NCBI GenBank assembly: GCA_030668875.1
Contig: DAOVER010000055.1
Coordinates: 1 to 19,459 of the forward strand
DNA length: 19,459 bases
Reading direction: 5' to 3'
DNA from: Candidatus Heimdallarchaeota archaeon
GTDB taxonomy: Archaea > Asgardarchaeota > Heimdallarchaeia > Heimdallarchaeales > Heimdallarchaeaceae
Within the stretch, counting starts at the first letter, position 1, and every line of letters starts with the position of its first letter. Both the position numbers and the translations under genes were made by a program. This document shows, piece by piece, positions 1 to 19,459 of this stretch. The notes beneath the pieces were generated by a model. The model made no database searches, was not told the DNA's origin, and saw only the letters and a program-made list of their open reading frames with translations.

Positions 1-2089
1 CTAAATCGAAGATAGCATTATTGTCTGTTGCTCGTACTTTCAGAGTGAACTGAGTAGAAGTATCTTTTATTTCTTCAGAGAATGTAATCTCAGGATTTTC
101 ATCATCAACTTTGGATACAGTTTCAAGATCTTCGTGATTAAGAACTAACGGAAAGAACAATGCATCCTTTAATACAGGAAATGTTATCGGGTCAAAGAAC
201 GCTGTTTCTCCAATTATTTCTATATTATAATCAACAGTAGGAATATCATAAATTAGAGTATATATTTCACCCACTACCGAAAGATTCAGCGAACTCACTC
301 TCAAGTATAAGTTGTTGAACTGTAATATTGCATTGGCATTACATATCGCTTCACTACCACCTATAGCAGCTGGATCAATAGTATCAGTTAGAGTGACAGT
401 TTCTCCAGGTTCATCTATAATAAATGATGCAGTATTATCATTTACAGTTGCTCCTGAATATGTCATGGTAACATTTGACTCTAAATACACACCTATCTCA
501 AAAGTAACGTCTATTTGAGCTGCTAGATTAACGTAGTAAATAGAATCTGCTCTTGTTAAATTCCCTAGATAGTAACTGGTTGTATAAGTATAGATAGTAA
601 GATCTCCAAATGGAGCAGTGAAATCATAATAATAGCTTTCAGGTTCCATTAGAGGGATTTTATAACCATATACTGAAATCTCACCAAAAACCTCTGCACC
701 AGCATATCCTTCTTCAGGAGTAATAGTAACATTTGACTCAATTCCATCTCCAGCTTGAACATACTTCTGTGTCTGTTGTTCGAATATAATAGGTACATTT
801 AGTCCTGCATACATCCCTAAGGAATAATTAACATGACTAAAACCTCCGGTCAAAGTTTTGAAGAATTCTTCTTGTATCCCTAGGTTCTGTCTAACAAGGG
901 TATACACAGGAAGATTTTCTACAGTATAAAAGACATAATTGTCACCATTGTTATTGTCTACATACATTTCTCCATCATGATTCCAAGTTATCACATAGTA
1001 CTCGTAAGCAGTGTATGGTTTAAGATTGAGTAATGTATAGCTGTGAGATGTTTGATAAAATCCTGGAAAATCAAAACCACCAAAATTGCTTACACCTATT
1101 TCTCTATAATAAATTCCCACATATGAAGAAATTGGAGTATTGAATTTCATAACACATTCAGTTTTAGTTGGTATTACTTCATATCTATCTGGAACAGCAG
1201 GATAAGTTATGTAATATTCAATAGTGAAGGTAACATCAGATATGGGTATAATTTGAGTTTGTCTTACACCATAAAGACCTCTATACCATTCTGGGAAGAA
1301 AACTGGGTTAATATCAATGAATCCTCCTAAGTCGTCATCACCATCTATATCCGCTTCAAAGCAAATGATTATGAGATCAAAACTGTCATTAAAGATTCGA
1401 CCTTGATATAACAGCAAATCTGTTGTAATTATCTCTCCATCTTCAATATCTTTGTATTCTTCTGTACTCATAGCTGCTCCGTATATCTCATAGGAGAAAT
1501 AGATTTCACCATTACCTTTTCCAACTGCCTCATGTTTATTGTGTATTTCAGCACTGACTAAAGTTACTGTGATATATGGAGTTTGTTCTTTTTCAGGAGG
1601 AATAGAAGGAGCTTGATCTATACTTACTTCAAGATAGAATATTGCATCTGTTCCTGTAACAACAAATGTTTCTGAAAAACCATATAATGCGATGAAATCA
1701 CCAAAATCTATAGGAAGGAGAGTGAAATTGTATTCACCTACATAATCATCAGCATCAGCATCATCTTCTTCCCAACATTCCATAAAAAGGAAAAGGTTAC
1801 TTCCCTCTCTAACTAAGCTATCAAAGAAGACATAATTCAAAGTGACGTTCTCACCGTCATCAATTCCTTCGTAATTTGCTGTACGGAATTCTGAACCATT
1901 CATATTAAACTTAAAGTATATTTCTCCATCTCCAAGAGGAAAACTTTCGTGGTTATCGATGATTGTAACATCTTTAAGTTCAATTCTCATGTATCCTATG
2001 TCACCAGGTGCTGCATTAACAACAAGCATCGAAAAACTACTGGTAATAAGGACAATTAAACATATTATAGTTATCAATTTTTTATTCAT
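1..2089 (-). CDS. Large secreted/surface glycoprotein: signal peptide, two C2-like domains, FN3 domain, further beta-rich domains (3' end outside window)
   Basis: Not in the ORF track because it has no stop in the window. I read the frame from ATG 2089 to position 2 and found no in-frame stop (696 codons). N-terminus MNKKLITIICLIVLITSSFSMLVVNA is signal-like; SD AGGTGA at 2094-2099. Acidic loops WEEDDADADDYVG and FEADIDGDDDLGG, FN3 signature LLNLKPYTAYEYYV, nine N-x-S/T sequons. Confidence 0.9.
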   Translation of the reverse strand, partial: MNKKLITIICLIVLITSSFSMLVVNAAPGDIGYMRIELKDVTIIDNHESFPLGDGEIYFKFNMNGSEFRTANYEGIDDGENVTLNYVFFDSLVREGSNLFLFMECWEEDDADADDYVGEYNFTLLPIDFGDFIALYGFSETFVVTGTDAIFYLEVSIDQAPSIPPEKEQTPYITVTLVSAEIHNKHEAVGKGNGEIYFSYEIYGAAMSTEEYKDIEDGEIITTDLLLYQGRIFNDSFDLIIICFEADIDGDDDLGGFIDINPVFFPEWYRGLYGVRQTQIIPISDVTFTIEYYITYPAVPDRYEVIPTKTECVMKFNTPISSYVGIYYREIGVSNFGGFDFPGFYQTSHSYTLLNLKPYTAYEYYVITWNHDGEMYVDNNNGDNYVFYTVENLPVYTLVRQNLGIQEEFFKTLTGGFSHVNYSLGMYAGLNVPIIFEQQTQKYVQAGDGIESNVTITPEEGYAGAEVFGEISVYGYKIPLMEPESYYYDFTAPFGDLTIYTYTTSYYLGNLTRADSIYYVNLAAQIDVTFEIGVYLESNVTMTYSGATVNDNTASFIIDEPGETVTLTDTIDPAAIGGSEAICNANAILQFNNLYLRVSSLNLSVVGEIYTLIYDIPTVDYNIEIIGETAFFDPITFPVLKDALFFPLVLNHEDLETVSKVDDENPEITFSEEIKDTSTQFTLKVRATDNNAIFDL

Positions 2090-2120
2090 GATCTCACCTA
2101 AGTGATTCATGTAAAAATGC

Positions 2121-2137
2121 CTTAAAACATATTTAAA
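2121..2137 (-). promoter_or_regulatory. Candidate TATA boxes (TTTAAAT, TTTTAAG) for the surface-protein gene
   Basis: Two TATA-like words 32-48 nt upstream of the ATG, leaving room for the SD at 2094-2099. Confidence 0.45.
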
Positions 2138-2257
2138 GTTGTTGCGAAAAGAAATAAAAGGTAAAATTCTAACCAATTTTTACTAATAAAATGATTTTCT
2201 AGAATAAGTGTTGCAAAAAAAATCAATCACTTTTATTTGTGCGATGATTTCTTCAGT

Positions 2258-2306
2258 TGGTCACATAGTGGTCACTTCTTCTCGTCATGTTAAAATCATG
2301 TGACCA
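2258..2306. repeat. 9-bp perfect inverted repeat TGGTCACAT/ATGTGACCA with 31-nt spacer, in a 419-nt non-coding gap
   Basis: Arms at 2258-2266 and 2298-2306; extra direct copy TGGTCAC at 2269-2275. Confidence 0.6.
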
Positions 2307-2508
2307 GTCATAGTATACTTAGGTGCAAAAAATGGCTCAAAAAATAAATCAAAACAGAAAGACAGAAAACAATCAAAACAAATGGTTCTACTTACACGAA
2401 GCTAGAAAAGTTGAGAAGAAGGGAATCTCCCACTTTAATGGTCATGTTCTTATCTACTAATTTTTCTAAATTATTTGTTTTCTTAAACTCGTGCTGAGAT
2501 CAATTTCT

Positions 2509-3060
2509 TTACTTGCTTCTTTTCTTGATTGGTTTCAACCCAGGTATCCATTTTGAAACTTTCTTTTGATAATCACTATACTCCTGCCCAAATTGTTTTA
2601 CGAGTAATTTTTCTTCATAAGTTGCAACATATTCATAGAATATTATAATGATTATACATATTCCAAAGGCTAATAATGACCAAGCCAAAATAGATAAACC
2701 CACAAACAACAGTATTGACCCAAAATACACTGGATGTCTGCAATAAGCAAAAACTCCAGAAGTTACTACACCTGGTTTGTCTCTTACTTCTTTGAAAACT
2801 TTTCTTAATCCAGCAAAAGCGAAAAATCCAGAAATAATTAGAACTATTACTCCAAGTGGAATTGTCACATAAATTGGAATATCATCAGCTAAGAATGTTG
2901 AAAATTTCAGTGTGAATGAATCTAAAAACCAGACAACTAGAAAGATAAATAAGAGAATCAGCTGTCCAGTATCAGTAAACTTGTGCTCTCCTGCCAAGTC
3001 TTCTCTTCCTTTATTTTTTCTTCGTGTAAATCCTTGAATTTTCTCTTCATTCTCACTCAT
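2509..3060 (-). CDS. Isoprenylcysteine carboxyl methyltransferase / PEMT family membrane protein
   Basis: Several TM helices plus motifs VVTSGVFAYCRHPVYFG and EEKLLVKQFGQEYSDYQKKVSKWIP. Confidence 0.88.
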   Translation of the reverse strand: MSENEEKIQGFTRRKNKGREDLAGEHKFTDTGQLILLFIFLVVWFLDSFTLKFSTFLADDIPIYVTIPLGVIVLIISGFFAFAGLRKVFKEVRDKPGVVTSGVFAYCRHPVYFGSILLFVGLSILAWSLLAFGICIIIIIFYEYVATYEEKLLVKQFGQEYSDYQKKVSKWIPGLKPIKKRSK

Positions 3061-3064
3061 ATCC

Positions 3065-3160
3065 TAGCATTTAACGTGCTAATATATAATAGTGAGCATA
3101 TTGAGTTATAATTCAAAACGAAAGATTTAAATATATTCGCCAACTTAGAGAATATTGAGT
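3065..3160. promoter_or_regulatory. Divergent promoter with two TATA boxes and candidate operators
   Basis: TATA-like elements at about 3082-3091 (minus) and TTTAAATA 3126-3133 (plus); near-palindrome TTGAGTTATAATTCAA 3101-3116; TAGCA-N7-TGCTA 3065-3081; direct repeat ATATTGAGT at 3098 and 3152. Confidence 0.5.
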
Positions 3161-3186
3161 AATAATTCATTAAGGTGAAAAAAATA

Positions 3187-3507
3187 ATGTATAGAAGATA
3201 TTATGGAGCAAGATATGGTAGAGGTAGAGGGTATGGAGCTGGATACGGTCCAGGATGGGGTCCAGGAAGAAGATTTTCAAGTCCGTACTGTGATTATTAT
3301 CCCGATCGTCCAAGAGGATGGTGGGCTATGCCAGAATACGAAGGAGTAGGTTTTGTTGCACCACCAACAGGAGCTAGGTGGGACCCTTACGGGAAACCGG
3401 AAACACCGGAAGCAATAGAGCATGAAATTTCGCTCATTCAAAGGCAAGTTGAAGCACTTCAAAAAGAAATTGAGCAGCTGAAAGCACTAGATAAACCAGC
3501 TAAATAA
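3187..3507 (+). CDS. Small Gly/Arg/Tyr-rich protein with C-terminal coiled coil (DUF5320-like)
   Basis: YGRGRGYGAGYGPGWGPG low-complexity N-terminus, PYCDYYPDRPRGWW motif, heptad tail EISLIQRQVEALQKEIEQL. Start moved from GTG 3175 to ATG 3187 because AGGTGA (3173-3178) fits as its SD. Confidence 0.75.
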   Translation: MYRRYYGARYGRGRGYGAGYGPGWGPGRRFSSPYCDYYPDRPRGWWAMPEYEGVGFVAPPTGARWDPYGKPETPEAIEHEISLIQRQVEALQKEIEQLKALDKPAK

Positions 3508-3563
3508 ATAGGAAATTAGCAAAACTTATATTTCCTATTACCATTTTTTTCAAGGTTATAAAT

Positions 3564-3905
3564 ATGTCTGACAGAGGATTTGTTCCTGATGATGATTTTC
3601 GTGGTAGAGGGAGACCATATGGACGAGGAAGGGGAAGACGACATCCAAGAAGGGGAAGACCACCGGTTTTTTATCCAATTAACGTCAATAGAGAGATAAA
3701 TGTAGATAAGGGAACGGTTGAGCTTTCTAGTTTTGAGTTGCAAATACTACAACTATCAGACATAGAAAACCTTAATCAAAATGAGATAGCTGAAAAACTA
3801 AATATTTCACAAACCTCTGTTTGGAGATACTTGAATGCAACAAGAAAGAAAATTGCAATAGCTATCAGTCAACATCACGAAATTATAATTCAAATTATGG
3901 ATTAA
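3564..3905 (+). CDS. DUF134 family HTH DNA-binding protein with RG-rich N-terminal extension
   Basis: RGRPP motif, then VELSSFELQILQLSDIENLNQNEIAEKLNISQTSVWRYLNATRKKIAIA, matching the DUF134 pattern. Confidence 0.85.
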   Translation: MSDRGFVPDDDFRGRGRPYGRGRGRRHPRRGRPPVFYPINVNREINVDKGTVELSSFELQILQLSDIENLNQNEIAEKLNISQTSVWRYLNATRKKIAIAISQHHEIIIQIMD

Positions 3906-3995
3906 TTGGATAGCTGAGAGAACATAAGGGACTAAATTATCTAGATGTAGAGTTCATTAACACAGACATACTACAAATCATCACTGTTTAAAAAT

Positions 3996-5271
3996 TTAAG
4001 CTAATACAAAATTAGTCAACCATTCCCATGAAAATAAACTTATTAACTCAAATATTTGTCTAACATTATCTGGATGAGCATCTGCTTTAATTTCCAAAAC
4101 GGCATCATTGTCTTCAGCTATGAATTCGAGTTTTGTCAAAATTTTATCCGTTTTAATTCTGTTAAAGTTCTTTGCTATATCATAAGCATGAAGTACATCA
4201 TCTTGAAGAAGCAAAGGTTCAACCATAAGTTCAATTGTATCATAGGGTTTAAACCAGCTAAATTCGTTGGATGATCCTACTGAAACTGGTTTCATCTCCA
4301 CTTTCAATTTAACAGCATTTCTTACAGTTCCAACAGCTTTAACAATTATTTTATCTTTATCCCACTTCCAAGTTATGGTATTAAACAAACCGGAATTGTG
4401 TGTCATCTCAGCTTGATTTTCTGATAAATCAAGTTTGTTAACCCGTGTACGCAGTTTATCTAGTACTTTCCCAATATCAACTGTTGCAGGTATTTTTTGA
4501 ACTTCTTCCGCTTCATAATCTCTTTCTCCTTCTGTTGAAGCAGGTATAAAGGAGATTACTTCATCAGCCGGTTTTACTACTGGAAATTTGTAATGTTCTT
4601 TCTTTAGTTTAGTAACAGGAATTAAGCTTTGCAAAATCTTGAAGCTCTCTTTTAATGATTTAATGTTTGTTTTTTTTGTTTCTAAGTAAATTGTAACAAG
4701 ATTATTACTTTCACTACTAATCTGACATTGTCTCAAATCACTCTTTTTTGCCAATAGAGGTAGAAGTTGATCATTTAAACTGAAGAAGTTCTCTGCATTT
4801 TGAAGAGGATTAACATTGATTAGTAGTGAATCATCAATATATGGGACACCAATTTCAAGGTTTTCTCCTCGGAATCTTTTATTGAAAAATCCTTCTTGTA
4901 TGATTGAACAAAACAGTGATTGAGGGAAAGAATCCATCCTAACTTCTGCTCTTAACACCAAGAAAGTTTGACTGTATTGCCCTCTACGTTCTACATTATA
5001 GCGGACATTGAGATATCGAAGGTTTCCCAGAGTTTCATTATGTGCTTGAATATCTGGGACACTTAAGCCTCCCCCTTGAGAAATAACATCTACTTCCATT
5101 TCTGGAAACTCCAACTGAATTAAGCCTGAAGCAAGCCCAGTGAATTTTTTTTTGTTTTCCTGATGTATAAATGATCATAATAATAACCGCAATGATGAAA
5201 AATACAATAGCTAAAATGATAGGCCATTCCAAGTATAATCTTCCTCCAAGAACAAATAGCTGAAGTAACAT
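3996..5271 (-). pseudogene. Single-pass membrane protein (about 424 aa when repaired) split by a frameshift in an A9 run
   Basis: ORF 5038..5286 (TM helix) and ORF 3996..5114 join in frame if the 9-T run at 5145-5153 is 8 long (..GKQKK-FTGLASGLIQLEFPEME..). May be a sequencing error. Start 5271 or 5286. Confidence 0.75.
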
Positions 5272-5363
5272 ATAAATGTAATTCAATAAAAATCAGTTCG
5301 TACTCTAGGGGACATTTGTTGAAAACTTATTTTTATTAGTTTGATTTCTATGTTTACTTGAAA

Positions 5364-5764
5364 ATGATCAACAAAAACAATAAAAATGAGGATGAATGGA
5401 GGAAAGAATTAACTTCTAAGCAATTTAGAGTTCTTCGTCTTAAAGGTACAGAAAAACCATTCACTGAGAAGTTTTGGAATCATAAAAAGAAAGGAGTCTA
5501 CAAATGTGCTGGATGTGGAACAATATTGTTCGATTCTAATACAAAATTTGATGCAGGTTGTGGTTGGCCTAGTTTTAGTTCAACAATTAACGAATCTAAT
5601 ATTGAAGAAAAGACAGATAGATCTCAAGATATGGTTGAACAGAGGTTCTATGTAAAAATTGTGGAGGACACCTAGGACATGTTTTCGATGATGGTCCTCA
5701 ACCTACAGGATTACGATTTTGTATAAACTCTGTCTCCATAGATTTTGATAAGAAAGAAGAATAG
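5364..5764 (+). pseudogene. msrB: Peptide-methionine (R)-S-oxide reductase MsrB with a 1-nt deletion
   Basis: LRLKGTEKPF, CAGC, KFDAGCGWPSF in the first frame; [31 protein letters not shown] to TAG 5762-5764 in a shifted frame. Adding one base between 5636 and 5637 restores M-V-R-T-E-V. Confidence 0.92.
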
Positions 5765-5790
5765 TCAAATACTGGACGAAATAGGATAAC

Positions 5791-6351
5791 TTACCCTTGC
5801 AATTTCCTTCTAAGATTCAATAATTTCCATTTGTAGAACATCGTGATTGCCTGAGCTAGAACTTTAGGTGCTTTCAGACCAATATTTTTCTCCATGTAGT
5901 GAGAAAGTAGGATTGAAATCTTTGCGTCTATTGTTGTAATGACACAATAAGGTTGAGCAAATCTTTTTTCGGGTGTAAATACAGAAACATTAGAAATTTG
6001 TTTCCACGAGTATTTCTTTACGCCTTTTCTTTCATCAGTAATGTAAAGCCCATCTTTTGTTAATAAATAGGTATTCTTATCTCGAGAAGAATAGTTTACC
6101 AAAAATATCACTTGTACTAAACCCACTACTCCGATAACTACTCCCAAAACTGCGATATAAACCGACCAAGTATTTCCCAAAAAGGGTAAAGAAATACCTA
6201 AGAGCACACCAGAAATTACTAGTAAAGTGGCTAGCCTGAAGACTATACTCCAAATGGTTTTTGGTACTAGAAGTAACTCTGAATGCCTTGTTTTATGTTT
6301 TCTCATTCTAATATCTGGGGAGATCTGCTCAGTTGATTCTTCAGACGACAT
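5791..6351 (-). CDS. Two-TM membrane protein with a PH-like cytoplasmic domain
   Basis: Two hydrophobic helices, then YLLTKDGLYI...KKYSWKQISNV, a pattern typical of prokaryotic PH-like domains. Start 6351 or 6363. Confidence 0.65.
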   Translation of the reverse strand: MSSEESTEQISPDIRMRKHKTRHSELLLVPKTIWSIVFRLATLLVISGVLLGISLPFLGNTWSVYIAVLGVVIGVVGLVQVIFLVNYSSRDKNTYLLTKDGLYITDERKGVKKYSWKQISNVSVFTPEKRFAQPYCVITTIDAKISILLSHYMEKNIGLKAPKVLAQAITMFYKWKLLNLRRKLQG

Positions 6352-6467
6352 AACAATCAGCATTACGATTTACAGTTTAATTTAATTAACCTAAATAAAA
6401 GATTACTTCTCTTTCAGTGGAAAGAATTCAACAATGTTTATTAGTTATAGACAGTAAACCTATCAAG

Positions 6468-6923
6468 ATGACTAACCAAAATGAAGACAAACCTAAGAAG
6501 AGCAAAGGGTTCAAAATCTTACTGATTTTGTTTGCAATCATCGAAATAGGGTTAATTGCTACTGGGCTTTCATTTATTATTAGTTCATTTGCTACTTCTA
6601 ACTTCGAGATTAGTTTTGAAAGATTTAACATAGGAATAATACTCATATGGATATTCATAGGTTCAATAATCATTTTCTTTCCAATACTAATGATTTCTTT
6701 TATTATGAGTAAAAGAAAGGCAATAACCAAAACATTCCATAATATATCAAGCTCGGTCTCAAGTGCAACTGCTTCTGCTTTAGCTCCTTATTCAGCATCA
6801 TATAGACCTTCAAAATCTGGAAAAGTGTATTATTGCAATTATTGCGGGTATGAGGTTAAGAGCAATGAAAGAGAATGTCCCGAATGTGGTGGACCAATAA
6901 AAAGAGGAAAAAGAGTAGCTTAA
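6468..6923 (+). CDS. Two-TM membrane protein with C-terminal zinc ribbon
   Basis: Two TM segments; CNYC-x10-CPEC. ATG 6468 preferred over GTG 6417. Confidence 0.8.
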   Translation: MTNQNEDKPKKSKGFKILLILFAIIEIGLIATGLSFIISSFATSNFEISFERFNIGIILIWIFIGSIIIFFPILMISFIMSKRKAITKTFHNISSSVSSATASALAPYSASYRPSKSGKVYYCNYCGYEVKSNERECPECGGPIKRGKRVA

Positions 6924-7322
6924 TTACTTCTTCTCTTTCTTTGTAGGAACAATCAGAACCTCATCTATATCAGTAATGTTTTTTATTTCTTTCTCTTTCC
7001 AAAGGAGAAGAATTTTGTTTAGAAGTTGTTTAAATGTTTCGTGTTTATCTTTGGGTAATGCTTCAACTTCAAGAACAATTGGTGTTGCCCCCTTCCTTAG
7101 TTTGTATACTTTCACCTTTCCTTCTCGCTCTTGTTCAATAATCCCCTGATTCTCAAGAACTTCTAAATGGTGGTAAAGATTGTATCGAGATTCATCTAAA
7201 GATTGTTCCAGATCTAAAGTAGTTTGATTTTTCTCTTTTAATTCCTCTACAATAGCTTTCCTTGTAGGATGGCTAACGGAGGAGATTTTCTTGGGAACAC
7301 GTTTTCTTCTTTCTTCTTTCAT
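6924..7322 (-). CDS. ArsR-family winged-HTH transcriptional regulator
   Basis: SHPTRKAIVEEL...SRYNLYHHLEVLENQGIIEQEREGKVKVYKL; SD-like GAGGAG before ATG 7322. Confidence 0.88.
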   Translation of the reverse strand: MKEERRKRVPKKISSVSHPTRKAIVEELKEKNQTTLDLEQSLDESRYNLYHHLEVLENQGIIEQEREGKVKVYKLRKGATPIVLEVEALPKDKHETFKQLLNKILLLWKEKEIKNITDIDEVLIVPTKKEKK

Positions 7323-7345
7323 GCACAATCTCCTCACAAAAGCTG

Positions 7346-8317
7346 TTATTCAGCTTTGTCCTCCTTCTTTTTCATGGATTTCATCTTTTGAGCAGCTATA
7401 TTTTTCTGTATAAAATCAACTGAGGATTGAGCTGATTTGAAAGAAGCGGTATCAATTGACTTGAACTTTTCTTTCATTTCTTCAGGAGCCATATCATAGT
7501 ATTTACCCTCTACAGCATTAGATGCAGCCATCTTATCCTTCTTATCTCTTGTCTCAGTTCTTTGGAGATAGAAGTGGCTGATCATATGTATAACTTTACC
7601 TTCTCCATGTTCAAACTCTACTATTACTGGACTCTCTCCATATTTTTTCTTAAGTTCATTAGAATAAACGAGAACTTTAACATTCTTCTTGTCGAGTATC
7701 TCTATTGGGTAAGACGAACCTTCTAGCCACCAAAGTGGGTCTCCATCTGCTTCTAGAAAACCTTTTACTATAGGGTTATCTGGATCCTTAACTGTTATTC
7801 TTACAACTTCATCCCCGGTAGGCTGTTGATTATATTTTACTTTATCTGGAAATCCTTTCTCCAGAACATTCTGAAGAGCCCAATCAGTAGTAATCAATAA
7901 ACCACCTTCACGAACGAAAGTTACTAGCTTTCTTATTGCTTTATCACTTATATTTCCAGGACAATTGATGAAAACAGTTTGATCAGGTCGGTAATTTACT
8001 GTTTCTGCGGAATGCTCAGGGATAACTACATGAGGAATGTCTGCTAATCTAAGAACAAACTCACAGTTATCGTATCCTCCCTGAACAACTATGACATTAC
8101 TCTCATCTACCTCATCCAGAGCTACAGCCATTTCTGGTTCTTCCTCTCTCAGTTTTGTTTTTGTATACCAAGATGAAACCTCGTATGAGTTTTTCATTTG
8201 ATTGTATTTATCATCATCCTTATCCACGTTCTTAGGTACCCCTTTAGACTGGATATTTTGGAATGATTTTAAAACTTCTTCTTGACTGATATTTTTTTGT
8301 TTTTTTTCGTCATTCAT
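7346..8317 (-). CDS. Uncharacterised protein, probable class I glutamine amidotransferase-like fold
   Basis: 323-aa ORF; VFINCPG followed by FVREGGLLITTDWA, and GEGKVIHMISHF near the C-terminus, resemble GATase1-like beta/alpha repeats. Confidence 0.55.
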   Translation of the reverse strand: MNDEKKQKNISQEEVLKSFQNIQSKGVPKNVDKDDDKYNQMKNSYEVSSWYTKTKLREEEPEMAVALDEVDESNVIVVQGGYDNCEFVLRLADIPHVVIPEHSAETVNYRPDQTVFINCPGNISDKAIRKLVTFVREGGLLITTDWALQNVLEKGFPDKVKYNQQPTGDEVVRITVKDPDNPIVKGFLEADGDPLWWLEGSSYPIEILDKKNVKVLVYSNELKKKYGESPVIVEFEHGEGKVIHMISHFYLQRTETRDKKDKMAASNAVEGKYYDMAPEEMKEKFKSIDTASFKSAQSSVDFIQKNIAAQKMKSMKKKEDKAE

Positions 8318-8326
8318 TTGTGTTCA

Positions 8327-8378
8327 AGTAAGTAACTACTTACTAACTTAAAAGTGTTTGGGTAAGTAAGTACTTACT
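8327..8378 (-). promoter_or_regulatory. TATA box flanked by two AGTAAGT-based palindromic operators
   Basis: AGTAAGTA-AC-TACTTACT (8327-8344), TATA TTTTAAG on the minus strand (8347-8353), perfect 14-bp palindrome AGTAAGTACTTACT (8365-8378). Confidence 0.8.
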
Positions 8379-8398
8379 AAACGAAGAAAAAAATAAAC

Positions 8399-8953
8399 CT
8401 AAAATAAATCCAGAAACCCTAGTGCAAATTTCTCAATTTGATCCCAGTTTCTAAGGTCGGTATAGTCAGATTTAACAGTCAACCCATTAGCTTGATTTCC
8501 TGCTAATTTCATTATTTTCTTCTCTAACCAACTCATTTTAGAGCTCTCTGAAAAATCAATAATTCCTCCAAAAGCGTCATAGTAATCTATAGAAATACCG
8601 AATTCAGTCAATTTATCAGGGATATATTCTTCTTTGACTTTCGCATATTGCTTATCAAGTGCTGCATAAGCTGAACAGACATAGAAGCCAAACGGACCTG
8701 CAAATTTTTGAATTTCCAGTCTCATATTACGAACGAAATTTTTAACATGTCTTGTCCATTGACCGATTTTTATGCTAGAAGCAATGATTATACCATCATA
8801 ATTATCAAAATTGTCAAAGTCAGATTTTTCCTTGAGATCAACTACTTCAGCAAGAACATTATTATCCCTAAAAATTTCTGCTATCTTTATTGCTACACCT
8901 TCTGTAGCACCATACCTTGTACCATAAGCAATCAGAATTTTTTTCTCAGTCAT
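8399..8953 (-). CDS. Flavodoxin-domain protein (HemG / Flavodoxin_5-like)
   Basis: ILIAYGTRYGATEGVA FMN loop, IIIASSIKIGQW, C-terminal DLRNWDQIEKFA. ATG 8953 preferred. Confidence 0.85.
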   Translation of the reverse strand: MTEKKILIAYGTRYGATEGVAIKIAEIFRDNNVLAEVVDLKEKSDFDNFDNYDGIIIASSIKIGQWTRHVKNFVRNMRLEIQKFAGPFGFYVCSAYAALDKQYAKVKEEYIPDKLTEFGISIDYYDAFGGIIDFSESSKMSWLEKKIMKLAGNQANGLTVKSDYTDLRNWDQIEKFALGFLDLF

Positions 8954-9116
8954 TACTATCAATCTCAATAATGTAGTATGAGTTTTTAAATAATATTCAT
9001 TGCCCTTGAATCATTAAAGTAAGGGGGATTTGAGCAGAGTAATTCTTTTTACAAAATCAGTTAGAAAAGAACATATTAGCCTTTGATCTTAAAGAGCTAA
9101 CTTGGATGAGAATTAG

Positions 9117-9134
9117 GAGAGAGAGAGAGAGAGA
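9117..9134. repeat. (GA)9 dinucleotide microsatellite within a purine tract
   Basis: GAGAGAGAGAGAGAGAGA followed by AGGGAGAA, abutting the DUF47 stop codon. Confidence 0.95.
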
Positions 9135-9142
9135 AGGGAGAA

Positions 9143-9814
9143 TTATTTCAGTAATACCAAACTTCTAACCATTTCTGCACAATCTTCAATCAAATCAGAT
9201 GATAGCTCAATGTCTCTTATAGCGTGATCCAAAACGATTAATGCACCTGCAGGCACATCTTTTGTAGAATACGCTAATTCATATTTCAATTGTCTGTAGT
9301 TTTTATCGATTTCTGTTTCTATTTCACTTACTTTCTCAATCTTTTTCACTAGTTCTTCATGTTCAATAGAGAACATCGAATCGAATACCTTTGTAAAACC
9401 TTGAACTTCATCTACCAATAGCTCAAAATTGGACTTGAGAATCCGAATTATACTCTCAGGAAATTCTTGTTTTATTAATAGTAGAAGGTTATTTGTCCCT
9501 TGTTTTATTCTTCCTGCAGACTTATCTGCAAGTCTTATGAAGTTTATAAGATCTGTTCTCACATATTCTGGCATACGACCCTCTGAGAGCATATCAAGAA
9601 TATCTGCTTCAACTATATCAGCTGTCTTTTCTTCTTGATGAATCAAATCGTACATGTTTTGCGCCGCTTCTTCATCTTTATCTGCCCAAAAAGTATAGAA
9701 GTCCCTAGCCTTAGTAATACAGCTGTTAACAAGAATCAGATGTTCTCGAATCTTCTTTAAAACTTTAGATTCTCTCCTTTTGCTCAACCAGTATTTTAGC
9801 TCTTTATTGCTCAT
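9143..9814 (-). CDS. DUF47 / PhoU-like phosphate transport regulator
   Basis: All-helical; EEKTADIVEADI, RTDLINFIRLADK, IETEIDKNYR, SDLIEDCAE acidic repeats. GAGGTG SD precedes ATG 9814. Confidence 0.85.
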   Translation of the reverse strand: MSNKELKYWLSKRRESKVLKKIREHLILVNSCITKARDFYTFWADKDEEAAQNMYDLIHQEEKTADIVEADILDMLSEGRMPEYVRTDLINFIRLADKSAGRIKQGTNNLLLLIKQEFPESIIRILKSNFELLVDEVQGFTKVFDSMFSIEHEELVKKIEKVSEIETEIDKNYRQLKYELAYSTKDVPAGALIVLDHAIRDIELSSDLIEDCAEMVRSLVLLK

Positions 9815-9882
9815 CTTTACACCTCTCATTTCTATTAATTGTAAATTCTCTTTTCTCTAAATAACTAATATCCATTATTTGA

Positions 9883-10980
9883 TTAAATCTCTTTCTCATC
9901 TTTCTCATCCTCTTCAATGGGGAAAACTCTAAAATCACCTTTATCTGTAGCAAACAAAACTTTACTCCCTTCAGTTAAAGGAACATTTTTCCCAATCAAT
10001 TCTTTTGCTTTAATTACTTGATTAAATGCAATTAAATCAACATCATAAAACTCTCCCACACACTTTGTTTTGATAATCTTAGCTTCTATATTATTATCAT
10101 AAGTTATTTTCCCTCTCTCTGAAATAGAATGTATATCTACTAACTCTGCTGGAATGAGAGCAACTGCCTTTGTACCAGATATCAATTCAGTTTCAATCTC
10201 AATCTTGTTATCTTCAGCAATGAGAAAACTCTGGTTATTCTCCTGTAAAATTATTCCCTCTATTTCTGTAGTTTCACCTAAGAAGTTTGCAACATAGATT
10301 GAAACTGGATTATTGTAAACTTCTTCAGGAGTTCCAAATTGGACAATGGCTCCATCTTTAAACACGGCTATCTTATCAGCTACTCTCATAGCTTCTTGCG
10401 TATCATGTGTCGCATGGATACAAGTTAAACTAAGATCTTTCACTAAATTCCTAAGCTCAACTTGAAGTATCTCCCTAATTTTTGCATCTAGGGCACGTAA
10501 TGGATCATCCATCACCAGTAAGTTAGCATTTGAGACAATAGCCCGAGCTAAAGCAACTCTTTGTTTTTGACCACCGCTAATCTCATCAGGGAAATTCATT
10601 TCCTTGCCTGTTATATTAATTAATGAGAACATTTCACGAGCTATTTGTCTAGACTCAGATAGATCAAGATTCTTAACAGTAGGACCAAAAAGAACATTCG
10701 ATTCAACATTCATTCGTGGGAACAAGTTGTACTCTTCAAATACAAAACCAACATTTCTGTCTTCAGAGGGTTCCTTTGTTACATCCTCACCATCAAACAA
10801 AATTCTTCCTTTGGAGGGAGATAAAAGTCCTGCTACAAGGTACATAGTAGTGGTTTTTCCTGACCCAGTTGGTCCTAGTACAGCTAGATATTCACCATCC
10901 TCAATGGAGAGATTGATGTTTTCTACTCCTCTTCTTTTTCCATAATATTTGGTAATATCATCTAGTTCTACTTTTACCAT
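9883..10980 (-). CDS. ABC transporter ATP-binding subunit 2 (CysA/PotA/MalK-like, C-terminal TOBE region); Walker B Glu replaced by Asp
   Basis: GPTGSGKTT, ISGGQKQRVALARA, LLVMDDP, IHATHD. Confidence 0.93.
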   Translation of the reverse strand: MVKVELDDITKYYGKRRGVENINLSIEDGEYLAVLGPTGSGKTTTMYLVAGLLSPSKGRILFDGEDVTKEPSEDRNVGFVFEEYNLFPRMNVESNVLFGPTVKNLDLSESRQIAREMFSLINITGKEMNFPDEISGGQKQRVALARAIVSNANLLVMDDPLRALDAKIREILQVELRNLVKDLSLTCIHATHDTQEAMRVADKIAVFKDGAIVQFGTPEEVYNNPVSIYVANFLGETTEIEGIILQENNQSFLIAEDNKIEIETELISGTKAVALIPAELVDIHSISERGKITYDNNIEAKIIKTKCVGEFYDVDLIAFNQVIKAKELIGKNVPLTEGSKVLFATDKGDFRVFPIEEDEKDEKEI

Positions 10981-10983
10981 AAG

Positions 10984-12090
10984 TTACATCTCCAGTGCTG
11001 AAGCAACACCTTCTTCAGGATATTCAAAACATCTTGTTGAAGAAGGATCAATCACCAACCTCACCTTTTCATTTTCCTTGAAACGAATAGGATGTTTGGC
11101 GTGAATTTTGACTTCTACAATCTGTTGATTTTCAAGTTTAACTCTAACTCTTCTTAATAATCCTAGAAATTGATCTCTCACTACCACTCCTGGTAGGAAG
11201 TTTCCTGTTTTAATTTTATCTTCATATTTGTGTACTTTGAAAAACTCCCTTCGAACCGCTACAACCGCTCTTCTACCTCTTGAAATACCCATGTTTTTGA
11301 CTTTGATAGTTGATTGACCAACTCTTACTTCTGCAAAATCTTCCTTATCATTAAGAACGACAGATTCAAGAAAATCTGATTCACCAACGAAGAAAGATGT
11401 GAAGATATTGTTAGGTGTAAAGATCAAGTCAGATGCTGTTCCCAGTTGTACAAGTTTTCCTTTGTTCATCACAGCTACTTTATCACTAATTGTCAATGCT
11501 TCAGACTGATCATGGGTAACATGGATAGCTGTTAATCCCTCCTTCTTAACTAAGTTTCTAAGGAATACTTGAAATTCTTCTCTTATTTTTTGATCAAGTG
11601 CGCCTAGTGGCTCATCTAGAAGAAGAATTTTTGCTTCTGAAGCGATTACTCTAGCTAATGCTGTTTTTTGCCAGTCTGGTGCTGATAAGGAAGGAGGATA
11701 AAGTTCTGCTTTGTCATCAATTTGAACAGCTTTGAGAGCGTGATCTACTAATGAATCAATTTCACTGTTTTTTCTCCCTCTCACCCTGGGACCATAAGCA
11801 GCATTTTCCCATACAGTTAGATGTGGAAATATCGCAAAATGTTGGAAAACAAATCCAATATTTCTATCTCTTATACTTAAATTTTCAACGGATTTGTTAT
11901 CGAAATAAATATTACCTTGAGTAGGAAGGATAGTACCTGCTAGAAGACGTAAAGTTGTAGTTTTACCACATCCACTCGGACCAATTAAACTTACATACTC
12001 TCCATCTTCTATGATGAAACTAAGATCCTTAACGGCTTCCACTTTTCTACCGAAAATCTTCGTTACACTCTGAAGTCTTATCTCAGGCAT
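10984..12090 (-). CDS. ABC transporter ATP-binding subunit 1 (CysA/PotA/MalK-like, C-terminal TOBE region); degenerate signature motif
   Basis: GPSGCGKTT, LSAPDWQKTALARV, ILLLDEPLGALD, IHVTHD; overlaps the permease stop by 8 nt. Confidence 0.93.
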   Translation of the reverse strand: MPEIRLQSVTKIFGRKVEAVKDLSFIIEDGEYVSLIGPSGCGKTTTLRLLAGTILPTQGNIYFDNKSVENLSIRDRNIGFVFQHFAIFPHLTVWENAAYGPRVRGRKNSEIDSLVDHALKAVQIDDKAELYPPSLSAPDWQKTALARVIASEAKILLLDEPLGALDQKIREEFQVFLRNLVKKEGLTAIHVTHDQSEALTISDKVAVMNKGKLVQLGTASDLIFTPNNIFTSFFVGESDFLESVVLNDKEDFAEVRVGQSTIKVKNMGISRGRRAVVAVRREFFKVHKYEDKIKTGNFLPGVVVRDQFLGLLRRVRVKLENQQIVEVKIHAKHPIRFKENEKVRLVIDPSSTRCFEYPEEGVASALEM

Positions 12091-13813
12091 CTTTCTTCCT
12101 CCTCGTTACTAATCTCAACAATATTAGCATGACAAATGATATGATTATCAGTATCGTTGACGCAAATGCTGCAGCTGGAAACGTTGATGCTTCAAAGAAG
12201 TCAACAAGTAAGACAGGAATAGTTCGTTCTATTCCCATACAAATTATCGTTGCTCCTGTTTCACTCATCGAACGAGTGAATGTCATTATTGCAGCTGCAA
12301 TAAGTCCACTTTTCAAGAAGGGTAAAGTCACCGTTCTGAAAGCTGTAATTTTTGAAGCTCCAAAGGCTGCAGCAGCTTCATCATACATGGTAGAAATGGA
12401 ATCAAAGGACCCTATCAATGGTCTCACGCAATAAGAGTACGTGAAAGAGATATGGGCAATAACTATCATAGCAAAACCAGGTGATAGTATATGTAAACCA
12501 TTAGACCCCCAAAGGAAAAATATACTGAATCCTAATGCTGAGCTTGGTATAACTAACGGTATATCTATCAACCCATCTAGAAATCCTTTGACTTTGTTAT
12601 TTTTCATTTTGGAGATCATTAAGGCCATCGGAGTGGCTATTAACAAGTTTACAATCGTAACTATTAGTGCGATTTCTAATGACGTTACCAGTGCCGTCAT
12701 TATATCGTTGATTTTCTTATCAGGTGCTAGGAATACTTGATAAATCATCCCCGCTTCAAATTCGCCTGAGAAAGGAGACCCTCCCCACCATTGGAATAAG
12801 AAGACTATAACAAACAAAGCGGGAATAAAAACAAAAAGCAAGAAGAGTGCAATGGAAAATGTATTTCTTGTTCTAGTAACCTTCTTTGAGCTTAATTTTC
12901 TTTCAAATCTTGGAAAAACCTTGTTCCATGGAAGTCCTACCCTTCTTGCGAAAAGCCTAACAAAAGTAAGGAGTATTAAACTAATTATAATCAGTATAAA
13001 AGCAAGAAATGCTGTTGTTGGAATTTTTAGTCCTTTCATCCAACTAACTATGACTACAGGAGCTGTTTGATACACTCCACTAACTATTAATGTTGCTCCT
13101 GTTTCACCTAAAGATCTTGTAAAAGCTAAAACTGTTCCCGCCAACAGTCCTTCTTTAACCATAGGCAAAGATATCATTCGTGCAATAGTAAAAGGAGGTG
13201 CCCCCAATGTTTTTCCAGCTTTTTCTAAATTTAAGTCCAAATCTGCGATGATGCCTTTTATTGAACGTGTAACATAAGGAAAAGTGAAAGCAACATGGGC
13301 AAAAATTATGAGTAGTGTACCTTGTGAAGCGAAACCTACTTGAGAGTTGTACAATCTTGAAATACCATTATTTGTTCCCCAAAAAAGATAGACAGAGAAA
13401 CCTAAAGCACTAGTAGGAACAGCCATTGGTAAGTCCACCATTGTGTCGAGAATACTCTTTCCTTTGAATTCGTATCTGGCCAGAATCCAAGCCATAGGAA
13501 CGCCTACAACTATATCAAATACAGTTACAATAGCAGCAATTTCGAATGACAAACCAATAGATCTTAACATAGAAAGAAAAGCTTCATTTCCTAAAATTGG
13601 GTCATTGAAGACAGTTTCATTAATATCACCCCAACTGACAATTATCTGAAAAAGCAAGTAAAGTATAGGCCCTAAGACAATTAGGATAAATATACCAACT
13701 GTCACTGCTTTACCAGCTGAAAGGACGGTATCTTTCGACAACCATTTTTCGGAAGCAAGTAAACTTCTTCTGAATTTGACTTCCAAATCAGGTTTCTCCT
13801 CTCCAGCTGACAT
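12083..13813 (-). CDS. ABC permease with two fused TMDs (CysT/CysW/ModB/WtpB-like)
   Basis: Internal duplication: MAVPTSALG / LVIPSSALG, FAHVAFTFPY / IAHISFTYSY, EKAGKTLGA / DEAAAAFGA (EAA loops), FTRSLGETGAT / FTRSMSETGAT. Confidence 0.92.
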   Translation of the reverse strand: MSAGEEKPDLEVKFRRSLLASEKWLSKDTVLSAGKAVTVGIFILIVLGPILYLLFQIIVSWGDINETVFNDPILGNEAFLSMLRSIGLSFEIAAIVTVFDIVVGVPMAWILARYEFKGKSILDTMVDLPMAVPTSALGFSVYLFWGTNNGISRLYNSQVGFASQGTLLIIFAHVAFTFPYVTRSIKGIIADLDLNLEKAGKTLGAPPFTIARMISLPMVKEGLLAGTVLAFTRSLGETGATLIVSGVYQTAPVVIVSWMKGLKIPTTAFLAFILIIISLILLTFVRLFARRVGLPWNKVFPRFERKLSSKKVTRTRNTFSIALFLLFVFIPALFVIVFLFQWWGGSPFSGEFEAGMIYQVFLAPDKKINDIMTALVTSLEIALIVTIVNLLIATPMALMISKMKNNKVKGFLDGLIDIPLVIPSSALGFSIFFLWGSNGLHILSPGFAMIVIAHISFTYSYCVRPLIGSFDSISTMYDEAAAAFGASKITAFRTVTLPFLKSGLIAAAIMTFTRSMSETGATIICMGIERTIPVLLVDFFEASTFPAAAFASTILIIISFVMLILLRLVTRRKKDA

Positions 13814-15064
13814 TTATTTTCTCCTCCTTCGTTTGTAAATAACTGAAAGGATTACTAGTGATGTAAGCATAATAGGAACCAGTAGAACAGGATCTAACCC
13901 TACTTGCCAGTATTCAGCATCCTCATTCTTCTCTATTGTTGTTGCTCTTGTCTTTAACCACAGATCTGGTATTCTATCCAGAACTTCTCCATCAGTGGGT
14001 ACGTTAAAACGAGGTATAGAAATGTTTAACTGAACACCATTTTCAGGTTTGAATATTTTTTCCATTTCCGCAACTACGTCAGGGTCGTCTTTAATTGTCT
14101 CATTACCAGGACGAAAACCAAATGGAATAGACACCTTTTGTATCTCTTTACTCATTAAGAAGGTTTCAAATTCAGAAGCTGCAAAAGATTCATCTGGAGT
14201 TACCCATGAAGCATTTAAAATAACTATGGGATGGTCACTCCACAGTGTTCCTTCTTCCGGGTAAACTGCGACTATATTATCTCCCCATTTGGCAAAAGCT
14301 TCTCCATCTTTTGCTGTTTCAATAATCAGGTTCTCATATAAAATTATAACATTGATAGCTGACGGTCCTAGCTGAACTGCCTGTTTTGCAAGAAAACCTG
14401 TTGAAGTTCCATAAAGAACTGCTTTAGATTCTACTTTTTCAAGCCAATCTTGTATAACTACATTTTTTAAATCAGCTAATTCAATTTCATCTGGAGATTT
14501 CCCACTTGCACCAGTAATCTCCAGTAAAACAGCCATAAAACCTGAATTTGATTCTTGAGCTGAGGTGTGAGCTAATTTTAAATTATCTTCAGCTAAATCA
14601 TATAAATCAGAAAGTGAGGTGAAGTTGTTTTCATCACGAAAACTCTGCCATGTGGCAAGAACTATTGGTGAAGCTACTAGAGATTTAATTTGGTTTAAGT
14701 CTAAAACTGATCCCCCAAACTTCTTTTCCCACGCCCAATCGAATAATGGTATCCATACATTTGCTGCGGGACTCCATATGGTAGGCTTACTTTCTCCAGA
14801 TAGGATTGATAACATAGATGTTCTCGTACCCTGAACTTCAAACTGGAGTCTAACAGTTTTACCAGGATTCCTTTCAGCAAACCATTCAGGAAAATCGGGA
14901 GCAATAGAGTTTATCCAACCTTTTTTCTCACTCGTGTAAAGAACGTTCAAAACAATTTCATCTTTATCTCCTCTAAATTGAGCTTGACGTATAATATCAA
15001 GAGCAATTAATGATGAGATAAGTAGTACTACGGCAATAATTGTTGGAAGTTTTGATTTCCCCAA
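13814..15064 (-). CDS. Extracellular substrate-binding protein with N- and C-terminal hydrophobic anchors
   Basis: Motifs YTSEK, PTIWSPA, SPIVLATW, SNSG, YGTSTGF, YPEEGTLWSDHP, GFRP; TTG start after AAGGGGA; C-terminal TM helix plus KRRRRK. Confidence 0.88.
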   Translation of the reverse strand: MGKSKLPTIIAVVLLISSLIALDIIRQAQFRGDKDEIVLNVLYTSEKKGWINSIAPDFPEWFAERNPGKTVRLQFEVQGTRTSMLSILSGESKPTIWSPAANVWIPLFDWAWEKKFGGSVLDLNQIKSLVASPIVLATWQSFRDENNFTSLSDLYDLAEDNLKLAHTSAQESNSGFMAVLLEITGASGKSPDEIELADLKNVVIQDWLEKVESKAVLYGTSTGFLAKQAVQLGPSAINVIILYENLIIETAKDGEAFAKWGDNIVAVYPEEGTLWSDHPIVILNASWVTPDESFAASEFETFLMSKEIQKVSIPFGFRPGNETIKDDPDVVAEMEKIFKPENGVQLNISIPRFNVPTDGEVLDRIPDLWLKTRATTIEKNEDAEYWQVGLDPVLLVPIMLTSLVILSVIYKRRRRK

Positions 15065-15102
15065 TTTAATCCCCTTGCATTTATTGTGTATGTTCTATTC
15101 GA

Positions 15103-15131
15103 AGTAAGTTCTACTAGGTTACTAATAAAAA
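15103..15131 (-). promoter_or_regulatory. Candidate TATA box and imperfect palindrome upstream of the ABC operon
   Basis: Minus strand reads TTTTTATT-AGTAACCTAGTAGAACTTACT, resembling the 8327-8353 promoter layout. Confidence 0.4.
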
Positions 15132-15267
15132 CTCCTCTGCATCCTTGAACTTCAGTCACAAATTATCTTTTAAAATATTGTGCACTCCATTGTTCAGAGG
15201 GGATTAGTTTAACCCCAATAAGTATTTAAGAGAACTTAACGATTGTTTTCTTTGATACAGTGATTCC

Positions 15268-15736
15268 ATGAAAGCTATCCTAACTTCAGTTTACGACAGA
15301 CAAACAAATCCATTGTACTGTAGACTCTTTAGTCGAGGTCTATCAATCCACATAAAAATTGGCAGTCAGCAAATTTTGATGGATTTTGGAATGATTGGTT
15401 CAGTTTTAGTAAGAAATATGAAAAAGCTGGAAATTGATCCTAATAAGATTACAAAAGCCCTTTTATCACACGGACATGCAGATCATATTTGGGGATTGAA
15501 GTCTTTTCTTAATCTAAGGAATAATTCAAGAAAACTTCCATTATATCTTCATGATGTCTATTTCAAGAGAAAAACTTGTAAGAATTGTTGATTTTTTGAA
15601 GGAGAAATACAGTGAAACTGAATTCTATCTTAATCACACGATTAGTAGATTAGCATGGGTTACCTTAAGAAAAAAACTTGGTGAGGAAAAAATTCATCAT
15701 TTTAAAATGGGGAAAAAAATTATTTTTGATTGTTAA
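15268..15736 (+). pseudogene. MBL-fold metallo-hydrolase (methanopterin-synthesis-like MBL family) with an internal deletion and frame change
   Basis: N-terminal part RGLSIHI..ILMDFG..NMKKLEIDP..LLSHGHADHIWGL; C-terminal-like part (REKLVRIVDFLKEK..LNH..LGEEK..FKMGKKI) in another frame; the central region expected for the family is absent. Confidence 0.7.
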
Positions 15737-15765
15737 AAAAAATAAAAATTGGGAGGAAAAGAATC

Positions 15766-16437
15766 CTAGTTGCCAACCTCTGCCAAAATTGCTGGTATTA
15801 ATTGTCTAAAATTCTCATTCTCATGAAGTCCCGCATTGGGATCATTAGCACCTATAACATTTAGAATCGCAATATCTGCTCCATTAAAATATGCTCTCCT
15901 TACATCGTCTGATCTCAAACCACCAGCTACAGCCATTAGAGCTTCATATTTTGAACGTATTTTTGCAATATCCTTGTAACGAATAATATTGCTTTTGTTT
16001 GTTTCCTCATCTCGTCCCTTATGAATCACAACAACATCTGGTTTATGTTTCATTGGAAGCATTTTTCGTAGAGGATTTTCAACACCTAGCATATCAATCA
16101 TTGAAAACATCCCATGTTTAGCACAGAATTGAATGAAGAAATCTAATGTTTCTACAGGAGCAGAGCCCATAACAGTTGCAGCGTTAGCTCCCGCAGCTGC
16201 GGAGAATATAACTTCTGGAGCAGCACCATCTGTCACCTTAATATCAGCAACAACCAAACCTCTCCAGTAACGTCTAATTAGATGAACACCTGCCATTCCT
16301 GTTCGTTTTATGTAGGGTGTTCCTGCTTCAATAATTATCCTTGAATCCTGAGGTATCTGAGGGAGTATTCTTCTAACTTGTCGAGCAGTGCCATTGAAAG
16401 CAATTTGAACATACCTATTGTGGGTTGTTAAACTCAA
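15766..16437 (-). CDS. 3-hexulose-6-phosphate synthase-like protein (OMPDC/HUMPS fold), divergent
   Basis: IIEAGTPYIK, VADIKVTDG, IDMLGVENP, PDVVVIHKGRDEE, VAGGL; resembles the Hps domain of archaeal Fae-Hps. TTG start with AGGTGA SD at 16444-16449. Confidence 0.8.
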   Translation of the reverse strand: MSLTTHNRYVQIAFNGTARQVRRILPQIPQDSRIIIEAGTPYIKRTGMAGVHLIRRYWRGLVVADIKVTDGAAPEVIFSAAAGANAATVMGSAPVETLDFFIQFCAKHGMFSMIDMLGVENPLRKMLPMKHKPDVVVIHKGRDEETNKSNIIRYKDIAKIRSKYEALMAVAGGLRSDDVRRAYFNGADIAILNVIGANDPNAGLHENENFRQLIPAILAEVGN

Positions 16438-16451
16438 ATGCCTTCACCTAA

Positions 16452-17219
16452 CTATTTCTTTTTAGTTATTTTTTCCACTATGTCTGTAATTTCACTTGGC
16501 ATAAAAATAACTATTTTCTCACTAGGATCTTGAGCAATATCTCTAATTGTTTGCAAAGTTCTTAATTGCAAAGCACCACGTTCTGTAGAAAGCTTCTTTG
16601 CAGCCTCTGCGAGGTTGTGAGATGCTTTTAATTCTCCTTCAGAGTGAATAATAACAGCTCGTTTTCCTCTTTCAGCCTCAGCTTGTTTTGCAAATGCTCT
16701 TTTCATTTCAGCAGGGAGCTCAATCTCTTGAATTTTAATTGCTTTTATATCGATACCCCATTCATTTGTTTCTCTATCAACACTCTTTTGGATATCTATA
16801 GCAATTTGGTCTCTTTCTGTTAGGACTTGATCAAGTTCAAGTGTTCCCATTGTATCACGTAAAGCAGCTTGAGTATACTGTCTAACAGCATAAACATAAT
16901 TCTCAATTTTAATTACAGCATCTTCAGGTCTCTCAACCTTAAAGTAGACCACAGTATTTGCAAGAACAGGTATATTGTCTCTTGTCATTAATTCTTGTCT
17001 TGGAATGTCTTGTGTTATAATCCTCATATCTACTTTTTTAGAAGTTTCTATTATTGGAATTATATAGACTAATCCCGGACCAGTAGTTCTAGTATATTTT
17101 CCTAATCGGAAAATTACTAATCTTTCATATTCTAGCATGACTCTTATACCTGATAATAACCAGATACCTATGAATAACACTACAATACATACACCAACGA
17201 AAATGTACCAATCAGCCAT
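16452..17219 (-). CDS. SPFH / Band 7 stomatin-family membrane protein
   Basis: N-terminal TM helix; EYERLVIFRLG, GPGLVYIIP, VDMR, TRDN, WGIDI, AKQAEAER, ALQLRTLQT. Confidence 0.95.
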   Translation of the reverse strand: MADWYIFVGVCIVVLFIGIWLLSGIRVMLEYERLVIFRLGKYTRTTGPGLVYIIPIIETSKKVDMRIITQDIPRQELMTRDNIPVLANTVVYFKVERPEDAVIKIENYVYAVRQYTQAALRDTMGTLELDQVLTERDQIAIDIQKSVDRETNEWGIDIKAIKIQEIELPAEMKRAFAKQAEAERGKRAVIIHSEGELKASHNLAEAAKKLSTERGALQLRTLQTIRDIAQDPSEKIVIFMPSEITDIVEKITKKK

Positions 17220-17344
17220 TTCATGTCACCTAATATTTGACTAATGATTCTAAAGCAACAGTCATTATTCAACCTTTCTGAATCAAACCAAATAGAAGAA
17301 ATCTAGACGATAACCATTTAAGCTTTGAAATCTGGCAATTTACA

Positions 17345-17791
17345 ATGATAAGAGCATTTTACATCATAACACCTAGTGGCATTCCAGTTTTCTACTACGA
17401 CCCAGTTGAGAAAAAGGATGCTCTTGCTGATGCCATACTCTTTACTGGACTTATTACTGCTATCCAGAATTTTCTCATTGAAGTTGAAATAGGTGCACCT
17501 AAGCAATTCACAACTAATACAAGAGAAGTGTATATTAAAACTACAGACTGTTTTGGCCTTGTCCTTGTTAAAGATCAAAAGGATGATATATCAGCTGATG
17601 ATGTTCAACAATTGTTAAAATTATTAGTTAAAAAATTAGACATTATTATACCAGATAAGCAATCCTGTGATGTAGTAGATGATACTGAGAGAAGACAGAT
17701 AAGAGAAATTGTTGACAAAATACTAGTCGATTGGAAGAATGTAATAAAAGGAAGTAAAGCATCTAAAAAGATGAAAGAAGGGTTATGGTAA
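17345..17791 (+). CDS. Longin-like domain protein (Asgard type)
   Basis: FYIITPSGIPVFYY hairpin, LFTGLITAIQNFLIEV helix, then beta strands and a long helix. TATA-like TTTAAG at 17317-17322 suggests a leaderless mRNA. Confidence 0.7.
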   Translation: MIRAFYIITPSGIPVFYYDPVEKKDALADAILFTGLITAIQNFLIEVEIGAPKQFTTNTREVYIKTTDCFGLVLVKDQKDDISADDVQQLLKLLVKKLDIIIPDKQSCDVVDDTERRQIREIVDKILVDWKNVIKGSKASKKMKEGLW

Positions 17792-17797
17792 AGTCAA

Positions 17798-18130
17798 TTA
17801 ACCTGGAACTTTTGTAGGTAGATTAGGATCATCTTCTGCAGGAAATATCTTACCTTCACGTCCTAAAGAGATTTGTTTTTTATCTCGAAACATTTTGCAC
17901 CATCCATTTTGAATGGAAACAACTTGGCCTACTTTGTATTTTTCACCGGCATCGTTACCCCATAGAGTTAATACGGTTGAACCTGTTTCGTCAACGATAA
18001 GAATATCCCAAACAAACAAAGTTCTATCCCTACTTTGAACTTGTCTAGGTCCATCTCTGGAGACGATTCTCACTTTTAATTCATCAAAATTTGCTTCTGG
18101 CTGTAAATTTTCGATTTTCAACTTAATCAC
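17798..18130 (-). CDS. ssb: Single OB-fold ssDNA-binding protein (crenarchaeal SSB / hSSB1-like)
   Basis: KIENLQP, IVDETGSTVLTLWG, GQVVSIQNGW, QISLGREGKI, paralleling Sulfolobus SSB motifs as I recall them. GTG start. Confidence 0.85.
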   Translation of the reverse strand: MIKLKIENLQPEANFDELKVRIVSRDGPRQVQSRDRTLFVWDILIVDETGSTVLTLWGNDAGEKYKVGQVVSIQNGWCKMFRDKKQISLGREGKIFPAEDDPNLPTKVPG

Positions 18131-18206
18131 TAAGAAGTATAGTTAACAATGTACATAAAAAACTTTTGTCACTCCCAATTGTAAATAAAGCAAGTGAAAT
18201 ATTGAG

Positions 18207-19079
18207 TCAGCCTGATAAATCTTCTATAATATCGTCTATTGATTTTTTTAATTCATCAATCTGTGGTGTTTGTTCAGCTTCTGTAAGAGTTTCTGCTGCT
18301 TCTCTATAATATTCTAAGGCTTTGGCGTTCTTTCCCTCTTTTTTAAGTAGCTCTCCAACGGTTTTAATATTGCTAAAATGAATACCTCGGTGTTTCTTTG
18401 TAAAATTCGTTCTATCTATTTTATTGGGGGTAAAATTTTCTAGATAATCTAGATTTGCTTTGAGAAGAATATCATCGTACATTAGTTCATCGTGACCTGA
18501 CACAAATGTTTCCACATCTCGAGTAAGATACTCTCTCAAGCTGTTTGCATATTCTGGAACATTCAATATTCGAATATAAGGGAAGGGTGATTCTAGATTA
18601 TCTCCAACAATGAGAACCTTATCAACTGAATCGTAACAAGATGAAGAATCAGCTGTATGTCCAGGTGTATGATAAAATTCTACTCCGTCATCAGAAAAAA
18701 CCAATCTTTCTTTGAAGTCTGTATTTGGTATGACCAGCTTTACATCACCTTTTTTATGTGCTTCAAATTGTTTCAGATCATCGTTTCCGGTCTTCTTTAA
18801 TTCTTTCACACAAAGTTCATGGGCAAGGATTATAGAATTTTCAAACAATTGATTCCCCCAGATATGATCATAATCATAATGAGTATTGAAGACAACGATT
18901 TCTTTGTCCTTAACGCCTTCCTTATCCAAGAAATTCAAAACTTCTTTCATAGGGTCTGGACCAAGAAATGTATCACAGATGAAAATTCGATTCTTTCCAT
19001 TTATTACATAGAGAGTAGTGAAGTAAGGATCATCAAAAGAGAAAAAATATCCTCTAGTACCTACTTTGGTAGCTTTCAT
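18207..19079 (-). CDS. MBL-fold metallo-hydrolase with C-terminal TPR-like helices
   Basis: CDTFLG, NTHYDYDHIWGN, HTPGHTADS, VGDNLE, SGH; tail GELLKKEGKNAKALEYYREA. Confidence 0.88.
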   Translation of the reverse strand: MKATKVGTRGYFFSFDDPYFTTLYVINGKNRIFICDTFLGPDPMKEVLNFLDKEGVKDKEIVVFNTHYDYDHIWGNQLFENSIILAHELCVKELKKTGNDDLKQFEAHKKGDVKLVIPNTDFKERLVFSDDGVEFYHTPGHTADSSSCYDSVDKVLIVGDNLESPFPYIRILNVPEYANSLREYLTRDVETFVSGHDELMYDDILLKANLDYLENFTPNKIDRTNFTKKHRGIHFSNIKTVGELLKKEGKNAKALEYYREAAETLTEAEQTPQIDELKKSIDDIIEDLSG

Positions 19080-19142
19080 TATAGTCAGTATCTTTGAAGC
19101 TTAATACCTAATAAAAGTAGTGGAATCTCAATATTGAGGAAT

Positions 19143-19278
19143 ATAAGACAATAAGACAAAATCAAATCATGTTACACATAGTAAGTTAGCCCAAGGAATT
19201 ACTCATTGCATTATATCGATTTTAAGCTCATTAAGGAAGGTTTATGATGTCTATTTGTCTTCTTGTCTTCTTGTCTTC
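19143..19278. repeat. Oppositely oriented 8-bp tandem repeats
   Basis: (TAAGACAA)2 at 19144-19159 and (TTGTCTTC)3 at 19255-19278; the units are reverse complements with one mismatch. Confidence 0.8.
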
Positions 19279-19459
19279 TTAGACAAAGCTAGGTTTATGG
19301 TGTGCTTAGAGGTCATGATATAACCCAGAGATAATCCTGCAAACATTTCAATACATCTTTAATCCTTATGACCCCTTGAAAATAAAAACATATGTTATCA
19401 TAGGATCTTGGTTATTTGCAGTTGGACACCTATTTGGTGCAATTGATGAATTGAGAAAA

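Follow-up and report, generated by a model that had tools for sequence, protein, structure and literature searches.

A type I ABC importer encoded by an uncultured Heimdall-type Asgard archaeon probably has only one ATP site that works. The explanation preferred here, taken as a whole, is considered likely: one operon would encode an importer driven by a heterodimer of two different ATPases, in which one composite site (site 1) hydrolyzes ATP and the other (site 2) is degenerate. The window (the whole stretch of DNA that was analyzed, 19,459 nucleotides) carries the following genes.

9143-15064, minus strand: whole operon (anchored binding protein, fused permease, two TOBE-type ATPases, PhoU_div)
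13814..15064, minus strand: substrate-binding protein, 416 aa (Pfam SBP_bac_11, E 4e-11)
12083..13813, minus strand: fused double permease, 576 aa (Pfam BPD_transp_1, two stretches)
10984..12090, minus strand: ATPase 1, 368 aa, with TOBE-type C-terminal domain (translation, Pfam, motif location)
9883..10980, minus strand: ATPase 2, 365 aa (translation, Pfam, motif location)
9143..9829, minus strand: PhoU_div (DUF47) protein (Pfam PF01865, E 1e-15)

This block is read as a single operon for a type I ABC importer because its genes abut or overlap: by their open reading frame coordinates, the binding-protein and permease genes abut, the permease and ATPase 1 genes overlap by 8 nt, and the two ATPase genes lie 3 nt apart. 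The marks of a type I importer found in it are a BPD_transp_1 permease (PF00528 in two stretches, E 6e-28) with one EAA coupling loop readable from the sequence in each of its two halves, a dedicated extracytoplasmic binding protein within the operon (SBP_bac_11, directly upstream), and ABC ATPases with the five standard motifs (PF00005, E 3e-31 and 2e-32). A scan of the operon for bacterial promoters and terminators, whose consensus is the wrong one for an archaeal host, gave counts no higher than the shuffled expectation.

The motifs of the two ATPases, from Walker A to H-loop, are as follows.

11956-11982, minus strand: ATPase 1 Walker A, GPSGCGKTT (motif location)
11836-11847, minus strand: ATPase 1 Q-loop, FQHF (motif location)
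11671..11688, minus strand: ATPase 1 signature, LSAPDW, replacing LSGGQ; predicted contribution to the degenerate site (motif location)
11611-11625, minus strand: ATPase 1 Walker B, LLLDE (motif location)
11611..11613, minus strand: ATPase 1 catalytic Glu, E160, predicted part of the consensus site (invariant in 44/44 pairs)
11509-11517, minus strand: ATPase 1 H-loop, THD (motif location)
10849-10875, minus strand: ATPase 2 Walker A, GPTGSGKTT (motif location)
10729-10740, minus strand: ATPase 2 Q-loop, FEEY (motif location)
10735..10737, minus strand: ATPase 2 Glu, E82, at the Q-loop Gln position (non-Gln in 40/44 pairs)
10567..10581, minus strand: ATPase 2 signature, ISGGQ, predicted to complete the consensus site with the ATPase 1 Walker motifs (SGG kept in 44/44 pairs)
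10504-10515, minus strand: ATPase 2 Walker B, VMDD (motif location)
10504..10506, minus strand: ATPase 2 Asp, D159, at the catalytic-Glu position (motif location)
10402-10410, minus strand: ATPase 2 H-loop, THD (motif location)

Translation and motif location reproduced every coordinate of the first-pass annotation, which had described an ATPase 1 with intact Walker A, Walker B, and H-loop and the signature LSAPDW, and an ATPase 2 with a canonical ISGGQ and Asp for the catalytic Glu in VMDD. The replacement of the Q-loop Gln by Glu in ATPase 2 is an extra deviation beyond that description, located on the same side and in the same composite site.

In an ABC dimer, either ATP site combines four elements of one subunit (Walker A, Walker B, Q-loop, H-loop) with the signature of its partner. 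Placed in a heterodimer of ATPase 1 and ATPase 2, all three deviations would fall into one composite site, with the other site fully consensus; the annotation had assigned both defects then recognized to the same site, and in 44 gene pairs sampled across Asgard archaea the deviations are confined to one composite site. Most likely, ATPase 1 and ATPase 2 sit on the fused permease as an obligate heterodimer in a 1:1 ratio. Hydrolysis would take place at the fully consensus site 1, formed by the Walker side of ATPase 1 and ISGGQ of ATPase 2. Site 2 would be degenerate, as it would combine LSAPDW of ATPase 1 with the Walker half of ATPase 2, which carries the Asp and Glu replacements; it probably still binds ATP, because ATPase 2 of this genus keeps the A-loop aromatic, P-loop Lys, Walker B Asp, H-loop His, and D-loop, and its hydrolysis would be slow or nil. 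One ATP would be spent per cycle, and site 2 may serve a structural or regulatory purpose, as a hinge of the TM287/288 exporter type.

When changes were counted on the tree of the 44 pairs, five consensus-site positions (Lys, Gln, catalytic Glu, and His of ATPase 1 and SGG of ATPase 2) had 0 changes and the degenerate site had at least 11. The latter comprise at least one loss of the ATPase 1 signature, at least three replacements each of the ATPase 2 Q-loop Gln (by E, D, or A), catalytic Glu (by D or Q), and H-loop His (by Q or N), and at least one replacement of the ATPase 2 Walker A Lys by Pro, in a family of Kariarchaeaceae type in which the A-loop aromatic is gone too. All further losses concern Walker-side residues of ATPase 2, sparing those of ATPase 1 and the ATPase 2 signature; K43, Q83, D159-E160, and H193 of ATPase 1 do not vary among 53 relatives. 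At the catalytic-Glu position of ATPase 2, the whole Heimdall family has D, another family and locus L050 have Q, and E is found elsewhere.

The ATPase 1 signature is non-SGG in 25/25 pairs of the order and in 40/44 pairs across the phylum, and in most members Ala-Pro followed by an acidic residue stands where the signature glycines were. In 40/40 pairs with a non-SGG ATPase 1 signature, ATPase 2 lacks the Q-loop Gln, which is retained in three SGG-intact pairs and one mild variant (LSRGAQ). Co-occurrence of the substitutions in orthologous pairs thus came out as predicted at first pass; signature loss and Q-loop loss have essentially one origin, hence represent one event and not many replicates. 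The degenerate pattern does not arise by chance: it is kept in 16 of the 23 same-genus genomes that hold the pair and, varied in form, in 40 of the 44 phylum-wide pairs.

Local decay toward pseudogenes in a metagenome-assembled genome, or errors of assembly, might be suspected in a source genome of 99 contigs with an estimated completeness of 92%. Both ATPase frames, however, are open and full length, and the same motifs occur in independent assemblies whose proteins are 72-94% identical. Purifying selection acts on both genes: a comparison of five close genomes gave a dN/dS of 0.085 (ATPase 1) and 0.105 (ATPase 2), values that exclude decay. Orthologue comparison refutes local decay, and the probability left to decay or misassembly is negligible; these ratios, together with conservation over several Asgard lineages, uphold the earlier argument for selection.

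A heterodimer could also have two catalytically active sites, with Asp and Glu sufficient at site 2 and the odd signature an adaptation, so that the asymmetry would exist in sequence alone. The intact Walker A of ATPase 2 in this genus and the other site 2 residues it keeps agree with this, as do the retained signature Ser in LSAPDW and the conservative nature of the substitutions; Asp-for-Glu and Glu-for-Gln are conservative swaps, and some hydrolysis may occur at site 2. In sister lineages, however, the Walker A Lys, A-loop aromatic, or H-loop His is gone or Gln stands for the catalytic Glu, losses which suggest that hydrolysis at site 2 is dispensable for the family. The Ala-Pro-acidic replacement of the signature glycines in most members also speaks against two active sites, and in TM287/288 Asp for Glu is held responsible for the hydrolysis block (PMC3971661). 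Two active sites are therefore regarded as improbable relative to a heterodimer with one working site.

Alternatively, each ATPase could be its own homodimer, the two alternating on one permease by condition or one of them serving another transporter. The closest solved relatives by sequence (MalK, PotA, GlcV, CysA, ModC, and FbpC; E 1e-65 to 1e-43), which likewise have an ATPase domain with a C-terminal regulatory domain and work with the same permease family, are known under single ATPase names, mostly with two chains per entry, and related archaeal operons manage with one ATPase gene. An ATPase 1 homodimer, however, would have two degenerate signatures, and an ATPase 2 homodimer would be without catalytic Glu and Q-loop Gln and, in one family, also without the Walker A Lys; the invariant SGG of ATPase 2 and the invariant Walker side of ATPase 1 make sense only jointly. 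Moreover, the two genes are adjacent at 44/44 loci examined, beside one fused permease. Independent homodimers are, on these motifs, unlikely, and only a very small probability is given to them. In the tree, orthologues of ATPase 1 and of ATPase 2 fall into two distinct clades whose internal branching matches, and the C-terminal domain diverges faster in ATPase 2 than in ATPase 1.

Unlike MalK-type homodimers with two identical consensus sites, the heterodimer proposed here would stem from a duplicated gene whose copies share 35% identity and carry complementary defects. The first-pass statement that MalK/CysA/ModC-type importers normally use symmetric homodimers fits the solved relatives, described as single-ATPase systems, but asymmetry is not foreign to importers. 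Heterodimeric ATPases are normal in DppDF-type type I importers. For RbsA and NupO of Bacillus subtilis, sequence analysis suggests one degenerate ATP site; these proteins, of CUT2 and Bmp type, have a deviant signature and a second Walker A without Lys and are classed as type II-like (PMC11466899). The importer in the window resembles RbsA and NupO in having one degenerate site; unlike these, which are fused in one polypeptide, it has separate subunits, ATPases of another clade, and a type I permease.

Sister operons in archaea have the fused permease and PhoU_div in common with the window's type, and a clade with 100% support unites the ATPases of both; they differ in having canonical ATPases in place of the degenerate pair. 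The Bathyarchaeota-type operon (L033) has one canonical ATPase, as do loci L044, L049, and L051; other archaea (L035, L052, and L055) have two canonical ATPases in reversed gene order. Deep-branch support is 81-90, and the tree leaves the precedence of the two-canonical and degenerate classes unsettled. A family series may be drawn up tentatively, its probability falling a little short of even: a one-gene homodimer, two canonical ATPases, a site 2 that binds ATP and does not hydrolyze it, and a site 2 without P-loop Lys and A-loop aromatic, with PhoU_div acting on the C-terminal domain of the catalytic subunit.

One consensus and one degenerate site occur together in several ABC exporters, among them TAP1/2, CFTR, and MRP1. 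In TM287/288 the Asp that replaces the Walker B Glu faces the degenerate signature (PMC3971661), the state to which the earlier annotation had likened Glu-to-Asp opposite a degenerate signature and with which the window's pair agrees. As in TM287/288-type exporters, two non-identical ATPase domains would have their deviations in one composite site and leave the other strictly consensus (PMC3971661; PMC7756269). In contrast to heterodimeric exporters, whose ATPase domain is joined to a transmembrane fold of type IV, free TOBE-type ATPases would here act on a BPD_transp_1 permease; the likeness appears to be mechanistic and does not imply descent. In the full-text literature searched, degenerate sites are described for exporters and for the fused RbsA and NupO; no such description was found for split importers of TOBE type, and the importer family described here was absent from it. 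The design is well known in exporters and, within that literature, would be apparently new for a split TOBE-type importer.

If the proposal is correct, a type I binding-protein-dependent importer completes its cycle with a single ATP-hydrolyzing site, and a degenerate-site design treated as an exporter feature in the reviews consulted would have arisen independently in free-standing ATPases of Asgard importers. The number of ATP molecules spent per importer cycle and the equivalence of the two sites are still debated, mostly on the basis of engineered homodimer mutants. The same importer family would offer identical sites, two different consensus sites, one impaired site, and one that hardly binds nucleotide; side-by-side expression of these versions would allow direct tests, in an importer, of stoichiometry and of what the second site does.

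The binding protein has an N-terminal helix and a C-terminal membrane anchor that ends in KRRRRK. Its AlphaFold model (mean pLDDT 92) has a type II periplasmic-binding-protein fold, and this model points to a cluster-D, sulfate-binding-protein-like fold. Top Foldseek matches are the sulfate-binding proteins 5um2 and 1sbp; binders of phosphonate, polyamine, sugar phosphate, and ferric iron follow with nearly equal scores, all in the range of 12-18% identity. An Atlas look-up gave sulfate-binding-like clusters and nothing else, and by sequence the protein had zero matches in the PDB up to E 1. The permease matches NCBIfam models of ModB/CysT/WtpB-like type in two stretches; it passes the ModB cut-off (182.6) only as a sum over both, at 216 bits. 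Identity with the molybdate, tungstate, or sulfate importers ModABC, WtpABC, or CysPTWA was rejected for want of orthology of permease and binding protein, since the permease passes only when summed, both ATPases score far under all NCBIfam equivalog cut-offs, and the binding protein, at 12-18% identity to all solved binders, matched none of the NCBIfam models.

PhoU_div is a conserved operon companion across the importer family and a distant relative of PhoU. Like PstSCAB-PhoU, the operon has its genes in the order binding protein, permease, ATPase, PhoU-like gene; in contrast to that system, the parts include zero Pst orthologues and the ATPases have the TOBE domain that PstB lacks, PstB working as two identical subunits (PMC12976172). 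The idea that PhoU_div is lost together with the P-loop Lys was rejected, as a family search found PhoU_div upstream, not downstream, of the operon in the family that lost the P-loop Lys.

In complex modelling, PhoU_div was the only scored partner, set against the pair of ATPase 1 and ATPase 2; it scored 0.65 (best control 0.00), a mark reached by 58/80 solved complexes and 2/110 mismatched pairs, with at least 80% contact agreement between runs and a partner pLDDT of at least 82. The predicted contacts involve ATPase 1 residues 244-274 and 321-322 only, and their conservation does not exceed that of the remaining C-terminal domain (0.44 vs 0.43). The model supports docking of PhoU_div on the ATPase 1 C-terminal domain, and binding there could regulate the catalytic subunit, a secondary lead from the model. 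If so, PhoU_div regulation would act specifically via the C-terminal domain of the sole catalytic subunit, and DUF47/PhoU_div gains a concrete candidate partner.

Five genes lie close together on the minus strand of the window; Pfam identifies them as follows:

13814-15064, minus strand: SBP_bac_11 binding protein gene
12083-13813, minus strand: fused double permease of 576 aa, with BPD_transp_1 in two stretches
10984-12090, minus strand: ATPase 1, with ABC_tran and TOBE_2
9883-10980, minus strand: ATPase 2, with ABC_tran
9143-9829, minus strand: PhoU_div (DUF47) gene, 228 aa

The permease gene, read as a fusion because one protein contains both BPD_transp_1 stretches, directly follows the binding protein gene and shares 8 nt with the ATPase 1 gene; the ATPase 1 stop and ATPase 2 start are 3 nt apart, and a gap of 53 nt separates ATPase 2 from the PhoU_div gene. 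The nearest NCBIfam models are PhnT2, PotA, GlcV, CysA, and WtpC for both ATPases, which fall far under every equivalog cut-off, and ModB, CysT, and WtpB for the permease; the closest named proteins (93% identity) are from Candidatus Heimdallarchaeaceae assemblies. The source genome consists of 3.2 Mb in 99 contigs, with an estimated completeness of 92%.

ATPase 1 has consensus GPSGCGKTT, Q-loop Gln (FQHF), LLLDE, and H-loop His motifs, and ATPase 2 has GPTGSGKTT and the H-loop His. Translation and motif location reproduce exactly the motif coordinates of the first-pass annotation, which overlooked the last feature listed here:

11671-11688, minus strand: deviant signature of ATPase 1, LSAPDW
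10567-10581, minus strand: signature of ATPase 2, ISGGQ
10504-10506, minus strand: Asp at the catalytic-Glu position of ATPase 2 (VMDD)
10735-10737, minus strand: codon for Glu in place of the Q-loop Gln of ATPase 2 (FEEY)

ABC dimers are arranged head-to-tail, with the signature of one subunit opposite the Walker side of the other. This geometry puts the ATPase 1 signature opposite the ATPase 2 Walker side, so the three deviations (LSAPDW in ATPase 1, Asp and Q-loop Glu in ATPase 2) are predicted to share one composite site, the other site being fully consensus; the earlier placement of the first two in a single site thus holds and gains a third. The alternative that ATPase 1 and ATPase 2 work as independent homodimers, which the first-pass annotation had named as fatal to its reading, is argued against, since no ATP site would be competent in a homodimer of either subunit. 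In the preferred heterodimer reading, ATPase 1 and ATPase 2 would be obligate partners on a fused, intrinsically asymmetric permease, and ATP would be hydrolyzed only where the ATPase 1 Walker side meets the ATPase 2 signature; the second site would hold ATP, or nothing in some lineages, and its role would be that of a hinge or a regulatory contact. In this scheme the rates of hydrolysis, the nucleotide occupancy of the sites, and the stoichiometry are inferences.

In an orthologue search of 40 related genomes, the ATPase 1/ATPase 2 pair turns up in 16 of 23 from the genus and in 8 from three other families of the order. ATPase 2 always adjoins ATPase 1, and the fused permease lies beside the pair wherever the contig extends that far. 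The signature and Q-loop substitutions co-occur, co-occurrence in orthologous pairs being a check that the first-pass annotation had proposed: a non-SGG ATPase 1 signature (LSAPDW, LSAPDK, LNAADL, VAAADL, LDAPDL, and others) and Glu for the ATPase 2 Q-loop Gln (motif table) are found together in 25/25 pairs. At its catalytic position, ATPase 2 has Asp across the whole genus, Glu in two lineages, and Gln in another family of the order, f3, where it also has Pro in place of the Walker A Lys (GxxGxGPS). Paralogous single-ATPase systems of the same order have canonical motifs throughout. Protein-database searches widen the degenerate ATPase 1 clade (LSAPEL, LTAPQL, LSGPEL, FANPGL, and others) and add to the ATPase 2 clade members from assemblies labelled Kariarchaeaceae, Hodarchaeota, Helarchaeota, and Asgardarchaeia. 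Among 50%-identity representatives, searched exhaustively, such deviations occur in at least 18 clusters resembling ATPase 2 and in about a dozen resembling ATPase 1, and a phylum-wide genome search with fetched loci adds 15 further pairs.

In Kariarchaeaceae-type ATPase 2 proteins (loci L019-L024; proteins P0170, P0173, and P0178), the Walker A Lys is replaced by Pro and the catalytic Glu by Gln, and the A-loop aromatic is absent; LSGGM, D-loop, and H-loop are retained. Loss of the Lys and the aromatic while these three motifs stay makes the subunit look like a nucleotide-free partner.

Mapping of 44 pairs on a tree of concatenated proteins, from which the motif columns were taken out, shows how one-sided the change is. 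The Walker A Lys, Q-loop Gln, catalytic Glu, and H-loop His of ATPase 1 and the SGG of ATPase 2 are invariant in 44/44 pairs (0 changes), whereas the degenerate site has at least 11 changes: loss of SGG in ATPase 1 (1), and in ATPase 2 Q-loop to E/D/A (3), catalytic Glu to D/Q (3), H-loop His to Q/N (3), and Walker A Lys to Pro (1). ATPase 2 proteins without the Walker A Lys are missing the A-loop aromatic as well. This imbalance indicates that different lineages disabled the same site by different routes, leaving the consensus site untouched in all. In the window genus, ATPase 2 retains the A-loop Tyr, P-loop, Walker B Asp, H-loop, and D-loop, which fits a site that would bind ATP and hydrolyze it poorly. 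Among five genomes (dS 0.33-0.62), pairwise dN/dS averages 0.085 for ATPase 1 and 0.105 for ATPase 2; both genes are under purifying selection, in keeping with the earlier claim of selection rather than decay. ATPase 2 evolves somewhat faster, above all in its C-terminal domain.

In a maximum-likelihood tree the whole family splits from PotA-like outgroups (100% support), and the orthologues of ATPase 1 (96%) and of ATPase 2 (90%) form clades with matching internal branching order. Three operon types occur:

PhoU_div, fused permease, and one canonical ATPase: Bathyarchaeota-labelled contigs
Fused permease, two canonical ATPases (opposite order), and PhoU_div: e.g., loci L052 and L055
Degenerate pair: e.g., a five-gene operon of the same makeup on a Helarchaeota contig

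Because relatives have one or two canonical ATPases, the degenerate pair appears to be a derived state in a family for which symmetric sites work as well, the order of the deep branches being left aside. The single-ATPase operons of Bathyarchaeota-labelled contigs L033 and L034 (PhoU_div, fused permease, ATPase) have no binding protein gene within 6 kb; related binding proteins are nevertheless present in Bathyarchaeia assemblies.

TAP and CFTR are parallels to the design with one consensus and one degenerate site. The heterodimeric exporter TM287/288 has Asp in place of the Walker B Glu in its degenerate site (PMC3971661), a replacement shared by the importer. Degenerate ATP sites are discussed in the literature for exporters and have already been pointed out in RbsA and NupO, two fused importer ATPases; in DppDF, a heterodimeric importer ATPase, the catalytic Glu has been engineered in each subunit (DppD E179Q, DppF E187Q). 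In the literature searched, neither a split TOBE-type importer that has a degenerate site nor this archaeal importer family is described. The degenerate-pair reading of the importer is well supported by comparative evidence.

Nearly all variants of the importer have a linked PhoU_div gene, which lies downstream in the Heimdall family and upstream in f3 and the Bathyarchaeota type. When a complex of three chains is predicted and PhoU_div is scored as the partner, the result is 0.65 versus 0.00 for the best control, a mark reached by 58/80 solved complexes and 2/110 mismatched pairs in a calibration on single-chain pairs. Runs share at least 80% of contacts, partner pLDDT is at least 82, and the score falls to 0.00 when ATPase 1 is replaced. 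Confident contacts involve only residues 244-274 and 321-322 in the C-terminal domain of ATPase 1, and these residues show no unusual conservation. The prediction supports binding of PhoU_div to this domain and offers a lead that PhoU_div may be a regulator acting on the catalytic subunit. On a Helarchaeota contig (L031 1690-2682, minus strand), a 330-aa gene with a MazE/AbrB-type DNA-binding domain and PhoU domains is located upstream of the same five-gene operon, in divergent orientation; its product is a candidate transcriptional regulator of the importer.

The modelled binding protein (pLDDT 92) has a cluster-D binding-protein fold nearest to sulfate-binding proteins; phosphonate, polyamine, sugar-phosphate, and ferric binders match it nearly as well (12-18% identity). 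Together with the ModB/CysT-like permease and PhoU-like companion, these matches make an oxyanion or phospho-compound a reasonable guess, no more, for the substrate.

Just upstream of the operon, a 107-aa ORF (15268-15591, plus strand) matches only positions 34-70 of the 196 in the metallo-beta-lactamase profile (E 1e-7) and is probably a gene fragment; a full-length Lactamase_B gene is at 18207-19079 (minus strand). The 105-aa ORF at 5358-5675 (plus strand) matches SelR/MsrB positions 1-77 of 116 (E 4e-28) and would encode a methionine sulfoxide reductase B that is either short or C-terminally truncated. Four minus-strand ORFs have no Pfam match at E 0.001: 2-2176 (725 aa, running off the window end), 3996-5114 (372 aa), 5791-6363 (190 aa), and 7346-8317 (323 aa), the last directly upstream of an ArsR-type HTH gene (6924-7337). 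The window (16452-17219, minus strand) and an unrelated contig with the same operon type (L036 4910-6085, minus strand) each have a Band_7/SPFH gene close to the importer operon, a proximity that may be coincidence.

Follow-up and report, generated by a model that had tools for sequence, protein, structure and literature searches.

What is the role of the gene at positions 13814..15064 (minus strand) of the window, that is, the whole stretch of 19,459 nucleotides of archaeal DNA analysed here? The first-pass annotation had noticed, in the encoded substrate-binding protein (SBP), a series of motifs taken to mark bacterial SBP domains fused or adjacent to vWA domains and devoid of permeases, and had noticed next to the gene what appeared to be a complete ABC importer; the locus thus raises the question whether the protein serves in transport and, if so, which ligand it binds. 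The source assembly (G000; 3.23 Mb, 92% complete) belongs to the Heimdallarchaeaceae, a family of the Asgard archaea.

The SBP gene, which encodes 416 amino acids from a TTG start (as seen from its translation, Pfam and an AF2 model), is the first of five tightly packed genes in a minus-strand operon with the order SBP, fused permease, ATPase 1, ATPase 2 and PhoU_div; the genes are separated by 0, 3 and 53 bases or, in one case, overlap by 8. With the stop codon of the SBP gene at 13814-13816 and the permease start at 13813, the first of these gaps is zero. The fused double permease (12083..13813, minus strand; 576 aa) has two BPD_transp_1 halves according to Pfam, NCBIfam and matches to plasmid-borne genes; its gene shares 8 bases with that of ATPase 1 (10984..12090, minus strand; 368 aa with a TOBE_2 tail), which is followed after 3 bases by the gene for ATPase 2 (9883..10980, minus strand; 365 aa), both ATPases being assigned by Pfam and motif comparison. 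The last gene, 53 bases further on, encodes a PhoU_div/DUF47 protein (9143..9829, minus strand; 228 aa), recognised by Pfam and motifs and analysed by co-folding. Coordinates and Pfam therefore bear out the initial statement that the SBP gene abuts a double permease and two ATPases, and the arrangement, an SBP gene adjoining a permease with EAA-type coupling loops and ABC ATPases, is that of a type-I ABC importer.

Elsewhere in the window, a 107-aa ORF at 15268-15591 (plus strand) matches only positions 34-70 of a metallo-beta-lactamase model. At the syntenic locus L001, full genes for a Lactamase_B protein (285 aa) and for a Peptidase_M55 lie between those for OMP decarboxylase and the SBP; from the partial match and these full genes, the ORF looks like a deletion remnant. 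Three further ORFs, all on the minus strand, have no Pfam match at E<=0.001 (2-2176, 3996-5114 and 7346-8317; 725+, 372 and 323 aa, respectively).

Every motif listed at the outset is found in the SBP translation: SEKKGW (residues 45-50), WSPA (97-100), SPIVLATW (132-139), SNSG (172-175), YGTSTGF (218-224), YPEEGTLWSDHP (268-279), GFRP (316-319) and DLWLKTRA (367-374). They are spread over a two-lobe binding domain (residues 36-376; 13937..14959, minus strand), which was delimited by alignment, the AF2 model (pLDDT 92.6) and fold comparison and is flanked by a hydrophobic segment on either side. The N-terminal one (residues ~7-25; 14990..15046, minus strand; within helix 5-35 of the model) is an anchor or an uncleaved signal, and its sequence contains no lipobox Cys. 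As had been described, DLWLKTRA is followed by a short linker (17 residues) and a hydrophobic TM helix (~392-410), after which comes KRRRRK; helix and stop-transfer tail together occupy residues ~391-416 (13817..13894, minus strand; helix 392-415 of the model). Homologues with 90-93% identity are of the same length as the query; the C-terminal tail is covered only by matches from families f1 and f2, those from other lineages ending near residue 376.

Of the Pfam models, only SBP_bac_11 (PF13531; 43.5 bits) and SBP_bac_8 match the SBP; the former does so above its gathering threshold and over the full model, and the protein is of the SBP_bac_11 type with a cluster-D fold. No VWA match is present and the protein ends in its TM helix, in line with the reported lack of a vWA domain. 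A search of NCBIfam (E<=0.01) returned no model for the SBP, those for ModA, WtpA, PstS and Sbp included, and a PDB sequence search no chain at E<=10. Thus, the SBP is matched neither by the PstS models (PF12849, TIGR00975, TIGR02136) nor by those for ModA and WtpA (TIGR01256, TIGR03730); TIGR03730 does match other genes in 17 of 200 sampled Asgard genomes, but never the SBP, and the Sbp/CysP equivalog TIGR00971 matches neither the SBP nor anything else in these 200 genomes, G000 among them. By the NCBIfam and PDB searches, then, the nearest homologues are not ordinary ModA, WtpA, AfuA or PotD proteins in standard operons.

A profile of the SBP family does reach solved structures, the best matches being sulfate-binding proteins: 1SBP (E 2e-6), the Sbp of X. 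citri (2.6e-5) and SubI (1.4e-3), with an identity of the SBP to Sbp of 12-16%. In the profile alignment Y243-E-N falls on W192-E-N of Sbp, T222 on A173, and the helix cap at G79 on the GGSGKQ of Sbp; judged from this alignment, an anion site made of helix N-termini appears to be conserved between the two proteins. By fold comparison, structural neighbours within 3 Z units include TbpA (thiamin), PhnS (2-AEP), AfuA (sugar phosphates), P5PA and PotD.

How the SBP relates to the vWA proteins was addressed with 1,118 homologues (E<=1e-3) from a search of cluster representatives; a locus search with the query only had returned just close Heimdallarchaeota relatives. That the motif series marks SBPs fused to vWA domains is borne out, VWA being present in 59 of the 150 best representatives. 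The best matches outside the archaeal stand-alone proteins have 30-38% identity and are mostly 550-650 aa long, with SBP_bac_11 followed by VWA; other relatives are fused to a Ser/Thr kinase, to OpuAC or SBP_bac_3 plus VWA, to TIR plus VWA, or to HEAT repeats. Several archaeal homologues carry the JGI label "Ca-activated chloride channel family protein", a vWA-type name. One bacterial protein of the vWA-associated clade (P0230) has an alpha-carbonic anhydrase N-terminal to the SBP domain, which hints at an anion theme, perhaps bicarbonate-like, for the bacterial sensors.

When 138 SBP domains were placed in a maximum likelihood tree (quick IQ-TREE search under LG+G4, midpoint-rooted only for display), three clades emerged: one that contains all 53 of the vWA forms, a second with kinase and other N-terminally extended forms, and a third with 27 members, the query among them, which are all stand-alone and are separated by a branch with an SH-aLRT of 100; Asgard and Bathyarchaeia names occur in it. 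The query had been taken for a transport-competent member of the vWA clade. Its link to an importer and its kinship with the vWA family stand, but it belongs to this separate archaeal clade, which, according to the sequence tree, is sister to the vWA-associated one; the distinct clade of 27 stand-alone proteins also rules out that the query is a vWA-clade member which lost its vWA domain.

The motifs are invariant or nearly so across the 138 homologues. At their core positions, conservation amounts to 85-100% in the archaeal clade and, for the most part, to 70-100% in the clades with vWA or kinase fusions, so that by sequence comparison the series is not due to chance. Conserved to 63-100% in the three clades are S45, E46, K47, W50, S98, P99, A100, W139, H166 and T167 and likewise SNSG, E212, S221, T222, G223, Y243, E244, Y268, D277, H278 and R318; the sharing of these residues suggests a common, or at least a similar, ligand throughout, and the ligand of the archaeal importer would then probably carry over to the bacterial sensors. 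It is in this sense that the locus, as had been proposed, offers a route to the ligand, the presumed binding residues being common to archaeal and bacterial clades.

Five genomic contexts of bacterial vWA forms were inspected. The expectation that these forms lack permeases agrees with what was seen, a permease or ATPase gene being present in none of the five; TelA or XpaC, which had been expected close by, did not occur in any of them either, though so small a sample does not speak against an association. Genes for PspA and a Ser/Thr kinase were encountered there, as were pstS together with a CHAD protein and, repeatedly, a helical protein of ~265 aa. The latter, without Pfam match, is encoded 3' of the SBP+vWA gene in several unrelated bacteria (L014:4993-5811, L077:7757-8572, L078:7556-8350) and is probably the real partner of the vWA forms. 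On a metagenome contig (L020:3735-9019), two stand-alone SBPs of the family, which fall on the vWA-clade side of the tree, are encoded in tandem; an AOR gene lies 1 kb downstream of them, and an NMT1-type ABC system adjoins them. Literature searches brought up nothing about the SBP clade, SBP+vWA fusions, or a connection of DUF47 proteins with ABC importers.

For the archaeal proteins, association with a transporter is the rule. Among 200 Asgard genomes with a completeness of at least 80%, 55 encode the SBP, all but one of them in a single copy. Of 24 loci examined (SBP identity 36-100%), one (L062) is cut at the contig end; the 23 informative ones derive from Asgard genomes and metagenome contigs, and the neighbourhood comparison proposed earlier shows the SBP gene adjoining permease genes in all of them. 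The query is thus not exceptional in having a transporter, as had been supposed. One fused permease is encoded in 22 of the 23 loci and two ATPases are as well, the exception being in either case L058, where the permease is encoded by two separate genes and no ATPase gene is adjacent. PhoU_div is adjacent in 20 loci and a PhoU-type gene in 21; at L059 a divergent regulator combines AbrB/MazE with two PhoU domains. All-against-all clustering of the neighbours in the 23 loci revealed no further conserved partner. The SBP gene hence encodes the membrane-tethered binding subunit of a complete and conserved archaeal ABC importer.

The closest relatives of the permease are CysT, CysW and ModB, and both of its halves contain an FTRS[LM][GS]ETGAT coupling loop. 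Its best matches among 72,556 plasmids are all CysT or CysW, one of them spanning adjacent cysT and cysW genes. With the PstC model it reaches 63 bits (cut-off 196) and with the ModB model 216 bits, the latter being the sum of two halves; scores with the full-length ThiP and PhnU2 models are far below the cut-offs.

Walker A and the H-loop are intact in both ATPases. ATPase 1 combines a canonical Walker A and Walker B (DEP) with a degenerate signature (LSAPDWQK); ATPase 2 has a canonical signature (ISGGQKQR) and a DDP Walker B that has another residue in place of the catalytic Glu; in the window and its relatives this motif reads DDP or DQP instead of DEP. As these two deviations, one in each ATPase, fall into the same composite site, the pair has one consensus and one degenerate ATP site, which is, to our knowledge, unusual among type-I importers. 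A degenerate signature in one ATPase (LSAPDWQK, LSAPELQK, FGNPGLQK or WGNGDLQR) is found in all 22 loci with both genes, in the permease-proximal ATPase 1 in 21 of them and in the distal one at L059; the partner retains xSGG[QM]xQR.

The PhoU_div protein matches PF01865 with 58.2 bits (cut-off 24.4) and scores 44.9 on TIGR00153, below the cut-off of 104.3; three ExxxD-type motifs are kept. Co-folding of ATPase 1, ATPase 2 and PhoU_div gave a score of 0.57 (best control 0.00), a mark that 58 of 80 solved complexes attained, as did 2 of 110 mismatched pairs, with marks of 0.60 or below accounting for only 7 of the 80 solved complexes and for both mismatches; contact agreement between runs was at least 81% and the pLDDT of the partner at least 82. 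The model lends weak support to binding of PhoU_div to the ATPase pair, and the protein is a putative regulator of the importer.

Which anion is imported can be approached by asking what the system occurs with. A phosphate-class anion appears the likeliest substrate, with a probability of roughly 0.45, and the argument comes from functional context. In five loci of family f13 the operon is directly followed by PhoU_div-like, PHO4 and PhoU_div genes; in two genomes of different families (G189 and G147) a canonical pstS/CA-pstB-phoU operon is convergent and adjacent; and one bacterial member of the vWA clade lies near pstS and the gene for a CHAD protein. The system is present in 21 of the 112 Asgard genomes with PstC versus 34 of the 88 without (odds ratio 0.37, with related genomes counted as independent) and in 10 of the 18 that have neither PstC nor PHO4. 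The closed genomes G026 and G195 have the system and lack PstC; within family f2, one genus (four genomes) has Pst without the system, two genera have the system without Pst, and one has both. In all four genomes of family f11 and in G099, no PstC, PstB above cut-off, PHO4 or Na/Pi cotransporter was found, and the system is the only recognisable phosphate-uptake candidate of these five genomes; ATP sulfurylase is missing as well in 4 of the 5.

Against phosphate speaks that Pst is also encoded in 21 and PHO4 in 42 of the 55 system-bearing genomes, which means that the system is not a simple replacement; further, the f11 loci are atypical (split permease, no adjacent ATPase or PhoU_div), the nearest characterised proteins by sequence and fold are sulfate-binding proteins rather than PstS, and the best plasmid matches of the permease are to sulfate systems only. 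Pst, PHO4 and the system are found together in many genomes, and G000 is one of them, with a PhoU_div+PHO4 pair elsewhere and, on another contig, a real PstS. The latter belongs to a full pstS-pstCA(fused)-pstB-phoU operon on contig C74 (L011:5220-9952), which may have been acquired recently or stem from erroneous binning; PstC was present in 0 of 16 other sampled genomes of the genus. A promoter motif common to the importer operon, pstS and PhoU_div-PHO4 in G000 was looked for, but the compared upstream regions share only AT-rich low-complexity 12-mers.

The homologies just mentioned would be readily explained if the system were an Asgard sulfate/thiosulfate importer, i.e., a divergent CysP/Sbp-CysTW-CysA feeding ATP sulfurylase, with PhoU_div as a general modulator of anion transporters. 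In its favour, canonical Sbp was found in 0 of 200 Asgard genomes, of which 97 have ATP sulfurylase, and SulP in 0 of 25 genomes of the window's family; moreover, the system co-occurs with ATP sulfurylase (34 of 55 genomes with the system versus 63 of 145 without; odds ratio 2.1), the best PDB profile matches are 1SBP, X. citri Sbp and SubI, and the permease resembles CysT and CysW, including the plasmid match across both adjacent genes. However, 21 of the 55 system-bearing genomes lack ATP sulfurylase, including the closed G195, three of the four from f11 and G099, and 63 genomes with the enzyme are without the system; PhoU-type genes accompany it in 21 of 23 loci, with Pst or PHO4 alongside in seven, and we know of no sulfate ABC operons linked to PhoU-type genes. 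Tungstate, molybdate and vanadate systems also have permeases of the SulT-type family, so homology does not fix the anion. An argument from absent sulfate assimilation in G000 was dropped: the genome has no ATP sulfurylase, but 12 of 16 genomes of its genus do, and its absence is therefore probably an assembly gap. Because conserved functional context was given more weight than remote homology, phosphate is ranked above sulfate, which we consider rather unlikely.

Import of tungstate or molybdate for AOR-family enzymes, by a fourth type of Mo/W binding protein, comes to mind as G000 has eight AFOR_N genes and neither a ModA, a WtpA nor a TupA-type SBP, as the permease halves together reach 216 bits on ModB, and as a distant homologue (P0148) is encoded 1 kb from an AOR gene. 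Yet the ModB score only arises by summing both halves, and 9 of the 17 WtpA-positive genomes also have the system, which is thus not complementary to WtpA; the window's genus and g2 are without MoaC, G000 also without MoeA_N, and g3 has MoaC, WtpA and the system, so its presence does not follow pterin-cofactor synthesis. Weakened by the co-occurrence with WtpA and by genera without MoaC, this possibility seems very improbable. Less so, though still quite unlikely, is a ligand other than a simple oxyanion, that is, a larger phospho-compound, an anion-metal complex or another small molecule, for which sugar phosphate, phosphonate, pyrophosphate, thiamin, polyamine and bicarbonate are candidates. 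It would fit the structural proximity of TbpA, PhnS, AfuA, P5PA and PotD, the fused double permease typical of AfuB/ThiP/PhnU2 systems, the invariant aromatic and charged residues (W50, W139, Y268, W287, K47, H166, H278, E46, E212) and the carbonic anhydrase fusion of one bacterial relative, but not the four Ser/Thr/Gly-rich helix caps, which are typical of small oxyanion sites; neighbour clustering uncovered no catabolic or modifying enzyme conserved beside the operon, and the permease falls far short of the ThiP and PhnU2 models.

The AFOR_N genes of G000 (e.g., C31:23955-24551, C33:1525-2124 and C19:31568-32164) are noted here in their own right: a search of the whole genome found no MoaC, MoeA_N, WtpA, ModA or TupA-type gene, and MoaC is also missing from two more genomes of the genus and from one of g2; in the sister genus g3, the MoaC and WtpA genes lie close together. 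Organisms rich in AOR and without MoaC could scavenge the cofactor or employ a non-standard pterin pathway.

With phosphate as the preferred substrate, a mechanism can be proposed. The SBP would act as the extracellular binding subunit of a type-I importer, tethered to the membrane at both ends, and would take up a small tetrahedral oxyanion in the cleft between its two lobes, the lining of which, from the alignment, may comprise SEK, the G79 cap, SNSG, STG, Y243, H166, H278 and D277. The anion would be handed to the permease, and transport would be powered by an asymmetric ATPase heterodimer with one consensus and one degenerate ATP site; the PhoU-like DUF47 protein would probably restrain the importer by binding the ATPases, by analogy to PhoU with PstB. 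Inorganic phosphate or a close phosphorus oxyanion would be the likeliest substrate, making the system a non-PstS analogue of Pst. In sister bacterial clades the same binding domain, fused to vWA, Ser/Thr-kinase or other modules, would act as a sensor; presumably, these fusion proteins function in sensing and not in transport. Taken as a whole, the proposal of a previously unrecognised non-PstS phosphate importer, which replaces or supplements Pst and is the sole route in some Asgard archaea, with the bacterial SBP+vWA and SBP+kinase proteins as phosphate sensors, is possible but doubtful.

Irrespective of the anion, an uncharacterised binding-protein subfamily is defined, for which there is neither an NCBIfam model nor a sequence-matched solved structure and which comprises an archaeal clade linked to transporters and bacterial clades of presumed sensors. 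As the presumed binding residues are common to the clades, a single screen of ligands against the soluble archaeal domain could assign a signal to many bacterial vWA- and kinase-linked proteins; if the phosphate reading is true, hundreds of SBP+vWA and SBP+kinase proteins in bacteria would be extracytoplasmic phosphate (oxyanion) sensors. The system is relevant to the acquisition of phosphate or sulfate by Asgard archaea, of which many are without Pst, and it is an example from nature of a type-I importer that combines a conserved degenerate ATP site with a DUF47 partner.

Compared with known systems, the importer resembles PstSCAB-PhoU in that the genes run from SBP over two permease domains and ATPase(s) to a PhoU-type regulator, in lying beside real pst-phoU and PHO4 genes in several genomes, and in its tendency to occur where Pst is missing; it differs in that its SBP lies outside the PstS/PBP_like_2 family, its ATPases are PotA/CysA-like with TOBE tails rather than PstB, and its regulator is PhoU_div (DUF47) rather than PhoU. 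Sbp/CysP-CysT-CysW-CysA provides the nearest solved relatives of the SBP by profile and fold, with aligning helix-cap positions at the anion site, the nearest relatives of the permease halves (CysT/CysW), and ATPases likewise equipped with a C-terminal regulatory domain. In the query system, however, a Tyr (Y243) aligns with the sulfate-binding Trp192, a single polypeptide contains both permease domains, the SBP is held in the membrane by both of its ends, two dissimilar ATPases share one degenerate site and are accompanied by a PhoU_div protein, and genomes without ATP sulfurylase have the system too. With WtpABC/ModABC it shares the SBP_bac_11 superfamily and ModB/WtpB-like permease halves, but its SBP matches neither the WtpA nor the ModA model, and the system co-occurs with genuine WtpA and is present in genomes without MoaC. 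Lastly, the bacterial SBP+vWA and Ser/Thr-kinase+SBP fusions differ from the query in carrying vWA, kinase, TIR, HEAT, alpha-carbonic anhydrase or extra SBP domains, in having no permease or ATPase in any of the contexts seen, and in forming separate clades of the tree; what they have in common with it is the SBP subfamily (27-38% identity), the motif series and the presumed binding residues.
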